Of a DNA stretch of 64,000 nt, positions 1 through 64,000 are shown piece after piece. The stretch spans positions 84,086-148,085 of the IMG/VR virus record IMGVR_UViG_3300028804_000002. One strand, written 5' to 3'. The first letter of the stretch is position 1, and the number at the start of each line of letters is the position of its first letter. This stretch comes from a virus (taxonomy: Duplodnaviria; Caudoviricetes). The notes beneath the pieces are model-generated. The model searched no databases, was not told the DNA's origin, and saw only the letters and a list, made by a program, of their open reading frames with translations. The position numbers and the translations under genes are program-made.

Positions 1-1971
1 GCATCCTTATATGGATTAGGTAACACAACACAAAATAGTTCAACTGTTTTATCTGTTAATGCACTTTCTCTCAATGCTATAGGTTCTTTAACAGTAGGAT
101 ATAGTAATGGTAGTATTCAATTAAGTGCTCCAAATGCTTTAACAACAGCCATGGCTTCAAACAGAGGTTCAGAGTTTGTTCAAGCAAATGCTGTATTTAA
201 TGGAACTAATGCTTCTGGTACAATAGCAAGTAATGCTATATCAATATCAGTAGCTGCACAATCCGCTCAAACTGGTATATCAAGTATAGTTTTATCTAAT
301 ACTACATATACATCAGGACAAATTTCCTTTAGAGATGGTAATGGTATTTCGTGGGCATCAACTACAGGTCAGGGTGTCTCTATTACTCATGGATTGCAGT
401 TTACTTCTAATACTTCAGCTATTACTTCTAATGCTTTAAATACCTCACAAAGTAGCTTATTTAGACATACTTCGCAAAATTCACAGTTACAATTTACTTC
501 ACAAATGAGTGATTATCTTGAGACTGCACAATCCTCTAAATATATACAAAACTGGAAGTTAACAGGTAATACTGCTGGGACTACATCATCAGCTCAAGGA
601 ACTGATTTATGGTTAGCTGGTGGTAATAATATTACTGTATCTGGATCATCAAATACTATTTCATTTTCTGTAGGTAATTATTTAACTACAGCACGTGCAT
701 CTACTGATGCGATAGGATTAAATACAGCTCAATCTAATGTTACTTGGACAGTTAATTCATCAGGATTATCTTTTGATGCAAGAGGATATGCTGGTACGGG
801 CACATCTGCTACTAATGCTTCTATTACATTGAATTCCAATGGATTACAAATATCTGTTGCACCAGGTGGTGGAGTTAATCCTGTAGCATCTGCTAGTAAT
901 GGTTCATTCTCATTTACTACTTTAGCGTTCTCAAATGCTAATAATGTTACATTTGGTACATCAGCGGGATCAATAATTACAGCTTCTGTAGCTGCTCCAG
1001 GAGCAGCAGCTGAAAATAACTGGTTTAATCTTATAGGAAATACTGCTGGAAATACTACAGCATCTGGATCAACAATAGCACTTTCTGGAGGTAATGGTGT
1101 AACAATTTCTGGAACAAATGGTTCTCAAATAAGAATTGATGTAAACACAGTACCAGATCAAATATTTTTAAATGGAAATACTGGTGGTACTTCTTCTTGG
1201 TCTATTTCCAATGATGCGTTTTATTTTTCCGGAGGTAATAATATTACTTTATCAGGAAGTGGTAGTACAGTTGGGATAAATGCTCCAGCTACTTCATCTT
1301 TATCTGCTACAGGTCAAGTATCTATATCAGTAAATGGTTCCACTATTTCAATAGGTGTACCAAATGCATCAACATTATCTGGATATAACGCATATGCAGA
1401 TTTACCAATGGTAGCTGGACAAGTTGGACAAGGTACTCTGCGATTTGAACCAGAGATCTTCCCCAATTTCCAATGTGATAGAATATTGCTACCTATGCAT
1501 AATACTAACTCATCAAACTCATCTGGTTCACATACCTTATCTTTTTGGGTTGGTATATACACAAGAAATGCATCTAGTTTATCATTATATAGCAGTATTT
1601 CTGCTTCAACAGCATTAACTCATTCAGGAACAGCTGGTAGCTATTCATTATATTCTGGCATAAGACATTTTACTATAGGTATGACAAATACTTTTACAGA
1701 AGGTGAATATTGGATAGGTTTTCTATCTCGTACAACTTCTGGTGGTGCAAATGGAAGTTATTCAAATATGGTAGTATCTAATGTAAACAGTGCTTTTCAG
1801 GGATTCTTTGGTTCTTCAAATAATACAACCATGCAATTTACATTAGGACAAGGAGTATATACAGTTACTACATCAGCTATGCCTGCTTCTGTTGCATTTT
1901 CACAAATAAGGGGTAGTGATTCAATGGCACTTAGGGCACCAATAATGTTATTTGCTTCATCAACTATATAA
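1..1971 (+). CDS. Tail fibre/spike-like protein, 5'-truncated by window edge
   Basis: Frame is open from base 1 (ASLYGLGNTTQ...), so the ATG at 151 is internal. Very S/T/N/G rich with a repeated motif GNTAG...LSGGNNITxSG; upstream of the lysis genes. Confidence 0.7.
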   Translation, partial: ASLYGLGNTTQNSSTVLSVNALSLNAIGSLTVGYSNGSIQLSAPNALTTAMASNRGSEFVQANAVFNGTNASGTIASNAISISVAAQSAQTGISSIVLSNTTYTSGQISFRDGNGISWASTTGQGVSITHGLQFTSNTSAITSNALNTSQSSLFRHTSQNSQLQFTSQMSDYLETAQSSKYIQNWKLTGNTAGTTSSAQGTDLWLAGGNNITVSGSSNTISFSVGNYLTTARASTDAIGLNTAQSNVTWTVNSSGLSFDARGYAGTGTSATNASITLNSNGLQISVAPGGGVNPVASASNGSFSFTTLAFSNANNVTFGTSAGSIITASVAAPGAAAENNWFNLIGNTAGNTTASGSTIALSGGNGVTISGTNGSQIRIDVNTVPDQIFLNGNTGGTSSWSISNDAFYFSGGNNITLSGSGSTVGINAPATSSLSATGQVSISVNGSTISIGVPNASTLSGYNAYADLPMVAGQVGQGTLRFEPEIFPNFQCDRILLPMHNTNSSNSSGSHTLSFWVGIYTRNASSLSLYSSISASTALTHSGTAGSYSLYSGIRHFTIGMTNTFTEGEYWIGFLSRTTSGGANGSYSNMVVSNVNSAFQGFFGSSNNTTMQFTLGQGVYTVTTSAMPASVAFSQIRGSDSMALRAPIMLFASSTI

Positions 1972-1972
1972 T

Positions 1973-2545
1973 ATGGCAGGAACAGCTTCAATAGGATGGT
2001 TAGGAAATGTGCAGTCTACAACTTATGCTACTTGGGATCCTGCTAATACAAATGCAGGCATAACCTTGAGCAATGGAGATTTGACAGCTACTGCCAGCAA
2101 TGCAGATGTTTATGCTACTCGTAGTACAATTGGTAAATCTTCTGGTAAATGGTATTGGGAGATAATAATTGGAGCAGTAATAAGTAATTCTACATCATAT
2201 GGTATAAAAACATCATCTGAAGGTACTACAGTACTTGTTGGTACTACAGCAAATGGCTATGGATATACAGATACAGGAGAAAAGAAGAATAATGGTGTCG
2301 ATACTGCCTATGGAACAGCCCCTGCAAATGGTGTAGTTATAGGTGTAGCTTTAGATATGGATACTGGACAAATTACATTTTATCGTAATAATGTTAGTCA
2401 AGGAGTAGCCTTTACTGGACTTACTGGTACTTTTTATGCAGCATTTAGTTCTGGATTTGGTGCTAATGTTGTTACTGCTAATTTTGGAGCTACTACAATG
2501 ACTTATACAGCTCCAGTTGGATATAATCAAGGTTTGTATAATTAA
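1973..2545 (+). CDS. SPRY/B30.2 (ConA-like) domain virion protein
   Basis: LSNGDLTA, SSGKWYWE, VIGVALDMDTGQITFYRNNVSQG motifs; ATG 1973 follows the upstream stop. Confidence 0.8.
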   Translation: MAGTASIGWLGNVQSTTYATWDPANTNAGITLSNGDLTATASNADVYATRSTIGKSSGKWYWEIIIGAVISNSTSYGIKTSSEGTTVLVGTTANGYGYTDTGEKKNNGVDTAYGTAPANGVVIGVALDMDTGQITFYRNNVSQGVAFTGLTGTFYAAFSSGFGANVVTANFGATTMTYTAPVGYNQGLYN

Positions 2546-2547
2546 AA

Positions 2548-2579
2548 TTTGGTAATTTCAGATTAATTTTGTATATTAT
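2548..2579 (+). promoter_or_regulatory. Class-2 promoter TTTG-N20-TATATTAT
   Basis: Near-identical to 3388-3419; Bacteroidota -33 TTTG with variant -7 box. Confidence 0.65.
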
Positions 2580-2583
2580 AACA

Positions 2584-2691
2584 CTATGTCTAATCTGTAA
2601 TATAAGTATAGGACATGTTGAAAAACCAAATTTCTTAGAGAAAGCCAAAAAATATTTAAAATTAAATGAAACCACAAATGATTGGAATTGA
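2584..2691 (+). pseudogene. C-terminal remnant of an EndoVII-type HNH endonuclease
   Basis: Translates LCLICNISIGHVEKPNFLEKAKKYLKLNE..., matching the LCxxCNxxLG...KAxxYL C-termini of 3429 and 62443; no start codon. Confidence 0.7.
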
Positions 2692-3382
2692 ATCTGGAAT
2701 GCATAATGCAGATCTAGATAAGTCTTCTTTACGTATAAAACAAGGAGGATCATGGCGTAAACAACGAGTTATAATGTTAATACCCGCAGGTCCTAGTATA
2801 CCAACTAAGGTATATTTATCACATTGTAGTTTAATATTTCCACCAAATCAGCCTCATTTTAAAATGGCAGCTGTTGGTATGGAAGTAGGAGAAGCATTCT
2901 CAAATTCAATACAGGACATCCTAAATCATCCAGAATTATCTCAATGGGAGTATCTATTAACTATAGAACATGATAATATACCTCAACCAGGAGACTTAAT
3001 AGCCCTTTTAAAAAGAATGGAGGAGCATCCAGAATTTGCTTGTATAGGTGGTCTATATTGGACTAAAGGTGAAGGTGGTGTACCACAAATATGGGGTGAT
3101 CCAAAAGATACTACACTCAACTATCGTCCTCAAGCTCCTGATCCTAATGGTGGTCTTGTCGAATGTTGTGGTACTGGAATGGGTTTTAATCTTTGGAGAT
3201 TACAAATGTTTAAAGATCCTAATCTCAGAAGACCATGGTTTAAAACAATAGCTGGTAAAGAAGGTGTAGGTACACAAGATCTTTATTTTTGGTCAGATGC
3301 AAGAAAAAATGGATATCGTTGTGCTATAGATTGTAGTGTCAAAGTAGGTCACTACGAACAGGCTACCGACATTACGTGGTAG
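2666..3382 (+). CDS. GT-A fold (GT2-like) glycosyltransferase
   Basis: YLLTIEHDN (DxD-like), CGTGMGF, QDLYFW, IDCSVKVGH motifs typical of phage GT2-like proteins. Confidence 0.7.
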   Translation: MKPQMIGIESGMHNADLDKSSLRIKQGGSWRKQRVIMLIPAGPSIPTKVYLSHCSLIFPPNQPHFKMAAVGMEVGEAFSNSIQDILNHPELSQWEYLLTIEHDNIPQPGDLIALLKRMEEHPEFACIGGLYWTKGEGGVPQIWGDPKDTTLNYRPQAPDPNGGLVECCGTGMGFNLWRLQMFKDPNLRRPWFKTIAGKEGVGTQDLYFWSDARKNGYRCAIDCSVKVGHYEQATDITW

Positions 3383-3387
3383 AATTA

Positions 3388-3419
3388 TTTGGTAATATCC
3401 AATTTATTTTGTATATTAT
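3388..3419 (+). promoter_or_regulatory. Class-2 promoter TTTG-N20-TATATTAT
   Basis: 9 nt upstream of the EndoVII ATG. Confidence 0.65.
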
Positions 3420-3428
3420 AATAAAAAT

Positions 3429-3863
3429 ATGCAAAATTTAGAAAAATATAGAAAAAGAAAAAGAGAATATGCTAAAACTCCAGATCAAAGAAAAAAGAGA
3501 ACTGAATATATGAGATTATGGAGAGAAAAAAATAGAGATAAACATAATTTACAAGCTAAAGAATCTCATCATAGAAATAAGCATAAACATATAGATAGAG
3601 TTAGAAGTTATAGTCTTTTAATTAAATATGGTATAACTCTTGAAAATAAACTAGAGATGATTAGATCTCAAAATTTTAAGTGTAAAATTTGTGATAAAGA
3701 ATTTAAAAATAATAGAACTACACATATAGATCATAATCACAAAACTGGAGAAATTAGGGGTATTCTTTGTCATATTTGTAATACCAAATTAGGATGGTAT
3801 GAATTATATAAAAATCAAATAAACCAATATTTAAATGAAGAAAGTAACAAAAAAACCAATTAA
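3429..3863 (+). CDS. Endonuclease VII-family homing endonuclease
   Basis: KYGIT, CKIC, HIDHNHKTGEIRGILCHICNTKLG. Confidence 0.9.
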   Translation: MQNLEKYRKRKREYAKTPDQRKKRTEYMRLWREKNRDKHNLQAKESHHRNKHKHIDRVRSYSLLIKYGITLENKLEMIRSQNFKCKICDKEFKNNRTTHIDHNHKTGEIRGILCHICNTKLGWYELYKNQINQYLNEESNKKTN

Positions 3864-4416
3864 ACAAGAAGGTCCAATTCGCATTGATATTGGATGTGGT
3901 AAAAATAAAAGAGAAGGATTTCTAGGTGTAGATATTCTACCTTTTGAAGGTGTAGATGTAGTAATGGATGCTGGTAATAAAAAATGGCCTTTTAAAGATA
4001 ATAGTGTAGATGAAGTACATGCTTCACATTTTGTTGAACATCTATTACCTAAAGAAAGAATTCATTTTGTTAATGAACTTCAAAGAGTATTAAAAGATCC
4101 AGTTTATCAAGATGGTAGACTTATTAGTGGATTTGCAACAATTATAGTACCACATTGGGCCTCACAAAGAGCTTATGGTGATTTGACTCATACTTGGCCG
4201 CCAGTATCTGAATTTTGGTTTTATTATTTAGATAAAGATTGGAGAGCTATAAATGCTCCACATAACCAAGATTATAAATGTCACTTACAAGTAACCTGGG
4301 GTTATTCATTACATCCAGAAGTTAATAATAGAAATATAGAATATCAGCAAGAAGCTATGAAATGGAAAAAAGAGGCTTGTTCTGATATAATTGCACAAAT
4401 CAGTAAAAAAATATAA
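3835..4416 (+). CDS. Class I SAM-dependent methyltransferase (Methyltransf_11-like)
   Basis: IDIGCG motif I, GVD, PFKDNSVDEVHASHFVEH, DLTH. Confidence 0.85.
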   Translation: MKKVTKKPIKQEGPIRIDIGCGKNKREGFLGVDILPFEGVDVVMDAGNKKWPFKDNSVDEVHASHFVEHLLPKERIHFVNELQRVLKDPVYQDGRLISGFATIIVPHWASQRAYGDLTHTWPPVSEFWFYYLDKDWRAINAPHNQDYKCHLQVTWGYSLHPEVNNRNIEYQQEAMKWKKEACSDIIAQISKKI

Positions 4417-4418
4417 AA

Positions 4419-4631
4419 ATGAATAATGAGATGAATCCTCAAAATGGTCACATTAATTTAGTAATTTCAATTATTTTAGGAATATTTGGAATACTTTTAG
4501 ATAATGTAGACATTATTGCAAAATGGCTTATGTATCTAACTTCTAGTGCAGCAGCAATAGCTTCTTTTATAAATTATATTTATAGTATAAAAGAAAAAAG
4601 AAGACGTCTTCGAAAAGAAAATAAAGAATAA
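4419..4631 (+). CDS. Putative holin
   Basis: Two TM helices, basic C-tail, dual Met start, upstream of lysozyme. Confidence 0.55.
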   Translation: MNNEMNPQNGHINLVISIILGIFGILLDNVDIIAKWLMYLTSSAAAIASFINYIYSIKEKRRRLRKENKE

Positions 4632-4635
4632 ATAT

Positions 4636-4911
4636 ATGAAAAGAAATGTAGTTAAAGGTATTATAACATCTATTGTTGGTATAGCAATAATGCTTATTAC
4701 TCTTTCACTAGTCTTTACAGGAGTAATGGACTGGGTTTGGAATGGAATTGGAGGTATTATTATAGGCACTATATTGCTTCTATCTCCAGATACATTAGTA
4801 AAAAAGATAGGTCTATTTTTTAGAGGAGCTAGTAGAAATAGAGATGACGATGATAATTGTTATACTCCTCCTCCTAGTAATAGAAAAATAGATAATCCAG
4901 ATGATAAATAA
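4636..4911 (+). CDS. Putative holin/antiholin membrane protein
   Basis: Two TM helices; overlaps lysozyme start. Confidence 0.5.
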   Translation: MKRNVVKGIITSIVGIAIMLITLSLVFTGVMDWVWNGIGGIIIGTILLLSPDTLVKKIGLFFRGASRNRDDDDNCYTPPPSNRKIDNPDDK

Positions 4912-5350
4912 ACAATCAATTAATTTAATAAAGTCTTTTGAAGGCTTAAGATTAAAAGCATATCCTGATCCAGGGACTAATGGAGAGCCATACACAATTG
5001 GATTTGGGACAACAGTTTATAATGGAGTACAAAAAGTAAAGCTTGGAGATGTTATAGATGAATCTCAAGCAGAATCTTATCTTTTATTTGATGTTAATCA
5101 ATTTTCAAAAGGTGTCTCTAAACTTATTAAAAAACCCCTAAGTGATAATCAATTTGGAGCTATAACTTCATTTGCTTACAATGTTGGTATACCAAATTTA
5201 AGATCTAGTACCCTATTAAAGAAAGTTAATAATGATCCTAATGATTACTCAATAAGAGATGAGTTCATGAAATGGAACAAAGCTGCTGGTAAAGTACTTA
5301 GTGGACTTACAAGACGTAGAAAAGCTGAAGCTGATTTATATTTTAGTTAA
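4901..5350 (+). CDS. Endolysin, GH24 lysozyme
   Basis: IKSFEGLRLKAYPD...TIGFG catalytic E/D/T, SFAYNVG, GLTRRRKAE. Confidence 0.95.
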   Translation: MINKQSINLIKSFEGLRLKAYPDPGTNGEPYTIGFGTTVYNGVQKVKLGDVIDESQAESYLLFDVNQFSKGVSKLIKKPLSDNQFGAITSFAYNVGIPNLRSSTLLKKVNNDPNDYSIRDEFMKWNKAAGKVLSGLTRRRKAEADLYFS

Positions 5351-5516
5351 ATTTTTATGAGGACTTTCCAAATATGCCTGTATTTCTGCACTTAAATTTA
5401 AATGCTCTATATCTGGCATTCCATATTTACCTGATTGTATATCTATTACAATCTGCTGTAATTTTTCATCTAATGTTTGTTTCATAATTTTTTAGTTAAG
5501 AGGAATTACTAAAATT

Positions 5517-5550
5517 AAAGCCCTGACTCCACATCAGGGCTTTTTGTTTT
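5517..5550. terminator. Intrinsic terminator near the convergence of the + and - blocks
   Basis: aaagccctga-ctccaca-tcagggctttt hairpin with A/T tracts on both sides. Confidence 0.75.
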
Positions 5551-5558
5551 AGGCAAAA

Positions 5559-6401
5559 CTATTTTAATTCAATAACTTCTAACATAAAAGGATCAATAAG
5601 ATTTTCATTTTTGTCTCTTATGCCTCCGTCATTATTTATAATTTTAATTATTCTAATGATATTCCAGTCTAATTGTTTTTCACTAAGATAAGGTTTTAAT
5701 GGTTTACCCCACATAGTTTTCATAGAACTAGCGATTTGTATAAATCCATCTGAATTATAATTTATTTTCAACTTCTTCCATTCTTCTTCTGATTTAAATA
5801 CTATTTCGTAATTCTTTTCTTTTTTAGGTTCATCAGTTATATAAAAACCTGGTATTGGTGAAGATCCTATAAAGAACATATTTTTATTATTCTTTACATT
5901 ATGATTAGATAAAGAATCTCCGAGAATACCTATTATTTGTTTTGGTAATCTACAATTAGATATTTGCCAATTAGCACCAAATTCTACACAGCATTCTAAA
6001 AATGTCTTAAGTCGAAAAGAAGTATAATCTATCGTTTTAGTAATATCTTTTATATGAATAAAACCTCCTGGTATTAGTCCTTTAGTTCTAAATTTAGTTT
6101 TATTATCATCAATAAATTCATCCACATTTACTTTTTGTCCAACTTTAAAACTATTATAGTTTCTGGTTAGAGTAACTTCATCATCTACTTTTACATTCAT
6201 ATTATATAATGGATCAGCTAATATACTTAATTTATTAAAATCATTAGTAAGTATAGTAAACTGATCGGTATGTATATGGTCACTTGTTATATTTGTGACT
6301 CTACCTATAGAATACTTTGGTATACTTACACCTATTGCTTCATCACATATAACCCATTTATTTATAAGATCATCAATTAATTTTATTTTTACCTTATTCA
6401 T
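5559..6401 (-). CDS. Hypothetical protein
   Basis: 280-aa ORF, overlaps upstream gene stop. Confidence 0.6.
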   Translation of the reverse strand: MNKVKIKLIDDLINKWVICDEAIGVSIPKYSIGRVTNITSDHIHTDQFTILTNDFNKLSILADPLYNMNVKVDDEVTLTRNYNSFKVGQKVNVDEFIDDNKTKFRTKGLIPGGFIHIKDITKTIDYTSFRLKTFLECCVEFGANWQISNCRLPKQIIGILGDSLSNHNVKNNKNMFFIGSSPIPGFYITDEPKKEKNYEIVFKSEEEWKKLKINYNSDGFIQIASSMKTMWGKPLKPYLSEKQLDWNIIRIIKIINNDGGIRDKNENLIDPFMLEVIELK

Positions 6402-6817
6402 GTCTTCAAAAAATTTTTATCATCTTGTGTCAAGAGTGGTAGACCAAGAGTTTGATTACTCCATATATCTACTTGTTCGATTAATTCTGAAATTTCTGAT
6501 TTTTTTAAATCAGATATTGATTTACATATAGTAATTTCATTACCTTCAATATTAGTACTATAACATAAACCAAAATGATATTTAAGCATTAATTTGATAT
6601 CTTCTACTGTACTTCCAGTAAATTTAGCAATTTCTCTGAATTGTTTGTAGAGAAGTCTGATTTGTCTTACAGACTTATAATCTTTTTGATTGGTATATCT
6701 AAGAACTATAGTATCGCCTTCGTTTTGAAGTTTTAACCAATCTGTGATAAGTTCTCTATTTGAAATAATAAGCTTACCATTCTCTATAGTACCGAATATG
6801 TTTATTTGATCTCTCAT
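6398..6817 (-). CDS. NinB/YbcN (Orf)-like recombination accessory protein
   Basis: KSVRQIRLLY...IAKFTG...KSISDLKKSEISELIEQV pattern of the NinB/DUF1367 family. Confidence 0.6.
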   Translation of the reverse strand: MRDQINIFGTIENGKLIISNRELITDWLKLQNEGDTIVLRYTNQKDYKSVRQIRLLYKQFREIAKFTGSTVEDIKLMLKYHFGLCYSTNIEGNEITICKSISDLKKSEISELIEQVDIWSNQTLGLPLLTQDDKNFLKT

Positions 6818-6822
6818 AGATG

Positions 6823-6854
6823 CAAATATACACTAAATTTAGTAAAATTCCAAA
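6823..6854 (-). promoter_or_regulatory. Bacteroidota primary-sigma promoter TTTG-N20-TATATTTG
   Basis: Canonical -33/-7; ATG 5 nt downstream. Confidence 0.8.
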
Positions 6855-6876
6855 AAAATTATTTCTTATTTATAAT

Positions 6877-6915
6877 AAAAAAAGATAGGGCCAACCAGGA
6901 CGATTGACCCTATCA
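6877..6915 (-). terminator. Intrinsic terminator
   Basis: Minus strand gatagggtcaa...ttggccctatc followed by a T-tract. Confidence 0.7.
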
Positions 6916-7149
6916 TAATTCTCAGAAATGGGGTTTCACCAGCCATCTCCTTACTTTTCTTAACAGCACATACACTTGGTAAAAAGCCAAGCTTTTGCTG
7001 GCTCTAAGGTGTCTAAGCTTCCCTACTCTGAATCAGAGCATACTATTAAATCCTTAGAACTTAATACCACCTTCCTAAACAAATCTTCGAGTATTAGGTT
7101 CCGTTTTGCACAAGCATTGGGAGCTTTATTTACGATTTGTTGAACACTA
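6916..7149 (-). ncRNA. Candidate structured ncRNA
   Basis: ORF-free, GC-elevated; hairpins such as ctctgattcagag and cttggctttttaccaag; lies between the tRNA-like element and a terminator. Confidence 0.35.
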
Positions 7150-7228
7150 TGGTATACAGAACGGATTCGAACCGTTCATGACAATCAGGTTTTGGAGTCC
7201 CTCATGTCCCTACATCACTAGCTGAGTG
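7150..7228 (-). tRNA. Degenerate tRNA-Trp(CCA)-like element
   Basis: T-arm aacgg-TTCGAAT-ccgtt, loop CTCCAAA and terminal CCA; acceptor and anticodon stems have mismatches. Confidence 0.45.
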
Positions 7229-7242
7229 AACTTGTAGGTCTC

Positions 7243-7527
7243 CTATTTGTTTTCAGACAATATCTCTCGTGAGAGAGTATCTGCTGAAGTATAGATACTC
7301 ATACCATTGCTGTGATATGTTTTCTGTATCTTATATTTCCAATAATAGTTTTTGCCAGCATTATAATTACTGACAAGTTTTTTTGCTTTATCTGCTTTTA
7401 TGTTGTCTTTGATAGTTATAACAAAAGTTGGCTGATTTTTTGCTACTTTATTTCTTACTATGATGTAAGAAGAAAATAAAACAATACCAAATAAACACAA
7501 CATAGAAGCTATAATATAATTTCTCAT
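7243..7527 (-). CDS. Membrane-anchored hypothetical protein
   Basis: N-terminal TM helix. Confidence 0.6.
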   Translation of the reverse strand: MRNYIIASMLCLFGIVLFSSYIIVRNKVAKNQPTFVITIKDNIKADKAKKLVSNYNAGKNYYWKYKIQKTYHSNGMSIYTSADTLSREILSENK

Positions 7528-7529
7528 TT

Positions 7530-8420
7530 TTAGCTTTTAAATGGAGTATTCCAACCGGACTCAGTGTAAACATCAGAGCCAGACTTTGGCAGAAGCAGAA
7601 TTGATAACAATGGTGTTACCAATAACGTACCTACAACAGCAAGTATGTTATATACAGGGTTACTGTTGATGTAAATGTTGGTAAACAACGACAGTCCCAG
7701 GAACAGTACAGAAGCAACAGCCAAACATGTTGTAAACAACATTGTACTTTCATTTCTGTACACAAAGCCTTTAATGGCCCTGGCTACGCTGAAATCGTTA
7801 CCCCACTTATGAACCATTGCCCATTTGTCATCTGCTTTGAAGAACAAAACGGGGTCCCAATCACGAACCTGGCGGATCTTTTCAGGTTTTGGACGTACAG
7901 ACAGATTGAACATTGAAGGCGGAGCCATAATGGCAAAATCGTTTTTCAGTTGATGATCATCGAACTTAAAAGGAACATAGTTCTCTTTTGCACGAAGTTG
8001 CTCAATTGTGCAGTTTTCTCTTTCTGCACGATCAGCATCTCTGCTGTCACAGATTTTCTTCTGCATTTCTTTGATCTTAGCAGCAACTTCCACATCAAAG
8101 CTTCCAATGAAGTTAGAAGTTGGTAAGAATTTGAGCTTATATTTCATGCAAAGCTCTTTGATCTCATCAGGAGTGAATACTCTCGAGCCATAATAGTTTT
8201 CTGCTTTTTCGAGTACAATAGCAGCTCCTTGCATATCGTGAATTACTTTATTAATGGAATTACTACCAATAAGTTGTAAAATACGCTTATCTTCCAATTC
8301 TGCATAACCAAGCAAGCCTTTAACTTCGTTAAGACCAGCATCAGCTAAAATTGTATTTACTTGTGCTTTTTTGGAATCACTGGTTGCAACCAGTTCATCT
8401 TCGAGATTTACCTTTCTCAT
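7530..8420 (-). CDS. Hypothetical membrane protein (C-terminal 2 TM)
   Basis: DPVLF...VHKWGNDFS motif, two C-terminal TM helices; GC-richer 3' half. Confidence 0.7.
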   Translation of the reverse strand: MRKVNLEDELVATSDSKKAQVNTILADAGLNEVKGLLGYAELEDKRILQLIGSNSINKVIHDMQGAAIVLEKAENYYGSRVFTPDEIKELCMKYKLKFLPTSNFIGSFDVEVAAKIKEMQKKICDSRDADRAERENCTIEQLRAKENYVPFKFDDHQLKNDFAIMAPPSMFNLSVRPKPEKIRQVRDWDPVLFFKADDKWAMVHKWGNDFSVARAIKGFVYRNESTMLFTTCLAVASVLFLGLSLFTNIYINSNPVYNILAVVGTLLVTPLLSILLLPKSGSDVYTESGWNTPFKS

Positions 8421-8430
8421 TTAATGTGTT

Positions 8431-8703
8431 TTAATTGGTTATTAATTGTTCTTCTTTTATTGAAGTTTCTTTTGTATGGCCATCAGAAAATATCATGTTT
8501 TGAAGATATAATTGACGACCTTTATCTGTTAATTCATATCTTCCACTACCACAATAATCTACTAATCCTATTGATGTAAGATAATTTGGTATAGTACTTT
8601 CAAGTCCAAAATGCTTTTCTCTTGGTTTATCTCCTATAGAAAAAAGAATAAATTTTTCATGATCATTTAATTCATCAAGTTTTATTTCTCCAGTCTTATT
8701 CAT
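8431..8703 (-). CDS. Winged-helix-like protein
   Basis: LTSIGLV...RYELTDKG wing motif. Confidence 0.5.
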   Translation of the reverse strand: MNKTGEIKLDELNDHEKFILFSIGDKPREKHFGLESTIPNYLTSIGLVDYCGSGRYELTDKGRQLYLQNMIFSDGHTKETSIKEEQLITN

Positions 8704-8724
8704 TACTCACATTTAAACTATTAT

Positions 8725-9195
8725 TCAATTCAAATTATCCTCTTTTGCTAATCTTGATAAGCTATATCCATGAGATAAAGCAAATTCTGGATTCTGTTCA
8801 ATATAAGAATGACAGCTCTGACAAACAGCTAAAAAATATCTTTTATCAAATAAAAGTTCTCCAATTCTACCCTTCTTGTGATGTATTTGTAGCCCTATAG
8901 CTTCATAATCTATAGTAGGTATTAAACACCCTGTAAGCTTAGCTTCACAGCATTTATGAGCCTCTAAATACTCTATACGAGCCTTTTTATAAAGCTTTGC
9001 TTTTTCTTTACCTCGCTCAGCTGTGTAACCATCAGCTTTTTCAAGAAGTTTCTTGGATTTTTTCTTAGTTTGTTTAGCTTTTTCTTTACTATTTCTTCTT
9101 AATTGATCCCAATAATGGTATTTACAAAGACCTTTAACTTCAGCCTCGTATTTACAACCATTAATCTTACATAAATTGTCGTACTTTACTCTCAT
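8725..9195 (-). CDS. HNH-family nuclease with N-terminal Zn finger
   Basis: CKINGC...GLCKYH; CEAKLTGC...IHHKKGR...AVCQSCHSYIE. Confidence 0.75.
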   Translation of the reverse strand: MRVKYDNLCKINGCKYEAEVKGLCKYHYWDQLRRNSKEKAKQTKKKSKKLLEKADGYTAERGKEKAKLYKKARIEYLEAHKCCEAKLTGCLIPTIDYEAIGLQIHHKKGRIGELLFDKRYFLAVCQSCHSYIEQNPEFALSHGYSLSRLAKEDNLN

Positions 9196-9200
9196 GGGAG

Positions 9201-9232
9201 CAAATGTACAACAATTTTGTTATATTACCAAA
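9201..9232 (-). promoter_or_regulatory. Primary-sigma promoter TTTG-N20-TACATTTG
   Basis: Canonical -33/-7; ATG 5 nt downstream. Confidence 0.8.
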
Positions 9233-9236
9233 TAAA

Positions 9237-9725
9237 TTATGCATGATGATGAATTGATTCATCACTTGGCTGTGATACTTTCATTTTTATTACCTTTGCA
9301 GGATCTGAAAAGAATCTTTTGCCAATTTCTTCTCTTTGTTCAGGACTTAAATTTGCAATTATTTTAGTAATGTATTTTAATTTAGGTTTTTTTGTTGAAA
9401 TACTACCATTTTGAGATTTAATATAAGTATCCCAAATGTATTTTTTCTGCTCTTTTGTGAGGATATCCCAGGCATCAATAACTTTACAAATTGTCATATT
9501 ACGTAACCCTTGTTTGGTTACATTTTCAGCAATTTTTACTGTTATTGATTTTTGCAGAACAACAGGATTTTCAGCTTTTTGTCCTTCTTCAGGTTTTTCA
9601 ACCTTTTTTCTTAAAAAGCAAGTAGCCACTATACCTGTATATTGTGCTCTACTCATTTGTTTACCCAAAAATTGTTTGTAATGCCATGATATATAATAAT
9701 CAAGGCCATTAATTGTGATCTTCAT
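9237..9725 (-). CDS. Hypothetical protein
   Basis: 162-aa ORF in tightly packed operon. Confidence 0.6.
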   Translation of the reverse strand: MKITINGLDYYISWHYKQFLGKQMSRAQYTGIVATCFLRKKVEKPEEGQKAENPVVLQKSITVKIAENVTKQGLRNMTICKVIDAWDILTKEQKKYIWDTYIKSQNGSISTKKPKLKYITKIIANLSPEQREEIGKRFFSDPAKVIKMKVSQPSDESIHHHA

Positions 9726-9737
9726 GATTTTATCATT

Positions 9738-10202
9738 TTAAATTAAACCTCTTTGTACAAATTCTTCGTAGATTTCTTGTTTAGTTAAACCCACTATTTT
9801 TCTGGGTAAAGCATTTTTCGTTTCACCCATATCTTCAGCTATCATATCCTCCACAAAATATAAAAGATTGTAGTGTTTCTTTACTATATTTTGTTTTTGA
9901 ATACTAAGTTCTATTTTTTGTTTTTCAATTGTTAAATATTTGTTTATTATCTCATTGGTCTTTCGGTTTTTTAAAATGTTAACAATTAAGTGTCCTTCTT
10001 TGCTCTGTAACACTTCTAAAAACTTCTTATATTTGTCTTCAGGTATTCTGAAAATTGTTGATATAGGTAATATTTTACTCATATCATATTTAGGAGCAAT
10101 TTCATGACTATATGGTTTAAGTTTGTTATTCTCCTCTTCAAATAAAGTACAAACTACATTATCTTCGTTTGGTTTAAATCTAATAAGTGCTACAGTAGTC
10201 AT
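9738..10202 (-). CDS. Hypothetical protein
   Basis: 154-aa ORF in operon. Confidence 0.6.
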   Translation of the reverse strand: MTTVALIRFKPNEDNVVCTLFEEENNKLKPYSHEIAPKYDMSKILPISTIFRIPEDKYKKFLEVLQSKEGHLIVNILKNRKTNEIINKYLTIEKQKIELSIQKQNIVKKHYNLLYFVEDMIAEDMGETKNALPRKIVGLTKQEIYEEFVQRGLI

Positions 10203-10213
10203 TTTGTTGGAAT

Positions 10214-10765
10214 TTAATTGGTTAGAAATGAATTTGTAGAAGCAAGATCACCTTTGTAATCTAATAATTCTTTGGTTGATTTTATCTTAACATTTTTTGC
10301 TGCATTAGAGTGATCAGAACCCATCATTGGATAATTTTTAGAAGCAATCATATTTGCTTCTGTAAGTCTTTCTAAAGGATCTTCCTTTTTTGAATTTTCA
10401 AGAGTCTCAAAAAATGTTTTGGTATAATCTTTTCCAGCATTATATAATGGATTATCCCATAAATTTCTTATAAAATTAAGTAATATTAGATTCTTGTTAT
10501 AATCGTTTTTCAGTAGTTGATATTTAATATAAACAACATTTTCTCTTTTTAAAAAAACACAGGGAGTTATTTGATTTATAATTCCAATAAGTAGTTCCTG
10601 ATATTTTTTGGTTTCAGGTTCTTCATAATTGGTTATATAAATATACTTTGGTCCATTTTTTACTAAAAAAGTTTTAATTCCAGCCCAACAAGAAGTATTA
10701 TTATTTTTAGTAAACACTTTATTTACAAATCCGTAATAATGACAACCTATTCTTCTTCTTAACAT
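10214..10765 (-). CDS. Hypothetical protein
   Basis: 183-aa ORF in operon. Confidence 0.6.
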   Translation of the reverse strand: MLRRRIGCHYYGFVNKVFTKNNNTSCWAGIKTFLVKNGPKYIYITNYEEPETKKYQELLIGIINQITPCVFLKRENVVYIKYQLLKNDYNKNLILLNFIRNLWDNPLYNAGKDYTKTFFETLENSKKEDPLERLTEANMIASKNYPMMGSDHSNAAKNVKIKSTKELLDYKGDLASTNSFLTN

Positions 10766-10856
10766 AATTTTTAATTTAAAAAATAAGGCCCTCTAATTTT
10801 ATTTAAAGGGCCTTTCGGGTTTAAGCATCAGCGGGAAGTGCTAACAATTTAAATAG

Positions 10857-11222
10857 TGGAGGTGTCCGGGGCGAACCGGAGTCCAAACATTGATTAATAA
10901 ACCTATTCTTACAAGCTTAGTACTGTATTTCTACTGCACCGTAAGGGGCTCGAATGCCGAGCGCTCCACCAGATGGTTCAAAACCAACAATTCTGCTTTT
11001 TTGATATCGATTATGTTCCTAAGGAGATACCTACCTTGTGCAATTAAGCGGCCATTTTTACTGAGTAAGAAGAACCTGCTTTTCTGCTGGAGAAAGCCAT
11101 ATTGATGATCTTTGCTCCGTTGTTTGACGTTTTGTCATTTATTGTTTAGTGATTATTTTAAGAATCACTGACTATTGCTTGCAGATTTACCTTTCAAATG
11201 CTGTCAAAACATACACACCCCC
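10857..11222 (-). ncRNA. ssrA: tmRNA (SsrA)
   Basis: 5' GGGGGTG pairs with 3' CACCTCC-A including G3:U70; TTTGAC after the acceptor; T-arm CCGG-TTCGC-CCCGG; internal tag ORF ends ...MAA-TAA (11136-11044). Confidence 0.92.
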
Positions 11223-11232
11223 ACTTTCTATA

Positions 11233-11856
11233 TTAATTAACGGCTGATAATAATGGATTTATTGTAAAATAATCTTCTCTTCCATGTACACCCTTTCCAA
11301 CAATTCTTATAAATTGTCTGTTACTTGAGTGCTTTTGATTAATACACTCATGCGGTGTAAATATACTAATTTTAGCAAGTTCTCCTTCTTTAAGGAGTAT
11401 ACCTGTATTTTCAGGATAGTTATCAATATATGCACTAAGATCACCATCTTCAGTGAAAGATCTATCTTCAACATCCCATACTCTGCAGGTATTTGAAATA
11501 CTATTGGCTATCAATACCATAGTATCATCATCAAGAATGGTTTTGTAACCTCCACCCCAACTACCTCCTTCACTTCCTCCCCAATGATTTTTATTACTTC
11601 CAACTTCAATATGAACATTTCTTTTAATTCCAGATGCATTATAACCCCTTTGAGATGATCCTCCTTTTACAAAAGATTCATTTATTGTCAAAAAACCAAT
11701 TTCTCCTTTTTCAAGAAAATTGTTATTTATTATGTCAGAATATGATTTATACTGGGATGGTAAAGAAGAAGCATCACCTTGTATAAAGGGCATCATGTGA
11801 CAATTAACACCAGAAAATTGTGGAAATAATATATTTCCAATTATTAATTTATTCAT
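11233..11856 (-). CDS. Putative 2OG-Fe(II)/DSBH oxygenase-like protein
   Basis: HIE ... TPHE ... RQFIR (HxE...H...R) pattern. Confidence 0.55.
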   Translation of the reverse strand: MNKLIIGNILFPQFSGVNCHMMPFIQGDASSLPSQYKSYSDIINNNFLEKGEIGFLTINESFVKGGSSQRGYNASGIKRNVHIEVGSNKNHWGGSEGGSWGGGYKTILDDDTMVLIANSISNTCRVWDVEDRSFTEDGDLSAYIDNYPENTGILLKEGELAKISIFTPHECINQKHSSNRQFIRIVGKGVHGREDYFTINPLLSAVN

Positions 11857-11864
11857 AAATTTGA

Positions 11865-12122
11865 TTAGGTATCGTCAAATTCTTTTTTAATTTTTTTAAT
11901 TTCTTCTAGAGGTATTTCTTCTATCTCTAATTCAATATTTTCTTCTTTTGGTTCTATAGGACTAAAGTCATTAAATGGATCATTAATTTCTACTCCAGAA
12001 TCGGCAGCAATAAGCTCTTGCTCTTTTTCATCTGTAAGTTCCAAATACTGTTCCATAGTTAATAGAACTGTTTTACCTGTGCTTAATTGATATTTTACCA
12101 CTTTTGTTAGTTTTATACACAA
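11865..12122 (-). CDS. Acidic hypothetical protein (true start probably a downstream GTG)
   Basis: YQLSTGK...DPF; the listed start overlaps the -7 box. Confidence 0.55.
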   Translation of the reverse strand: MCIKLTKVVKYQLSTGKTVLLTMEQYLELTDEKEQELIAADSGVEINDPFNDFSPIEPKEENIELEIEEIPLEEIKKIKKEFDDT

Positions 12123-12151
12123 AAGTAAATAAAATACTATTATAAAACAAT
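12120..12151 (-). promoter_or_regulatory. Primary-sigma promoter ATTG-N20-TACTTTTG
   Basis: Same 20-nt spacing; upstream of the oxygenase and tmRNA. Confidence 0.6.
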
Positions 12152-12465
12152 TAATATTTAAGATTAATTTCCAAATATTCAGGGTTTATAGCTATATGTC
12201 CGCGTTTTTCTTTTTCTAATATATTAAGTTTTCTCATATAACTTAATGTATTTCTAGCACATTGTTTATGTTTATATATTCCATTTTTAGTAATTATATC
12301 ACATATTATTTCTGGTGATTTATTCTTATTTTTATATATAATAAGTAATATATCTGCCATTCTACGACGATGATAACAAATTTTAAATCTAACGAAATTA
12401 GCTAAAAATACGGTTATTAAAAAATCATCTCTTCTATTAGTTTTTATTATAATATTATATTTCAT
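12151..12465 (-). CDS. Possible winged-helix protein
   Basis: RNTLSYMRKLNIL...INPEY resembles the C-terminus of 40802. Confidence 0.4.
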   Translation of the reverse strand: MKYNIIIKTNRRDDFLITVFLANFVRFKICYHRRRMADILLIIYKNKNKSPEIICDIITKNGIYKHKQCARNTLSYMRKLNILEKEKRGHIAINPEYLEINLKY

Positions 12466-12845
12466 AAACTTTTATTTCTTAAAAGTATTATCGTCATAAG
12501 ACTTCCATTAGTACTAGTATAATCCATTTTGTTAATTATGCAATCTTTAAAAGTAGTTTCTATTTTTTGTACTCTATTACGATTTACATCAACTTGAATT
12601 ATGTTTCTCAATGCATAATCTTTTGCTATCCTTTTCACTAAGTCTCTTAATTCTTGATCAGAATAACTCATTAAATTAACAAATGAAGCTATTATTGACA
12701 TTTGACAATTATGTGTTGGCCCATCAATAGTTTCAATTCTATGTTCAAGCTGTCCAGTCTTTTTAACATAAAGTGTTCTTACTTGACCAACTCCAGTAGT
12801 AATATTAGCTCCAAGTTTTATTTCAATTTTTGGTTCTTCAGTCAT
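12462..12845 (-). CDS. Hypothetical protein
   Basis: 127-aa ORF with overlaps at both ends. Confidence 0.6.
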   Translation of the reverse strand: MTEEPKIEIKLGANITTGVGQVRTLYVKKTGQLEHRIETIDGPTHNCQMSIIASFVNLMSYSDQELRDLVKRIAKDYALRNIIQVDVNRNRVQKIETTFKDCIINKMDYTSTNGSLMTIILLRNKSL

Positions 12846-13278
12846 CGCTTAAATATTTTAATTCTTTTTCAGAAAGTCTATTAAAATTCGGATCTATATC
12901 AAGATCTTCTTTATTAAATTTTATAGTATTTTTAGCATTTTTTATTCTTTTTTGCCATATACTAAGAAGACTTCTATAGTCTGGATTATTTCTCACATGA
13001 TTAATAGCTTTATAAACAAAAGCATTTATTTGATCTTTTGTATACATGCTTATTAAGTTGTCAAACTCAAATGGTAAGCTTTTCTGAGTTTTGACTAATT
13101 CAGTAATATAAAAACTGTCAGAATTTATTTTCATTTCAAGTTTTTTATTACTTTCTGCCAACGCTTTTTTTTCTTTTAAAATAGTATCATATTGTTCTTT
13201 TGTATATAATCCTATTAAATTAAGAAGGTTTATTATTTTCATCTTCATCCTTTTCGTAGATAACTCTATTACCATCAA
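12838..13278 (-). CDS. Hypothetical protein (start uncertain)
   Basis: Coiled-coil N-half. Confidence 0.55.
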   Translation of the reverse strand: MMVIELSTKRMKMKIINLLNLIGLYTKEQYDTILKEKKALAESNKKLEMKINSDSFYITELVKTQKSLPFEFDNLISMYTKDQINAFVYKAINHVRNNPDYRSLLSIWQKRIKNAKNTIKFNKEDLDIDPNFNRLSEKELKYLSDD

Positions 13279-13489
13279 GATTTACTGTTGATGCTACTCC
13301 AGGTGCAGGTGGTAATTGAGGCATTTTATGTTTATGAATTTGATCTAATAAAAAACTATATATATTTATAGATTTTTTACAAAGTATATCAACTTCATCT
13401 AAAAAAATTCTTCGTTCATCGTCTGATATTTCTTCATATTCTCCTTTTGGTGGTAAGTTATCATTTATTATTGCTGCTGCGTCTCCCAT
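13220..13489 (-). CDS. Hypothetical protein
   Basis: 89-aa ORF. Confidence 0.5.
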   Translation of the reverse strand: MGDAAAIINDNLPPKGEYEEISDDERRIFLDEVDILCKKSINIYSFLLDQIHKHKMPQLPPAPGVASTVNLDGNRVIYEKDEDENNKPS

Positions 13490-13505
13490 AAAATTAAATT
13501 TTAAT

Positions 13506-13734
13506 AAGTGAGTAAAACTAGAAATAATGAAAAGTCACCAGCACTGTCATCCAGGCATAGGTTAATTAGGTTATCCTTTAATCCATGTTTCATTCCGTCA
13601 TCAATAAAATTTCATAACCTTCAACAGAAACTGTTAAATTGAATTCTATTTTATATCCCACATCTTTACTTAGGAAGGACTCACCAAAAAATTATTATTA
13701 CTTTATATCATTACTTCTAGCTTTAACATCACTT
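13506..13734 (-). ncRNA. Candidate stem-closed ncRNA
   Basis: ORF-free; ctagaaataatga (13518) / tcattacttctag (13708) 12-of-13 inverted repeat plus outer aagtga/tcactt. Confidence 0.45.
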
Positions 13735-13768
13735 GTCTATTAGTCTATCACAAGGATAACTAATTAGT

Positions 13769-14197
13769 TTAGTTAATAACTTCAAATTCAGCTTCAATGG
13801 TATTATTTAATAATTCTTCGGACTCAATAATTTTTTCTATCTTTGATAATGCTTGTAGTATTCTACCTTTAATGGTTTTATGAGTAATATTTAAAGGTTT
13901 ACATACTTTAAGATCACCATCATTTATTGCAGATACTATAACTCCTTGTTCTAATAATAATTCATTATAATAAATCATTTTAGATTTCAATACAGGATAA
14001 AGATATTTTATAAACAAATCATTAAACTGTTTTGCTTCTGATATAAAGCTTATATTATACCATTTTGAGATATGACAATCCTCTACTCCTAACCAAGCTA
14101 ATGCACATTTGGCATTATTTTTTTCAAGATTCTTTTCACAAAATTGATGAAATGGTATTTTTTGAAATTTTTCTTTATAGTATTGTATAGTAAACAT
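13769..14197 (-). CDS. Hypothetical protein
   Basis: KCALAWLG...SAINDG. Confidence 0.6.
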   Translation of the reverse strand: MFTIQYYKEKFQKIPFHQFCEKNLEKNNAKCALAWLGVEDCHISKWYNISFISEAKQFNDLFIKYLYPVLKSKMIYYNELLLEQGVIVSAINDGDLKVCKPLNITHKTIKGRILQALSKIEKIIESEELLNNTIEAEFEVIN

Positions 14198-14203
14198 ATT
14201 ATT

Positions 14204-14865
14204 TTAATTTGAATCAAATAATGCTGAAATTAATGCTATTGGTATTACTATTGGTACCAGAGCTACAAAATATAAATACGCTGATTTACTAGGTTTATCC
14301 TCTTTATCTTTACTTATAAATATAGTTATTGCATAAATAAGCATAATAATCCAACACAATAGTGAATATATTAATATACCAATCATCTGTTATAATTTAT
14401 AAATTTGAAGAAATATTTATTAATATTCTTTATAATTTTTTACTTTAAAAAAATAATCTTGGTTATCATCAAAATATTTTATAATCCAAAGCATTAATGC
14501 AAACCATGATAATATTATTGAAAATATTACTTGTTGTTTGATTGCTGGAACACGAGACTCCCATGCATTTGCATAACATCTCATGAGAGAAAAATAAGAA
14601 CCAATTAAATAAGTTAGAAGTACTATTATAGCCATTTTGGTGGTTTTTGTGGTAATTTAATTAAGTATTCTATTTCAGACATAAATACTATTAAAATACC
14701 TATTAATGGAAAAAAGATAGATAAAATCATAACTGGAAATATATGCTTCCACTCCCATAAATGTTTTTGTTTTTTCTTTTCAGAAGCTAATTTATCTAAT
14801 CCTTTTATAGAATAATAAGTAATAACTACTGACAATAAATACAAAATTATATATACAATTACCAT
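14204..14865 (-). CDS. Three tandem small 2-TM membrane proteins (14204-14386, 14420-14635, 14626-14865)
   Basis: Each ORF 60-79 aa with two hydrophobic helices. Confidence 0.6.
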
Positions 14866-14881
14866 AAAAGAGAATTTTAAA

Positions 14882-14927
14882 ATAGCCCCTAATAAAAAGG
14901 TTTTAATAATCTTTTTATTGGGGCTAT
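14882..14927 (-). terminator. Long hairpin/terminator
   Basis: atagcccc-aataaaaagg ... ctttttattggggctat. Confidence 0.55.
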
Positions 14928-15070
14928 CATTAAGCTTATATAATTAATCAGATTATTGCAATTCTACTATATCTATATAGGACTTACTCTGAGTTTACCT
15001 AGGTAAGATATAATAATACAAGACCTGCCGGTACAATGTTCTGACATAATCTATAATTAATTAATTTCAC

Positions 15071-15322
15071 TTAATTATTTTTTAAAACAGGCTTATCATT
15101 AAGTATTAAATATAACTCAAAAGAATCACTTCTATATTCTCTCCATTCTATTGTATCTCTTGGAGAATAATGGTTATCAATAGAAATATATTTAATTACA
15201 TTATTTTTAAGCTTTTTACACCTCATTTTCTTGTTAGTTTCATATTCTTCAAGATTACAAGATACAAGAAATATTAATAATATGGATAATAAATATTTCA
15301 TATTAATGAGCTTTTTTTTCAA
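15071..15322 (-). CDS. Putative lipoprotein
   Basis: MKYLLSILLIFLVSC lipobox; similar to 18913. Confidence 0.6.
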   Translation of the reverse strand: MKKKLINMKYLLSILLIFLVSCNLEEYETNKKMRCKKLKNNVIKYISIDNHYSPRDTIEWREYRSDSFELYLILNDKPVLKNN

Positions 15323-15539
15323 TATTAGATATCTCTTTTTTTATTCTTTGATATTCATGATCTTTAGATAAATCAAGAGGTTTCTCAAGCTCTGAGTTTG
15401 TACTTTCAATTAAAGCAATTTTTGTTTTCAATCCAATCAATGCTTTTTTACGGCGCATAATAGCATAACCATTAGAATTTTTCTTTCTCAATTTGTATCT
15501 TTCGTGTCCTGTTCTACTTTTGTACGTACTTTTACTCAT
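15303..15539 (-). CDS. Basic hypothetical protein
   Basis: K/R-rich, 78 aa. Confidence 0.55.
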   Translation of the reverse strand: MSKSTYKSRTGHERYKLRKKNSNGYAIMRRKKALIGLKTKIALIESTNSELEKPLDLSKDHEYQRIKKEISNIEKKAH

Positions 15540-15545
15540 CTTTTT

Positions 15546-16100
15546 TTATTTTTTAATGTAAATGGATTGTCCTCCTGTAATTAATTGAAGATTCTTCTTA
15601 CTATTTGTAATAATAAACCCACATGGAAATATTATTGCTCCTGATTTACATTTACTAATAATCATATCCATAAGAGCATCCATTTTTTCATTATTTTTAA
15701 GAGGTTTATAAAGATATATTACATCTGCATCATAATAATCTTCATATTCTTCAGCTCTTCCATAAAATACATTTATATTATTATGAAAAATTTTATATTC
15801 TTCTCTAAATTCAATACCCTTTGGTCTAAAATTGGCATATTTTGCTAAATAAAGAATATTACCTTTTCCACAACCAACATCAAGGAAATTTTTGTGTTCT
15901 GGAAATGTCTTTCTTATTTGAAGCATTGTTTCTAAAACATCTCCATTGATTGGTATTGCTACAAATTCTTCTTGTCTGTCTGTTATTGGATCTAATCTCT
16001 TGTTATCAGCAAATATTCCTCTCATTCCTTCATAAAAATCTCGTACTGAAAGATAAGCAATTTCTTCTCTTTTATTTAGAAGTTTTAATTTTTTTATCAT
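15546..16100 (-). CDS. Class I SAM-dependent methyltransferase
   Basis: FLDVGCGKGN, GIEF, ADVIYLYKP. Confidence 0.85.
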   Translation of the reverse strand: MIKKLKLLNKREEIAYLSVRDFYEGMRGIFADNKRLDPITDRQEEFVAIPINGDVLETMLQIRKTFPEHKNFLDVGCGKGNILYLAKYANFRPKGIEFREEYKIFHNNINVFYGRAEEYEDYYDADVIYLYKPLKNNEKMDALMDMIISKCKSGAIIFPCGFIITNSKKNLQLITGGQSIYIKK

Positions 16101-16101
16101 A

Positions 16102-16553
16102 CTAAAACATTATATTGTGAACTATTTGCATTATTCCAAAAAATGATCCACAAATAAGTAATATTACCGCAACCCAAGACATAAACTTAATAAAGTCTGT
16201 ATTTTTATTTATATGTTCAAAAAATGATATTTGAGCTTTTTTAGCTCTAAAGAAAGATATCATCATACAAACTGTTGAAAATAGAAATAAAACTACTCCA
16301 AAGCTTATAAGATATTGTACTATTGGATCTGTTATTTTATTCATAAAAAAGTTTAAAAAATATAATTAATAATATTTACTAACATCCATATTATTGTGCT
16401 TAAAGATGACCAGAATAATATGCCAAATGCTATATCGTTTATAGTAACGATTTTAAATTGTATTACATCAAGTAACATTCTCTTAGGGAGAAGTAGTACT
16501 ATTCTTAATACAATTGCTGCAAAAATAAGTAATAAAAGATAAAGTATTATCAT
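16102..16553 (-). CDS. Two small 2-TM membrane proteins (16102-16344, 16353-16553)
   Basis: Hydrophobic helices. Confidence 0.55.
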
Positions 16554-16555
16554 TT

Positions 16556-16825
16556 TTATTGTTTTTCTTTTGTTTCTGTTTTCTTTTTCTTACCTTTTGT
16601 ACGAACTTTACCATTTAGTCTCATATAGTCTTTAGAAGCAATATGTTTATTTATCTTTATAACTGCTGCTCTCCTCCTTCTTTTCTTTCTAAACTCTTTT
16701 AATTGATCAAGAGCTTCTCTGGTATTGTTTCTACTAATACCATATTTTTGCATAAGTCTTTTAGCAGTTTTGGAATATCCATATTTCTTCTTAAATGCTG
16801 CTCCTTTTGATTCAGTTTGTTGCAT
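16556..16825 (-). CDS. Highly basic protein
   Basis: ATG 16825 (MQQTESKG...), RKKRRRR. Confidence 0.55.
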   Translation of the reverse strand: MQQTESKGAAFKKKYGYSKTAKRLMQKYGISRNNTREALDQLKEFRKKRRRRAAVIKINKHIASKDYMRLNGKVRTKGKKKKTETKEKQ

Positions 16826-17030
16826 TTTTACTTTTTTTCTCAAGTTTAATAATTTCAGGTTCATGTCCATCATTAAGACATCTATCAATTAAAAATTGTT
16901 TGAATATAGTGTGTTTGCAAGTAGTAAAAGATAACCAAATTGGCTTACCTAGATTATCTATTGACATACTAACTTCTTGATATAAGTCACAAAATGGACA
17001 TACCAAGAATTTTTTTTCTATATTCTTCAT
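16812..17030 (-). CDS. Small Zn-ribbon protein
   Basis: CPFC...CKH. Confidence 0.45.
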   Translation of the reverse strand: MKNIEKKFLVCPFCDLYQEVSMSIDNLGKPIWLSFTTCKHTIFKQFLIDRCLNDGHEPEIIKLEKKSKNATN

Positions 17031-17362
17031 AACTTCTCCATTTTTATTGGTATCATTTCCTTAAAAGTTTTTTCAATAATTTTGTGAGTTTTTGACCATT
17101 TCCAAACTCTTCCAAAATTCATTATATTGTATTTTGAAAGCATTGATGGAGTTGTTCTCATTATTATAAAACTTCCAATAGATATTGCTTGTCCTCCAAG
17201 ATAAGTATATGATGGTGAATTTTTGTTCTTTTCTTTTACTAATTTATTTGACCATTCCTTATCTTTAAGATACCAACCATGAGTTACTAGTAAAAGTATT
17301 TCTTTACCAAATATTAAAGTAATAATAAAAAATCCTAATGATATGTATATTATATATTCCAT
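17027..17362 (-). CDS. Membrane-anchored hypothetical protein
   Basis: N-terminal TM helix. Confidence 0.55.
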   Translation of the reverse strand: MEYIIYISLGFFIITLIFGKEILLLVTHGWYLKDKEWSNKLVKEKNKNSPSYTYLGGQAISIGSFIIMRTTPSMLSKYNIMNFGRVWKWSKTHKIIEKTFKEMIPIKMEKL

Positions 17363-17373
17363 TTAACAAGTTT

Positions 17374-17649
17374 TTAAAAATACCATCTACCTTCAATTAT
17401 GTAACTTTTAATACACATAATTAAGATATATAATCCATATAAAATTAATCCAGTTATTCCTAATAAGATAATACCAATTAAACCACAAAATAAAGTAGTA
17501 TAAAAATAATAACTTATAGTTCCTGGTTTTGGCTGAGATTCACCTTTTTCTTTAACAAATTCAGTTATATATACTACATATCCTATACCATAAAGAATTA
17601 ATGGACATAGTATTCCAATGAATATTACAATTGCAAATCTTCTTAACAT
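17374..17649 (-). CDS. 2-TM membrane protein
   Basis: ATG 17649 preferred; the listed upstream extension runs into a hairpin. Confidence 0.55.
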   Translation of the reverse strand: MLRRFAIVIFIGILCPLILYGIGYVVYITEFVKEKGESQPKPGTISYYFYTTLFCGLIGIILLGITGLILYGLYILIMCIKSYIIEGRWYF

Positions 17650-17859
17650 AATTTTTAAGTTTAAAAAGTCATCGAGGGCTGAAGACAAACCGAATACAGC
17701 TAAGTATAAAGCCGGTTTGCCCTCTAGTCCAAGATGTAAACTCTTATTTGGAGAGTTTACAGTATAGCTAATAGTTAAACCAGTTTAAAGTAAACCTATA
17801 GCTAAAAAATTGAAAAGGAAGTAATTAAAACCTTCCTTTATAATAAGTGTAATTGCAAC

Positions 17860-18306
17860 TTATTTCTTTAACGAGTCTTTTGGAGTAATATTAATAAAAT
17901 AGACTGTATCTTTTTTATTATCTCCTCCAAATATTGATTTTAATGGATGTCTATCTTCAATAATGACATCTTTAACAAAGTAATTTGTATGTCCTCTGTT
18001 TCCAAACCAGTTTTTACCATATGTTTCATGATAAATAACCCTCACTTTCCAATTTTCTCTTACTGCACTGTCCAATAAATTTATAATTCTTTGATCCGGA
18101 GCATCATTATCTATTGAAAAATCAAATTCAACAGCATTAGATGTCATTCCAGTTTGTGATACATTCATTTCGCCTTCATAACTTTTCCAAATCATACCTT
18201 TTTCAGTAAATTTGGTAATAAAACCAATTCTTTCTCCATTTGAATAATTTTCTGAGCAACTGGAGAATATTGGTGAAACTAATAAGATTAACAATAATTT
18301 TTTCAT
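17860..18306 (-). CDS. Lipoprotein of the YSxGERxG...KGxIWKSYEGE family
   Basis: Lipobox FSSC; motif recognised from Bacteroidota/phage lipoproteins. Confidence 0.7.
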   Translation of the reverse strand: MKKLLLILLVSPIFSSCSENYSNGERIGFITKFTEKGMIWKSYEGEMNVSQTGMTSNAVEFDFSIDNDAPDQRIINLLDSAVRENWKVRVIYHETYGKNWFGNRGHTNYFVKDVIIEDRHPLKSIFGGDNKKDTVYFINITPKDSLKK

Positions 18307-18557
18307 GTGAGTTGTTTTTGTGGATACATTTTATCTGTTAGGCGATATTTGTTTTGTTTTTTATTTGGTATTCGTTCAAGATAACCCTTATTTATAAGAC
18401 CGTTTCTTAATCTTATAACAGTTCTTTGACTTATTCTTAAACTCTTCTCAATATCAATTATTTTAACAGTATTATTTTCATACATAAGTAATATCATGTA
18501 TTCTAGTAGTTCAAGATTAGTTTCTTGAAAATGTTTTGTATGAAAATAGATAGTCAT
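18303..18557 (-). CDS. Winged HTH DNA-binding protein
   Basis: DIEKSLRISQRTVIRLRNGLINKGYLER...YRLT. Confidence 0.75.
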   Translation of the reverse strand: MTIYFHTKHFQETNLELLEYMILLMYENNTVKIIDIEKSLRISQRTVIRLRNGLINKGYLERIPNKKQNKYRLTDKMYPQKQLT

Positions 18558-18559
18558 AT

Positions 18560-18916
18560 TTAAAATTTTTCTAATTCATTAATTTTTATATTCTTTTTAC
18601 ACCATTTATAATATTTTATATACCAATATAAAGAATATGGACAAAAATAAGTAATAATAGAATTATTTAAGTAATGTCCATCTTTTAATTTAAAATCATT
18701 TTTGTCTGTAAACCAAATAAATCCATTACGCCTACGCATAAATCTAGTAAATTCATAATCATATATTTGGTCATTATTATAATTATAAAATGTTTTTAAT
18801 GGTAAAGAATTATAAATTTCTTTATATAATCTAAAATTATATGATAAAGTTATTGTTGCTGAAAATGAAAATAAAAATAATATAATTAATATTATTTGGA
18901 TAAATGTAATTATCAT
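18560..18916 (-). CDS. Membrane-anchored hypothetical protein
   Basis: N-terminal TM helix. Confidence 0.55.
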   Translation of the reverse strand: MIITFIQIILIILFLFSFSATITLSYNFRLYKEIYNSLPLKTFYNYNNDQIYDYEFTRFMRRRNGFIWFTDKNDFKLKDGHYLNNSIITYFCPYSLYWYIKYYKWCKKNIKINELEKF

Positions 18917-19293
18917 TTTAAAATATATTTATTTTTTAACTCCCCATTGTGCTTTAGTAGATTAATAGTATCATCTAATTTATTCATCATGATAGTATCT
19001 CCTTTTTTAAGACTATCTGATAATTGTATATACTGAATTTTATCTGTATAAATTACTGTATTTATTGAATCAATAGCTTGTTCAAGTATCTCAACAATAC
19101 AAGTTGTACCATCTATAGTAACTTTAACTTTATCTCCAGATTTATAATTATTATTAAGCTTAATTATATCATTAACATTATTGTCTACCCTTTTTACTCT
19201 AAACCAAGTATTCTCCTCGGCTTTTTCTATACAAGATGATAATATTAATGCAAAAGCGAGTATTGTAATTATCCAAAAAATAATTTTTTTCAT
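18913..19293 (-). CDS. Putative lipoprotein
   Basis: Lipobox LSSC. Confidence 0.6.
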   Translation of the reverse strand: MKKIIFWIITILAFALILSSCIEKAEENTWFRVKRVDNNVNDIIKLNNNYKSGDKVKVTIDGTTCIVEILEQAIDSINTVIYTDKIQYIQLSDSLKKGDTIMMNKLDDTINLLKHNGELKNKYILK

Positions 19294-19583
19294 AACTTAT
19301 CAATTTTTCTTTGTAACTCTTTTTGAAGATTTTGATATTTTTCTTTTTCTTTATCAAGCTCTTCTTGATTCATCCAGTAAGATTCTCTAAATACAATTGG
19401 TAATATAAAATAACAAGAACAACAGAACGACGTTATAGATATCCATAATATTATTTTTAAACCAGTCCAATTAACATTTAATTTTGATACGTCTTTTGTT
19501 GTTAAAATAAATATCATCATACTTAAAATTAAAATTCCAAATGTAGTTGTAAATAATGTAAGACCTTTAATAAAGTTTCTCAT
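19290..19583 (-). CDS. 2-TM protein with coiled-coil tail
   Basis: Two TM helices then EELDKEKEKYQNLQKEL. Confidence 0.55.
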   Translation of the reverse strand: MRNFIKGLTLFTTTFGILILSMMIFILTTKDVSKLNVNWTGLKIILWISITSFCCSCYFILPIVFRESYWMNQEELDKEKEKYQNLQKELQRKIDKL

Positions 19584-19909
19584 CCAAATAAGTTTAAAGT
19601 TTTAACAATATAATTATTTGGCCATTGAATAGCCCAAATAGTAATACTTGTATCAATACCAGTAGCTACTACTGCTATAGCATTTTCACATATTTCTTTT
19701 TCTTGAATATTAGTAAGATTTATTATTTTATTATCAAAAGTACGTATCTCATTACCGGTTTTTGATGAAATACCTTTTAATTGTTCTATAGATACTTCAT
19801 CATTTCCTAATTCTTTAAATATATCTATCATCCATGATAAATCAAACATTTTTTCAATATCTTTTTTATAGAGAATTTTTGTTTCTCCGCAGCAACAAGT
19901 TAGACACAT
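19580..19909 (-). CDS. Hypothetical protein
   Basis: N-terminal MCLTCCC. Confidence 0.5.
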   Translation of the reverse strand: MCLTCCCGETKILYKKDIEKMFDLSWMIDIFKELGNDEVSIEQLKGISSKTGNEIRTFDNKIINLTNIQEKEICENAIAVVATGIDTSITIWAIQWPNNYIVKTLNLFG

Positions 19910-20020
19910 GCTTATTATTTTATATGTATAATTTCATCTAAGTGAGTAATAATATTTTTTACAGTAAAGTAAAGAAAATCTGCTTTATAACAGATCTTCT
20001 TTACTTTTTTTCTGTTTTAA

Positions 20021-20164
20021 TTACTCCTGTGTGGTTGGCTGTTCTGTTTCAGAAGCAGGCTGCTCAACAGAAGTATCAGCTTTAGGTTGCTCAACAGGTT
20101 GTTCTGCTGCTATTTCCTCAGCTGATTCAGGACCATCATGGTACAATCTGAATTTCTTTTTCAT
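20021..20164 (-). CDS. Small acidic peptide (47 aa), absent from ORF track
   Basis: MKKKFRLYHDGPESAEEIAAEQPVEQP...QE*, followed by hairpin 19966-20010. Confidence 0.55.
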   Translation of the reverse strand: MKKKFRLYHDGPESAEEIAAEQPVEQPKADTSVEQPASETEQPTTQE

Positions 20165-20211
20165 TGTATAACCGTGTTTTTAAATTATTATAGGTATACG
20201 GATTAAAATTT

Positions 20212-21069
20212 TTATATAGCTTGTGGTAATTCTAATCTCTTTGCTTTCCATTGTGCAATAAGTTTAGCTCCAGCAGCAGCATCAACTTGTCTTGATGCAC
20301 TATTACTATTCATTTTTGGAAGAATATCTCTTCTAAATACTTCAATATCAGTAGTATAATCACTTAATTTCTGATCTATTTGTTTAATAGCTTCATTAAG
20401 CTTTGTTACTTCAGGAGATTCTTTCATCCATTTGGATGCATTTTTTGTTGCCTTTGCTGCTTGCTCATATATGGTATATAATTGAGCTTTACCTTCAAGT
20501 TCTATTTTAAGAATTTCTACATCAGCTATTCTTGTTTGTAAATAATCATTCATTTCTTCTTCAAGCTTCTTTGTCTCTTGTACTTTTGGTTCCAAATTTT
20601 CAATTTGCTCGTTAAGCATATTTACTTTAGCTTCAAGTACTCGCTTTTTTGTCTCATTGGTTTCAAATTCATGTTCTTGTATTGCTCTTCCTGAATCTTT
20701 TATTATATTCTTAAGTGTCTGTTCAGTATTTGCTCTTGAAGAAGATACAGCTTTAATATCTTGCTGCATCATTTGATTCTGATTAACAAGATATCTATAA
20801 CCTTGCCATAAATACCAAAGTCTATCTGAAGATATATGCTTTTTGGTAAGATTCCATGACATTCTTTTGTAGAAATCCCATACATTTTGGTAGTTCATTA
20901 TAAGAAATACCAAAGGGGCTCCGAGTCCTATTGTCCACCAGATATTTGTTAAAATGGTAATTAATGGTGGTAATAGAAACCACAAAATCATTAATGTAGC
21001 ACCTAACATAAGTAAAGCATAGAACTTTTGAGTATTGTTTGTCAGATCCGCTGATTTGATATTTAGCAT
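20212..21069 (-). CDS. PspA/IM30-like coiled-coil protein with two N-terminal TM helices
   Basis: Two TM helices then a long heptad-rich helical region. Confidence 0.5.
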   Translation of the reverse strand: MLNIKSADLTNNTQKFYALLMLGATLMILWFLLPPLITILTNIWWTIGLGAPLVFLIMNYQNVWDFYKRMSWNLTKKHISSDRLWYLWQGYRYLVNQNQMMQQDIKAVSSSRANTEQTLKNIIKDSGRAIQEHEFETNETKKRVLEAKVNMLNEQIENLEPKVQETKKLEEEMNDYLQTRIADVEILKIELEGKAQLYTIYEQAAKATKNASKWMKESPEVTKLNEAIKQIDQKLSDYTTDIEVFRRDILPKMNSNSASRQVDAAAGAKLIAQWKAKRLELPQAI

Positions 21070-21305
21070 TATTTTCTTATTTTGATTGTTAATATATTAA
21101 CTGAATCACTCATTCTATCTCCTTTATCAAAATTATCGAAAGTTATACCTTCTTTAAATTGTAATTCTCTACTAAGTAACTCAGTCTTTTCATCAAAACT
21201 ATTTAAGATACCTTCAATTTTTTGATCTTCCGCTGTTTCATCTTCAACTGAGATATCATGTTCTGCTATTTGCTCACCTTTCTCATTTATTATTCTTATG
21301 AGCAT
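21069..21305 (-). CDS. Acidic hypothetical protein
   Basis: 78 aa, coupled to the downstream gene. Confidence 0.5.
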   Translation of the reverse strand: MLIRIINEKGEQIAEHDISVEDETAEDQKIEGILNSFDEKTELLSRELQFKEGITFDNFDKGDRMSDSVNILTIKIRK

Positions 21306-21310
21306 ATAAT

Positions 21311-22294
21311 TTAATTTAAAGTCGATAAAAAACCAATGGTAAAATTAGCATCCCAGTCAAATATAAATGTATTTGTTTTGGAAGATTCATATATGGCCCG
21401 ATAAATATTAATACCACATTTGAATTTTACATCATCTCCAGCACTATATGTGTCAGGACTACTTAATGCTGTGAAACGTTCATTACCATTTCTTACACTT
21501 TTAGCAAGTTGATATGGAACTCCTCCAATAATAAAACAATACTGCAAATTACTTGATGGTATTTTAGTTACAACAGTTTGGATCTCATTATAAACATCCT
21601 GATCTGTTTTTGGAATAGCATAATATTTAGCACCGGAACATTCTACTGATTTAATTGAAGTACCTTCATACCATGATATTTTAGTATTACCACTTCCAAT
21701 ATCAACTACGTATGAATTACTCCAATAATTTCTTGGTAATACAGCTCTTAAAGCATATTTACCTTCCTGTTCAGGAGTTACCCGGTTTACTACATATCCC
21801 ATTTTTTCAATGGCATCTGCTATCATTTTAGTTTTTTCATTTTTAAGAGCCCCTGAAGACATTACAAAATGAATATTTCTTCCAGCTACTCCTTTTGTTG
21901 ATATATCACTTATATATTCTTTAAGACCTGTTTGTACATCCTGTATTGTTGCAAAGCCTTCGTAAGCTAGTGATTTACCAAACTGTTTTGATACAAGCTC
22001 CCAATTTTTATCTTTATCCATATTAACAACAAAAGAGTTAAATCCGGATGCACCAACTTCAATAACTCCCTTATAAGTACCATTAATAGGTACTGCTGTT
22101 GTTATATTTACAGATGAATTTGTGGTTGTATTAGTAGTACTTGCAGTTGTTGGTTCAGAGGTGGTATTATTAGTTGTTGTTTGTGTTGTAGGTGCTGTTA
22201 TTTTTGGTTGTGGATGCTTATAATCATAATACTTCCATCCTCCTAATCCTGCAAGTAATAAGACAATTGCAGCTCCAATAATTTTTTGATTCAT
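21311..22294 (-). CDS. Membrane-anchored Ppx/GppA-like ASKHA phosphatase
   Basis: Signal anchor, Thr-rich linker, VIEVGASG and VVDIGSGNTKIS phosphate loops, QEGKY, IIGG. Confidence 0.7.
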   Translation of the reverse strand: MNQKIIGAAIVLLLAGLGGWKYYDYKHPQPKITAPTTQTTTNNTTSEPTTASTTNTTTNSSVNITTAVPINGTYKGVIEVGASGFNSFVVNMDKDKNWELVSKQFGKSLAYEGFATIQDVQTGLKEYISDISTKGVAGRNIHFVMSSGALKNEKTKMIADAIEKMGYVVNRVTPEQEGKYALRAVLPRNYWSNSYVVDIGSGNTKISWYEGTSIKSVECSGAKYYAIPKTDQDVYNEIQTVVTKIPSSNLQYCFIIGGVPYQLAKSVRNGNERFTALSSPDTYSAGDDVKFKCGINIYRAIYESSKTNTFIFDWDANFTIGFLSTLN

Positions 22295-22380
22295 GATTTT
22301 TAATTTAGTGTGTTTATAATAATAAGAAGTCTGTCCTATTACAGACAGACTTCTTGATTTGGCTTATTCAGCCGGCCAGG

Positions 22381-22722
22381 TCATTCTTTTTTTCTTATAT
22401 TATATATAGGAGAGCCTCTGCATCCACAACTGTTTAGTGGAATAGCTATTTCAGCTAAATCAGAACCTACATTGCTGAATTCAACTTTGTTGCTACCTAT
22501 ATCAGGTACAATAAAATCAACATTTGCAGCATCATGGTTATTAACCAATGTAATGATTTTAGATTCTCCTTGTATGAGATCTATGTTATCTACATATTTC
22601 TTCATATCAAAATAAGAACCTACATCATTTTCAAAAGGTTCGCTCTTTGAACTGTTAGGCGCTCCGATAAATAACAAAGAAATACACAAGATAACAAATC
22701 TTGATCCTGTAATTCTCTTCAT
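22381..22722 (-). CDS. Secreted hypothetical protein with C-terminal RGSP
   Basis: Signal-like N-terminus. Confidence 0.5.
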   Translation of the reverse strand: MKRITGSRFVILCISLLFIGAPNSSKSEPFENDVGSYFDMKKYVDNIDLIQGESKIITLVNNHDAANVDFIVPDIGSNKVEFSNVGSDLAEIAIPLNSCGCRGSPIYNIRKKE

Positions 22723-22795
22723 TGTTTCCGGATTTGGTGATATTTAGTCATTAATAATGGACGTGAGTTTTATCCTTGACTAAAATTAATTCTCA

Positions 22796-23287
22796 CTAAA
22801 AGATTCCTGGACTTTTTTGATATTTTGAAGTTTCTGGCGGATGCCCTATTTTTTCAACAATTTCAGCTAAATATCTAGTATTATCAATTGATTTTAGTAC
22901 TCCTTTTATTTCACTTAAGCAAATGTAATCATCCAATCTATCATCAAACATACAATCTTGGTTATATTTTTTAATAATAACCATTTCAATCAATGTTCTT
23001 TCTGGACTAAATTTACATTCAATATCATGTATAAACAATCTTACACAAAATCTTCTTGATTTAGATGGATTAAATATTGTCGGAAATTTTCTTCTGAAGC
23101 TGTTATAAAGTAATCCTCTTAAATCATCATTATCCATTTTAATGATAGTATTGATTTTTAAAGGATTTGTAACAGTATCATTATAATCTTTAATTGCTTC
23201 TAATACTTTTTCTCTTACACTTTTATATTCACTCATTTTATTTTTTCTTATATTCTGACAAATCCAATTGCATACAATAATTATCAC
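22796..23287 (-). CDS. Hypothetical protein (probably starts at MSEYK)
   Basis: ORF track. Confidence 0.55.
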   Translation of the reverse strand: MIIIVCNWICQNIRKNKMSEYKSVREKVLEAIKDYNDTVTNPLKINTIIKMDNDDLRGLLYNSFRRKFPTIFNPSKSRRFCVRLFIHDIECKFSPERTLIEMVIIKKYNQDCMFDDRLDDYICLSEIKGVLKSIDNTRYLAEIVEKIGHPPETSKYQKSPGIF

Positions 23288-23298
23288 CTGTAAAGTAA

Positions 23299-23565
23299 TT
23301 AATTTACAAGTTTAAATGTTCTTATAATATCTTCATCATTATTCCATTTAGTCATAGCTGCTCTATCTGTATAATAATCAGTTATAGGATATTTTGGAGA
23401 TACAGTAAATATACCTTCGGTAGTATCTATTTGATCTGTACCTTTTATACTTATAAATTTATTACCAAAAAATTCTTTAGCTGCATTAGCTAATGGACAA
23501 TTTTTACCATCATAATAAAAATTTCCAAATTTAATATGCTTTACTTTCATTTCAATTTCATTCAT
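23299..23565 (-). CDS. Hypothetical protein
   Basis: NCPLANA motif. Confidence 0.55.
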   Translation of the reverse strand: MNEIEMKVKHIKFGNFYYDGKNCPLANAAKEFFGNKFISIKGTDQIDTTEGIFTVSPKYPITDYYTDRAAMTKWNNDEDIIRTFKLVN

Positions 23566-23579
23566 AATAATATTTTTTG

Positions 23580-23653
23580 TGATCCGGATTGGATTCGAAC
23601 CAATGGCCCTCAGCTTAGAAGGCTGATGCTCTATCCAACTGAGCTACCGGACC
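23580..23653 (-). tRNA. tRNA-Arg(TCT)
   Basis: GGTCCGGTAGCTCAGTTGGATAGAGC...CTTCTAA...GGTTCGAATCC; full cloverleaf, CCA not encoded. Confidence 0.95.
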
Positions 23654-23700
23654 AATTATGAAATTATTTAAATTTAAATTAATAATTAATTATTCCAAAG

Positions 23701-23786
23701 TACTGATAAGAGGAATTGAACCTCCACTCGCATTACTGCGAACAGGATTTTAAGTCCTGCGTGTCTACCAGTTCCACCATATCAGC
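23701..23786 (-). tRNA. tRNA-Leu(TAA)
   Basis: GCTGATATGGTGGAACTGGTAGACAC...CTTAAAA, long variable arm, GGTTCAATTCC. Confidence 0.95.
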
Positions 23787-23789
23787 ATG

Positions 23790-23863
23790 TGGACCCACCT
23801 GGGCTCGAACCAGGGACCCGCAGATTATGAGTCTGCTGCTCTAACCGGCTGAGCTATAAGTCC
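23790..23863 (-). tRNA. tRNA with CAT anticodon, probably Ile2 (lysidine)
   Basis: GGACTTATAGCTCAG...CTCATAA; paired G1-C72 and no three consecutive G-C anticodon-stem pairs, so not fMet. Confidence 0.85.
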
Positions 23864-23919
23864 AGATTAAAAATGGAGCTGACTCCCCAGCCAGCTCCTT
23901 TGGTGATAAAAATCCTGTT

Positions 23920-24156
23920 TTATACAGGCACACTCTTTAAATTTCTTGAACCTCTTGCAGGTATAGGTCCATGCCCAAATGCAGCACTAGCTGATATAGG
24001 TGTACCTACTTTATTTCTTCTGTAAGATGGAGAACATACTGTACAAGCAGCTTGTCCGTTTTTGTTAACATTATGTACTCTCATTCCTTTACCATACATT
24101 TTATCCTGGTCTTCATGTTGACAGGTACAATGCAAAATTTCTGTTCTTTCAGCCAT
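23920..24156 (-). CDS. Small Zn-binding protein
   Basis: MAERTEILHCTCQH...HN...CTVC; ATG 24156. Confidence 0.6.
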   Translation of the reverse strand: MAERTEILHCTCQHEDQDKMYGKGMRVHNVNKNGQAACTVCSPSYRRNKVGTPISASAAFGHGPIPARGSRNLKSVPV

Positions 24157-24352
24157 AATAGGTTTTTTAAATCCAGTAAAATCTACCACAACACCATACA
24201 CCTATTGATTGTTTTGGTGGAGGTGGCGGAGGATTAAAAATTGTTACGCATATCATATTTGGTAACTTTTTTCAGTTCAAAATTACAATTAGTCCTGTCC
24301 AGTACCTTCATAAAAGATATTAGAATTCAGGATATCACTACTTAAAATAACT

Positions 24353-24598
24353 TTAACCATTTTCGTTAGTTTTAGAAGCTTTTTTTATTTTTTTATTATG
24401 ATCTTTCATATCAGCAATTCTAAAAAGGGGTAACCACCAATATAAAAAGATTAATCCATATATATGAGCTGGTGATTTTGCTACATCTATAAAAGATTTA
24501 TCTCCTAATGTTGATATACAGAAAGATAATAATAAATAACCTAAAAAGCCAATTAATAAATACTCCAGAAACATTCTGAAGTTTGAATATTTTTGCAT
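24353..24598 (-). CDS. 2-TM membrane protein
   Basis: Hydrophobic helices. Confidence 0.55.
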   Translation of the reverse strand: MQKYSNFRMFLEYLLIGFLGYLLLSFCISTLGDKSFIDVAKSPAHIYGLIFLYWWLPLFRIADMKDHNKKIKKASKTNENG

Positions 24599-25013
24599 CT
24601 GTTTTGTTTTAAAGTCCCGTATAGTAAGAAATAACTGTATAAAGTATGCCTACACAACCTAACCATGCTACTGCTACAAATATATAGAATATTGTTTTAT
24701 CTGTAGAGTTCATCTTGGAAGGCATAGTCATTATTATTCTATACAAACAATAGATACTAATTGGTATTAATAAAGATAACATAAGAAGTTTATTTAAGAG
24801 GTTAATTTACATATAAAGTCAGCAATAATACCATCATATCCTATTAGCCAGATATTTGGTCCTATTTTTATTATATACATAATAATAGAAATTTAATGGG
24901 GGCAGCTCATAGTGATAAATTGACCTGCAGCAACAGATTTATACCTATAATAAAAGATAAGCCCCTAAAAGGCTAGTGTTATACGACACATCTTTCACTT
25001 GTATTATACTTTA

Positions 25014-25490
25014 CTATGAGCTGTAGTTATTTTTAAGAAATTCTTTATGAATAAGTACGTCAGGCTCAAATTTTAGACTTTTTTCATTATAGCCAGAACT
25101 TATTATTAAATAATCTACTTTATTCACTTTAATATTTTGCATATCTTTATAAATAGCATTTAATGTTTTTCCACTTGACATGAAATCATCTATTATTATT
25201 TGTAAAGCTATACTATGTCTATATGAATAGTAACTACATTGGTGAGATTGTTCATTCGGTTTTTTTACATGACATATTTTACATGCATAATTATTTTTGA
25301 ACAATATATAAGAAAATATACCAGCAATTAAAGCTCCACTCCCACCTCTACACCATATATTACATGGACGTTTATATTTATTGTGTTTTATAAATATTTC
25401 TGCTGCTTCTTCTGCATATTTTATTAAACTCGGAGGATCATCGCCAGTGGGGTAGGTATCAATAATATTGTTGATAATAAGATGTTCCAT
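25014..25490 (-). CDS. Type I phosphoribosyltransferase-like protein
   Basis: PRPP-binding IIIDDFMSSGKTL, RGGSG. Confidence 0.8.
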   Translation of the reverse strand: MEHLIINNIIDTYPTGDDPPSLIKYAEEAAEIFIKHNKYKRPCNIWCRGGSGALIAGIFSYILFKNNYACKICHVKKPNEQSHQCSYYSYRHSIALQIIIDDFMSSGKTLNAIYKDMQNIKVNKVDYLIISSGYNEKSLKFEPDVLIHKEFLKNNYSS

Positions 25491-25492
25491 AA

Positions 25493-25555
25493 GAAGAATT
25501 AGATAAATGTACTTTATTATGCTCTAATTGTCATAGAGAAGAGCATGAAAAATTG
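25493..25555 (+). pseudogene. C-terminal remnant of an HNH endonuclease
   Basis: EELDKCTLLCSNCHREEHEKL, preceded by an in-frame TAA. Confidence 0.65.
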
Positions 25556-25626
25556 AGGTCACAGTTGGATTCGAGCCAAGATAAGTAGTTTTGCAAACTA
25601 CGACATAACCACTCTGACATGCGACC
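25556..25626 (-). tRNA. tRNA-Cys(GCA), slightly degenerate
   Basis: GGTCGCA/TGTGACC-T acceptor, GTAGT-TTGCAAA-ACTAC; T-loop CTCGAAT and one T-stem mismatch. Confidence 0.8.
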
Positions 25627-26036
25627 AAACATGGCTACCCTGGATATAAAGTCCAAGGTAGCTTTGTGTTCTACTTACCTTAGTAAGCATAAGGTATAGT
25701 CATTTACCTCAATTTATATAAAAATATAAATTAAATGCACAGGTATAAACCATTTATGACTATTTATGAGGTTAAATACTCAAAGCCTCCCATATTGAAA
25801 TATGGTCAGATAACGATTGCTTGTAACAAACATCTGCTTAAAATATACCAAGTTGAGTATTTAATAATTTAATCTGAATGTCCCTACTATAGACCAATCC
25901 TTTAAACAGATAAGTAAATGCTCGCAATACACGCTAACTAGTATTAATGTATATTTTGATTAATTTAAGTTCTGACCAGTTTTAGGCTGGGACAGTCTAT
26001 AGTAGAGATAGCACAAACAGATATCCGTAGATTATT
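25627..26036 (-). ncRNA. Array of stem-closed candidate ncRNA modules
   Basis: ORF-free; inverted repeats 25696/25756 (8 bp), 25772/25853 (12 bp), 25884/25995 (11 bp). Confidence 0.45.
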
Positions 26037-26405
26037 TTAATTTTTTGTTCCAATTTTATTTAAGAGACTATTATCTACCATATAATCTCCAAAATCAGAG
26101 GTATCAAATTCATCTTTTAATTGAGGAATTTCTACAATTTCATCATATTTATCCTTAATGGCTCCTATTATTGTTTCAAATGTATTAGAGTTAATATGAG
26201 CTTTTATAGTATTTAATCTCTGAGTTTGTTCCTGAAACCATTTTGGATTTTTTAATTTAATGTATTTGAAAGCTGTCGGCAAATGATGGGTCATTAATTC
26301 AGTATCACATACATGATTTAATATATCATATACATCATCAATAGTATTTGATAATCTTCCATCAATTAATGAAAATAATTGAAGAAAAGTAAAATTTTTT
26401 TTCAT
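26037..26405 (-). CDS. Hypothetical phage protein
   Basis: GRL...DVYDILNHV...LMTHHLP motif. Confidence 0.6.
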   Translation of the reverse strand: MKKNFTFLQLFSLIDGRLSNTIDDVYDILNHVCDTELMTHHLPTAFKYIKLKNPKWFQEQTQRLNTIKAHINSNTFETIIGAIKDKYDEIVEIPQLKDEFDTSDFGDYMVDNSLLNKIGTKN

Positions 26406-26410
26406 AAGAA

Positions 26411-26788
26411 CTATTTTAACAGTGGTAATAGAATAGGATTATTTACCCAGCAGTAATCAAGGGAGGCAATTAATACTTCATTTTTATAGAGAGGTGGTTT
26501 AATTATAGCTTTATATCCTATCAATTTGAATTGAAAAAATTGAGAAATTGCTTTTGACAATGTTTTATGCATTTCTTCACAACTACCCGATAAGTTTAAT
26601 TTTTGAATTATTTCATCAATTTCTTCATGTTTTACAATAAATCCATTCTTATCAAGTTCTATATTATCATAAAAAAGTAGTTTTATTTCATACTCATATA
26701 TTTGCTTACCAACTTTTACACATTGATTAGGAGTATCTTTACTTCGAATAAATTGACCATTTCTAGTCATAATATAAAAACTAGTCAT
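26411..26788 (-). CDS. Divergent QueD/PTPS-like (T-fold) protein
   Basis: C...Y.Y.I...LDKNGFIVKH...SCEE resembles PTPS but lacks the HGH motif. Confidence 0.35.
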   Translation of the reverse strand: MTSFYIMTRNGQFIRSKDTPNQCVKVGKQIYEYEIKLLFYDNIELDKNGFIVKHEEIDEIIQKLNLSGSCEEMHKTLSKAISQFFQFKLIGYKAIIKPPLYKNEVLIASLDYCWVNNPILLPLLK

Positions 26789-27193
26789 GATGGATTAAGA
26801 CTTTTTTGGGTTTGTAAAATTGATGCTTTAAAATCAGGTATATAATCCTGAAGATTTTGAAATTTAAATTCTGACCTTATTTGAGCAGGAGTTCCATAAT
26901 GAGTTTTAATTATTTGGGATTTTGGTTTTGTACTTATATCCTGTTTCATAAGAATTTTAATTATATGGATAAACAAGTCCAGCTATTATTAAAAACATTA
27001 AACATAACAAAAAGTATATAGTAGATTTTGTATTTTGATCACTTTCATATTGTATACCGGATACAATAAGAGAAAGAATAGCACATGCTATAAACATCCA
27101 AAATATTATCATAAATTTAGATTTTAATATAAAATTTGACTAATAATTTATTTTATTAATTGTATTAAAAATAATTAAAATTAATTTAAAAAA

Positions 27194-27638
27194 TTAATTT
27201 CTTCTATCTTTTATATATATTTTAATAAAATAAATTATTATAAATATTGATAGAGGACCACATACTGTTATCACTAAAAGTTGCATAATAGTAAGTTGAA
27301 TATCGTTATAATCTTCATATTGCATCAAATTAGGCCATTTTTTATTTATAGCTATTGAAGTAATATATAAAAACAGTCCTATTCCAAACCATAATAGTGT
27401 TTTCTCAATTGGTGTCATTTGTTGGTATTTTACAGTTATCTGGATCAAAATTCCATGCACAAAATCTACCTAATAATATACCTAATATCCCAGATGCAAT
27501 ATAATATAAGATAAGCTTGAAAGAGCTATTTATAAAATCATATCCATTATAATTCTCTATTATTAAAAATATTATGGTATAAGTTCCTAAAAATATAGGT
27601 AAGGCAAGAACTATTAAAGCTAAAAAAGTTGATTTCAT
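27194..27638 (-). CDS. Two small 2-TM membrane proteins (27194-27460, 27405-27638)
   Basis: Hydrophobic helices. Confidence 0.5.
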
Positions 27639-27835
27639 GATGGTTTTTAATGTTTTACAAATTCAAAAATGAGGTTTAATATACCCCAAGCCATATAAAA
27701 ATATAAGAATATTGTGAAATGTCTTTGAGGATGATTAGGATTCCATCTGCTCAAATATCCCTTCCAAGTAAATAATTTTATGTAAAATAAATTAAATAGA
27801 ATTACTATTATAAAACTGGTCATTTTAAAAAATAA

Positions 27836-27867
27836 TTTGGTAGATTAATATATTTTTAGTATATTAA
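27836..27867 (+). promoter_or_regulatory. Class-2 promoter TTTG-N20-TATATTAA
   Basis: 4 nt upstream of the HNH ATG. Confidence 0.65.
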
Positions 27868-27871
27868 ATCT

Positions 27872-28441
27872 ATGAAAATATGTAGTAAATGTAAAATAGA
27901 TAAAGAATTATCTGAATTTACAAAATCTAAGAAAAAAGTAGATGGTTTAAATAATTATTGTAAAACTTGTTGTAGAGAAATGCATGTAATATGGAGAGAT
28001 AAAAGAAATTCTCCTAACTATAAAAGAAAAATGCCAATAAATATGCAATCTCCAAAAAGACCTGAATTTTGTGGTGAAAATAACCCTAATTGGAAAGGTG
28101 GTAGAACCAAATTATCTGTGCTAATTAAATCACTCGCAGAGTATCATCAATGGAGACAAAATATCTATATTAGAGATGATTATAGATGTCAAATATGTGG
28201 TATAAGAAATGGAGAGCCTCATCAAATAAAATTAGATTGTGATCATATTTATCCATTTAGTAAAATTATGGAGGATTATGATATACAATCAGTAGAGGAT
28301 GCTTTGAATTGTCCAGAAATGTGGAATACTGAGAATGGTCGCATTTTATGTAGAAAATGTCATATTGCTACAGATACTTATGGCTTAAAATTTAATGAAG
28401 GGTATAAGAAATGTGAAAATTATATGAAAAGTAAGACATAA
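27872..28441 (+). CDS. HNH homing endonuclease, inserted against the block orientation
   Basis: CSKC..CKTC Zn finger, GENNPNWKGG, RDDYRCQICG, CDHIYP, NGRILCRKCH. Confidence 0.9.
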   Translation: MKICSKCKIDKELSEFTKSKKKVDGLNNYCKTCCREMHVIWRDKRNSPNYKRKMPINMQSPKRPEFCGENNPNWKGGRTKLSVLIKSLAEYHQWRQNIYIRDDYRCQICGIRNGEPHQIKLDCDHIYPFSKIMEDYDIQSVEDALNCPEMWNTENGRILCRKCHIATDTYGLKFNEGYKKCENYMKSKT

Positions 28442-28543
28442 ATCATCAATTACTTTAGACCTAGGTAGTATTACATTATATAGGTAAATAAAATGAAGTG
28501 GGCTATTTTTTGTTAAATAACCCACTTTTCAACCACTACTAGA

Positions 28544-28774
28544 CTACCGAGATTGTTCCTTAACCATTGCCCATATCCATAAACAAAGTAAGAGAGCATT
28601 GATTATACTCAAAATAACAAGTAAAACTAAACCTATCCAAAAAATGACATTCCACCATGATATTATTGCTATTAAAGAAATAACTGCAAATATAGCAGAT
28701 TTTCTCATACTATCAATAACATCTTTAATGGTAAGTATAAGACCTAAAAAAGAAAATAAAGCAATTGCTAACAT
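28544..28774 (-). CDS. Small membrane protein
   Basis: Three hydrophobic segments. Confidence 0.5.
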   Translation of the reverse strand: MLAIALFSFLGLILTIKDVIDSMRKSAIFAVISLIAIISWWNVIFWIGLVLLVILSIINALLLCLWIWAMVKEQSR

Positions 28775-29002
28775 ACTTATTCAATTTTAACTATTAATCT
28801 TATTATTAAAATAGAGCCGTCCTATAGAAATAGGATAGCTTTGTACTACGGCCCCGTAGTAACTGATAGTAATTTAATGTGATTTAGAGAGATATCTTTG
28901 GTGGTAGTATTAAACTACCACCGCCGATATCATATAAGCCGTAAACGAGTAACAGCTATTTCTTGTATCAAAGGTGTGGTTTTACACAATCCTTTTAATT
29001 TT

Positions 29003-29356
29003 TTAATCAATATTAATAAATGCATTTATTATTTCACCATCAGCAAATACTCTACCCTCTGTAAAATATCCATTTTCAAAAGCTTTTTGTATATCTTCTG
29101 GTTTATACCAATGATTTTCATCTCTTACAAAGTATTTAATTTCTGTATTAGATACAATCCATCCTTTAGATGATTTAGATACATTATAAGTGTCAAAAAG
29201 CTTTTGAAATATTCTTGTAATTGCAGATGTAGAAGCAGCTATCAGAGCAGTATCCCAATGTGGAAATATACCTGATTTTTTGTGGAATTCTATTTTTTGA
29301 TTTGCATCTAATAATTTCCACCATTTTAAAGCTCTTGTTCTTAATTCTATATTCAT
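29003..29356 (-). CDS. Hypothetical protein, paralog of 32552
   Basis: ALKWWKLL...PHW...ASTSAI. Confidence 0.6.
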   Translation of the reverse strand: MNIELRTRALKWWKLLDANQKIEFHKKSGIFPHWDTALIAASTSAITRIFQKLFDTYNVSKSSKGWIVSNTEIKYFVRDENHWYKPEDIQKAFENGYFTEGRVFADGEIINAFINID

Positions 29357-29500
29357 AGTAGTAAATTTAAAAAATATGGTTATATCTGCCTTTCATGTTT
29401 ACTGGCGATGAACCCAGCAACCTAATCCAATTAGATAGGAAAACCTCACAACCAGCTCTTATCTTCAGCATCATCTGTTAAGAATCAGAGCTAGTTATTA

Positions 29501-29830
29501 CTAACCTTTTATCATATTACAAATAGGATTGATTAATCTCATTTGTCTTTCATTAAATACTACTACTTGATTTATATAGGCTTCGGGAGTAAAACATTGT
29601 CCATTCCACCAAATAGTATTATAATTCCAATTCTCCTGAATACTAATAGTATGATTAACCATGCCATCAGCTGTTATTCTAAATTGGTCACCATGCTTGG
29701 CTCTGTTGAGATTTTGTACACTAAGTTCCATAAAGCATAGTCTATTTAGGAAATTTTTTAGGTTCTTCTTCGTGAGTATATAGTAGCCGTAACATTTATG
29801 ATTGCCAAACATGTTTGAATGATAATCCAA
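29501..29830 (-). CDS. Hypothetical protein (probably starts at MELSVQ)
   Basis: ORF track. Confidence 0.45.
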   Translation of the reverse strand: MDYHSNMFGNHKCYGYYILTKKNLKNFLNRLCFMELSVQNLNRAKHGDQFRITADGMVNHTISIQENWNYNTIWWNGQCFTPEAYINQVVVFNERQMRLINPICNMIKG

Positions 29831-30144
29831 ACTTCCTGATAACTTAATGTCCCCATGCCATACATTACGGGAGATGGATTAAACCATCCTCCAATACCCA
29901 CAGACATAAGTATAAAGCCCATAATACCAGCAAAAGTGGCCTTATAGGAGTAAATTTCTCTGAAAGATACCACTCCTATACTACGGATATGAGCCTTAAA
30001 CAGGAAATTTACCACAATACTCAAGAGAGCAAAGGGTAAATCAAACACGAAGAGTATTCCACAAATGAAGCCAGCTCCCAATCCTTCTTTATGGTTAGGA
30101 TTAAAACCAGACATATTAAATGCCAAAATAAGTCTTTGTTTCAT
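29758..30144 (-). CDS. Multi-TM membrane protein
   Basis: Three hydrophobic helices. Confidence 0.6.
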   Translation of the reverse strand: MKQRLILAFNMSGFNPNHKEGLGAGFICGILFVFDLPFALLSIVVNFLFKAHIRSIGVVSFREIYSYKATFAGIMGFILMSVGIGGWFNPSPVMYGMGTLSYQEVWIIIQTCLAIINVTATIYSRRRT

Positions 30145-31227
30145 AACATGAATTTTGGTTGAGTTATAAAGAATATAAATATAGCTGACTTTCTATTCAT
30201 GTGGACTCCCTATGGTATATGATTAAGAAAAGCTTTCTACTGAGTGCTTGTCATTTAAAATAATCTTACCAAAATATTATCTTCCACCGAACTATATCTA
30301 TATTTTGACACAAAATACCCTGATTAAAGATGCTTTATCAGCTTTTAAGTTTAAACTCTTAGCAATCAAGGATGAATTCATTTAAAAAGTAGACTGTAAA
30401 CACCTCATAATCTCTTCTTAGCCTCCTCTATACTTTCGTACTAGGTTAGCGGTGGATGCGTCTTTCGACAGCACCGAAGAGGTACAGTTCACTTTGTTAT
30501 TCGTATGCACTAATATCTTGATTATCAACACTATGAATATACGGTGCTATGAGTTTGTATCTCAACTCCGTCAAGCTCTTACGTCTTCTCAGATATTCAG
30601 TAATTTACCATTACTCTTTATAACATTGATAATCAAGAATATAAGCCCCAAGAGAATATAAATACAGTAAGAGTATAAACGTAGAAATACTTTGATTAGC
30701 TCTTATTTTAGCTACGTTTGGACTATAATGTATTTGGGAGCAACTTCAAGTTATAAATAATATTGGAGCGGACGTACTGCTTCACGGCTCTTGCCTTCAA
30801 CTACTAGTTCTATCGTAGTCAATACTATTAATAATTAAAACGAGGTATTAGTGTTTTATTTATTATATATTTATAAATACATAATTTCTTACACTAATAC
30901 CTCTTAAAAAGTTGATCCGTGTGTGCTGATAACCAATCAGCCAGGTTTTTATGATTCTAATTGTCATTAGATATCTGACCCGATTTCTACCCTCAAATAA
31001 TAATACTGCAAATATCACTTTGAGGATCACAACAAATTTTGCAGTTTTGTTGCATAGCCATTTTTATACGTTTATAGTTAATTAGACGTATGTTTCTGGC
31101 CCTTCTAAATAATTTTTATATATTTCTTAACATATCTAGTAAAATATTAATAATAAATTATTAGATTCCGGGTGATCTGCAATGCATAATCTGAATTTTT
31201 GTTGATAAGTATTTTTGATCTATTTAC
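30145..31227 (-). ncRNA. 1.1-kb non-coding array of back-to-back stem-closed modules
   Basis: Inverted repeats at 30172/30290, 30387/30484, 30516/30626 (13 bp perfect), 30677/30712, 30842/30891 (13 bp perfect), 30911/31025. Confidence 0.5.
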
Positions 31228-31890
31228 TTACCAGGGTGAATAATGTTCCATTCTAGACCTATGTTTGGGTTTTGGTCTAATTAATGGCTTTTTTTTACCA
31301 TATGTATATTTGAGTCTTCGTACGATATTCTGACAATTAAGAATACGCTTAATTAAAAGCTCATAATCAAATGTCATTTCACCAATACGAAACTCAAGGG
31401 TGTGTACTCTTTTTGATACCCAACCAGCTTTTACACTACTGACTTGTCTCTCATTAAAACTACCTTTATATCCCCATTTATCAAGCGATTTGAGTATCCA
31501 ATCGTGATCTTGACAACTAATGAAACTATGAATGTCCCAAAAATCACCCATATCAATATGGTAATGAATACCACTTCGATCATTTAATCCACAATGAGTT
31601 TTAAGCCATTCTGAAATGTGATATAAACAAATCATACCTTTTATACCTGGAGGTATTCTGAATCTTTTCTCCATTGAATCATGATAATAATGCATTAAAT
31701 ATGGTATATTTAATGGTTGTAATTGTTCTGTAAGATCGCAATTCCAACAACATTCAACTTCGATTCCAGTGCTATAAGGTAGGTATGCCTTGGCAATAGC
31801 AATAAGCTTTTTGTCGGTTAACGAATGTAAGGCTAAGGGAGATTTATAAATCATCTCCCTTAACGTACCATAATTAATACTCACCGGCAA
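31228..31890 (-). CDS. Putative amidoligase (COOH-NH2 ligase type 2)
   Basis: TGIEVE ... E.R ... GIHYHID ... TLEFR; ATG 31854 is an alternative start. Confidence 0.65.
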   Translation of the reverse strand: MPVSINYGTLREMIYKSPLALHSLTDKKLIAIAKAYLPYSTGIEVECCWNCDLTEQLQPLNIPYLMHYYHDSMEKRFRIPPGIKGMICLYHISEWLKTHCGLNDRSGIHYHIDMGDFWDIHSFISCQDHDWILKSLDKWGYKGSFNERQVSSVKAGWVSKRVHTLEFRIGEMTFDYELLIKRILNCQNIVRRLKYTYGKKKPLIRPKPKHRSRMEHYSPW

Positions 31891-32047
31891 AAGATTTTCC
31901 AGTTATAGCCTTGGTTTCTTTTTTGTTGATCAGCGCCTCCAATTTAGCTTTGTAGTCATCGGCTGTCTCTCCTTTTTGTTTTGGAGGATATTTGATTTGC
32001 TTTTGATTACATACTTCTTGCAGGCCTTTAATTGTTAACTTTGTCAT
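31874..32047 (-). CDS. Small SAP/Rho-N-like protein (57 aa), absent from ORF track
   Basis: MTKLTIKGLQEVCNQKQIKYP...KAKLEALI. Confidence 0.5.
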   Translation of the reverse strand: MTKLTIKGLQEVCNQKQIKYPPKQKGETADDYKAKLEALINKKETKAITGKSFAGEY

Positions 32048-32089
32048 CTCATTTAAGTTTAAAAAGTGATTGTTATGTTTTTAAAAAGT

Positions 32090-32546
32090 TTAATCTTTAT
32101 TTTGTTCTATAGGTATTACTTTAACAGTATAGTTTGTAAGACTATTTTCTTCTGCTGCTAAGTCACCCATTTGATATGCAATTTCGTGTGATCCGTAGCC
32201 CTCAAAATCTTGTCTTAATTGACTAGATAATACACACTTATTATCTTGCCAAACTTCATAATGATATTTCATAAAATGAACTTTAAAAAAATTATTAAAC
32301 ATTAATTTCGTTTACTGTACGTTTAATGTTAATCATATCAAAATGAAGTGTTGGTCCCTCCTTTGTAAAAAAATAATTATATTTAATTTCTGTGCCATTA
32401 CATATAACTATTTTATTACCATAGCTTTTAGCTATTTGAATTCTATTGGAGTCAGTCATATACCACAAAAGTGTACGTGATAATTTAAGTAATTCTTCTT
32501 CTGATTTAAGAAATACTTTATCTCCTTTTTCTGGTATTAGTTTCAT
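32090..32546 (-). CDS. Two small hypothetical proteins (32090-32302, 32295-32546)
   Basis: ORF track; packed operon. Confidence 0.5.
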
Positions 32547-32551
32547 AATAT

Positions 32552-32806
32552 TTAATTTTGTGGACTTATTATTATATGAATCATACTAATAGTTGATGTA
32601 GATGCATCTACCATTTGTAATGTCCAATTTGGCATGATTTTGGTTTGTTTCCAATACTTCTCTTTATCAGTTTCAGATAAACCTCTCCACCATGCTAATG
32701 CTATAGCTCTTTGATTAGGTGGATCAACATATTTTATAGGTAATCCATTTATACCGTTAGTTTTTCCACTTTTCCATTCTTCTTCTGGTATTTCTTGATA
32801 TGGCAT
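32552..32806 (-). CDS. Hypothetical protein, paralog of 29003
   Basis: ALAWWRGL...PNW...ASTSTI. Confidence 0.6.
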   Translation of the reverse strand: MPYQEIPEEEWKSGKTNGINGLPIKYVDPPNQRAIALAWWRGLSETDKEKYWKQTKIMPNWTLQMVDASTSTISMIHIIISPQN

Positions 32807-32817
32807 AAGTATTGAAT

Positions 32818-33230
32818 TTAATTATCTTTGATAAATGTATATATTAAATAGACTAACATGCATATTAGTGCACATGCTAATAAACTCATTATTAAATGAA
32901 ACCAGAACGGTTGAGGCTCAGATTCATGAGATTTAACAAATGTGGCTAATAAATATGATCCTGTAATATATAAACTTAATCCAAGTATGATAAATGTGAT
33001 TTTCTTTAGTTTTGTAATCATTTTATTGATTTATTAAACCAGTCATTAAGAGATATATATTCAAATAGCATAAAAATGAATATAAACCACCAAAATACTG
33101 AACACATGAAAATAGACATTATTACATCTCCATTTGTCACTGTTCCAAATTCTCTTTTGTACCATCTTAGGTTAAATGGAATAGATATTATCCATCCAAC
33201 TATCCATAAGACTATTAAGAATGTTGCCAT
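32818..33230 (-). CDS. Two small 2-TM membrane proteins (32818-33021, 33018-33230)
   Basis: Hydrophobic helices. Confidence 0.55.
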
Positions 33231-33976
33231 TTAAAATATACTTTTAAGTTTTGGAAATATAATGTACTCTCTGTTCTTTCCAGAATACTCTCTCTCATCA
33301 TCATTATTAGCTTGGAATATCATCAGCATATTGTTTTCTATCCATATACTTGATACTATAAATTGTCCAGCTTTAAATGTGGTGGATTTCTCTATCCAAC
33401 CATCACACAGTTCTAATATTTTGATAATATCTGATGCATTTAGATCTGTTAATACAAGATTATGACCTGATATTTCAATAAATTTCTCTTTATGGTTCTT
33501 TCTGAAATCAATTATCTCTTGTTGTATTTGTTGAGGTAATAAATGGAAGTTCATAAGATATGATTTAATTAAATGAATATTCTATCATAATAGCATCATT
33601 TATAGATATATATTGATTAATAATAGCAAATCCTTTTACAAATAATCTACCATTAAAATAACAATATCTATCCCAATAATCTGGGCTATGTTTAATACAA
33701 TAAAATAAATCTGTGATATTCATAAGCTGTGGATTATTTAATTTTATGTCTATAACCATGCATAACAAAATTGTAATAATACAGATACACTAAGTTCATT
33801 TGTGTACCATTTATACTACCTTCTTGTTTATACTGATTATGAATTATACTTAGTTTGTTCTTTTCTTCAATATTAAGATGAGGATTAATTTCACGACTTT
33901 TAAGTGCTCTTATCATAGATGTAACAAGAACACCTCTGTATTCTTCTCTATATATTCTTCTAGTTATCTTTTCCAT
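33231..33976 (-). CDS. Three small hypothetical proteins (33231-33554, 33565-33768, 33734-33976)
   Basis: ORF track; packed operon. Confidence 0.5.
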
Positions 33977-34023
33977 TGCTTTTGATTCATTTAGTTATAA
34001 AGTTGATAATTTTATACTTAGTA

Positions 34024-34067
34024 ATAAATAAAGATTAGCCCAGGATATTACTACCCCAAGCTAACCT
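34024..34067 (-). terminator. Terminator-like hairpin
   Basis: Minus strand aggttagcttgggg-tagtaata-tcctgggctaatct then ttatttatt. Confidence 0.55.
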
Positions 34068-34074
34068 AAAGAGA

Positions 34075-34311
34075 TCAATCTTCTACAAAATGAAAACTAT
34101 TTCTATGTTGAATAAGCTCATTTCTTTCAGCTTGTAATTCATCAACAAGATAGTTCCATTCAAGATTATACTGATAGTTATCAGATATATCTTCAATATC
34201 CTCAGCAGTAACACGATTAGATTGTTTAAGAGCTTTTATTTCTAACAGTTCTTTATCAATCTCATCTATTCTCTGTTGAGTCTGTTCTTCAGTGAGGTCA
34301 TTAATGGTCAT
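34075..34311 (-). CDS. Small acidic helical protein downstream of hammerhead ribozyme
   Basis: 78 aa, D/E-rich. Confidence 0.65.
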   Translation of the reverse strand: MTINDLTEEQTQQRIDEIDKELLEIKALKQSNRVTAEDIEDISDNYQYNLEWNYLVDELQAERNELIQHRNSFHFVED

Positions 34312-34322
34312 AAAATAAGTTT

Positions 34323-34371
34323 AGGTTAGACATATAATATGTTTCGACTATTTAAGTCTCATCAGTAACCT
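34323..34371 (-). ncRNA. Type I hammerhead ribozyme
   Basis: Minus strand AGGUUA-CUGAUGA-GACU(uaaau)AGUC-GAAA-CAUA(uua)UAUG-UC/UAACCU; all core nucleotides and three stems intact; GUC cleavage between 34329 and 34328. Confidence 0.92.
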
Positions 34372-34445
34372 TTGGTTATTGAAGGGTGTAATATCATCCT
34401 CACACACCTTTATTTTGATGAAAAACTAATGTTTTAGTGTTATAT

Positions 34446-34640
34446 TTACTCAAATAGCCTTGTTATTAGCCATATTAATGCTGTTAATAATAAAAATATC
34501 CATACATTATACATAATATGAGTATACATTGGCATATTTTGATGAGTTGTTAACATAAATGGAAATATATATCCCCAATATATTGATATCCATAATAAAG
34601 AGCCACACCAAATTGATATCCGTGTAAATAATTTGTTCAT
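34446..34640 (-). CDS. Small 2-TM membrane protein
   Basis: Hydrophobic helices. Confidence 0.5.
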   Translation of the reverse strand: MNKLFTRISIWCGSLLWISIYWGYIFPFMLTTHQNMPMYTHIMYNVWIFLLLTALIWLITRLFE

Positions 34641-35011
34641 AGTTAGAGGTTTAAAACACTATCCGCAGCAATCTAATAGAACTCCGGCCATACAGCCGGC
34701 TCTTATTAGATGCTTTGGACAGTCAATTATCTACTAGCATGAGACTAATAGACTTTTAATTTAATGTGTCAGAGGTTAATTAATTCATTTAAAAGCTTAA
34801 TATTAATACTTACTTAAACATATCTTTATCATATATCTAATAGCACATGCCTTTAGGACTTACAGGATATTAATATTAAAAGCTTTGGATAATACTTATT
34901 TTAAAGGACAAATAACCTAACAGAATAGTACTATAAAAGTAAAGGCATGAAAAACAAGAACACAACGCATTTCTACGCTGTGTTCTCCGCTACAATCTCA
35001 TGCTTGGTCTT

Positions 35012-35530
35012 TTACGTACCGAGGTCTTCTTCACCTTCTGCTCCTGCTCCTGCGTTCTGTAATATGGCTGCTGCTGCTTCTACTTCATCAGCTGCTGGTT
35101 CGAGTGGTTCAGCTGGCTTTTCTGCAGGTGCTGCAGGTGCTGCTACAGTCCGTGTGTTGGAAGCCTGTCCCAACATAACCATTGCAGCATGCTCACCCAA
35201 TTTGGCGTTACGTGCAGCTCTGATTTGTGCAGCATCTTCGATATCCATGGCGACACTTTCATTTGTGTCGTCAATCACGATTCTGTTGTTCACGGTGATT
35301 GTAAGGTTGAAGGTCTTCTGCGCTACTCTGCCTTGTGCCAGATTAGGTACAAACCAGAATAACGGCTGACCCGAGGCTGACAGTGTGAGGTCTTCAACAG
35401 CTTTACCGATGGCATCTGCCTGTGCTGCTTTGTAAGCTGCAAGCTCCTTTGCTGTGCCTGCTACTGTGTAAGTGTAAACCACTTGTCCAGTTGATTTACG
35501 ATACTTACCGTTAAGTGTTGCTTTTAACAT
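35012..35530 (-). CDS. First gene of the minus-strand block; Ala-rich protein with acidic tail
   Basis: GC-rich biased codons; beta-rich N-half; possibly ssDNA-binding-like (uncertain). Confidence 0.7.
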   Translation of the reverse strand: MLKATLNGKYRKSTGQVVYTYTVAGTAKELAAYKAAQADAIGKAVEDLTLSASGQPLFWFVPNLAQGRVAQKTFNLTITVNNRIVIDDTNESVAMDIEDAAQIRAARNAKLGEHAAMVMLGQASNTRTVAAPAAPAEKPAEPLEPAADEVEAAAAILQNAGAGAEGEEDLGT

Positions 35531-35718
35531 AAAACTTTGTGTTTAAACGTTTAGAATTATTGTTATTAATTGAATATAAGTTTCATTGATTGTGCAAGAC
35601 AAGGGGGTACTCCACAATCGCTACATTAGGGTGGGGTCAATTTGAGGGTACTTACTCACTCACCTCATAAACACCAAAAATTTTACTCAAAAATATTTTT
35701 AAAATAATTACCAATTAA

Positions 35719-35750
35719 TTTGGAAAATTAATAAAAGAGTAGTACCTTTG
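35719..35750 (+). promoter_or_regulatory. Primary-sigma promoter TTTG-N20-TACCTTTG
   Basis: Canonical; ATG 4 nt downstream. Confidence 0.85.
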
Positions 35751-35754
35751 TAGT

Positions 35755-36355
35755 ATGATAAAATTAACAATAACTACAGAAATTGATATTACTAATAATT
35801 ATTTAGTAATTGAAGATGATAAAAAATATTATGTACAATCCTGTAGAGATAATTATGCTGGTGCACATTTTGAAACTACAGGTGATAAAGTAAAGGAGTT
35901 TCTTGAAAGAATAAAAAGTAATAAATCTCAGTATGATATACAAATATATAAAAGATAAAAAATAAAAAAATAACAATAGAAGACATTGAGAAAACCATGG
36001 ATGAAATTTATGGTAAAATGTCACAAAAAGAAATAGATGATTTGTTTATAAGAGACCTCGGTAATGGATTATATAGACTACCTGGGGGTGTTATTACTGG
36101 CGAAGGTGGAGTTAATTTATTTAATAAAGTACTTAAAGAAGAAGCAGAAAAAAATTTAAGAAAGAAATGAAAATAATATATAGAGATAAAGAAACAAACG
36201 AAGAAATTATAGATAACAATGGTTGGTTATTTATAAGAGATAATGAATTATGGGCTTGTAATTTTGGAAGTGGTAATTCAGATGATACACATATGTGGGC
36301 AGGAGAAGCTTGGAAAGTAAGTGATGATTTTTATATAGAAGTAAATAATAAGTAA
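35755..36355 (+). CDS. Three small hypothetical ORFs (35755-35958, ~35997-36170, 36167-36355)
   Basis: ORF track plus an intervening 57-aa ORF (MDEIYGK...). Confidence 0.5.
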
Positions 36356-36401
36356 TTTTGATTATTCATAAAAAAGAGTTATATTGTACTAAAAACAAAG
36401 C

Positions 36402-37052
36402 ATGAACAAAGAAAATAGAATTAGAAAAAAAGAGATTAAATACGATGTTGAACTTAATGCAGAACAAAGAGAGGCTAAGTCTCTTATAATGGATAATCAA
36501 ATAGTAATAGTTACAGGAGTAGCAGGTACAGGTAAATCATTAGTTTGTGCTCAAGCCGCTCTTGATTTTATAAATAAAAAACAAGTAGAAGAAGTATTTG
36601 TAACTAGAGCAGCGATAGAAGTAGGTAAAAGTTTGGGTTATTTACCAGGATCTCTTGAAGAAAAATTCAATCCATACTTAGAAGGCTTTAGAGATAATTT
36701 ATATAAATGTACTGATAAGATAATAATAGATGAAATAGTGAAACAAGGTAAGGTTAAAGCTTTACCTGTACAATTTATTCGTGGCAAAACTATAGATGAT
36801 TTACTAATAGTAGAAGAAGCTCAGAATCTTACCAGACATGAGATTCTTGCACTATTAACTCGCTTAGGTAAATCCGGTAAAATAATCATAAACGGGGATA
36901 ACGAACAGCGTGATATTAAAGATGACTATACTGGACTTTCTTATGCTATTGAATTATCTAAAGCTATTCCAGAAATTAAATGGATTAGTCTTAAAGAAAA
37001 TCATAGAAGTGGATTAATTGGTAAGATATTAGAATATGAATACAATCATTAA
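36402..37052 (+). CDS. phoH: PhoH-like ATPase
   Basis: GVAGTGKS, LGYLPG, FIRGKT, EEAQN, TRLG, GDNEQRD. Confidence 0.92.
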   Translation: MNKENRIRKKEIKYDVELNAEQREAKSLIMDNQIVIVTGVAGTGKSLVCAQAALDFINKKQVEEVFVTRAAIEVGKSLGYLPGSLEEKFNPYLEGFRDNLYKCTDKIIIDEIVKQGKVKALPVQFIRGKTIDDLLIVEEAQNLTRHEILALLTRLGKSGKIIINGDNEQRDIKDDYTGLSYAIELSKAIPEIKWISLKENHRSGLIGKILEYEYNH

Positions 37053-37054
37053 TA

Positions 37055-37249
37055 ATGACTATTAGAATAGAAGGATGTCATATAAAAGCTAGATCGATAG
37101 ATGAATTAAATAGATTTGCTAAAGATATGGGAGTATCTAAATGTTGGTACTCTTCAGATCCAGAGCCACACTATCAAGTTATTTGTGTACATACTATGGA
37201 AAAAATTGAAAAGTTTTTAGAAAAAAAGAATAAAAAAAGACATAATTAA
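37055..37249 (+). CDS. DUF4031-like protein
   Basis: CH..A.S.DEL..FA..MG....W......PHY. Confidence 0.6.
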   Translation: MTIRIEGCHIKARSIDELNRFAKDMGVSKCWYSSDPEPHYQVICVHTMEKIEKFLEKKNKKRHN

Positions 37250-37281
37250 TTTGGTAAATTAAAATGTTTGTCGTACCTTTG
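37250..37281 (+). promoter_or_regulatory. Primary-sigma promoter TTTG-N20-TACCTTTG
   Basis: Canonical; ATG 37286 is 4 nt downstream. Confidence 0.85.
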
Positions 37282-37285
37282 CATC

Positions 37286-37642
37286 ATGACAAACATAAAA
37301 AGACTATATAGTAACTTACCAGAAGAAATTAAGAATGTTCTTTTTATATCAGAAGGATGGTTAGTTGGAAGTTCAATTAGAGATATCTTAATTCATGAAG
37401 CACATCCAAAAGATTATGATATTTTGGTACCTTCAAGAGAATTATTTCAGATAGTATGTAGTACATTAAAACAGTATCCAATAAAAATTAATACGTTTGG
37501 GGGACTTAAAGTCCAACTACCATATACAGAACTTGATATATGGGTAGAAGAGTTAAGTCATTTCATAACTACAGCAAGTGTATTTGATTATGCTTATAAT
37601 TTGAAAAGAAATAAATTAATTAAAAACAACGAACAAATATGA
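37286..37642 (+). CDS. Minimal nucleotidyltransferase (CCA-adding/poly(A) polymerase head-like)
   Basis: WLVGSSIRD...PKDYDILV, NTFGG. Confidence 0.7.
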   Translation: MTNIKRLYSNLPEEIKNVLFISEGWLVGSSIRDILIHEAHPKDYDILVPSRELFQIVCSTLKQYPIKINTFGGLKVQLPYTELDIWVEELSHFITTASVFDYAYNLKRNKLIKNNEQI

Positions 37643-37824
37643 AAAAAGCAGTAATTAAAAGAGTAAGTCACGGTAAACTAAAAGGTCAATATAGATTTAT
37701 ATTAGTAGCAGCTAATGGAGAACCAATTGCTACATCAGAAACTTATACTCAGAAACATAATGTAACAGAATTACTTGCTACACATTTCAGTGACTTTGAA
37801 GTAGTAGATAAAACCAAAGAATAA
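37639..37824 (+). CDS. YegP/DUF1508 family protein
   Basis: GQYRFILVAANGEPIATSETY. Confidence 0.8.
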   Translation: MKKAVIKRVSHGKLKGQYRFILVAANGEPIATSETYTQKHNVTELLATHFSDFEVVDKTKE

Positions 37825-38606
37825 TGAATATAAAAAAATATTTCACAATTAAAAATATTATAGGAGTTGGAATAATTATAGGATTAATAATAACTCTTTT
37901 CTCAGTAGATAGTTGCAGAAGAAATCAATTATCTGCTAATAGAGCAACCATAGATAGTATGACTTTAGCTAATCAAGAGTTAGTTAAGACTGTAAATAAG
38001 CAAGGAGATACTATAGTAAAACAGCAAGTTATTATAACTGATGATCAAGAAGCTTTAAAAAAATTAGCTTTGGACGTATTTGATTTAAAGAAAAGTGAAG
38101 AGAAACGTATTAAACAAATTGATGCTCTTATTCGTATTAAATCATCTACCAGAATAGATTCAGTAGAAGTAGCTTATGTAGATAAAGAAGAAAGAAAAAG
38201 ATTCTCTGATAGTGTAGAGAAAGCTTGTGCTGATGTAATAGCTTATTACGATACTAATTATATAAAAGTACCTAAACAAGTTTCTATAGATAGTAATCAG
38301 AATAAAGACTTTCAATTTGGAGGTACAGTAAAAAAAGATAAATTTGTGATAGATTCTGTTATATTTCCAAATAAACAAGATATAATTGTAGTAGAAACTG
38401 GAGGTTGGTTTAAACGAGATATAAATAAGAAATTTCATATATTTCAGAAAAGAAAAATGGAAATATTTGTTAAGAATAGTAATAAGTATGTTCATGTGAA
38501 TGGAATGAATTCTATTATTTATAAACCAAAACCAAAGGCTAGATGGCTTGAAAGATTAGGATTATTTGGAGTAGGAGTTGCAGCTACAGCGTTAATTTTA
38601 AAATAA
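37824..38606 (+). CDS. Membrane protein with coiled coil (spanin-like)
   Basis: N-terminal TM, coiled coil, C-terminal hydrophobic segment. Confidence 0.45.
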
Positions 38607-38611
38607 AACCA

Positions 38612-39601
38612 ATGAATAAAGAAGAAAAATTAAAAGCAATTAAAGAACTTAAAGAAAAGATCAATAAAGATTTTGGAAAAGGTTCACTTATATCTCTTGG
38701 AGAGAAACCAGAAGAATTAGATGTTATATCTACAGGTTCATTAGGACTTGATATGGCTCTTGGGGTAAATGGTTTACCTAAGGGTAGAGTAATAGAAATT
38801 TATGGTCCAGAATCTTCTGGTAAGACTACAATAGCTATTCATGCTATGGCTGAATGTCAGAAACAAGGTGGTATATGTGCCTTTATAGATGTTGAACATG
38901 CATTTGATAGAGAGTATGCAGCAAATCTTGGAGTTAATATAGATGAAGTAGAACTTTGTCAACCAGATTATGGTGAACAAGCTTTAGAAATTGCAGATAG
39001 ATTAATAGCTTCAGGTGCATTTGATCTTGTAGTTATAGATTCAGTTGCTGCACTTGTACCTAAAGCTGAATTGGAAGGAGAAATGGGAGATTCTAAAATG
39101 GGCCTACATGCTAGACTTATGAGTCAAGCTTTACGTAAAATGACAGCTACTATTTCTAAAACTAATACTTGTGTAATTTTTATTAATCAATTACGTGAAA
39201 AAATTGGTGTAATGTTTGGTAATCCTGAAACTACTACTGGTGGCAATGCACTGAAATTCTATGCTACAGTTAGACTTGATGTACGCAGAAGTATAACTAC
39301 AGCTAACTCAGTGATGAATGGAGAGATTAAAATTGGTAATGAAACTACAGTTAAAGTTATTAAAAATAAAGTAGCTCCACCATTTTTAACAACTAAATTT
39401 GATATTTTATATGGAACTGGAATAGATAAAGTAGGAGAAATTGTAGATATAGGAGTAGATAAAGAAATATTAACTAAATCAGGTTCATGGTATTCATATA
39501 AAGAAGCCAAGATAGGACAAGGTCGTGATTCAATACGTAAACTTTTACTTGATAATCCAGAACTTGCATTAGAAATAGAAACTCAAATTAAACACAAATG
39601 A
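38612..39601 (+). CDS. recA: RecA recombinase
   Basis: [46 protein letters not shown]. Confidence 0.98.
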
Positions 39602-39764
39602 ATAAATATTATATAGTTACAAATGAATTAGCAGAAATTTTACATACTCTTAATTATATTAAAATTAAGAAATTAGAAACTGATTCAGCTATAGTATATA
39701 CAGAATTAACATTAGAAGAATTAAAAGAATATATAAAACAAATACCACCAAAAATTCCATATTA

Positions 39765-40091
39765 ATGACAAGAGAACAACAATTAAAGATATTCGATGAA
39801 ATTACGAAGAAAGCTAGAGAGATTTTACAGAAAAAAGGTAATGATTATGCAAATGAAGATGTACTATCTAATTTTAAATTGGCAGGATCCATATGTGGAC
39901 TTAGTCCGGAGATTAATTGTTTATCTCTTATCGCAACTAAAGTAGCTAGACTAGGGGTACTTTTAAATTCTATAAAAGAACCAGAAAATGAATCTATTAA
40001 AGACTCAATGATAGATTTAAATGTGTATTCATTTTTGTTAATATGTTTAGAATTAGATAAATATAAAATATTAGAAAATCATGCGAATTAA
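39765..40091 (+). CDS. DUF1599/Nmad1-like all-alpha nucleotide pyrophosphatase-fold protein
   Basis: KKGNDYA...NF...KVARL...ESIKDSMIDL. Confidence 0.6.
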   Translation: MTREQQLKIFDEITKKAREILQKKGNDYANEDVLSNFKLAGSICGLSPEINCLSLIATKVARLGVLLNSIKEPENESIKDSMIDLNVYSFLLICLELDKYKILENHAN

Positions 40092-40558
40092 ATTACTACA
40101 GTTTAACTGGTTCTATATTAGATTAGATATAACGTTTTTAGATGGATTAAATTCTTTATTAGGATTATCATATTGTGAAGGTGAATATGTTGCTTGTACT
40201 GATAGAACTTTACAAGATTGTAAAAATTTCTCATATAGTGAATTTCAGATTGGATTTATATTTCTTACACTTGCGTTTGGTAAAGAATTAGAAAGTGGCG
40301 AATATAATAAAAGCTAATAAATTATATACATTTGGTGGAGAAAATCATGAAAAACAGATTTTACTTACTAAAGAAGAAATAATAAAAGAATTAATTAAAT
40401 TTCCAGCTATCTCAATGAAAGGTCATAGAGATGAAGTTATAGAAATAGATACAGAAGTAAATCCTCCAGTATTTAAATGGAAAATAAATTATCTTAATAA
40501 TATGGATCAGTATTCTCTTTCAATTCTTAGAGATTTTGCTAAAAATAGAAATAAGTAA
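40081..40558 (+). CDS. Two hypothetical proteins (40081-40317, 40295-40558)
   Basis: ORF track. Confidence 0.5.
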
Positions 40559-40559
40559 T

Positions 40560-40606
40560 TAATTTTAAAAATTAATTGGTAAAGTAAAATAAATTTTATA
40601 TATTAA
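40560..40606 (+). promoter_or_regulatory. Class-2 promoter with upstream palindrome TAATTTT-A-AAAATTA
   Basis: ATTG-N20-TATATTAA; same 15-mer at 49080 and 62948. Confidence 0.65.
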
Positions 40607-40622
40607 TTATAAATAAATCATT

Positions 40623-40802
40623 ATGAATGTATCATTAAATGAGGAGTACTATTTAGAAAAACAAGTAGAACTTGAAATAGAAGCCCTTAAATATCAAAAG
40701 AAACAATTGGATATTCAGAAGAAACAAATAGATTTACGTTTAGAAATTTTAGAAGAAAACAGAGAACAAATAGCTTTGAATAAAGCAAATAGAAACCAAT
40801 AA
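40623..40802 (+). CDS. Small coiled-coil protein (59 aa), absent from ORF track
   Basis: MNVSLNEEYYLEKQVELEIEALK... Confidence 0.5.
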   Translation: MNVSLNEEYYLEKQVELEIEALKYQKKQLDIQKKQIDLRLEILEENREQIALNKANRNQ

Positions 40803-41152
40803 TGCCTAGTTTAGTAAAAACCATATTGAAATTTCCGTGTAAAGAGGATGCCTTAAAATTGCACCTATTGGCGGTCACAATGGAGGAAGGTATTAAATTA
40901 TCCCTTGGAGATATTGATGTAATAATAGAGATCTACCAAAATGGTTATAATAAAGATACCTTCCAAAATTGTGTTGATAAAGGTTATTATAAATCTGAAC
41001 AAACAGTTCGTAATTCTGTAGCTAAATCAACTAAATATAACATTTTATTAAAGACGAGAGGTAATAGAAGAATAAATCCAAAATTTCTACCAGCAATAGA
41101 AGATGATTTAATATTTAACTACCAAGTATACTATGATAATACCCAACCATAA
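40802..41152 (+). CDS. Putative winged-helix DNA-binding protein
   Basis: SEQTVRNSVAK...INPKF. Confidence 0.5.
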   Translation: MPSLVKTILKFPCKEDALKLHLLAVTMEEGIKLSLGDIDVIIEIYQNGYNKDTFQNCVDKGYYKSEQTVRNSVAKSTKYNILLKTRGNRRINPKFLPAIEDDLIFNYQVYYDNTQP

Positions 41153-41534
41153 GAATATATATAAGACTGTAGCAGAAAAATATAATCTTAATCTAGAACT
41201 TGTTGAAAAAATAGGATCCTTTACTTGGGGAGATTTAAATGAAAGAATTTCAGATTTTAAGAATAGAGAAATCTATATGTATAAATTAGGAGTCTGGAAG
41301 TTTAGAAAAATAAAAGGTCAAAAATATGTAGATTATCTTAGAAAAGAAATAAGTGTTATAAGAAAGAATCCAAATTTATCAGATAAAGATAAAGAAAAAC
41401 TAATAGCCAGAATAACAGATAAGATAACCAAACTTGTGAAATTATTAAAAGAATGGGAAGAAATAATAGAACAAAGAAATCAATTCAAGAATGAACAAAA
41501 TCAAAATATCAGAAATATTTCAGAACAGAAGTAA
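41133..41534 (+). CDS. HU/IHF-like protein
   Basis: IYKTVAEKYNL...IYMYKLGVWKF pattern. Confidence 0.5.
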   Translation: MIIPNHKNIYKTVAEKYNLNLELVEKIGSFTWGDLNERISDFKNREIYMYKLGVWKFRKIKGQKYVDYLRKEISVIRKNPNLSDKDKEKLIARITDKITKLVKLLKEWEEIIEQRNQFKNEQNQNIRNISEQK

Positions 41535-41838
41535 AATATGGGAAGGTCTTAGAAATAAGATGTTCAAAAAAGAACATGTTGAAGAAATCTATGAAGAAAG
41601 ATTAAAGATCTGCAAAGATTGTGAATGTTATGATACTGTTGGAACTGGCTGTTCTTTAAAAGGTACACAACCTTGTTGTAATGTAAAGCTAGGTGGTTGT
41701 GGTTGTTCATTGAGTATTAAATTGAGAAGCTTATCTACTGATTGTCCTAAGAAAAAATGGCTCGCAGTAACTTCTGATCAAGATGAAAAAATGATTAAAA
41801 GTCAAATTGAAGAGAATGAAACCAAGAACAAGCTATAA
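41491..41838 (+). CDS. Cys-rich Zn-binding protein
   Basis: ERLKICKDC...CGC...CPKKKW. Confidence 0.6.
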   Translation: MNKIKISEIFQNRSKIWEGLRNKMFKKEHVEEIYEERLKICKDCECYDTVGTGCSLKGTQPCCNVKLGGCGCSLSIKLRSLSTDCPKKKWLAVTSDQDEKMIKSQIEENETKNKL

Positions 41839-42184
41839 TCAAATAGAATTTTTTGTAGTAGAACCAGTTTTTAAAACTCTTAGAAGAGATTTAAAAATTA
41901 ATGGTAAATTTGTTAAAGACAATTATGGAAATAAGGTAAAAGAAGAAAAAGATGAATTTATTAAAGAAATTTATCTTAGAAAATGGATGGATAAAAGAGA
42001 TATTTCAATGTATGGACAGTTTATAGGATCAAAAGGTGAAATAAATAAGTCTAGAAGTGAAATATATAATAAATCAATAGGTAAATTTTATGTTGTTGCG
42101 CATAATGTAGAAGAAATTAAACAAGTACTTCAATCAGAAATAAGAATAGGAGTAGGATTTAAACCAACAGACGATGACATTTAA
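41807..42184 (+). CDS. Hypothetical protein
   Basis: ORF track. Confidence 0.55.
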   Translation: MKRMKPRTSYNQIEFFVVEPVFKTLRRDLKINGKFVKDNYGNKVKEEKDEFIKEIYLRKWMDKRDISMYGQFIGSKGEINKSRSEIYNKSIGKFYVVAHNVEEIKQVLQSEIRIGVGFKPTDDDI

Positions 42185-42929
42185 AGAAAAGAATCATACA
42201 TACATGTCCACTGAGGGAGATATTTATATAAGTGGAACATCTTTTATTAAAAAGTTTTGTAAACCTTTTGATAGAATTAAAATAGGTACTAAATATGCTA
42301 AGAAAAATAAAAAAACTTTAGAAGAAGTACTTGAAGAATGGGATAAACTTGGTGCAGAAGCAATAGAAAAAGGTATTGCTTATCATAAAATGAAAGAAGA
42401 AGAACTATTAAGTTCTAAAGATATTATGATAGAAAATGAAGTACATTTTATATATCCTCCAGAATATGTAGATGGAGATAAAGTTAATAATTCTTTAAAA
42501 TTAGAACCAGGTGTTTATCCGGAACTTATTGTTTGGTCTGATCGTTACCGTATTGCTGGTCAAGCTGATTATGTTGAAATTACTAAGAGTGGTAAAATCA
42601 ATATTAAAGATTATAAAACAAGTAAGGAGATTAAATTAGAATCATTTACAGATTGGAAAGGTCAACATCAAATGATGTCTTTTCCATTTAATAATCTACA
42701 AGATTGTAATTTTAATCATTATGCTCTTCAGTTAAATTTATATGCTTATTTAATAAAATCTCATAATAGAGATTTAGAAATAGGTAATCTTAAAATAGAA
42801 CATATAGTTGGAGAATATAATAAAGAGGCAGAAACATTTAATATAGAAACCATAAACCAATACATTGTTCCAAATTTACAAGATGAAATAAAAGTAGGAT
42901 TGGAATATTGGAAAAATAAAGATATATAA
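42174..42929 (+). CDS. PD-(D/E)XK (Cas4/RecB-like) nuclease
   Basis: G.AYH, PELIV, IAGQAD, IKDYKT, YALQLNLY. Confidence 0.85.
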   Translation: MTFKEKNHTYMSTEGDIYISGTSFIKKFCKPFDRIKIGTKYAKKNKKTLEEVLEEWDKLGAEAIEKGIAYHKMKEEELLSSKDIMIENEVHFIYPPEYVDGDKVNNSLKLEPGVYPELIVWSDRYRIAGQADYVEITKSGKINIKDYKTSKEIKLESFTDWKGQHQMMSFPFNNLQDCNFNHYALQLNLYAYLIKSHNRDLEIGNLKIEHIVGEYNKEAETFNIETINQYIVPNLQDEIKVGLEYWKNKDI

Positions 42930-43447
42930 TGGCAATAAGATTATTCGATATTGAAGGTGGTAAAGTAAAAGCTACAGAGCATTGTTATACCATTGAAACT
43001 TTTAGAAAAATAATAGAAGAATATCCTGAAGATTATAACAGGATATTTGCATTTTTTCACTATATGTCATCTTTAGATGATAGAGATAATCCATTTGCGA
43101 ATACTCCAGAAGCTGATAAAGAAACTTTAATACTTAAAGAAGTTGGAGGCAAATTTTCAGTAGAAGAAGAACTTATTTATAAGGGATTAGAACTAACAAA
43201 GAAAATGTATGAAACTACAACATATTATGCTTATCTTTCAATTAAAATAGCTCTAGAAAAATTAGGTAAATATATGAGACAAATGCAAATTACAGATGGT
43301 AGAGATGGTAATATAGGTGATATTCTTAGAACTGCTGAGAAATATGATAATATCTGTAAGTCTTTTGAAGCTAGATATAAAGCTTTTAAAGAAGAGAATT
43401 CTACAACCTCACGTGGTGGTCAGGATATCTCTTATGATCAAATGTAA
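42929..43447 (+). CDS. Conserved crAss-like protein upstream of terminase (possible small subunit)
   Basis: ITDGRDGNI, C-terminal RGGQDISYDQ; position. Confidence 0.5.
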   Translation: MAIRLFDIEGGKVKATEHCYTIETFRKIIEEYPEDYNRIFAFFHYMSSLDDRDNPFANTPEADKETLILKEVGGKFSVEEELIYKGLELTKKMYETTTYYAYLSIKIALEKLGKYMRQMQITDGRDGNIGDILRTAEKYDNICKSFEARYKAFKEENSTTSRGGQDISYDQM

Positions 43448-43916
43448 TGGAAACATATCAAGATTTAGAACAAGAAGCAATAAATAAGAAAACCAATATG
43501 TTAAGAAAGGATAAATTATACGGATGGATATTTCATTTTAATCCATTCAGAAATAAATGGGAGGCGGTTCATAGAGATCATTATAATGAACTATTTAGTG
43601 GAGGTTCTAATGTATTACGTAATAGTTCATTAGAAGTTCTTAAACATCAAATAGTAAGTAAATGATGTTACAATTAAATCCAACTATAGATGTTAATACT
43701 CCTAATGGTGATGGAGAAGCAATTATAGTAATAGATTATGGAATTAATACAAATACTGTGTGGATAGTAAGACATGATGGAGGTAAAATATTACATTACT
43801 ATAGTGATGACATAAGAGTATATGATAATCCAATGAATGGTAAAGGTTGGAATATAGAAAAATTTAAATTTAATGACAGAACCAAAATATCAAATAGGAG
43901 ACAAAATAAAAAATAG
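43447..43916 (+). CDS. Two hypothetical proteins (43447-43665, 43662-43916)
   Basis: ORF track. Confidence 0.5.
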
Positions 43917-44036
43917 AAATGGGCATTCAGGTAATATATTTAGGATATATTTTAACGAAGTTAGTAAAGAATGGGTATATTTTATCTCAGATAAAAAAGG
44001 ACTAGTACAAGCAGCAATTAAAGAATCAAATATTGT

Positions 44037-46277
44037 ATGATATATAAATCAGTACCAACATTTAATAGTGAAACCAAAGAATGGACTTATACTAACTTTG
44101 AAACAAGAGAAGAGTTTAAAAAATTTGTATGGAGTAAATTCAAAAAACCTGGAGAGTTAAAATTAAAAAATATCTGGGCTTGGAGACAAGAAGCTTCTAA
44201 ATATGAAAGAGATGGATCTTATGATCTTAATATGGTTACAAGATCTGCAGATTATGTAGCTCATTGGAATTTCGAGAAGGAAAAGTGTACAGAAGGAGTT
44301 ATTGTAGATGATTTCTATTTAACTAGATATTATTATTTTTGGTTAAATTATCTTCCAATTAATGATAAAAGGATTAATAAACTTGTATTTCCAAATATTT
44401 GGGATAGTCAATATTATTTTTTTCTATATGAAATACTTTGTGAATTAGAATATAAATATAGTGTAATAGTTAAAAAACGTCAATGGGGTTCTACATTTCA
44501 ACATTTAGCAATACTTCTTAATGATATTTGGTTTGAAACAGGTTTTATCAACAAAGTAGCAGCATATGACGAAGAATATCTTATAGCTGATTGGGCTATT
44601 ATGGAAGAATATAGAACATTCTTAAATACTCATACAGCATGGTATCGTCCATTTAATCCAGATAAAACATTAAATTGGCAACAGCGTTGGGAAGTTAAGA
44701 AAGGAGGTAGAAAATCTTATGTTGGTAATAGTTCTATTTTAAAAGGGCTTAATATGAAAGCCAGTGCATCTAAAGGTGTTGGTGGTAAAAATAATAAATT
44801 TTATTATGAAGAAGCAGGTATTACCAAAACTATGATTAAAACGTTTGGTTATATTGATCCTGCATTAAAATTAGGTGCTTTAACAACAGGTATGTTTATG
44901 GCTGGAGGTTCAGTAGGTGAACTTGAACAATGTGAGGATCTAAAAGCAATGGCCTTTAAACCAAATGGTTTTAATATACTTCCAGTAAAGAACGATTTTG
45001 AAAATGAAGGTGGCTCAGAAGATATATGTTTTTTTGTACCTGAATATTGGAGTATGCCACCTTATATAGATAAGAATGGTAATTCAATTATAAATACTCC
45101 TACAGAAGAAGAAAGTGAATGGCTTAAACAACACATAGATGAGTATCCTAATATAGATCCTAATGTTGGTAGTAAAGATTGGTGTATACAAGAAAGAGAA
45201 CGTATTAAAGAAACTATGCCTCCTGAAGGTTATAGAATGTATGTATCTCAGCATCCTTTTAATTTAAATGAGGCTTTCGCTTGGAGAGCTGAATCTGTAT
45301 TTCCACAAGATCTTATTCTTAAACAACAAGAAAGAATTAAAGAAAAAAACAATTATGGTACATCTGTTACATTAGAATATGATTCTAATGGAAATATAAT
45401 TCCAAGAATTACAGATGATTTACCTATACAACATTTTCCAGTAAGTGAGAAAGACAATAAAAAAGGTACAGTAATAGTTTATGAATATCCGGAACCTAAT
45501 CCAAAATGGATGACCTATTTTGCTGGAATTGACCCTGTTATGATAGGTAAAACAACTACATCAACATCTTTATTTTCAATTTATATATTTAGAAATCTTA
45601 CTGAAAGAATCTACGAAGAGAAAGGAGAACAAAAACTTAAAGTAGATGGATATAAGATTGTAGCATCATATGTAGGACGTTATGATGATTTAAAAAATAC
45701 CAATAAAATAGCTGAGATGTTACTTGTTTGGTATAATGCATTAGCTGCTGTAGAAAACAACGTAATGTCATTTATTAATCATATGCAAGAAAGAGGATTG
45801 CAAAAACATCTTGCAACCAAAGATCAATTATCATTTGTAAGTGAATTAAAAACTAATCTTAATGTATATTGTCCTTATGGATTTAAAACCAACGAGACTA
45901 TTAGAGGATATTTTATAGATATAGTTTTTGAATATATATCTGAGAAATTAGATCAAATAAAAAAGAAAGGTACAGATGAAGTTGTTAAAACAATTTATGG
46001 TATAGAAAGAATACCAGATTTAATGTTACTAGAAGAATTACGTCAGTATCATGATAAATTAAATGTTGATAGATTTATTGCATTTGCAGCCGGTCTTGCT
46101 CTTATGAAAGCCTATAAAAAATCTAATTTGGGTATATTAAGAATAGACGAAACCAAAAAAGAAGAACCAAAAATTGATTATGAAGTGAAGAAATCTTTTT
46201 TTAGGAATTATGGTTACGAAAATTCAATACCTTTAGAAAATAAAATAAAACGAACATACTTTAAAAATTACGTATAA
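44037..46277 (+). CDS. terL: Terminase large subunit
   Basis: VKKRQWGST Walker A variant, YEEAG Walker B, AGIDP nuclease motif, VENN, NVDR. Confidence 0.9.
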   Translation: MIYKSVPTFNSETKEWTYTNFETREEFKKFVWSKFKKPGELKLKNIWAWRQEASKYERDGSYDLNMVTRSADYVAHWNFEKEKCTEGVIVDDFYLTRYYYFWLNYLPINDKRINKLVFPNIWDSQYYFFLYEILCELEYKYSVIVKKRQWGSTFQHLAILLNDIWFETGFINKVAAYDEEYLIADWAIMEEYRTFLNTHTAWYRPFNPDKTLNWQQRWEVKKGGRKSYVGNSSILKGLNMKASASKGVGGKNNKFYYEEAGITKTMIKTFGYIDPALKLGALTTGMFMAGGSVGELEQCEDLKAMAFKPNGFNILPVKNDFENEGGSEDICFFVPEYWSMPPYIDKNGNSIINTPTEEESEWLKQHIDEYPNIDPNVGSKDWCIQERERIKETMPPEGYRMYVSQHPFNLNEAFAWRAESVFPQDLILKQQERIKEKNNYGTSVTLEYDSNGNIIPRITDDLPIQHFPVSEKDNKKGTVIVYEYPEPNPKWMTYFAGIDPVMIGKTTTSTSLFSIYIFRNLTERIYEEKGEQKLKVDGYKIVASYVGRYDDLKNTNKIAEMLLVWYNALAAVENNVMSFINHMQERGLQKHLATKDQLSFVSELKTNLNVYCPYGFKTNETIRGYFIDIVFEYISEKLDQIKKKGTDEVVKTIYGIERIPDLMLLEELRQYHDKLNVDRFIAFAAGLALMKAYKKSNLGILRIDETKKEEPKIDYEVKKSFFRNYGYENSIPLENKIKRTYFKNYV

Positions 46278-49054
46278 TGGCACAAAAAAAGAAAACAACT
46301 GATGCAATTGTATTAACTGCTAGACAACTTCTTACTGGCTATACAACTGATGTAGATAAAAGACAGTTATATAATGCTTCTCCATATCAAATGCTTTCAA
46401 TAGATGAAAAAGACGAAGACTGGAGAAAGTGGAATATGGATTGGTTAGAATATATAGGACTTCAGCAAGTAGCACATAATAATGTTAAATTAAGAAAGAA
46501 TTATGATCTAGCCAATGGTGTAATAAATAGAACAGATTATATATTAGATGATACAAATGAATTTAAAGATTTAGTTGGTATTTTAACTAATGAAACAAAT
46601 TCTCCTTTTAGTCTTAAATTCTATCCAATTATACCTAATGTTATTCATGTACTTGAGGGAGAATTTTCTAAAAGAGATAATAGAATTATAGTTAAAGCTG
46701 TAGATGAATTCTCTCAGAATGAAGCATTAAACTATAAATTAAATTTACTCACTCAGATACTTACTCAAAATGCTATAGAAAAAATAACAACACAATTAGA
46801 ATCTCAAGGAATTGAAGTTAGTAGCGAAGAAGGTCAAAAACAAATAGAATTAGCTCAGCAAATGGCTGAAGCTCAAACTAAATTTAAAACTTATAGAGGT
46901 ATAGCTGAAGAATGGGCTCAACATACAATAGAATCAGAAAATGAACTATTTAAAATGTATGAGAAAGAATGTGAAGGTTTTCGTGATTCTCTTGTTGCAG
47001 ATCGATGTTTTTGGCATATAGATATTGAAGGATTAAATTATCAACCAGAGATTTGGAATCCTTTAAATACATTTTATCATAAATCTCCAGATGTAAAATA
47101 TATAAGTGAAGGTAATTATGTTGGTCGAATACTCATGATGTCTATACCGGATGTTATAGATATGTATGGTAGTAGAATGACTCCAGATCAACTAGAACAA
47201 CTCAAAGAAGCTCAATCTCAATTAATAGGTACTGCATTTGGTGCAAGAACTGATATGGAAAGAAATGATCCTACTAAGTTCTGGGATGCATCTAAAACAT
47301 ACGATCAACAAAGTAAAAACAGTATTTATGCTGATCAGTATCTTAGTATGAAAGCTATGCAGACTGATATAAGTGGACTTAATTGGAATAGAATGTCTAC
47401 TTTTGGAACTGATATGTTTCAAAATCAAAATATGGTAAGAGTTACTACTGCTTATTGGAAAAGTCAAAGAAAAGTCGGAGATCTTACCAGAATAACAGAT
47501 GATGGTATTCTTACTAAAGAAATTGTAGATGAAACATATAAAGTAACAGATAAACCTAAATATGATAAATCTCTTGTAAATAAAGAGCAGGCAGATAATC
47601 TTATATCAGGCGAACATATTGATTGGTTATGGATTAATCAGATATGGAGAGGTATTAAAATAGGACCTAATAATACAAGTTTTTTTCAAAGTAAAGGTAT
47701 TGGATTTGATCCTATTTATATTAAAGTAGAACCATTACCATTTCAATTTAAAGGACAATCATCTTTATATGGAACTAAATTACCTGTAGAAGGTAGAATA
47801 TTCTCAGAAAGAAATTCAGTAAGTAATGGTCTTGTTGATAAAATGAAATCTAATCAAATAGGTTTTAATATTGTTAACAATCAGATTATGGATATGCTTG
47901 CTGATGAAATAGGAAATGTATTTGTATTAGATCCTAATATGATTCCAAGAAATTCTCTTGGTGGATCATGGGGTAAACATAATTATTCTAAATTCTTGCA
48001 AGTGATGAAAGATTACCAACTTGCACCTATTGATCCTTCAGCTCAAAATACTGAACAACCTACTACAAGTTTTCAACATTTCCAACAAGTTGATTTATCT
48101 AAAACAGAACAAATAGTATCTAGATTAAAATTAGCTGAGTATTTTAAAAATGAAGCTTTCTCAATTGTTGGTATTACTCCTCAACGTCTTGGATCTGTAG
48201 CAGCTAGTGAATCAGCTACTGGTGTACAACAAGCTGTAAATAATTCTTATGCTCAAACTGAGAAATATTTTGATCAGTATGTAAATCAGTTAATGCCAAG
48301 AGTTAGACAAATGATGCTTGAAGCTGCTCAATATGTAACTGCAGAGAAAATAAGAACAGAAGGTAAATCTACAATTACATATCTTAATAGAGAAGAACAG
48401 ACTGAATGGTTTCATATTGAAATGGATAATCTTTTACTTAGAGATTATCAAATATATGCAATGAGTAAAGCTAATATTAAAGCTTTAGTAGAAAAATTAC
48501 ATCAATTAGCTGAACAGAATAATACAGCTGGTGGTACTTTATATGAAATAGCTCAAATGATGAGTCTTAATAGTCCTGCAGAAATTATATCTAAACTTAA
48601 GGAAGCTGATGATAAGAGAATGCAGCAAGCTCAAGCTCAACAAGATCAAGAAACTCAGCTTCAGCAACAAGAACAACAATTCTTAGCTGAACAACAAGAA
48701 AAACAACTTGCTCATGATGATTATTGGAGAGAAAGAGAACTTCAAGCTAAAATATATGAAGCTGAAATTAAAGCTATGGGTTTTGCTAAAGATACAGATA
48801 TAGATGATAATTCCATACCAGATGCTCTTGAAGTAGATAAATTCTTACATGCTCAGGGTTTAGATAATCAAGATTTGGTTATTAAACATAAAAAAATGGA
48901 ACTTGATGAAAAAACTCATAAAGATAATATTGAATTAGCTCAGAAAAAACTTCAAATGGAAAAATATAAAGCTGATCAACAATATAAAATAGCTAAAGAA
49001 AATAAAACAGCTGCTGAATTAAAGAAGAAACAAACCGCAAAGAAGAAAAAATAA
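46277..49054 (+). CDS. Portal protein (crAss-type)
   Basis: YPIIPNVI..L.GE, GITPQRLG...ESATG, Q-rich C-terminal barrel; follows terL. Confidence 0.88.
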   Translation: MAQKKKTTDAIVLTARQLLTGYTTDVDKRQLYNASPYQMLSIDEKDEDWRKWNMDWLEYIGLQQVAHNNVKLRKNYDLANGVINRTDYILDDTNEFKDLVGILTNETNSPFSLKFYPIIPNVIHVLEGEFSKRDNRIIVKAVDEFSQNEALNYKLNLLTQILTQNAIEKITTQLESQGIEVSSEEGQKQIELAQQMAEAQTKFKTYRGIAEEWAQHTIESENELFKMYEKECEGFRDSLVADRCFWHIDIEGLNYQPEIWNPLNTFYHKSPDVKYISEGNYVGRILMMSIPDVIDMYGSRMTPDQLEQLKEAQSQLIGTAFGARTDMERNDPTKFWDASKTYDQQSKNSIYADQYLSMKAMQTDISGLNWNRMSTFGTDMFQNQNMVRVTTAYWKSQRKVGDLTRITDDGILTKEIVDETYKVTDKPKYDKSLVNKEQADNLISGEHIDWLWINQIWRGIKIGPNNTSFFQSKGIGFDPIYIKVEPLPFQFKGQSSLYGTKLPVEGRIFSERNSVSNGLVDKMKSNQIGFNIVNNQIMDMLADEIGNVFVLDPNMIPRNSLGGSWGKHNYSKFLQVMKDYQLAPIDPSAQNTEQPTTSFQHFQQVDLSKTEQIVSRLKLAEYFKNEAFSIVGITPQRLGSVAASESATGVQQAVNNSYAQTEKYFDQYVNQLMPRVRQMMLEAAQYVTAEKIRTEGKSTITYLNREEQTEWFHIEMDNLLLRDYQIYAMSKANIKALVEKLHQLAEQNNTAGGTLYEIAQMMSLNSPAEIISKLKEADDKRMQQAQAQQDQETQLQQQEQQFLAEQQEKQLAHDDYWRERELQAKIYEAEIKAMGFAKDTDIDDNSIPDALEVDKFLHAQGLDNQDLVIKHKKMELDEKTHKDNIELAQKKLQMEKYKADQQYKIAKENKTAAELKKKQTAKKKK

Positions 49055-49079
49055 TAGAGTTACATTCATTAAATTTAAC

Positions 49080-49128
49080 TAATTTTAAAAATTAAATTTG
49101 GTAGATTGATTAAAATAATTTATTTATA
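49080..49128 (+). promoter_or_regulatory. Class-2-like promoter with upstream palindrome
   Basis: TAATTTTAAAAATTA then TTTG-N20-TATTTATA. Confidence 0.55.
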
Positions 49129-49148
49129 TACTAAACCAAAAGCATTTT

Positions 49149-50348
49149 ATGGCTCAAACAGAAGTTACACCAATCTCTCAAGATGAACTATCAGCAATAT
49201 TGTCAGGAAAGGCAGATAGTGTAATAGTTCCAAAAGAGACTGAAGAAAAGAAAGAAACTGAAGAAAAATCAGAAGAAAAGAAAGAAGACAAGAAACTTGA
49301 AAATTTTAAGACTCCTGTTGATGAAGACTTTAAATGGACTGATTTAGAGAAAGAATTTAAAGTTGAAGATAAAGAAGAAATTAAGGAGACTAAAACAGAA
49401 AGTAAAGAAGTTAAAACAATTGTTAAATCTGAGGATAAAAAATCAGATTTTATAACTGCTTTAACTGATCTTATTTCTTCTGGAGATCTAATAGGTTTTG
49501 AAGATGGTGGAGAAATAAAATCTCTTGATGAAGCTAAAGAATTAGTAAGATTAAATATTCAAGAAGCTAAAAAATCTGGTTTTTCAGATGTTTGGAAAGA
49601 AAAAATAGAATCATTTAGTCCTCAAGTTCAAGCAATTCTTAGATATGCTGAAGATGGTGGTCAAGATATACTTCCACTATTAAATGCAATATCAAAAGTA
49701 GAAGAAGTTAGTAACTTTGATGTAGAAACTGAAGAAGGTCAAGAACAAATTGTTAAACAATTCTTGAAAGTTCAGGGTTGGGATGATGAAGATATTAAAG
49801 AAGAGATAGAAACAGCTAAAGATACTAATAAATTAAAATCAAAAGCTGAAAAATTCTTACCAAAATTGGATCAAATGCATCAACAAAGAGTTGATCAAAT
49901 GATGCAAGAACAAGCTGAAGCTGAAAAAGAAGCTGAACAAGCTAGACAAAATTACTTAACAACAATACGTACAACTCTTTCTAAAGAAAAATTGTCTGAT
50001 ATTAAGTTAGGTAGGGAAGATAAAGCAATGCTTTGGGATAGTTTGACAGATATTAAATACAAAAGTTGGTCTGGTCAACCAACAAACAAATTCTTCAAGA
50101 AATTAGAAGAAATTCAAGCTGGTAAAACAGCAGATTATGATCATTTCTTAGAAATTGTTCACATGACCATAGACCCTAAAGGTTATAAAGAAAAATTAAA
50201 AGAACAATTAAAAACTGAAACAACTGTAGAGACGGCTCGTAAACTTAAAATAGATCAGAAACGCAATAGCAATTCTGAAACTCTATTTGAAGAAGAACAA
50301 AAAAAGCCAACGATACAGAGATCAGGGTTTAAAAATCCATTCGCTTAA
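49149..50348 (+). CDS. Acidic scaffold-like head protein
   Basis: E/K-rich and helical, between portal and MCP. Confidence 0.65.
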   Translation: MAQTEVTPISQDELSAILSGKADSVIVPKETEEKKETEEKSEEKKEDKKLENFKTPVDEDFKWTDLEKEFKVEDKEEIKETKTESKEVKTIVKSEDKKSDFITALTDLISSGDLIGFEDGGEIKSLDEAKELVRLNIQEAKKSGFSDVWKEKIESFSPQVQAILRYAEDGGQDILPLLNAISKVEEVSNFDVETEEGQEQIVKQFLKVQGWDDEDIKEEIETAKDTNKLKSKAEKFLPKLDQMHQQRVDQMMQEQAEAEKEAEQARQNYLTTIRTTLSKEKLSDIKLGREDKAMLWDSLTDIKYKSWSGQPTNKFFKKLEEIQAGKTADYDHFLEIVHMTIDPKGYKEKLKEQLKTETTVETARKLKIDQKRNSNSETLFEEEQKKPTIQRSGFKNPFA

Positions 50349-50366
50349 AAACACACAATATAAATT

Positions 50367-51983
50367 ATGGCAACACCAGCAGTAGTAAATGGTATTTTTT
50401 ATCGGGATACCAAATATGACATCGGACAACACATAGACAAAGCCCATTTAATGGCAATGGCTCCAGAAAAGCCTCAAGATCTAGGTGTAGTAGACATGTG
50501 GGCATTCATGCAGAAGCGTGAGATGCCTCTTTATAAAATGGCTAATTTTGGTGGTAAAGGTACCATTCTGACTGATACTCAGATGTATAGCTTTAGAGTT
50601 CCAGTAGCTATTGATGACATGGTAGAAATCGTTAAAGACATAACGACTGAAGAAAAACCAGGTCTTGATGGTAAAAAATTCAAGATTCTTGTTAATGAAG
50701 AGAAGTTTGGTCACGGTTCTATCCTTAAATTCGACAAATATTCTCGTACAGAGATGGTTGTTACGCATGATCCAATTCGTAGAGTTGGTGATGCAATAGA
50801 GTATACAGTTAAACTCATTAACAACGACAATGTTAAATATCTTGATAAAAAGTATCTTGCTGGTGGAAGTCGTCTGCAGAAAATAGGTTCTGTTCGTTCT
50901 CCAGAATTTGGACAGGCATGGGATCATTCTAAGTTCTCGGGTGCTGCAATGCGTGAGTACTTGAACTATGTAGGCATGGCAGAAGCTCAGGATCATTACT
51001 GGTGTTCTAAAGAAGCTTCAGTAATGGGAGTTGATAAGAAAATTGTAGAATTCATTCAGATTGATGGCTTGAAAGATGATCTTGGTATTCCAAGTCTGGA
51101 GCGTTATATGAAAGCTTCTGGTATGGCTGCAGGTGATCTTGCTTCAAAATACAGAGAAGGTTCAGTAAGAGTATCTTGGGCATCAGTAATGGATGTTAAA
51201 TGTATCCAGAAGATTGCTAGTGATATTGAAAACTATCTTATGTGGGGTTCTGGTGGTAGAGTTCTATTGGATGGTCAAGATGAAGTAATCATGCCTGTAG
51301 GTTTATGGCATCAGATTGATACTGGTGGTTACAAACACATCTATACTCGTGATAGTTTCTCTCTTGATATGTTCAAGAATGTAATTCAGAATTTCTATCA
51401 TGGTAAAGAAGACTATAAAGGTCCAGATCCTTCAAGAGTTCTTTATGTACAAACAGGTCTTGCTGGTATGGGTCTTGCTAATGAGATGATTCGTAAAGAA
51501 GCAGGTTCTCATGGTCTGATATACAATGGTACTGATGTCGGAGCTCTTAGAGGGGATCGTTTGAATCTGTCATTTGGTCTGTTCTATACAGAAGTTGTTA
51601 TACCATTTATTGCAACTCTGAGATTTGTTTACAATCCAGCTCTTGATAATACAGTAGTTAATAGTATAGAAAATCCAGAAATTGATGGTTATAACTTAAG
51701 TTCTTATTCTTTTATCATATTTGATATAGATGAGAACGGTGGTTCAGATAATATCAAACTTCTGAAATGGTCTAAAGATAATGAATTGCATTGGAAAGTT
51801 GAAAATGGTACAGCAGCTCACCCAGCTACTCCAATGATGGCTAGAGGTGGATTCGTATCAAGTGGAGACTTCTCAGGATACAAAGCTAAATTCTGGCAGC
51901 GTTATCCAGCAATCTGGGTTAAAGATCCAACAAGAGTTCTTAAGATAGTGATGAAGAATCCTATCACAGGTAATACTCTGTAA
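50367..51983 (+). CDS. Major capsid protein (crAss-type)
   Basis: Position; ENYLMWG...GLWHQI, VQTG..G, IWVKDPTR; strongly biased codons. Confidence 0.85.
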   Translation: MATPAVVNGIFYRDTKYDIGQHIDKAHLMAMAPEKPQDLGVVDMWAFMQKREMPLYKMANFGGKGTILTDTQMYSFRVPVAIDDMVEIVKDITTEEKPGLDGKKFKILVNEEKFGHGSILKFDKYSRTEMVVTHDPIRRVGDAIEYTVKLINNDNVKYLDKKYLAGGSRLQKIGSVRSPEFGQAWDHSKFSGAAMREYLNYVGMAEAQDHYWCSKEASVMGVDKKIVEFIQIDGLKDDLGIPSLERYMKASGMAAGDLASKYREGSVRVSWASVMDVKCIQKIASDIENYLMWGSGGRVLLDGQDEVIMPVGLWHQIDTGGYKHIYTRDSFSLDMFKNVIQNFYHGKEDYKGPDPSRVLYVQTGLAGMGLANEMIRKEAGSHGLIYNGTDVGALRGDRLNLSFGLFYTEVVIPFIATLRFVYNPALDNTVVNSIENPEIDGYNLSSYSFIIFDIDENGGSDNIKLLKWSKDNELHWKVENGTAAHPATPMMARGGFVSSGDFSGYKAKFWQRYPAIWVKDPTRVLKIVMKNPITGNTL

Positions 51984-51991
51984 TAAATACA

Positions 51992-52037
51992 AGTCAGTGC
52001 CTTGAGGCTATCGGGCAGAGCAATACTGCCACTGACT
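51992..52037 (+). promoter_or_regulatory. Branched hairpin after MCP stop
   Basis: agtcagtg...cactgact enclosing gccttgaggc and ggcag...ctgcc. Confidence 0.5.
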
Positions 52038-52061
52038 GCAAAAAACCAAACAAACAATTTT

Positions 52062-53012
52062 ATGTTAACAAAAGAACAAATTAAAGCGATTAGTATAGAA
52101 TATCGCCAAACGGAGAATGAATCCGATATAAAAAAACCTCTTGTAGTAGGACAAGGTTTGATGCCAAACTTTAATTTTACTGAGGATTTAGGATATAAAA
52201 CATTCTTTGGTATTAAAAGATATCTAACTGGATTAGATCCAGAAATTGTTAAATATGATCCTGAACTTTCAGACGAAGAAAAAGAAAAGAAAATAAAGGA
52301 GATTAACGAAAATTTAACAAGATTAGAAAAATTCTTTGGTCCTGGTACTTTAGATGCAACTAATGAAAAACATTGGTCTAAAGTTAAGTTAATAATCACC
52401 AGAAGAACAACTAATCTTAATTTATCAGATCCTAAAAATGAATTATTATTTCATTGTATAAAAGGAGGAGGATTTAAAACAGTAAGTCCAAATTATGAAA
52501 TTTGTGAACAAGAAAATAATAAATTCTATTTAGTTGAACCTACTGAATTTGTAGAACATAGAGTAGCTCCAAGAGAAGTAACAAATAAAGCAATTGCTTT
52601 GTTACAGAAATTATATGAAAATAAAGGTTTTGACGAATTATTTTATATAGCTAAATACATACTTCCAGTAGAAAGATCATATACTAAAAGAACTCCAAAA
52701 GCTTTAATGTATGAAGATCTTGATAAATTTCTAAATGGAGAAATTGTAAAGAAAACAAAAATAGCTTGTTCAAGAGAACTTATAGAAGCTAGTAAATTAT
52801 CAAAAGCTGATCTGATTGTTACATGTATAGTTAAAGATGCAATCAATTATGGATTTATATATGTAAATTCAGTAGGAGAGCTTAAAAATAATGAAACTGG
52901 AGCAGTATATGGAACTTCAAATGAAAAAGCAGTAGTTCATTTGCAAAATCCAGCTTATGAACACGAACTTGACAATTTGAAAACAAGAGTAGAAAAAAAG
53001 TGGTCTGAATAA
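52062..53012 (+). CDS. Conserved crAss-like structural-module protein
   Basis: RYLTGLD, LNLSDP; follows MCP; ATG 52062 preferred over TTG inside the hairpin. Confidence 0.65.
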   Translation: MLTKEQIKAISIEYRQTENESDIKKPLVVGQGLMPNFNFTEDLGYKTFFGIKRYLTGLDPEIVKYDPELSDEEKEKKIKEINENLTRLEKFFGPGTLDATNEKHWSKVKLIITRRTTNLNLSDPKNELLFHCIKGGGFKTVSPNYEICEQENNKFYLVEPTEFVEHRVAPREVTNKAIALLQKLYENKGFDELFYIAKYILPVERSYTKRTPKALMYEDLDKFLNGEIVKKTKIACSRELIEASKLSKADLIVTCIVKDAINYGFIYVNSVGELKNNETGAVYGTSNEKAVVHLQNPAYEHELDNLKTRVEKKWSE

Positions 53013-53710
53013 TGCAAAACTCGTTAATATGGTTGAAAGTAAAAGAACGTCTTAATAAACTAGATTCTAGTGATTATGATAATATAGAATGCTGGCAAGT
53101 TAGAGAAGCGTTTAATAAAGCTCAACTAGAATGGGTTCGCAGACAGATACATGGAAATAATCAGAGTCAAGAAGGCGATGAAGAGACAAAAATGAGAGTT
53201 GATGATTTACAACTTTTATTAAAACAAGTAACTCTTAAAGGAATAGAAAAAGAAAATCTCTTTTTTGAAACTGAAAAACTACCATCTGATTATCTTTATT
53301 TTAAAAGGTTAACACCAATAGCAAATAAAAATCATTGTAAAGGTAGAAGATTAAAATCAACATTAAGAGAAGAAGCAAATGCTGATGAATATTTACAAGA
53401 TTACTCTTTACAACCATCGTTTGATTTTGAAGAAACATTTCATACATTAATTGGAAATAAAGTTAGAGTTTATACAAATAATGATTTTAATGTTGAAAAA
53501 GTAAAACTGATCTACTATAGACAACCAAGACCAATAGATTTCGGAAATTGTGAACATTTAGATGGTACTCCAGGTCAAGATGTAGATCCAGAATTAAAAG
53601 ACGATAATTTAGAATTGATTATAGATGATACAGTATCAATCCTTGCAGGGGATATCGAAAGTCCAAATCAATTTCAAATAACAAAACAAAGAACAGAGAT
53701 TAATAATTAA
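53012..53710 (+). CDS. Head-tail adaptor/ring-type protein
   Basis: LNKLDS...FNKAQ...DDLQ.L...PSFDFEET...YYRQP. Confidence 0.65.
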   Translation: MQNSLIWLKVKERLNKLDSSDYDNIECWQVREAFNKAQLEWVRRQIHGNNQSQEGDEETKMRVDDLQLLLKQVTLKGIEKENLFFETEKLPSDYLYFKRLTPIANKNHCKGRRLKSTLREEANADEYLQDYSLQPSFDFEETFHTLIGNKVRVYTNNDFNVEKVKLIYYRQPRPIDFGNCEHLDGTPGQDVDPELKDDNLELIIDDTVSILAGDIESPNQFQITKQRTEINN

Positions 53711-53731
53711 TAACAATAAAAAACAAAAAAC

Positions 53732-55960
53732 ATGAGTTTTTATCAAGAATTACCCTATCCAGTCCTCGTAGCCTCAGGCTCAGTATTGACAAGTGGTAGT
53801 ACAGAAAGTCTGGTACCAGGACAATTGGCACTAGTAGACACAAAAACAGGCAACGTCCTGTCTACTGCTGATTTGAATGGAGTAGTTCATCCAGAAGTAT
53901 TGATTGCTATGGGTTCATACCATACAACTGATAAGTTGAGTAAATTTATCGGAGGTCTTAAGCAATCAACAAAAACACAAGACTTCCTCGGCAAAGATGT
54001 AATGGAGTTTCATGTATCTCGTCCTCTTCCTCTTAAACAAGATATTGTTCAAATAGGCTGGGATGGTGTAAATGCTTGTGACTCTCTTGCTTTCGAGTGT
54101 GGTAAGTCATATAGATTTAAAGTGAATGTAAGTGGTGAAGATGTATTCCGTACTTTCTCTCGTCCACTGTATCGCTTTATTGAATTTAAAACAGCCTGTT
54201 GTGCTGATGGTAATTGTGTAGATAGTTGTGATGATACAGTAGCATGTAAAACTTATGCTAAGAAATTAGCTGAGTTGATCAACAATGATCCTGAACTTCA
54301 GTATTTTGTAAAAGCAGAAGCAGTTAGCTCTGACTATGCAGCTACAACCGCTACTCATAACTTATTTTCTTTAAGTTTGTGTGATAATGGTGATGTAGTA
54401 GCACTAGCTACAGTTCAAGCAGCATATCCTACACTTAAGATATCTAGAATTTCTAGAGTAGATTCAATATCTACATATCAAGCTTGTGTAGCTATGTCAG
54501 CTCCTGCTACTCCTGCTCCTCCAGCTGATTTTACACCTACGAGTCCAACTCTGTTGGCTGCTTGTGGAGTATGTCCTACAGGATACACCACAACTGATGA
54601 AATAAATGTATATTCAGTTCTTCGTCCACTGGCTGGTTCAGAAGATTTAAATGATGGTACTGCACAACAGACTTTTGCAGATTTAGTAGGTACAGCTTAT
54701 GAAACTGCTACAAGAGTAACTTTTGATGGTACTGTAACAAATGTTAATGTAACAACTAATAGAATTACTATAACTTCACATGGTTTTAAAACTGGTGATA
54801 AAGTAACTTACTCAAATGGTGGTGGTACATCAATTACTGGTATAACAAGTGGTTCAGATTACTATGTTATAAGAGTAGATGCTAATACAGTATCTCTTGC
54901 CTCTACTGTAGCAAATGCTAATGCTGGAACTGCAATAGATTTAACTGTAGTTGGTGTGGGTGCATCTCATACACTTACTCCAGTAATAACTGCAACATTT
55001 CAATCAGTAAATGGTGGAGTTGCTTTGGTTCAGTTAAAAACTCCAGGTGGTGTAGAACTTTCAGCAGAAACTGCAGATACTGTACTTTTCAGTCATACTG
55101 AACCTGCTAAATGTACTCCTCCTGCTAATTCAGCAGTATCTTGGGTTCAAGGTGAAGAAAGATATAGAACAACTCGTACACTTTGCTTAACAATTGGTAA
55201 AGAGTGTGATGGTGTTAATAGACTTGCTGATCTACAAGCATTTTACGCAAATACTCCTGATCTGGCTAGTGCAATAACTGTTAGTCAAGCTGGTAATTGT
55301 GCTGATACTTATACAGTTGATCAGTATAACAATTCATGTCTTGAAGATGGTTGTGATAGTCAAGCAGTGCCTGAATATGATCCAATTCAATCATTTGAAG
55401 GATTTAGTTGGGAAGAATGTCCTTGTGCTACTGAAGATGCTGGAGATCCAGATGTATTATGTGGTGTAAGAGTAACTGGTGCATATGTTGATACAAGATT
55501 TGGTGATTGTACTTTTGAACCTACAGATTATTTCTCTGTACGTCCTTTAAGAATCAGTATCAGCCAAGTTGATGAATCTGGTAATCCTTGTTCTGATGGA
55601 ACTAAAGTAACTAAGATCCAAAATGGTCAAGTATCAACTCAATCTGGTGAATGGTTACGTAGACAATATCTGAAAGGTTCTTCACTTGAAGCTTATAATA
55701 TCTGGAATAATGATCCACGCACTCGTGAAGTATTTGATCAACAGTTCTTGAACTTTATAGATAAGAATAAATCATATGTGGTATACTATATTGTTTATAC
55801 AATGAATAGAAATCGTGCAAACTGGGCTACACAACACCCAAGTGATAAATTTGAAACAATGATTGCCTTCCCAGAAGGAGCAAGTGCAACGGCTTTTGAA
55901 AATCTATTTGGTGGTTATTTTGCTCAATTCGGCGTAGTTCTGAAAGAGCGCGGTGCTTAA
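53732..55960 (+). CDS. Auxiliary capsid/decoration protein, Cys-rich
   Basis: Position, size, biased codons, own terminator; inserted HGFKTGDKVTY beta-barrel. Confidence 0.65.
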   Translation: MSFYQELPYPVLVASGSVLTSGSTESLVPGQLALVDTKTGNVLSTADLNGVVHPEVLIAMGSYHTTDKLSKFIGGLKQSTKTQDFLGKDVMEFHVSRPLPLKQDIVQIGWDGVNACDSLAFECGKSYRFKVNVSGEDVFRTFSRPLYRFIEFKTACCADGNCVDSCDDTVACKTYAKKLAELINNDPELQYFVKAEAVSSDYAATTATHNLFSLSLCDNGDVVALATVQAAYPTLKISRISRVDSISTYQACVAMSAPATPAPPADFTPTSPTLLAACGVCPTGYTTTDEINVYSVLRPLAGSEDLNDGTAQQTFADLVGTAYETATRVTFDGTVTNVNVTTNRITITSHGFKTGDKVTYSNGGGTSITGITSGSDYYVIRVDANTVSLASTVANANAGTAIDLTVVGVGASHTLTPVITATFQSVNGGVALVQLKTPGGVELSAETADTVLFSHTEPAKCTPPANSAVSWVQGEERYRTTRTLCLTIGKECDGVNRLADLQAFYANTPDLASAITVSQAGNCADTYTVDQYNNSCLEDGCDSQAVPEYDPIQSFEGFSWEECPCATEDAGDPDVLCGVRVTGAYVDTRFGDCTFEPTDYFSVRPLRISISQVDESGNPCSDGTKVTKIQNGQVSTQSGEWLRRQYLKGSSLEAYNIWNNDPRTREVFDQQFLNFIDKNKSYVVYYIVYTMNRNRANWATQHPSDKFETMIAFPEGASATAFENLFGGYFAQFGVVLKERGA

Positions 55961-55981
55961 TTAAATATGTGAATTCTCTAT

Positions 55982-56025
55982 GCAGGGGGCGGTAGGCAGT
56001 TAATAGTCTGCCGCCCTTCTTTTTT
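55982..56025 (+). terminator. Intrinsic terminator
   Basis: gggggcgg-taggcagttaatagtctg-ccgccctt followed by a T-tract. Confidence 0.8.
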
Positions 56026-56043
56026 AAAATCAAACAATAAAGA

Positions 56044-56601
56044 GTGATAAGCAATTTAGAAGTACGTATAGAACCAACAAATAATTGTAAAATATTAAAA
56101 GTTGTTGATAATAGCACATATAATCCAGACATTGCAGTTGAAAATGCAATTTTAGAAATTACAGTACCTGGATATAATTGTCCAGTTATTTTTAATGTTA
56201 CTCCAGGTTTTATACTTTTATTGAATAGTTCTAGTTTAGAAATAGCTCCTGCTGCTTCTTATGAGTCTTTATTATCTTTACCTGAAGGTATATATAAAAT
56301 AAAGTACTCAATTAAACCCAATAAATATCTTAGTGTTGAATATGATTATCTAAGAAATTGTCAACAGTTTGCAAGATATATTATAGCAGTATGTAGGTTT
56401 TTTGATAAAAAATGTACTTTCTGTGATGAAGATCTCAAGAAACTTAGAAAAGATTTAGTTTGGATAAGAGAAGTAATAGATGCTGCTAAATTTAAAGTAG
56501 AAGAATGTGGTGATTGTGCAGAAGGGCTAGAGTTATATAATGAAGCTAATAAATTGTTATCAGAAATAAATGGATGTTTTAATAGTTGCAGACTTAAATG
56601 A
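56044..56601 (+). CDS. Virion structural protein
   Basis: LPEGIYKIKYSIKP, Cys-rich C-terminus. Confidence 0.6.
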   Translation: MISNLEVRIEPTNNCKILKVVDNSTYNPDIAVENAILEITVPGYNCPVIFNVTPGFILLLNSSSLEIAPAASYESLLSLPEGIYKIKYSIKPNKYLSVEYDYLRNCQQFARYIIAVCRFFDKKCTFCDEDLKKLRKDLVWIREVIDAAKFKVEECGDCAEGLELYNEANKLLSEINGCFNSCRLK

Positions 56602-56975
56602 CAAAACAACAAGAAATAGAAGAAACTTATTGTAAATTTGCCGGAATGGTTTATAGTAAGTATCAAGTTGATGCTTATGGTATTAAACCAACTCCCCCAA
56701 ATTATGATGTAGATCTTTTAGAGGATTTAAAACTTAAAAGAGATGTTATTTCAAATAAGATTGTAGATTATATGAAAACTCCAGCTTTTGAGTTTAATCA
56801 AACAGAAGAAGAAGATACTTGGACTATTATACATGAATTAGGATACGATCCAAAAGTATTAACAGTAGACAGAAATGACAAACAAATTGAAGGTATAATC
56901 ATGTATACTATTACTGGAAATACATTAACAATTACATTTACTTTACCTGTTTGTGGTAAAGCATTTTTATTTTAA
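56598..56975 (+). CDS. Virion structural protein
   Basis: TWTIIHELGYDPKV...LTITF...GKAFL beta domain. Confidence 0.55.
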   Translation: MTKQQEIEETYCKFAGMVYSKYQVDAYGIKPTPPNYDVDLLEDLKLKRDVISNKIVDYMKTPAFEFNQTEEEDTWTIIHELGYDPKVLTVDRNDKQIEGIIMYTITGNTLTITFTLPVCGKAFLF

Positions 56976-56979
56976 AAGC

Positions 56980-58188
56980 ATGAAACCTAAAAATACTCAA
57001 ATAAATTCAGGCTGTCCTGAAGCATTATCTTCAAATTGTGTAGTTTGGACAGGACAGGACATACCTTGTTTAGGTATATCTCATGGTGATAGAGTAAGTG
57101 AAGTAATCTGTGGAATAGCTAATAAAGTTTGTAATATATGTAAAGATATAGATGTTAGTCAATTAGATCTTTCATGTCTTATAGATCAATGTGATTGTGA
57201 AGGATGTCCAGAAAATAGAAGTGTTGTTACTGTATTACAATGTTTACTTGATAATCAATGTAAACTCCAAGAGTTAATAGGAGTTGGCGGTGATGATGAT
57301 TGCTGCCAAATTACTGTTAATATGAAGTGCTTGAAGAAATTTGATGATTTTGGTAATGAAATACCTCAAGATTTAAATGCAGCACTTCAATCAATTATAA
57401 ATGAAGTTTGTACTCATAGAACAACTTTAGTATTTTTACAGGAACAAATAGATGATTTACAAGATCAAATTGATCATATAGTTATTCCTCCTGCTTATGA
57501 AGAACCAGAAATTACAACTTGTTTAACTCCAACACCTACACCAACAAGTGATGTAGTACCTATAGTTACTCAAAATTATTGTGATTATAAAGCTCTTAAT
57601 GGTACAGAAGCTCAAATAACTCAAGCTATATCCAAACAATGTCCTGGATTAGATACTGATCTTGTATTGGTACCTGATTGGATTATAGGTCCATCTACAG
57701 GAGCACAATCTCTTAATAATCTTTGGATTGCATTTTGTAATCTTAGAGATAGAGTAATAACAATTGAAGAAAATTGTTGTAAAGTTACTTGTAAAGATGT
57801 TTTGATAGGATTTACTGCAGTATTTAACGAAGATAATGATGGTGTGATACTTACATTTAGTGCAATAGCCGGAACAGATATACCAACAGGATTTACAGAT
57901 CTTGGATCTATTATAACTATTACAGATATAGCTGGAAATTCAATACAATTTACAACAGCTGCTCCTGATCTTATAGCTAATAATGCTGTTATAGAAATAA
58001 TAACAACTGGATTATTAACTACTGGAGATTTTAATATAAATGTACAAGCTAATATAGGTAATGGTTCATTGACATGTAGTAAGTGTGTGAATAAAACAAT
58101 AATGAGAGATCCTTGTAGATTCTGTGTACTTACTGCTACAGATACTGTAACTATTATATATAAAATTTGTCCAACAGCGACAACCTAA
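56980..58188 (+). CDS. Cys-rich fibre-like structural protein
   Basis: SSNCVVWTG.DIPCLGI..GD motif, many Cys. Confidence 0.6.
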   Translation: MKPKNTQINSGCPEALSSNCVVWTGQDIPCLGISHGDRVSEVICGIANKVCNICKDIDVSQLDLSCLIDQCDCEGCPENRSVVTVLQCLLDNQCKLQELIGVGGDDDCCQITVNMKCLKKFDDFGNEIPQDLNAALQSIINEVCTHRTTLVFLQEQIDDLQDQIDHIVIPPAYEEPEITTCLTPTPTPTSDVVPIVTQNYCDYKALNGTEAQITQAISKQCPGLDTDLVLVPDWIIGPSTGAQSLNNLWIAFCNLRDRVITIEENCCKVTCKDVLIGFTAVFNEDNDGVILTFSAIAGTDIPTGFTDLGSIITITDIAGNSIQFTTAAPDLIANNAVIEIITTGLLTTGDFNINVQANIGNGSLTCSKCVNKTIMRDPCRFCVLTATDTVTIIYKICPTATT

Positions 58189-58200
58189 AAATAAATAAAA

Positions 58201-58884
58201 ATGGCAGAAACAATACCATGTAAATATAAATCTGTAACATTAACGGCTGGAGAAGTATTTGTATTACCGCCTGGAGCTGAAGTTATAAGTGTATCTGATC
58301 TTGGGGCTGTAACAAGTAGTTGTCCTGATCCACTTCCAACTGAAGAAATGTTATGTTATAGAATATCTTGGGTTACTAATATAGATCCTGAAGGAAGTAA
58401 AAGAGTACCAGCTCTTGTAACATTTCCACCATTTGGTGGTGGTCTTGGTACAGCTCATATAGTTATTCCAAATACAGGTAATGCTTGGGAACAATCTGAT
58501 GATGATACTAATAATTTAACAATTAGTAATATTTCTATTGCTGGAACAGTATTTCCATGCGGAGCTGATATAAGTGATCCAGTTGCTCTTGAAGCAAGTA
58601 TAGTGGCATCTTCTGTAGGTGGAATTATGAGTGAAAGAAAATATAATCATTATGATAATATTCAAAGTTTAACAACTGCTGAACAAGTAATGTGGGGAAG
58701 TTTTTGGAGATCTGGTTATACTATTCATTCACTTCATTTTAAAACTATACCTAGTCTTGCACCTACAATATATCTTGAATTTAATTCAGATACAAATGAT
58801 GAAGGTGGTAATATAGGAAGTATTCCAAGATTCTTTGCAAAAGAAGTAGATTGTTCAACATATCCAACAACAACAGAAGCATAA
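58201..58884 (+). CDS. Putative virion protein
   Basis: Acidic, Lys-poor, in structural operon. Confidence 0.55.
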   Translation: MAETIPCKYKSVTLTAGEVFVLPPGAEVISVSDLGAVTSSCPDPLPTEEMLCYRISWVTNIDPEGSKRVPALVTFPPFGGGLGTAHIVIPNTGNAWEQSDDDTNNLTISNISIAGTVFPCGADISDPVALEASIVASSVGGIMSERKYNHYDNIQSLTTAEQVMWGSFWRSGYTIHSLHFKTIPSLAPTIYLEFNSDTNDEGGNIGSIPRFFAKEVDCSTYPTTTEA

Positions 58885-58895
58885 AATAAATAATA

Positions 58896-59489
58896 ATGGC
58901 AGCATGTTCAATAACTACTGGTGGTACTAATGGTACACTTAGAATAGATTATGATTTAGGAGGTGATCACAATGTCTTATTCTCAACATATGGAGATGTA
59001 ATATGGATTGATGATACAGCTACTAATATAACTTATACAACACTTACTGGTGATGTTACTGCATCTTCTGGTTGTGTAACTATAACTGCATTACCTCAAA
59101 TATGTTATACAATAACATATGATAGATGGTCTGGAGATCCAGAACTTATAACTTATAATTCAGAATTTGATGCATTTATGTTAAATAATACTGCTTATGC
59201 ATTTACAACTAATTATACAGATGATATAGCTAATAGTGCATTTTTACCTTATGAAATAAATACAGTATTAGCTAATGATAATTTTAAAATTGTTGCAGCT
59301 AAAGTAGAAAATGTGGATACAAATTATATGAATATATCTTTTGTTGTACGTGTATATGGAAGTGAGATACCATCCTTAAGATTGGTTTCACCTTATGGTA
59401 ATATATCTTATATACGAGGTATAGTATCAGCAAGTTGTTTACCAACAGGATTTTCACCAATACCAGTAGAAGAAACACCTGTTCTTTAA
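58896..59489 (+). CDS. Putative virion protein
   Basis: T/S-rich; N-terminal pattern similar to 58201. Confidence 0.55.
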   Translation: MAACSITTGGTNGTLRIDYDLGGDHNVLFSTYGDVIWIDDTATNITYTTLTGDVTASSGCVTITALPQICYTITYDRWSGDPELITYNSEFDAFMLNNTAYAFTTNYTDDIANSAFLPYEINTVLANDNFKIVAAKVENVDTNYMNISFVVRVYGSEIPSLRLVSPYGNISYIRGIVSASCLPTGFSPIPVEETPVL

Positions 59490-59501
59490 AACTAATTAAA
59501 A

Positions 59502-60056
59502 ATGGCTTGTAACGAAGAATTAAATTGCAATAATTGTCCGAGTTGCGGATGTTGTTGTGAAGAGTGTACTTGTGATCTTCCAGATTATGATAATACTGGA
59601 TGTTTGCAAACACAAGCTTCAGATTGTATAACTTTTAATGGAGACGCATTACCTTGTATACCAATACAAAAAGGTAATACTCTTACAGTAGTTATACAAA
59701 GAATATGGACTTATCTAAAAGATAGATGGAATCATGTTAACTCTAGCTCTTTAGTGGTAACTCCAAGCGGAGGTTCTTGCAATAATGATTTAAATATAGA
59801 AATAGTACCTTCTACAGATGCAAATAATATATTTACATTGGGTACAGATGGACATCCTTATGTGCCATCTCCAACTAGTGGTATAACTGATGTAAATATA
59901 GTAAGTGGAGATTGTATAGTATGGACAAAACAAACAGTAGCTGGAGTAATAACTTATACATATGAAATAGATTGGAATTGTGTCGCATCTCATATATGTC
60001 CTACTTGTGCAGGTGGAACACTTTGTCCAAATCCATTAAATCTTACAGTTAATTAA
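59502..60056 (+). CDS. Cys-rich fibre-like structural protein
   Basis: CNNCPSCGCCCEECTC; SDCITFNGDALPCIPIQKG resembles 56980. Confidence 0.6.
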   Translation: MACNEELNCNNCPSCGCCCEECTCDLPDYDNTGCLQTQASDCITFNGDALPCIPIQKGNTLTVVIQRIWTYLKDRWNHVNSSSLVVTPSGGSCNNDLNIEIVPSTDANNIFTLGTDGHPYVPSPTSGITDVNIVSGDCIVWTKQTVAGVITYTYEIDWNCVASHICPTCAGGTLCPNPLNLTVN

Positions 60057-60058
60057 TT

Positions 60059-61375
60059 ATGGCAACATTCGTATTAAATTGGGATAATAGTTTAGTTCTT
60101 GCGGAACCCAACGCAATAAACCAAAGAGCTTCTTATAGGATAAAAACTACAGGTGGAGCCTTTATAACAGCTGGATTTAGTCCTGCTAATAATCTCGCTA
60201 CTAGTGCTATAACTACTACTTTAGCGGGTGCGACAGATAATAAAATATATGAATTTAAAATTGAAGCTTTGTGTACTGCAGGTGGTCCTACAATGAATGA
60301 TAATGGTATAGTTGAACAAATAGTATTTGCTTGTGTATCCCCTTCTAGTTTAACTCAAACATCTACAACTGTTACTATAAGCTTAGATATGACAGCAACA
60401 GATGTTACTAAAGTTAGATTTAGACTTAGAAGACAAGGAGATGGTTCTCTTGTTCAAACAATAACAACTATATGTCCTGGTGCTATAGGAACTACTAGTG
60501 CTAATTTTACAGCATTATCTCCTAATACAGCTTACTATATAACTGCAGAATTTTATTGTACTATTAATGGAGTTGAAGTAATTAGTTCTAGTTCTGATTA
60601 TCTTAATGCTGTATGTGGTGGTAATATTTCTGGATGGCAAGTAACTACAGATACCCTTGCTACTCCAAATATAGTATTTTCTTGGAATAGAATTAATGGT
60701 GAAACTGTTAATTTAACTAGTAATATAAATGGTTCATTTACTTCAATTGATTGGGGTGATGGAACAGTTAATACATCTTTATCTCATACATATACATCTA
60801 CAGCAAATGTCACTGTAAAAATATATGGTAGTACAGCTACAAATATAACTCTTGCTGATGGAATAGATGCTATTACTTATAATGTTACTGCTTTTACAGC
60901 TATACCTGCAACTGTTACACATTTAGATCTTCATCATAATTTAATAACAACTCCAGTATCATTAACAGCAAATACATCTTTAATATATTTAGATTATAGT
61001 GAAAATTCATTAACTTCGTTTCCAACTATAACAAATAATATATTACTTGAAGAAGTATATTTAAACAATAATAATATATCTGGATCTTATAATTTTGCAC
61101 TTAATACAGCATTAACAATATTAAATTTATCAACAAATTCTATAACTGGAATTAGTGGTATAAGTTCTACAACAGGATTATACAATTTACAAATTGATCA
61201 TAATAGTATATCTGTAACTGATATAAATAATGCTTTGATTGCTTTAGATACCAATGGTATAACAAATGGAAATTTTATAAGTACAATTCAATCTCCATTA
61301 GCTGCTCCAACTGGTTTAGGATCTACAGCTAAAACTAATTTAATTAGTAAAGGTTGGACTGTTGTAACAGATTAA
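60059..61375 (+). CDS. FN3/PKD/leucine-rich-repeat virion protein
   Basis: LSPNTAY (FN3), IDWGDGT (PKD), five LxxLxLxxN repeats, KGWTV cap. Confidence 0.75.
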   Translation: MATFVLNWDNSLVLAEPNAINQRASYRIKTTGGAFITAGFSPANNLATSAITTTLAGATDNKIYEFKIEALCTAGGPTMNDNGIVEQIVFACVSPSSLTQTSTTVTISLDMTATDVTKVRFRLRRQGDGSLVQTITTICPGAIGTTSANFTALSPNTAYYITAEFYCTINGVEVISSSSDYLNAVCGGNISGWQVTTDTLATPNIVFSWNRINGETVNLTSNINGSFTSIDWGDGTVNTSLSHTYTSTANVTVKIYGSTATNITLADGIDAITYNVTAFTAIPATVTHLDLHHNLITTPVSLTANTSLIYLDYSENSLTSFPTITNNILLEEVYLNNNNISGSYNFALNTALTILNLSTNSITGISGISSTTGLYNLQIDHNSISVTDINNALIALDTNGITNGNFISTIQSPLAAPTGLGSTAKTNLISKGWTVVTD

Positions 61376-61424
61376 ACCCGTATAAAATACTGAGTAGAGT
61401 TTTTGGTTTGCTCGCTCAGATACT

Positions 61425-61447
61425 AGGCCCACTTCGGTGGGCTTTTG
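61425..61447 (+). terminator. Intrinsic terminator
   Basis: aggcccac-ttcg-gtgggctttt (UUCG tetraloop). Confidence 0.85.
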
Positions 61448-61461
61448 TATGCGAAAATAAA

Positions 61462-61493
61462 TTTGGCGAATTCGGAAAATTGTCGTATCTTTG
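61462..61493 (+). promoter_or_regulatory. Primary-sigma promoter TTTG-N20-TATCTTTG
   Basis: Canonical -33/-7. Confidence 0.85.
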
Positions 61494-61517
61494 TATAGAA
61501 ACAAAAAAAAACAAATT

Positions 61518-62441
61518 ATGACAGCAGTAAAAGATTTAAAACAATTACTAGAAACCAAACCTTCTTATCTAAAAAAAGGTAAAATTTGGCTAAGTGAAAA
61601 ATACAATATAGCTTTAAGTGAAGTAGAAAAGATATTTAATGAAGTAAAAGGTACAGAATCTAGACCTTCTAGAAGTAGAATGAATTACTTTAGAGATAAG
61701 GTAAAACTTTCAGAAGAAACAACTTATAAACCACCTAAAATCTATAATATAAAAGCAAAACCGAAGAAAAAATCGGATAAAAATGTACTTATTATAGGTG
61801 ATTTACATACTCCTTTTGAAGAAAAAGGTTATTTAGATCATTGTAAAAAGGTTTATGAAGATTTTCAATGCGATGAAGTTGTTTTTATAGGAGATTTAGT
61901 TGATTTACATGCTATTTCTTATCATGAACATGATCCTAATGGAAAATCACCTTATGATGAATATGAATTAGCTGTAAAACATCTTAAAAAGTGGTATGAA
62001 GCTTTTCCAACTGCTAAAGTTTGTATAGGTAATCATGATGCTTTAATTATGAGAAAAGTATATTCAGCTGGATTACCTTCAAATTGGTTAAAATCTCTAG
62101 AACAGATTTTAGAAGCTCCAGATACCTATAAATTTGATATGCATCATGAAATAGATGGTGTTTTATATACTCATGGAACTGGTGTAAGTGGTGATAACGG
62201 AGCTATGAAAATAGCTACTCAGAATAGACAATCTGCTGTTATAGGACATTTACATAGTATATCTAATATAAAATATAGTGCATCTTATAGAGATATAATT
62301 TTTGCAATGACAGTTGGATGTGGTATTGACTATAGGCAATATGCATTTAATTATGGTAAAGATACACCAGCTAAACCAATAGTATCATGTGGAGTTGTGC
62401 TATCAGGGATCATACCTGTAATTATACCAATGCAATTATAA
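61518..62441 (+). CDS. Calcineurin-like metallophosphoesterase
   Basis: GDLH, GDLVD, GNHD, HG, GHLH. Confidence 0.9.
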   Translation: MTAVKDLKQLLETKPSYLKKGKIWLSEKYNIALSEVEKIFNEVKGTESRPSRSRMNYFRDKVKLSEETTYKPPKIYNIKAKPKKKSDKNVLIIGDLHTPFEEKGYLDHCKKVYEDFQCDEVVFIGDLVDLHAISYHEHDPNGKSPYDEYELAVKHLKKWYEAFPTAKVCIGNHDALIMRKVYSAGLPSNWLKSLEQILEAPDTYKFDMHHEIDGVLYTHGTGVSGDNGAMKIATQNRQSAVIGHLHSISNIKYSASYRDIIFAMTVGCGIDYRQYAFNYGKDTPAKPIVSCGVVLSGIIPVIIPMQL

Positions 62442-62442
62442 T

Positions 62443-62877
62443 ATGAGAGATCCAAATAGAAACGATCCAGATTTTATGTTTACTTGTTGTAAATGTAAAA
62501 TACCTAAGAAAAATAGTGAATTTAATAAAAAAGTAGACAAAAGAAGATTTAGACAATATTCTTCTATATGTACAATTTGTGATGGTCGGAGAACCTTAGA
62601 ATGGCAAAGAACATCTATTATTAGAAAAGATTGGCTATTAAGAAATACTTTTGGTATAACTTTTGAAGATTGGATGAAAATGCATAACAATCAAAAAGGT
62701 AGATGTTTAATTTGTAATAGAACTGAGCAAGAAATAGGCAGAAGATTCTGTGTTGATCACTGTCATCAAACTGGCAAAATTAGAGGTCTTTTATGTGATA
62801 ATTGTAATACTGGATTAGGATTTTTTAAAGATAATATAAAATTGCTTAAAAAAGCAATAAAATACTTAAATAAGTAA
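62443..62877 (+). CDS. Endonuclease VII-family homing endonuclease
   Basis: CCKC..CTIC, FGIT, CLIC, VDHCHQTGKIRGLLCDNCNTGLG. Confidence 0.9.
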   Translation: MRDPNRNDPDFMFTCCKCKIPKKNSEFNKKVDKRRFRQYSSICTICDGRRTLEWQRTSIIRKDWLLRNTFGITFEDWMKMHNNQKGRCLICNRTEQEIGRRFCVDHCHQTGKIRGLLCDNCNTGLGFFKDNIKLLKKAIKYLNK

Positions 62878-62915
62878 GATAGTCGTAATTATATAGTGTT
62901 GATTTGTTTTATTTT

Positions 62916-62948
62916 AAGACCTCAGTTAAATACTGGGGTCTTTTTTTT
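62916..62948 (+). terminator. Intrinsic terminator
   Basis: aagacctcagt-taaat-actggggtctt followed by a T-tract. Confidence 0.8.
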
Positions 62949-62994
62949 AATTTTAAAAATTAATTGCTATTATGAACAAAATTCTGTATATTAA
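62948..62994 (+). promoter_or_regulatory. Class-2 promoter with upstream palindrome
   Basis: TAATTTTAAAAATTA then ATTG-N20-TATATTAA. Confidence 0.65.
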
Positions 62995-63031
62995 ATCATA
63001 ATACCTACGTACAAAACCATAAACTTTATAA

Positions 63032-63598
63032 ATGAAAAGGTATAAAATAGTAGATAAAAAAGCACCAAGATTCAGAAGATCAAAGTACAGATATAATATA
63101 ATAAACAGAGATCTTCATGAAAGATTTGTAAAAGAAAGTGGTATAGATATTGAATGGGAGCTTTTTAAACAAATTAATGAATATATAAATATAGAAATAA
63201 GAGATACCATACTCAATTCAAGAGATGGTGTTATTTTACCAAAACAAATGGGTAATATTTGGCTTGGATTATTTAAAATGAAAGAAAGACCATTAAATGA
63301 ACCTTATATGAGAAATACTGGTAATCATGCTACATATTTTTCATTTGAAACATCGGGTTTACAAGGTAAAATTTGTTGGGATTTTGACAATGTTAAATAT
63401 AAAGTTAAAAATTATCCATATTGGGGTTTTATAGCTCACAGAGATTTTAAGACTAAAGCTAGTCATAATTTCTTAGAGAATCCAGAATTATATAGTAGAA
63501 TTAATGCTATAACAAAAAGAGAAGAAATATTAAAACAAATTAAACTAGAAAATGAGTTTAACACTGAGAGAGATAATATCTCAAGTAAAGAATACTAA
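63032..63598 (+). CDS. IHF-like protein of the crAss tail module
   Basis: GVILPKQMGNI...KICW...WGFIAHRDFK; position before ring protein. Confidence 0.55.
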   Translation: MKRYKIVDKKAPRFRRSKYRYNIINRDLHERFVKESGIDIEWELFKQINEYINIEIRDTILNSRDGVILPKQMGNIWLGLFKMKERPLNEPYMRNTGNHATYFSFETSGLQGKICWDFDNVKYKVKNYPYWGFIAHRDFKTKASHNFLENPELYSRINAITKREEILKQIKLENEFNTERDNISSKEY

Positions 63599-64000
63599 TA
63601 AATTTGTTAATGCTGACAATAAAATAACTAACAAATATATATATTCTCTACTTAAAAAACATAGAGATTATCTTATTAAACAGCTAGATGGAAAGTTTGA
63701 ACTTATAAGATTAAGATACTTATTTCAAACATTGAGTTGTGTAGATTTAATACCAGCTCCAACTATAAATGAGTGTTGTGGAGTCAAAAGTCCATGGACA
63801 ATATATAGAACTAAAGAGAAACTTCCTACATTAGTCAACTCAGTTATGGGCCCTTTATTTAGAAGGGTAACAAATATAGATGGAACAGAAGATTTAACAG
63901 AAATAACTCCATTTGAATGGAATAGAAAAATAGAAGATACTAATTTTAAATATAATAAATATTACTATTATTTTTATAGCGATGGTTATCTTTATTTTCC
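63552..64000 (+). CDS. Tail ring/tubular protein, 3'-truncated (absent from ORF track)
   Basis: MSLTLREIISQV...FQTLSCVDLI...YRTKEKLP...YYFYSDGYLYF; open to window end. Confidence 0.65.
   Translation, partial: MSLTLREIISQVKNTNKFVNADNKITNKYIYSLLKKHRDYLIKQLDGKFELIRLRYLFQTLSCVDLIPAPTINECCGVKSPWTIYRTKEKLPTLVNSVMGPLFRRVTNIDGTEDLTEITPFEWNRKIEDTNFKYNKYYYYFYSDGYLYF

Follow-up and report, generated by a model that had tools for sequence, protein, structure and literature searches.

A noncoding stretch in a crAss-like phage genome probably combines a new structured RNA with a truncated hatchet-type ribozyme

Why does the gene-dense genome of a crAss-like phage hold 1.1 kb that encodes no protein of appreciable length? 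CrAss-like phages are among the most abundant human gut viruses, and their gene regulation is largely unknown. Here, we report an analysis of positions 30145-31227 of the window (the whole 64,000-nucleotide stretch of DNA analyzed, part of a 148-kb virus record with crAss-type capsid, portal, and terminase genes). A previous sequence-only reading had taken this region for a polycistronic array of self-contained modules, cut by RNase III into different small RNAs. Our best explanation as a whole (probability, about 0.72) is that the region consists of three unrelated pieces, A, B, and C, read from the minus strand along with the early-type genes around them. The layout is as follows:

31890-31228, minus: upstream flanking gene, amidoligase-like
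31197-30830, minus: element A, about 370 nucleotides (nt)
30751-30829, minus: lineage-specific spacer between terminator and ribozyme
30750-30492, minus: element B, the 3′ two-thirds of a hatchet-type self-cleaving ribozyme
30145-30506, minus: part C, the 5′ untranslated stretch (about 360 bases) before the membrane-protein gene at 30144
30144-29758, minus: downstream flanking gene, 128-amino-acid (aa) membrane protein

Coding content and genomic setting

An open reading frame (ORF) scan of 30145-31227 found none of ≥60 aa. TAA occurs 15 to 18 times in each of the six frames, and TAG and TGA are present too; reassigning any one stop codon therefore leaves every frame closed, which rules out an alternative genetic code. 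The earlier statement that 1.1 kb holds no credible ORF was borne out for ORFs of ≥60 aa under all stop recodings but overlooked a conserved 8-codon micro-ORF (31187-31161). An intron splitting the flanking genes was also rejected, since the upstream protein is complete against more than 400 homologues and no group I or group II model matched. The region contained no tRNA, tmRNA, or CRISPR, no tandem or CRISPR-like repeat, and, as had been noted before, no sequence common to the unit starts.

Searches with blastn matched 29000-33000 to no known phage genome, and the downstream 128-aa protein led to no relatives. Rfam 15 gave no match up to an E value of 10 in 29500-32000 except Hatchet, and none over the corresponding region of relatives L007, L009, and L010, queried for element A and part C. 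When the whole stretch was compared in six frames, at the protein level, with the loci of all relatives, only nucleotide-level matches came back.

Homology to L007 and L008 stops at 30829, and the closest full-length relative has 557 unrelated bases in place of 30828-29005. The spacer at 30751-30829 is identical in L009 and is shared with L009 only. Relatives hold A and B apart, at differing genome positions; in L011 and L015 the ribozyme precedes the amidoligase-like gene, and in L010 and L009 it comes after that gene. Unrelated elements that gather in a hypervariable cargo slot can, as this case shows, pass for an array of modules.

Element A: fold and terminator

Seven diverged relatives also carry element A behind the same amidoligase-like gene, and their gene products are 48 to 81% identical to that of the window. 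It was aligned behind the homologous gene in L007, L010, L011, L014, and L015; the whole unit was also readable in L033, and its 3′ half was readable in L032, giving an evidence base of 6 to 8 sequences from one clade. It was absent from the distant relatives L001 to L004 (38 to 44% identity) and from L030, and a pattern scan of viral contigs for the H5/H6 block returned seven matches, all of them chance occurrences inside coding sequence. Its parts are as follows:

31161-31187, minus: micro-ORF, ATG CAT TGC AGA TCA CCC GGA ATC TAA (MHCRSPGI*)
30904-31100, minus: folded core, six helices (RNAalifold consensus on 6 relatives)
31100-31097/31060-31057, minus: helix H1
31091-31086/31071-31066, minus: helix H2
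31053-31047/31035-31029, minus: helix H3
31027-30989, minus: helix H4, conserved UUGCAG in the loop
30982-30941, minus: helix H5, with an inner hairpin
30941-30925, minus: helix H6, loop UUGGUUA
30924-30904, minus: conserved single strand ACACACGGAUCAACUUUUUAA
30830-30903, minus: intrinsic-terminator-like hairpin (arms, 30903-30891 and 30854-30842, then GUUUUAAUUAUU)

H4, the inner hairpin of H5, and H6 fold in every sequence taken singly. For the 28 pairs tested, 89% of cells were paired, against 30 to 38% in slid-partner controls, and 17 of the 28 pairs showed changes on both sides, against 3 to 4 in the slid controls (0/500 shuffles were as good). The 21 G-U cells would read A-C on the other strand. 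Folding of 31197-30830 was very strong against dinucleotide shuffles (z, −6.27; reached by 0/100). A predicted long-range GAUC-GAUC contact fails in L014, L015, and L033. The supposed unit 30911/31025 dissolves on this fold, as its span crosses H4 to H6 of one conserved structure of about 370 nt.

The terminator arms form a perfect 13-bp inverted repeat, the 30842/30891 stem of the sequence-only reading, which the inverted-repeat search recovered. A hairpin plus U tract occupies the terminator position in 6/6 aligned relatives and was also read in L033; the arm sequences differ between relatives, except for the window and its closest relative, L007, and the segment from H6 to the U tract has a folding energy of −28 to −34 kcal/mol across the aligned relatives. 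We regard element A as a well-supported new structured RNA of crAss-like phages.

Element A: micro-ORF and proposed role

The micro-ORF starts 40 nt past the stop codon of the amidoligase-like gene. All seven sequences that keep the 5′ part of element A have an ATG-started frame of 8 to 11 codons that reads MxxI/C-R-S-P-x, with invariant R-S-P (in relatives, MHCRSPGF, MLKIRSPG, MNRIRSPV, MIRIRSPDILY, MNRIRSPVSY, and MNSIRSPG), and the R-S-P codons vary synonymously only (Ser, UCA/UCG/AGU, including a switch from TCN to AGT; Pro, CCC/CCU/CCA). This pattern of codon change points to a short ORF selected at the peptide level; the sequence-only reading had named micro-ORFs, seen as ribosome footprints, as evidence against a small-RNA array, and here one appears through sequence conservation. 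Between micro-ORF and H1 lies an AU-rich, poorly conserved stretch of 60 nt.

From the structure, the conserved micro-ORF, and the terminator, we infer that element A may work as an attenuator (a conditional terminator) or as an end-of-operon RNA and would gate transcription into the variable cargo region downstream; its input could be translation of, or stalling on, the RSP micro-ORF or else a ligand of the fold. Leader-peptide attenuators and short arrest peptides are familiar from the trp and his leaders, TnaC, SecM (IRAGP), and RAPP/RAPG-type motifs. Like leader-peptide attenuators, element A has a very short conserved ORF 5′ of RNA helices and an intrinsic terminator, and I-R-S-P-G in its micro-ORF resembles Arg-x-Pro type arrest motifs. 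Unlike them, it places about 200 nt of independently folded, covarying helices between micro-ORF and terminator, has a peptide of just 8 to 11 residues, and sits after a gene rather than at the head of an operon; no alternative antiterminator pairing is demonstrable in it, and none that is conserved was established among the relatives. The peptide constraint on the micro-ORF makes translation-coupled termination directly testable.

An unlikely alternative is a free-standing, stable ncRNA of about 300 nt whose gene has a promoter and a terminator of its own; it would act in trans, for example by binding a protein or small molecule, and gate no read-through. The large multi-helix fold, the conserved loops UUGCAG and UUGGUUA, and the strong terminator are features of many bacterial and phage ncRNA genes, and the AU-rich 60 nt before H1 could house a promoter; no conserved promoter motif was seen in the alignment, however, and element A always lies 40 nt behind the same gene and opens with a peptide-constrained micro-ORF. 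That fixed position and that micro-ORF suit a cis-acting role. This alternative, improbable as we consider it, touches the function of element A alone and is compatible with the rest of our best explanation.

Element B: a truncated hatchet in the window

Hatchets are reported mainly from metagenomes and Crassvirales, and the host group here agrees. To our knowledge, published hatchets all follow a single topology, and no biological role is known for them. The canonical form of the hatchet ribozyme (Weinberg et al. 2015) used for comparison was that of Rfam RF02678, Li et al. 2015 (PMC4604424), and the crystal structure of Zheng et al. 2019 (PMC6561176). Element B comprises the following:

30750-30751, minus: junction of a 72-nt deletion (72 extra bases in L009, 4883-4954)
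30659-30750, minus: remnant of a variable P2 insert, with the hairpin 30724-30712/30684-30672 inside
30492-30658, minus: 3′ domain of a hatchet-type ribozyme (Rfam Hatchet match)
30658-30651, minus: 3′ strand of P2, UAUUCUCU
30650-30646, minus: UGGGG
30645-30639, minus: CUUAUAU
30638-30626 and 30528-30516, minus: P4 arms, with a 97-nt insert between them
30515-30507, minus: UAUUAGUGC, then an A-rich tail to 30492

The Rfam Hatchet model (RF02678) matched the window at 30499-30650 on the minus strand with 26.1 bits, over model positions 32 to 128 of 133 only and below the gathering score of 51. Two segments of the window within 30650-30507, UGGGGCUUAUAU and UAUUAGUGC, recur without a difference in the published Ht-1 construct (PMC4604424, primer sequences). 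The conserved L2/P3/L3/P4 core is present (UGGG; G-U-closed P3; AUAU/UAUU; G63 and C64), with A65 retained and G66 changed to U. Compared with L010, whose neighboring gene shows just 73% identity, the window domain reaches an identity of 100% across 38 nt and 96% across 25 nt.

On either side of the deletion (550 and 242 nt), L009 matches the window without a difference, and its 72 extra bases contain UUACUG-UGAGAAU-CAGUAA-CAU-AGAGAAUA; in L009 the counterpart of 30659-30750 is flanked by AGAGAAUA and UAUUCUCU and folds within the helix that they form. The window copy lacks P1 and, with it, the cleavage site; also missing are the CAU linker and the P2 strand on the 5′ side. Since the deletion took P1, the scissile site, the linker, and one strand of P2, the window copy should, judging from its sequence, be catalytically dead. 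The 72-nt difference could instead be a population variant or an assembly artifact. No canonical hatchet scored above threshold elsewhere in the genome or in five related virus records.

Element B: intact copies and a rearranged P2

At least 10 other copies of the hatchet-type element were found in relatives (including L010, L017, L018, L019, L024, L028, L009, L011, and L027). Their intact order is P1 hairpin, CAU/CAA linker, P2 (AGAGAAUA/UAUUCUCU), UGGGG, P3, L3, P4, UAUUAGUGC, and A-rich tail. The Hatchet model scored the 3′ domain of two relatives at 23.8 and 20.6 bits and the P1 half alone at 17.3 bits (L018 record); scores of 20 to 26 bits are far below the Rfam cut-off of 51.

Canonical hatchets and the intact relatives have in common a 6-bp P1 with loop UGAGAAU, a C-A-N linker, UGGG, a G-U-closed P3, L3 (A36, U37, A38, U39 / A57, U58, U59), P4, and GUGC. 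Residues matched to env10/Ht-1 (PMC6561176, PMC4604424) are U1-A19, A3-U17, L1 UGAGAAU, C20, A21, U28-G31, G32-U62, A36-U58, U37-A57, A38, U39, U59, G63, and C64; the correspondence with Ht-1/env10 is almost letter for letter, and AUCAGUGACA, UGGGGCUUAUAU, and UAUUAGUGC are identical in intact relatives. Several conserved positions differ in the relatives, with U usually found at A22, G usually at A65, and U usually at G66; the canonical GCAG reads GCGU or GCAU. L1 is UGAGAAU except in two copies (UGUAAAU or UGAAAAU), and the linker, CAA in the canonical form, is CAU in most copies, CAA in L023 and L026, and UAU in L017.

The helices covary. The 6-bp P1 does so at two positions (UCACUG/CAGUGA, UUACUG/CAGUAA, and UCACCG/CGGUGA), P4 changes from U-A to C-G and, in L011 and L015, from G-C to A-U, and the distal extension of P2 differs yet stays complementary in 9/9 copies listed. 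Because the core is nearly invariant, most of its pairs carry no covariation information; that invariance could instead reflect recent horizontal spread or protein binding. The inserts are hypervariable: that of P4 ranges from 5 to 177 nt, and that of P2 from 51 to 252 nt, in L017 with room for a 73-codon ORF.

The main difference from the canonical form concerns P2. Canonical hatchets build P2 from the strand behind the linker and a 3′-terminal strand that comes after AAA of L2, whereas in intact relatives AGAGAAUA adjoins the linker on its 3′ side and pairs with UAUUCUCU, which is immediately 5′ of UGGGG, so that P2 is a local helix closed over its insert. Neither a 3′ AGAG partner nor a UCUCU complement for canonical P2 occurred within 70 nt downstream (0/10 copies), and canonical P2 was ruled out for want of this 3′ partner strand. 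The local-hairpin strand order of P2 was not found in the literature searched.

By analogy with canonical hatchets, whose Mg2+-dependent cleavage at the base of P1 leaves 2′,3′-cyclic phosphate and 5′-OH ends, intact copies should cut just 5′ of P1. In 7/10 copies, an ORF of 42 to 105 aa begins 18 to 38 nt past the A-rich tail, and the cut would release the message of this small gene, whose 5′-hydroxyl end would carry the folded ribozyme. The joint claim that intact relatives are natural active hatchets whose strands come in another order (the partner strand of P2 now just behind the linker and no longer at the 3′ end) and that, separately, element A is a new class of RSP micro-ORF-coupled conditional terminator in Bacteroidota phages is tentative, and we put it somewhat short of an even chance.

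A reading that we consider rather improbable makes the hatchet-like element a conserved hairpin recognized by a protein or polymerase (a promoter or leader of small early genes) or a DNA-level mobile-cassette site. It would account for a core nearly invariant across phages with genes 50 to 70% identical, for a single copy per genome at varying position with a small ORF just downstream (7/10 copies), and for the changed hatchet positions and missing canonical P2; the match nonetheless extends beyond a hairpin to loop and bulge nucleotides engaged in tertiary contacts of the crystal structure (L1 UGAGAAU, C20, A21, UGGG, A38, U39, U59, G63, and C64), P1, P2, and P4 covary as RNA helices, and P4 and P2 inserts of 5 to 252 nt would be hard for a DNA cruciform or promoter to tolerate.

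Non-circular permutations of hammerhead ribozymes are natural and validated (Eckert, Friedrich, Weinberg and Weinberg 2023, PMC10085705); the same paper found no promising candidates for missing twister permutations and mentions hatchet only in its introduction. Permuted hammerheads resemble the hatchet form described here in keeping the core while changing helix-strand order beyond circular permutation, but they are validated, and the hatchet form is a candidate. If the ribozyme reading holds, hatchet would be the second ribozyme class with a non-circular permutation, and Rfam-based counts would overlook a whole hatchet branch in crAss-like phages. That branch, with its rewired P2, would amount to a natural experiment that tells needed parts of the fold from dispensable ones, and its place near small phage genes predicts a role, cutting a message free and staying on as its structured 5′ end. 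The naturally occurring deletion allele (window) and the intact allele (L009) form a comparison pair.

Part C

Part C showed no nucleotide or six-frame protein similarity to any relative compared. One fold within it merits a line:

30495-30386, minus: three-way fold of about 110 nt with two GAAA tetraloops

The earlier 30387/30484 stem closes the minimum-energy fold of 30380-30500, for which folding is marginal (z, −2.45; 4/200 shuffles); over 30145-30500, it is not significant (z, −1.22). A pattern scan of viral contigs for the GNRA domain gave 0 matches. Another proposed stem, 30172/30290, is present as an AT-rich match of 12/13 but was not listed by the inverted-repeat search. A sarcin-ricin-loop likeness at 30445-30433 was dismissed as chance (agreement is confined to the 5′ strand and the closing pair of the tetraloop, and the 3′ strand differs). 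Part C is lineage specific and without detectable constraint; it may be decayed cargo or else form a long leader for the gene that follows.

RNase III and neutral-sequence readings

Processing by RNase III of T7 early mRNA and of pre-rRNA is an established precedent for the array of small RNAs, in which host RNase III would cut one long precursor at the closing stems and release at least six different small RNAs (decoys or antisense RNAs). Several stems of 12 to 13 bp do lie on the transcribed strand: the 30516/30626 repeat is a perfect 13 bp (extending to 22 nt at 82%), and 30677/30712 was recovered as 30672/30712 (13 nt, 85%), both in the inverted-repeat search. In the ribozyme domain, P3 and P4 stack into an irregular helix of about 20 bp that could in principle serve RNase III as a substrate, and hairpins between cistrons of a phage early transcript are common to T7 and to this locus. 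Unlike the T7 and pre-rRNA sites, however, the stems here belong to other structures (30842/30891 to the terminator hairpin with its U tract, 30516/30626 to P4, 30677/30712 to the P2 insert, and 30911/31025 to inner helices of the covarying fold), and the units share no conserved internal-loop hairpin of the RNase III type and are not equivalent, self-contained modules. Against the array stand also that the parts are not co-retained in relatives, that unit interiors are either constrained as wholes (A) or hypervariable inserts of 5 to 177 nt, unlike conserved small-RNA bodies, and that the interiors have no copy elsewhere in the 148-kb genome; we consider such an array very improbable. Where RNA cutting is implied, it would be ribozyme self-cleavage rather than RNase III, and the ribozyme of the window has no cleavage site.

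Across the stretch, folding strength relative to dinucleotide shuffles varied, being very strong for element A, moderate for 30500-30649 (z, −2.9), and marginal or not significant for part C. That the stretch acts as RNA stood up, on the minus strand, for two conserved structured RNAs with covariation and strand-specific G-U pairs. There is very little chance that it is mostly decayed coding sequence or neutral spacer with accidental stems: AT-rich palindromes are common because the genome has 25 to 35% G+C, sliding-window z is near zero in parts of the region, equally strong folds lie inside flanking genes, and part C has no relatives, but neighboring genes are no better conserved than A and B, which show compensatory changes, and six-frame comparison gave similarity equal in all frames, which places the constraint at the nucleotide and not the protein level. 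Neutrality or decay may be confined to part C.

Ribozyme-rich gene neighborhoods are known from phages (hammerhead- and twister-associated genes, RAGATH motifs; Weinberg et al. 2015 and 2017, PMC5737381). Like them, the locus has small ORF cassettes of phage early regions headed by self-cleaving ribozymes, but neither ribozyme candidate here (hatchet or hammerhead match) reaches Rfam thresholds. The sub-threshold hammerhead match lies 3.7 kb upstream on the same strand (34323-34397).

The region at 30145-31227 is read here on the minus strand because the genes around it, between about 5.6 and 34.6 kb of the window, are encoded on that strand. Large plus-strand genes matched crAss-type terminase, portal, and major capsid families, and the window (bases 84086 to 148085 of a virus record of 148 kb that is rated complete) has a G+C content of 22 to 38% throughout. 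Besides a tmRNA (72.9 bits), the phage encodes four tRNAs (tmRNA and tRNAs at 10854-11222 [−], 23579-23863, and 25556-25626 [−]); tRNA-Cys (anticodon GCA; 25556-25626 [−]; Rfam, 39.6 bits) was missed by ARAGORN.

The sequence-only reading had seen no credible open reading frame (ORF) in the region, and none of at least 60 aa is present. Some crAss-like phages use stop-codon recoding; gene rescue by this route is impossible here, since each of the six frames contains 15 to 18 TAA codons plus TAG and TGA. The region works at the RNA level, yet as a mosaic, with the following parts and neighbors:

31890-31228 (−), upstream gene, amidoligase-like (220 aa)
31197-30830 (−), element A, starting with a micro-ORF (31187-31161)
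30750-30492 (−), element B, remains of a hatchet-type ribozyme
30506-30145 (−), part C
30144-29758 (−), downstream gene, membrane protein
27872-28441, HNH endonuclease gene, opposite strand

The upstream protein has >400 homologues, and contigs encoding the closest of these served as relatives (protein identity to the window: L009, 99%; L007/L008, 81%; L011-13, 61%; L010, 59%; L014, 58%; L015/16, 56%; L032, 50%; L033, 48%). A language-model look-up pointed to the Amidoligase_2 family, which is found on 20 to 24% of members in the nearest Atlas clusters, and E-x-E, H-x-H, and E-F-R motifs are present. Searches of PHROGs and of Pfam, the latter also under relaxed settings, returned nothing; because Pfam itself gave no match, the putative assignment is a lead only.

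By blastn, 31227-30829 is kept in L007, the closest full-length relative, with 83% identity, as high as in the upstream gene, whereas 30828-29005 has no sequence in common with L007, which carries 557 other bases there; we therefore regard the latter as a hypervariable cargo slot. It is bounded by the element A terminator and by a conserved block before the HNH endonuclease gene, and holds different small genes in the window (29005-30828), L007 (7048-7603), and L010 (7060-7695). L010 matches two short blocks inside it by blastn, 30664-30627 at 100% and 30528-30504 at 96% identity; both are found in L011 and L015 as well, where they precede the homologous gene.

Element A (six to eight sequences in all; alignment of six relatives) consists of conserved blocks with variable sequence between them. 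Helices H1, H2, H3, H5, and H6 were predicted by RNAalifold, and every sequence folded singly forms H4, H6, and the hairpin inside H5. Across the 28 pairs of the five RNAalifold helices, 89% of cells are standard pairs versus 30 to 38% with partners slid by 1 to 3 columns; changes on both sides occur in 17 of 28 pairs (3 to 4 in slid controls), and none of 500 column shuffles reached the observed values. Because 21 cells are G-U, the fold is specific to minus-strand RNA. The whole element folds at −88 kcal/mol in the window (z, −6.27). At its 3′ end stand a long terminator-like hairpin and then a U tract; the hairpin arms are unlike among relatives except between the close pair window/L007. 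No Rfam family matched, and element A was not found beyond the clade of relatives examined.

Element A starts, 40 nt past the upstream stop codon, with an ATG-started frame of 8 to 11 codons (MHCRSPGI, MHCRSPGF, MLKIRSPG, MNRIRSPV, MIRIRSPDILY, and MNRIRSPVSY; MNSIRSPG in L033). Its Arg-Ser-Pro codons differ only synonymously (UCA, UCG, AGU; CCC, CCU, CCA), which points to the peptide, rather than the RNA sequence, as the target of selection. We interpret element A as a unit that would act in cis at the end of the operon or as an attenuator, through a putative input and switching mechanism. In three relatives, a conserved T-arm-like minihelix (..GAUGGUACUNUUGGUUCGAUUCCAA..; L011:3655-3700, L014 about 6090-6135, L033:3960-3995), absent from the window, directly follows the terminator; ARAGORN called no tRNA there.

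The Rfam Hatchet model matched the window below threshold (30499-30650 [−]; 26.1 bits, cut-off 51) at model positions 32 to 128 only. L009, a near-identical contig, shows no difference from the window for 550 nt on one side of 30751|30750 and 242 nt on the other; between these stretches it has 72 more bases, which include P1, the linker, and AGAGAAUA. The window copy is truncated and, lacking the scissile site, is predicted to be unable to self-cleave. Other degenerate versions occur in L007 and L015. What is left in L007 is the P1 half, with a 64-aa ORF and a small membrane ORF after it, and the last 14 nt of the 3′ domain.

Further copies were gathered by pattern scans seeded on conserved blocks, for an alignment of about 12 element B sequences. 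Their upstream part is a hairpin, U(C/U)ACUG-UGAGAAU-CAGU(G/A)A, then CAU (CAA in two copies) and AGAGAAUA; the published Ht-1 construct is AUCAGUGA-CAA-ACAUG-UGGGGCUUAUAU...UAUUAGUGC-AGACGUUAAAAC-CAUGU (primers, PMC4604424). Compared with this construct and numbered by the crystal structure (PMC6561176), copies in relatives hold P1, L1, C20, A21, U28-G31, the G32-U62 wobble, A36-U58, U37-A57, A38, U39, U59, G63, and C64. Covariation was seen at two positions each in P1 and P4, and in the L018 record the model scores two halves separately (20.6 and 17.3 bits).

P2 differs: in canonical hatchets, the 3′ end supplies the partner for the five bases that come after the linker, whereas here AGAGAAUA pairs with UAUUCUCU directly before UGGGG, enclosing an insert of 51 to 252 nt. 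The distal extension of P2 differs in sequence but keeps complementarity in 9/9 copies, and no copy has an AGAG partner downstream. From this local pairing and the missing partner, the strand order reads as rearranged in a way that circular permutation cannot give. In the literature searched, hammerheads are the only ribozymes with demonstrated natural permutations of the non-circular kind (PMC10085705), and no hatchet variant with a rearranged P2 was found. By analogy with canonical hatchets, the candidate rearranged hatchet of relatives may self-cleave.

An ORF of 42 to 105 aa starts 18 to 38 nt past GUGC in 7/10 copies, and at L017:10845-11066 a 73-codon ORF appears to lie within the P2 insert, as a gene inside the ribozyme loop. 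The Hatchet model found no second copy elsewhere in the phage genome. Sub-threshold hammerhead matches were seen 3.7 kb farther upstream, also on the minus strand (34323-34397 [−]; Hammerhead_1, 24.1 bits, cut-off 34; RAGATH-1, 26.7 bits, cut-off 56), recurring in L010 (3621-3669) with equal score.

Neither blastn nor six-frame comparison nor a pattern scan turned up a relative of part C. As a whole it folds at z −1.22; the segment 30495-30386, a three-way fold that has two GAAA tetraloops, reaches z −2.45.

The earlier description of an array of stem-closed modules was largely right physically: a repeat search recovered 30516/30626 and 30842/30891 (the element A terminator) as perfect 13-bp pairs and 30677/30712 as an 85% pair (30672/30712), and 30387/30484 closes the minimum-energy fold of its segment. 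The single architecture ascribed to all units failed against relatives, and release of small RNAs by RNase III is unsupported in a mosaic of different elements; where cutting was implied, ribozyme self-cleavage would take its place, lost in the window copy. Folding relative to shuffles was uneven across sliding windows, with equally strong folds inside the flanking genes. A nearly perfect long hairpin lies at 31310-31397 (−), toward the 3′ end of the amidoligase-like coding sequence (161-nt segment 31240-31400: −41.8 kcal/mol; z, −5.85; 0/200 shuffles as good), and a similar outlier at 29900-30049 (z, −5.6) lies inside the downstream membrane-protein gene.

Follow-up and report, generated by a model that had tools for sequence, protein, structure and literature searches.

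The 3' strand of stem I of a predicted hammerhead ribozyme, located in front of a small phage gene, has a second complementary partner directly behind the same gene at the foot of its terminator-like hairpin, and the long-range 5'/3' helix between the two, which would compete with both the terminator base and stem I, is probably real given its recurrence at the same positions in related cassettes. Judged from its sequence, the hammerhead itself is genuine and of a known kind, namely a type I ribozyme of the phage intercistronic family for which self-cleavage is predicted. As a whole, the observations are best explained by an ordinary hammerhead of this family accompanied by a separate and conserved helix having antitermination as its likely output, an explanation to which we give slightly less than an even chance.

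The stretch of DNA analysed here (the window) covers the final 64 kb of an IMG/VR virus record, 148 kb long and rated complete, that belongs to a tailed phage, genes for the large terminase, the portal and the major head protein being identified. The phage also carries a tmRNA (RF00023, 72.9 bits) and four tRNAs, found at 10854-11222 and 23580-25626 of the window on the minus strand. A search of INPHARED phage DNA with a query of 4.5 kb around the hammerhead site gave 0 matches. The elements of the cassette are the following.

34371-34323, minus strand: predicted type I hammerhead, with the full core (CUGAUGA, GAAA, GUC) and three stems
34371-34366 and 34328-34323, minus strand: stem I, 6 bp, AGGUUA paired with UAACCU (from sequence)
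34365-34359, minus strand: core CUGAUGA (from sequence)
34358-34346, minus strand: stem II, 4 bp, GACU-UAAAU-AGUC (from sequence)
34345-34342, minus strand: GAAA (from sequence)
34342-34330, minus strand: stem III, 5 bp, ACAUA-UUA-UAUGU (from sequence)
34329, minus strand: cleavage C of the triplet GUC, predicted cut after this C
34329-34320, minus strand: segment L, CUAACCUAAA, made of the cleavage C, the stem I 3' strand and AAA; predicted 5' end of the processed mRNA
34311-34075, minus strand: acidic ORF of 78 aa (P0001, hereafter ORF78; from translation), with its ATG 17 nt past the cleavage site and its TGA at 34077-34075
34070-34061, minus strand: segment R5, UUUAGGUUAG, beginning 4 nt past the ORF78 stop
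34067-34022, minus strand: intrinsic-terminator-like hairpin (34067-34032) with U-rich tail, from a terminator scan

The hammerhead and its family

The complete conserved core of the hammerhead, including the A15.1-U16.1 pair and the NUH triplet, is present between 34365 and 34329, and the cmscan alignment displays no deviation in the core. The Rfam type I model (RF00163) aligns end to end with 24.1 bits and an E-value of 0.005 in a local search, this being its sole match in the 148-kb genome. The score is below the gathering score of 34 because the model is composed mainly of eukaryotic and satellite sequences and the short stems found here cost score. The minimum free energy fold of the 63-nt stretch 34380-34318 is the hammerhead secondary structure (-8.2 kcal/mol), in which stem I is the open one and loops cap stems II and III. 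Covariation was observed in related loci: GACU/AGUC of stem II is replaced by GGCU/AGCC in L014 and GGUUA/UAACC of stem I by GGUUU/AAACC in L019, and the sequence of stem III is different in each contig with an identical core. The RAGATH-1 hammerhead variant (RF03152) has in common with the window hammerhead CUGAUGAGACUU...CGAAAC as well as the upstream hairpin of the model alignment; with 26.7 bits against a gathering score of 56.3, the window hammerhead is not a member of RAGATH-1.

The first-pass annotation had proposed that a hairpin directly upstream, UAACC-AAA-GGUUA, can sequester the 5' strand of stem I. This hairpin is present at 34378-34366 (minus strand), but as a sequestor it is weak (-2.4 kcal/mol), the fold that uses it reaching -6.7 kcal/mol, which is 1.5 kcal/mol worse than the hammerhead fold, with a pair probability of about 10%. 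It is kept only in L013, whose ORF is 95% identical, and is absent from the other type I hammerhead lineages, L014 and L019. The hairpin may have arisen as a direct repeat of the leader that has since decayed, and a repeat of this kind placed before stem I would automatically pair with the stem I 5' strand.

The exact core and stem II were found in ten viral contigs, in which stems I and III vary with compensation, and a looser pattern recovered family members from more than 120 viral contigs, a lower bound. Among the matches listed, 121 of the 139 pattern matches have a complete hammerhead fold, which the pattern does not require, at least 172 complete type I hammerheads were parsed in 126 loci, and the next ATG typically follows the cut site by 22 nt (median; interquartile range 20-24). 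Stem I is near-invariant throughout the family (GGUUAA/UUAACC; viral contigs L036-L155, also L004-L011), and the stop codon of the upstream ORF often lies within stem I or the core. This arrangement is seen in L005, L008 and L010, where the stop of the upstream ORF falls in one of these two parts and the following ORF begins about 20 nt past the cut. Again among the matches listed, 63 pairs of adjacent hammerheads were compared, and stem I is common to 43 of them, stem II to 4 and stem III to 3. An identical hammerhead core was also observed in a phage tRNA array (L002:2595-2672, also L003), between tRNA-Asp, which ends at 2592, and tRNA-Gly, which starts at 2673, with a predicted cut about 8 nt 5' of tRNA-Gly.

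Perreault et al. (2011; PMC3088659) described clusters of several intercistronic hammerheads around single genes of prophages and phages, proposed processing into single-gene mRNAs as their role, and sought circles, of which none were found. The window hammerhead is comparable to these in being intergenic and located a few nt 5' of a start codon, several such ribozymes per operon being present in many related phage contigs. It departs from that description as a type I hammerhead with an open 6-bp stem I of near-invariant sequence, and also because its stem I 3' strand has a conserved partner 250 nt downstream at the terminator, no such partner being given in PMC3088659.

Leader and terminator complementarity among ORF78 relatives

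ORF78 was compared with PHROG and Pfam and no family was found above the cut-off; with the TscT toxin family (PF07342) it has a weak, sub-threshold likeness (17.3 bits where the cut-off is 27, E 0.0066), insufficient for naming it. Twelve homologs with 63-95% identity were recovered, and the extra homolog searches added four loci only, three in metagenome contigs (L031-L033) and one in a viral contig (L034). The leader and terminator comparison covers nearly all ORF78 homologs. Several of these loci are peculiar in other respects. L035:1501-1740 holds an ORF78 copy in which codon 52 is changed from TGG to the stop codon TGA; its cassette is otherwise intact and identical to that of L030. In L016:760-1130 (also L017 and L018), the ORF homolog lies between copies of a 16-nt direct repeat, TCTCTATCTCTTATTT, and a terminator resembling that of the window sits 5' of the ORF instead of 3', which points to cassette shuffling. 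L027:1210-1269 contains a candidate type III hammerhead (RF00008, 29.1 bits, E 1e-4 in a local search) with one extra U after CUGAUGA, so that the ORF78 gene family would be served by two hammerhead topologies.

The first-pass annotation had reported that the stem I 3' strand together with the cleavage C is the exact 10-nt complement of a segment which begins 4 nt past the ORF stop and overlaps the 5' arm of the terminator-like hairpin. Both observations were confirmed on the minus strand, where 34329-34320 is complementary to 34070-34061; the first 3 nt of R5 are outside the terminator stem and its last 7 nt constitute the base of the 5' arm. The hairpin has an energy of -20.2 kcal/mol and, by sequence, the form expected of an intrinsic terminator, a G+C-containing stem followed by a U-tract. 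Hairpins with U-tails are found likewise 3' of the ORF in L013, L014, L019, L027, L028, L030 and L033. A degenerate hammerhead inside the terminator was ruled out, no CUGAUGA or GAAA being present within it.

The 10-mer of L and R5 occurs at just these two sites in the 64 kb. The window is AT-rich and holds 155 exact 10-nt inverted pairs within 400 nt, compared to 113 +/- 17 in shuffled sequences, and a comparison of the window leader (32 nt) with the post-stop stretch (28 nt) gives a P of about 0.011 against shuffled leaders. The significance of the 10-mer in this single genome is modest, and it is the comparison of homologs that lifts the L:R5 pairing above chance. For this comparison the helix was defined as the longest contiguous pairing between the 32 nt 5' of the ATG and the 28 nt 3' of the stop, and helices were tabulated by script locus by locus, a whole-cassette MAFFT alignment having misaligned the leader and R5 of L027, L033 and L034. 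The L:R5 helices have the following lengths.

Window: 10 bp
L013: 10 bp
L014: 11 bp, one of them G-U
L028 and L030: 12 bp, one of them G-U
L033: 11 bp
L019: 8 bp
L027: 7 bp

P values against shuffled leaders are 0.000-0.011 for the window, L013, L014, L028, L030 and L033, and 0.07-0.11 for L019 and L027. A complement of 7-12 bp is found again at these two positions in four or more diverged ORF78 lineages, R5 starting in every case 0-4 nt past the stop codon. The conservation and covariation in homologs by which the annotation had suggested checking the pairing were both seen, two substitutions and one deletion of 1 nt being compensated: U to A with A to U in L019 (AAACC with GGUUU), A to U with U to A in L027 (CCUU with AAGG), and in L033 a leader short of one C with a partner short of one G (AACCU/AGGUU to AACU/AGUU). 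Compensatory changes within the 6 nt shared with the terminator all preserve the terminator's own stem too, and about six lineages are too few for a formal covariation test. In six lineages the helix takes in 6-7 nt of the terminator base, and in each lineage 1-5 bp, formed between an A-run of the leader and a U-run, extend beyond the terminator stem. The terminator itself is therefore no explanation for those pairs. In the window, L027 and L033, L complements R5 better than does the 3' arm of the terminator itself.

The complement is not shared by the whole family. Comparison of the leader with the post-stop stretch gave none in L012, L016, L023, L024 and L032, and weak or ambiguous ones in L034 (6 bp) and L031 (an 8-mer of A and U only), these two classes amounting to about half of the ORF78 family. 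As for other hammerheads of the ribozyme family, among the matches listed, 8-nt complements to the leader, sought over 1.2 kb, occur downstream in 4 of 117 and upstream in 5 of 117, with 13 for the reversed word. They are as rare there as in the controls, and the extended complement consequently belongs to the ORF78 cassette and not to the ribozyme family. A scan of viral contigs with the leader 18-mer returned six unrelated AT-rich matches, none with a downstream complement, which serve as negative controls, and a scan for the pattern of R5 plus terminator returned seven copies of one unrelated sequence.

The longest complements (11-12 bp) are those of L028, L030 and L033, in which there is no hammerhead. 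L028 and L030 nest within a hammerhead-bearing clade (support 92/91), implying that the hammerhead was lost there and leader L kept. In L027, the cut site of the candidate type III hammerhead is upstream and the leader is just outside the ribozyme.

Folding models and competing explanations

Energies and pairing probabilities were obtained by nearest-neighbour folding, in models that ignore hammerhead tertiary structure, ribosomes and kinetics. The L:R5 duplex has an energy of -10.5 kcal/mol, compared to -4.7 kcal/mol for stem I and -20.2 kcal/mol for the terminator hairpin, only the A/U-rich foot of which is contested. In agreement with the competing strands of the first-pass annotation, L:R5 is mutually exclusive with hammerhead stem I and with the terminator base. 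The models favour this pairing in nascent RNA, at the stage where the terminator has its 5' arm and still lacks the 3' arm: L:R5 then has a mean probability of 0.74-0.96 in seven homologs (L013, L014, L019, L027, L028, L030 and L033), and of 0.05 in the equivalent nascent construct of the window. With constructs ending 22 nt past the stop, 8-12 pairs between leader and post-stop stretch are expected in all eight positive loci, the window giving 9.35 against 0.65 with shuffled leaders, and 0-6 in loci without the complement. Forcing L:R5 in the window costs 1.2-1.3 kcal/mol in nascent and full-length RNA alike, and the terminator dominates the full-length window RNA at equilibrium, L:R5 being at about 8-16%. 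In uncleaved L013 and L019 RNA, the equilibrium model gives a probability of 0.92-0.93 to L:R5 and of 0 to stem I; R5 takes the leader from the 6-bp stem I in these models and, therefore, cleavage would not be needed to free L. A comparison of cognate and non-cognate pairs of leader and terminator by RNAduplex was too noisy, as G-rich terminator arms pair with anything.

According to the preferred explanation, the hammerhead would cut read-through transcripts and leave a short 5'-OH leader on the ORF78 mRNA. Three helices that share strands would be involved: stem I, between its 5' strand (H5) and L, the long-range L:R5, and the terminator base, between R5 and the 3' strand R3. As R5 leaves the polymerase, L could capture it ahead of the synthesis of the 3' arm, which would weaken the terminator base and let some polymerases continue into the tightly packed genes from 33976 to 31228. 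Antitermination is taken as the likeliest output because the helix overlaps the terminator base, and not free 3' UTR, in every lineage. Once the mRNA is released, closure of the message by L:R5, bringing the start codon (8-15 nt from L) next to the stop codon (0-5 nt from R5), is possible by analogy with the hbs and icaR messages discussed below. The ribozyme would set the 5' end and could hold L temporarily; it would not act as the sensor, since the helix does not depend on its presence. A signal for the choice of helix might come from a ribosome sitting on the 17-nt leader, or on the stop codon located 4 nt ahead of R5.

The first-pass annotation had instead coupled self-cleavage to read-through, such that the uncleaved hammerhead holds L and lets the terminator form, cleavage frees L for pairing with R5 and thereby allows read-through, and the rate of the ribozyme times the early block. 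Such gating would suit the chain of mutually exclusive helices made by H5, L, R5 and R3, the concerted change of all four strands in L019 (A/U to U/A) and a 6-bp stem I that would dissociate easily after cleavage. It is nevertheless improbable, since the state of the ribozyme is not required for the helix: the loci devoid of hammerhead retain L:R5, the type III hammerhead of L027 leaves L outside the ribozyme, and R5 displaces H5 in the models of uncleaved L013 and L019 RNA. The upstream sequestor that would support the gate is not conserved, and the timing is unfavourable as well, for a polymerase transcribes the approximately 260 nt from L to R5 within seconds and hammerheads without obvious tertiary contacts usually need tens of seconds or longer for cleavage. 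The RNA circle put forward as another outcome is unlikely on chemical grounds, since the two ends would be a 5'-OH and, roughly 40 nt past the helix, the 3'-OH left by the terminator; a search of the phage genome for RtcB found none.

The main rival to the preferred explanation, possible though somewhat doubtful, is that the complementarity is a by-product of cassette architecture. Intercistronic elements, whether hammerheads or hairpins, would all be closed by the same GGUUA(A)/(U)UAACC helix, L would be complementary to R5 because it resembles R3, and L:R5 would be unused; the terminator may have evolved from the downstream member of a tandem hammerhead array, or else the shared ends may act as recombination linkers. 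This would fit the near-invariant stem I that most adjacent family hammerheads have in common, the second hammerhead with the same stem I placed at the ORF stop codon in L005, L008 and L010, which is the position of the terminator here, the break of homology between relatives at module ends, and the ORF of L016-L018, shifted relative to the terminator and flanked by the direct repeat. It does not account for a helix that reaches 1-5 bp past the shared 6 nt into flanks used by neither stem I nor the terminator, nor for the loci where L outdoes the terminator's 3' arm as complement of R5, and tandem arrays of the family, among the matches listed, are without such an extension. Repeated modules with the closing helix are also not above background across the window, and their genome-wide counts are equal on both strands. 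The flank pairs argue against a pure by-product, with a strength limited by the small number of lineages, about six. That the complementarity arose by chance in AT-rich DNA is very improbable. The excess of exact inverted pairs in the window and the roughly 50 ribozyme positions available for choosing would speak for it; it is opposed by the recurrence at the same positions in diverged lineages with compensatory changes and by the six unrelated viral occurrences of the leader 18-mer that have no complement, and the homolog loci are not near-identical recent copies, ORF identity going down to 58%.

Between 30 and 37 kb, the minus strand has AGGUUA at 34918, 34371 and 34067 only. The first of these lies in an intergenic stretch of 371 nt (34641-35011, minus strand) downstream of a strong terminator (34987-34956). 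The pair that it could form with UAACCU at 34778 was considered as a further closing helix and rejected, the enclosed fold being not above shuffles (z = -0.78).

Relation to known systems and significance

Terminator/antiterminator attenuators such as the trp leader, T-boxes and riboswitch expression platforms hold their segments in one compact leader. The window cassette is similar to these in having a mutually exclusive chain of pairings, 1:2 (stem I), 2:3 (L:R5) and 3:4 (terminator), and a conserved alternative helix, with compensatory changes, that sequesters part of the terminator 5' arm. Unlike in attenuators, segments 2 and 3 are split by the whole 78-codon ORF, the terminator comes after the gene, and no ligand, tRNA or leader-peptide sensor is evident in the cassette. 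PeSL elements of T4-type phages are stem-loop cassettes that shuffle early genes, with many copies of the same type flanking early ORFs in each genome. A repeated stem-loop cassette of this sort was considered and rejected, the closing helix being at background level genome-wide.

Long-range pairing between 5' and 3' UTRs has been described for B. subtilis hbs, where 14 bp overlap an RNase Y site (PMC5737220), and for S. aureus icaR (PMC3868564). In common with these, the helix proposed here has a length in the range of 10-14 bp, connects the two ends of a short mRNA, extreme 5' leader and 3' UTR, and shares nucleotides with a leader cleavage site. It differs from them in that the cleavage site is that of a ribozyme and not of a protein RNase, the 3' partner is the foot of a terminator, and the system is a phage cassette predicted from sequence and folding models.

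What bacterial and phage hammerheads do has been an open question since 2011, and they are usually dismissed as simple intergenic cutters. Here a stem I strand has, at the terminator behind its own gene, a further conserved partner, and this pairing outlives the ribozyme in relatives. A broader proposal, which we regard as unlikely, is that stem I strands are kept constant, and are extended here, so that each processed message pairs its own 5' end with its 3' element, the whole acting as a three-state RNA device that would couple ribozyme folding and cleavage, translation and read-through. Should the helix prove to be a by-product, it would still mark the exchange of hammerhead and terminator at the same module boundary. 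If it is functional, it would provide a model for how early messages of phages acquire their ends and control read-through and, possibly, translation, and would explain the constraint on stem I sequence in a family of more than 120 viral contigs.

Follow-up and report, generated by a model that had tools for sequence, protein, structure and literature searches.

The window, by which we mean the whole 64,000-nucleotide stretch analysed here, belongs to a virus genome of 148,085 bp and carries, at 34371–34323 on the minus strand, a complete type I hammerhead ribozyme that can be read directly from the sequence. A short leader, an ORF of 78 aa and a terminator-like hairpin lie downstream of it (Table 1). 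The first-pass annotation had placed the element on the coding strand of a minus-strand block of genes, and this was borne out, the block being about 30 kb long; the same annotation called the downstream gene early, a label taken solely from its position. The first ORF of the block (35012–35530, minus strand) is Ala-rich and has a GC content of 48.7% in a genome of 28.6% GC. It has no match in Pfam or PHROG, a strong terminator-like hairpin (34987–34956) comes after it, and in locus L135 a homologue of this ORF stands directly upstream of a homologue of the 78-aa ORF. Elsewhere in the window are a full-length tmRNA gene (10854–11222, minus strand; Rfam 72.9 bits, E = 2e-26) and, on the same strand block as the tmRNA, four tRNA genes (23580–23863 and 25556–25626).

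Table 1. Features of the hammerhead locus and its surroundings (window coordinates)
Feature	Coordinates	Strand	Remarks
Hairpin between upstream 64-aa ORF and hammerhead	34383..34409	-	outside the cassette
Type I hammerhead ribozyme	34323..34371	-	stem I open; loops close stems II and III
Stem I, 5′ strand (6 nt)	34366..34371	-	partner is 34328-34323
Catalytic core C3-A9 (CUGAUGA)	34359..34365	-	read directly; unchanged in all orthologues and 46 family members
Stem II hairpin, 4 bp (GACU/AGUC), loop UAAAU	34346..34358	-	strands 34358-34355 and 34349-34346
G12 A13 A14 and A15.1 (GAAA)	34342..34345	-	read directly; invariant
Stem III hairpin, AU-rich, 3-nt loop	34330..34341	-	U16.1 = 34330 at the end; read directly and from the fold
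Predicted cleavage site, C17 (34329)/U1.1 (34328)	34328..34329	-	placed by the hammerhead consensus
Leader of the downstream product (17 nt)	34312..34328	-	opens with the 6-nt 3′ strand of stem I
ORF, 78 aa, acidic (pI 4.26), predicted two-helix hairpin	34075..34311	-	ATG at 34311
Segment 2-5 nt past the stop codon	34062..34070	-	complementary to product 5′ end, 34328-34320
Terminator-like hairpin (34067-34032) and U-rich tail	34022..34067	-	end of the cassette; conserved in L133

By every feature of sequence and structure that can be tested here, the element is a hammerhead. The core reads C3 U4 G5 A6 N7 G8 A9, residue H17 is C rather than G, and the pairs that adjoin the core are present (G34358–C34346 at 10.1–11.1, A34366–U34328 at 1.1–2.1). 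Stems I, II and III measure 6, 4 and 5 bp, the last formed by 34342–34338 with 34334–34330 and including the pair A15.1–U16.1, and the loop of stem II, UAAAU, fits the loop consensus UNAAU of the family described below. The three-way junction is the minimum-energy structure of the isolated 59 nt (−8.2 kcal/mol). Direct reading and this fold uphold the first-pass description of a complete hammerhead with all conserved nucleotides and three stems; the predicted cleavage between 34329 and 34328, leaving 17 nt before the ATG at 34311, had been given with correct coordinates, the site itself following from the consensus.

The fold is a modest one. Its z-score is only −1.4, stem III is its weakest part, and the isolated hammerhead, at −7.2 kcal/mol vs a family median of −13.9, ranks among the least stable members of the family while still falling inside the family range. 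Neither an outer stem I helix nor any other identifiable tertiary contact could be demonstrated at this locus. A 5-bp outer helix of the HH9 kind is possible, with one equal or better in 18% of shuffled controls, and an extended stem I, as suggested by the HH9 alignment, was rejected as evidence, such a helix not being enriched in the family (mean of 3.2 bp vs 3.4 in controls). When more flanking sequence is included, nearest-neighbour folding favours, by 2.2 to 3.1 kcal/mol, a hairpin in which the 5′ strand of stem I is tied up; in contexts of 76–151 nt the minimum-energy fold is this upstream hairpin instead of stem I, and the predicted hammerhead fraction is 0.3–3%. Such a result invites a regulatory reading, in which competing strands (34378–34374, a copy of the stem I 3′ strand, and 34070–34062, past the stop codon) would gate both cleavage and expression of the ORF. 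A gap of 2.2 kcal/mol is, however, ordinary for the family, in which the median is 1.3 kcal/mol and at least 1.5 kcal/mol is found in 46% of members, and nearest-neighbour models give no credit to the tertiary structure of a hammerhead core. The competing hairpin is, moreover, absent in two diverged orthologous loci, L133 and L137. Because the gap is typical of about half the family and the hairpin is not conserved in these loci, we do not read the upstream hairpin as a switch. The second competing strand is taken up below, and taken together we judge regulated gating to be very improbable.

Scanned for hammerheads of type I, II and III topology, the whole virus genome gave this one motif and no other, and 150 simulated genomes of the same dinucleotide content, searched with relaxed motif criteria, yielded five matches altogether (0.033 per genome). 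A covariance model (R1) built from 46 unrelated viral-contig members of the family, drawn from the matches listed and with the window left out, gives the element 64.5 bits (E = 3e-14) from end to end, model positions 1–59, and finds no further match elsewhere in the genome. Features that no part of the search had forced also agree with the model, namely the UNAAU loop II, the A on the 5′ side of stem I and the A-rich 3′ flank. A search of phage nucleotide sequences with the locus gave no match.

The Rfam hammerhead models, proposed in the first-pass annotation as a check, gave the window element sub-threshold scores only. At gathering thresholds the window is without a hammerhead match; in a local search the best models were HH9 (RF02275; 25.4 bits, E = 1.7e-4, vs a cut-off of 52) and the RAGATH-1 hammerhead (RF03152; 26.7 bits vs 56.3), and Hammerhead_1 gave 24.1 bits vs a cut-off of 34 when scored on the near-identical copy in locus L132. 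Since none of the 12 family loci tested reached an Rfam hammerhead gathering score, the miss reflects the library and not the element; and since all 12 are clear members, the gathering criterion does not discriminate for the short type I subfamily. Low Rfam scores and the unimpressive fold z-score might otherwise be taken to mean that a hammerhead consensus had arisen by chance in AT-rich DNA. The expected number of relaxed motifs, the score against an independent model and the orthologues that conserve the hammerhead with covariation have together already refuted that idea, and we give it virtually no credence.

The family itself came from a pattern search of IMG/VR in which only the core and four pairs of stem II were fixed, and which returned at least 122 matches at no fewer than 119 loci. 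Among the matches listed, stems I and III, which the pattern had left free, complete a hammerhead in 118 of 122, of which 98 are type I and 20 type III. The type I members listed are about 50 nt long; stem I has 6 bp and is always preceded by an A, loop II is UNAAU, the 3′ flank is rich in A and stem III varies. Covariation across the matches listed is strong and abundant in stems I and III (score 0.641 vs 0.109 for shuffles). Judged from these sequences, a short type I subfamily appears to be common in IMG/VR viral contigs (L003–L121). That so large and coherent a subfamily of phage hammerheads is invisible to Rfam at curated thresholds matters for annotation.

Members of this family tend to occupy a particular place between genes. 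At the 82 distinct loci among the matches listed, the hammerhead usually starts between 10 nt before and 5 nt after the stop codon of an upstream ORF on the same strand. An ATG that opens an ORF lies 21–30 nt past the cleavage site in 41% of these loci vs 5% of random positions, and the median distance from cleavage site to start codon is 29.5 nt vs 128. The window element agrees with this arrangement on the downstream side, its start codon lying 17 nt past the predicted cleavage site (family mode 21–30 nt), and departs from it on the upstream side, with 74 nt and a hairpin, not about 10 nt, between the upstream stop codon and the ribozyme. We considered whether one downstream gene family might be common to the whole subfamily and rejected this; among the matches listed the downstream genes are diverse and mostly small, with 68 proteins falling into 54 clusters. 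A known function was found for none of 10 sampled proteins flanking family members, and any Pfam or PHROG match for only one of the 10. On the upstream side, a conserved family of proteins of about 72 aa, for which neither Pfam nor PHROG has a match, stops right at the hammerhead in 12 loci among the matches listed (L005, L015, L027, L054, L063, L076, L079, L083, L094, L110, L118 and L119) and is a candidate hammerhead-associated gene family. Two further loci are worth recording for their arrangement. In L040 a hammerhead of the subfamily (2601–2664, plus strand) is surrounded by an array of 20 tRNA genes, with about 9 nt between its cleavage site and the tRNA that follows, and in L074 two family hammerheads with identical stem I sequences (7184–7229 and 7612–7657, plus strand) surround a single ORF of 109 aa.

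The 78-aa ORF has 13 homologues in public assemblies, and these allow the ribozyme to be followed at orthologous loci. The same hammerhead is found 17–20 nt before the start codon of the ORF homologue in L132 (protein identity 95%, hammerhead score 64.4 bits), in L133/L134 (83%, 56.3 bits) and in L137–L140 (70%, 41.3 bits). Aligned with the window, these make four versions of the element, in which 98.3% of cells remain paired and five pairs, distributed over all three helices, have changed on both sides. Pair 10.2/11.2 of stem II, for instance, is A-U in the window, G-C in L133 and U-A in L137; pair 2.1/1.1 of stem I has gone from A-U to U-A in L137; and stem III has been rebuilt in both L133 and L137, with three of its pairs showing two-sided changes across the orthologues. 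That each of the three stems carries compensatory changes is good evidence for selection on the fold.

Not every homologue of the ORF has kept the ribozyme. No hammerhead was found at the homologous loci L144/L145, L146, L135/L136, L141/L142, L147 or L001, nor was there a replacement ribozyme from Rfam at L135, L141 or L001 at E ≤ 0.5. In L144–L146 the leader is preserved as far as the cleavage-site position and the catalytic core is gone; a local alignment in L144 (p ~0.05) is suggestive, at most, of a decayed hammerhead remnant. The distribution of presence and absence among the homologues indicates that the ribozyme is ancestral to part of the ORF clade and was repeatedly lost, and with several homologous ORFs standing without one, the ribozyme is dispensable for the gene. 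The closest whole-genome relative of the phage (portal protein 64% identical, genome of 147.9 kb) has no hammerhead, no homologue of the 78-aa ORF and no PhoH; the absence of ribozyme and ORF alike is what would be expected of an accessory cassette. As to synteny in related phages, another comparison called for in the first-pass annotation, the hammerhead is kept before the ORF homologues in L132, L133/L134 and L137–L140, and the closest complete relative, having neither element, offers no synteny for comparison. A separate situation is seen in L143, whose ORF homologue is 66% identical to that of the window. There, two paralogous type III hammerheads (about 770–830 and 1207–1268, plus strand) share a 7-bp stem I, a UAUU loop and an additional U that separates A9 from G10.1; 21 nt lie between the second and the ORF homologue, and the other is about 440 nt further upstream, so that a hammerhead of different topology occupies the same place relative to the gene.

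Sister lineages that retain a leader and lack a catalytic core (L144/L145 and L146), with the possible remnant in L144, raise the question of whether the window element is itself a relic, an inherited motif that no longer cleaves at a useful rate in an AT-rich genome. The weak stem III, the fold energy of −7.2 kcal/mol and the competing upstream hairpin would all be in keeping with decay. Against this, all nucleotides of the core are intact, the deficit in stability is within the range of the family, and four diverged orthologues have kept every stem paired by compensatory change, a pattern that speaks for purifying selection acting on the fold. We consider an inactive or decaying ribozyme unlikely.

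Comparison with L133 also sets the limits of what has been inherited together. Nucleotide similarity between the window and L133 starts abruptly near 34373, at the ribozyme, and ends near 34030, just past the terminator-like hairpin and its U tract; the flanks outside these points are at background identity and unrelated between the two. The terminator hairpin carries a compensatory change in L133, and the same architecture recurs in L137. Since homology with L133 comprises the hammerhead, the leader, the ORF and the terminator hairpin and nothing more, the ribozyme heads a promoterless gene cassette. Upstream, the neighbours differ. In the window and in L132 there is an ORF for a 64-aa membrane protein and then a hairpin, and in L133 and L137 there is a hairpin with a U tract that ends 9–12 nt before the ribozyme and that, read by eye, looks like an intrinsic terminator. 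The unit has therefore been placed behind different transcription units. The Bacteroidota-type −7 promoter motif (TANNTTTG) was not enriched, with 106 occurrences found vs 109 expected; TANNTTTG does not occur on the minus strand from 35688 to the ribozyme, and a scan for promoters of the sigma-70 type was at chance level.

The same boundaries bear on the possibility that selection acts on the upstream RNA, with cleavage serving as a substitute for termination by giving that RNA a defined and structured 3′ end with a cyclic phosphate, and the new 5′ end of the ORF being a by-product. Family hammerheads do usually abut the stop codon of an upstream ORF among the matches listed, and type I cleavage leaves nearly the whole folded ribozyme on the upstream fragment. 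At this locus, though, the block of homology begins at the ribozyme, the upstream genes are different in the window, L133 and L137, and the last two already have a terminator-like hairpin and U tract 9–12 nt upstream. For these reasons we think it very unlikely that the upstream RNA is the object of selection here.

The leader is A/U-rich, has no Shine-Dalgarno sequence and is conserved even at loci without a ribozyme. The genome at large has the same character, for among 117 scanned ORFs of at least 120 aa a Shine-Dalgarno-like motif lies upstream of 2.6%, vs a background of 8.7%, and positions −14 to −10 of the same ORFs are A-rich. A 17-nt A/U-rich leader without a Shine-Dalgarno sequence is therefore normal for this genome. 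The depletion of Shine-Dalgarno motifs and the A-rich positions point to a host of the Bacteroidota type. A distant relationship links the portal protein to those of Cellulophaga, Flavobacterium and crAss-like phages, and the host of the phage is probably a member of the Bacteroidota. By analogy with what is known of that phylum, the leader would fit a mode of initiation that depends on an unstructured leader. The ORF is indeed acidic, as the first-pass annotation had it (pI in Table 1). The further proposal that it encodes an anti-defence protein found no support, the ORF having no Pfam or PHROG family and no informative structural match; its structure model (pLDDT 82) is a generic two-helix hairpin, and a structure search returned only generic helical hairpins, the best at E = 0.48.

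We think it likely that the element is a cis-acting, self-cleaving type I hammerhead that forms the 5′ edge of a promoterless cassette, made up of ribozyme, 17-nt leader, 78-aa ORF and terminator hairpin, and that it cleaves read-through transcripts and so insulates the message of the cassette. Transcription would arrive from upstream on the minus strand, reading through into the cassette. The 49-nt three-way junction would then fold, and the 2′-OH of C17 (34329) would attack the adjacent phosphate. The upstream RNA would keep the compact, folded ribozyme and end in a 2′,3′-cyclic phosphate, and the downstream mRNA would begin with a 5′-OH at U34328. That the downstream product should bear a 5′-OH, as the first-pass annotation stated, follows from hammerhead chemistry. 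Resistance of that product to decay, which the same annotation held possible, found no support and would depend on the host; in the glmS case a 5′-OH product is a target of RNase J1. The AU-rich, 6-bp stem I would melt afterwards, and the ORF would be left with a short, defined, unstructured and A/U-rich leader suited to initiation without a Shine-Dalgarno sequence, whatever happened to lie upstream. By removing the upstream RNA along with most of itself, the ribozyme would insulate the message from its genomic context, and any effect in the cell would presumably be felt in translation or in the stability of the mRNA. The first-pass proposal that the transcript is processed before a small ORF is in keeping with the spacing of start codons in the family (41% of loci vs 5%) and with the standard reading of phage hammerheads (PMC3088659); the part of that proposal concerning early expression goes back to gene position only.

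One property of the cassette goes beyond this scheme. The first 8–12 nt of the predicted cleavage product are complementary to a segment just past the stop codon of the ORF, which overlaps the base of the terminator stem. L132 retains the complementarity, L133 does so with one pair turned into G·U, and L137 keeps it by a double change, U to A in the leader and A to U in the partner. It also persists in L144 and L146, which have no ribozyme, and is lengthened there to 12 bp. Shuffling gives p-values of 0.006–0.06 per locus. As a general trait of the hammerhead family the complementarity was rejected, with p < 0.05 in only 4.8% of 63 loci among the matches listed, and on present comparisons it appears specific to the cassette of the 78-aa ORF. 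It could mean that the two ends of the mRNA pair once cleavage has taken place, that the segment competes for the leader, or that the cassette has its borders here at the level of DNA.

It is here that the second strand of the proposed switch must be considered, the post-stop segment covarying as it does with the leader. This segment is transcribed some 260 nt after the ribozyme, however, and since it persists at loci that lack a ribozyme, gating the ribozyme cannot be its only purpose. A different arrangement, which we put forward tentatively and regard as unlikely, is a mobile promoterless cassette with two states, in which stem I would first lock the opening nucleotides of the leader and the freed 5′-OH end (34328–34320) would then pair with 34070–34062 to form a panhandle. 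If this were true, closure of the panhandle would set the stability or the translation of a monocistronic mRNA, and the ribozyme would act as the trigger for pairing of the ends of an mRNA. We know of no description of ribozyme-triggered pairing of mRNA ends for hammerheads. The closest resemblance is to the mRNAs of hok-type toxins, which also carry a small ORF and in which the extreme 5′ end is complementary to a 3′ segment next to the terminator. The ORF of the window differs in being acidic and soluble and not a membrane toxin, the predicted pairing is only 8–12 bp, and no antisense RNA was seen at the window locus.

Hammerheads in comparable intergenic positions are already well established in phages, and by itself the element is a feature of the expected kind. 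Those of phages and prophages flank genes and cleave polycistronic RNA in vitro, and processing of long transcripts has been proposed for them; the flanking genes are not constant, and some of the ribozymes come immediately ahead of an accessory gene, ardA being one example (Perreault et al. 2011, PMC3088659). The window element resembles these in its consensus core, in its location on the coding strand and in its place between small genes of phage or mobile character. It differs in being a single ribozyme in 148 kb and not part of a cluster, in its short type I form of about 50 nt (6-bp stem I, UNAAU loop, A flanks), and in that it demonstrably travels with the downstream ORF and terminator as a block. 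The hammerhead of the haloarchaeal viruses HF1/HF2, HHphage, lies 13 nt before an early gene, and the 5′ end of a transcript has been mapped to within 3 nt of where it cleaves (PMC3088659). The two are alike in their distance to the start codon (13 nt vs 17 nt), in a presumed early region and in belonging to tailed viruses. The HF1/HF2 ribozyme, however, has atypical insertions in its core and requires high salt, and it precedes a helicase gene that heads a polycistron (PMC3088659), whereas the window ribozyme has a fully canonical core and precedes a 78-aa ORF. Of the Rfam families, RAGATH-1 (RF03152) and HH9 (RF02275) score best and share the core, reaching about half the scores needed for gathering. 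Stem II is reduced to about 1 bp in RAGATH-1, which also carries an additional 5′ hairpin, where the window has 4 bp in stem II. In HH9 stem I is longer and contains an internal loop, and the possible outer helix that would correspond to it in the window appears no better than chance.

What the locus adds to these precedents is modest: a cassette linkage that can be demonstrated, natural variants that have lost the ribozyme, and a covarying complementarity between 5′ and 3′ ends. What the thousands of hammerheads in bacteria and phages do biologically is still for the most part inferred, and the locus offers a clean natural case in which a ribozyme is inherited with one small ORF and a terminator across unrelated genomic contexts. 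In a phage that does without Shine-Dalgarno sequences, in a probable Bacteroidota host, the structure of the leader should matter most for translation. The nearest functional parallel may be an engineered one. In insulators of the RiboJ type, a hammerhead placed just before a coding sequence strips off the 5′ RNA contributed by the context and leaves a constant leader; RiboJ itself is an engineered type III hammerhead from a satellite RNA, with a hairpin that exposes the ribosome binding site. The behaviour of the cassette matches that of RiboJ, with the difference that the window ribozyme is a natural type I hammerhead that would leave only 17 unstructured nucleotides, and the lineages with and without it provide matched natural controls for a role as context insulator at accessory genes.
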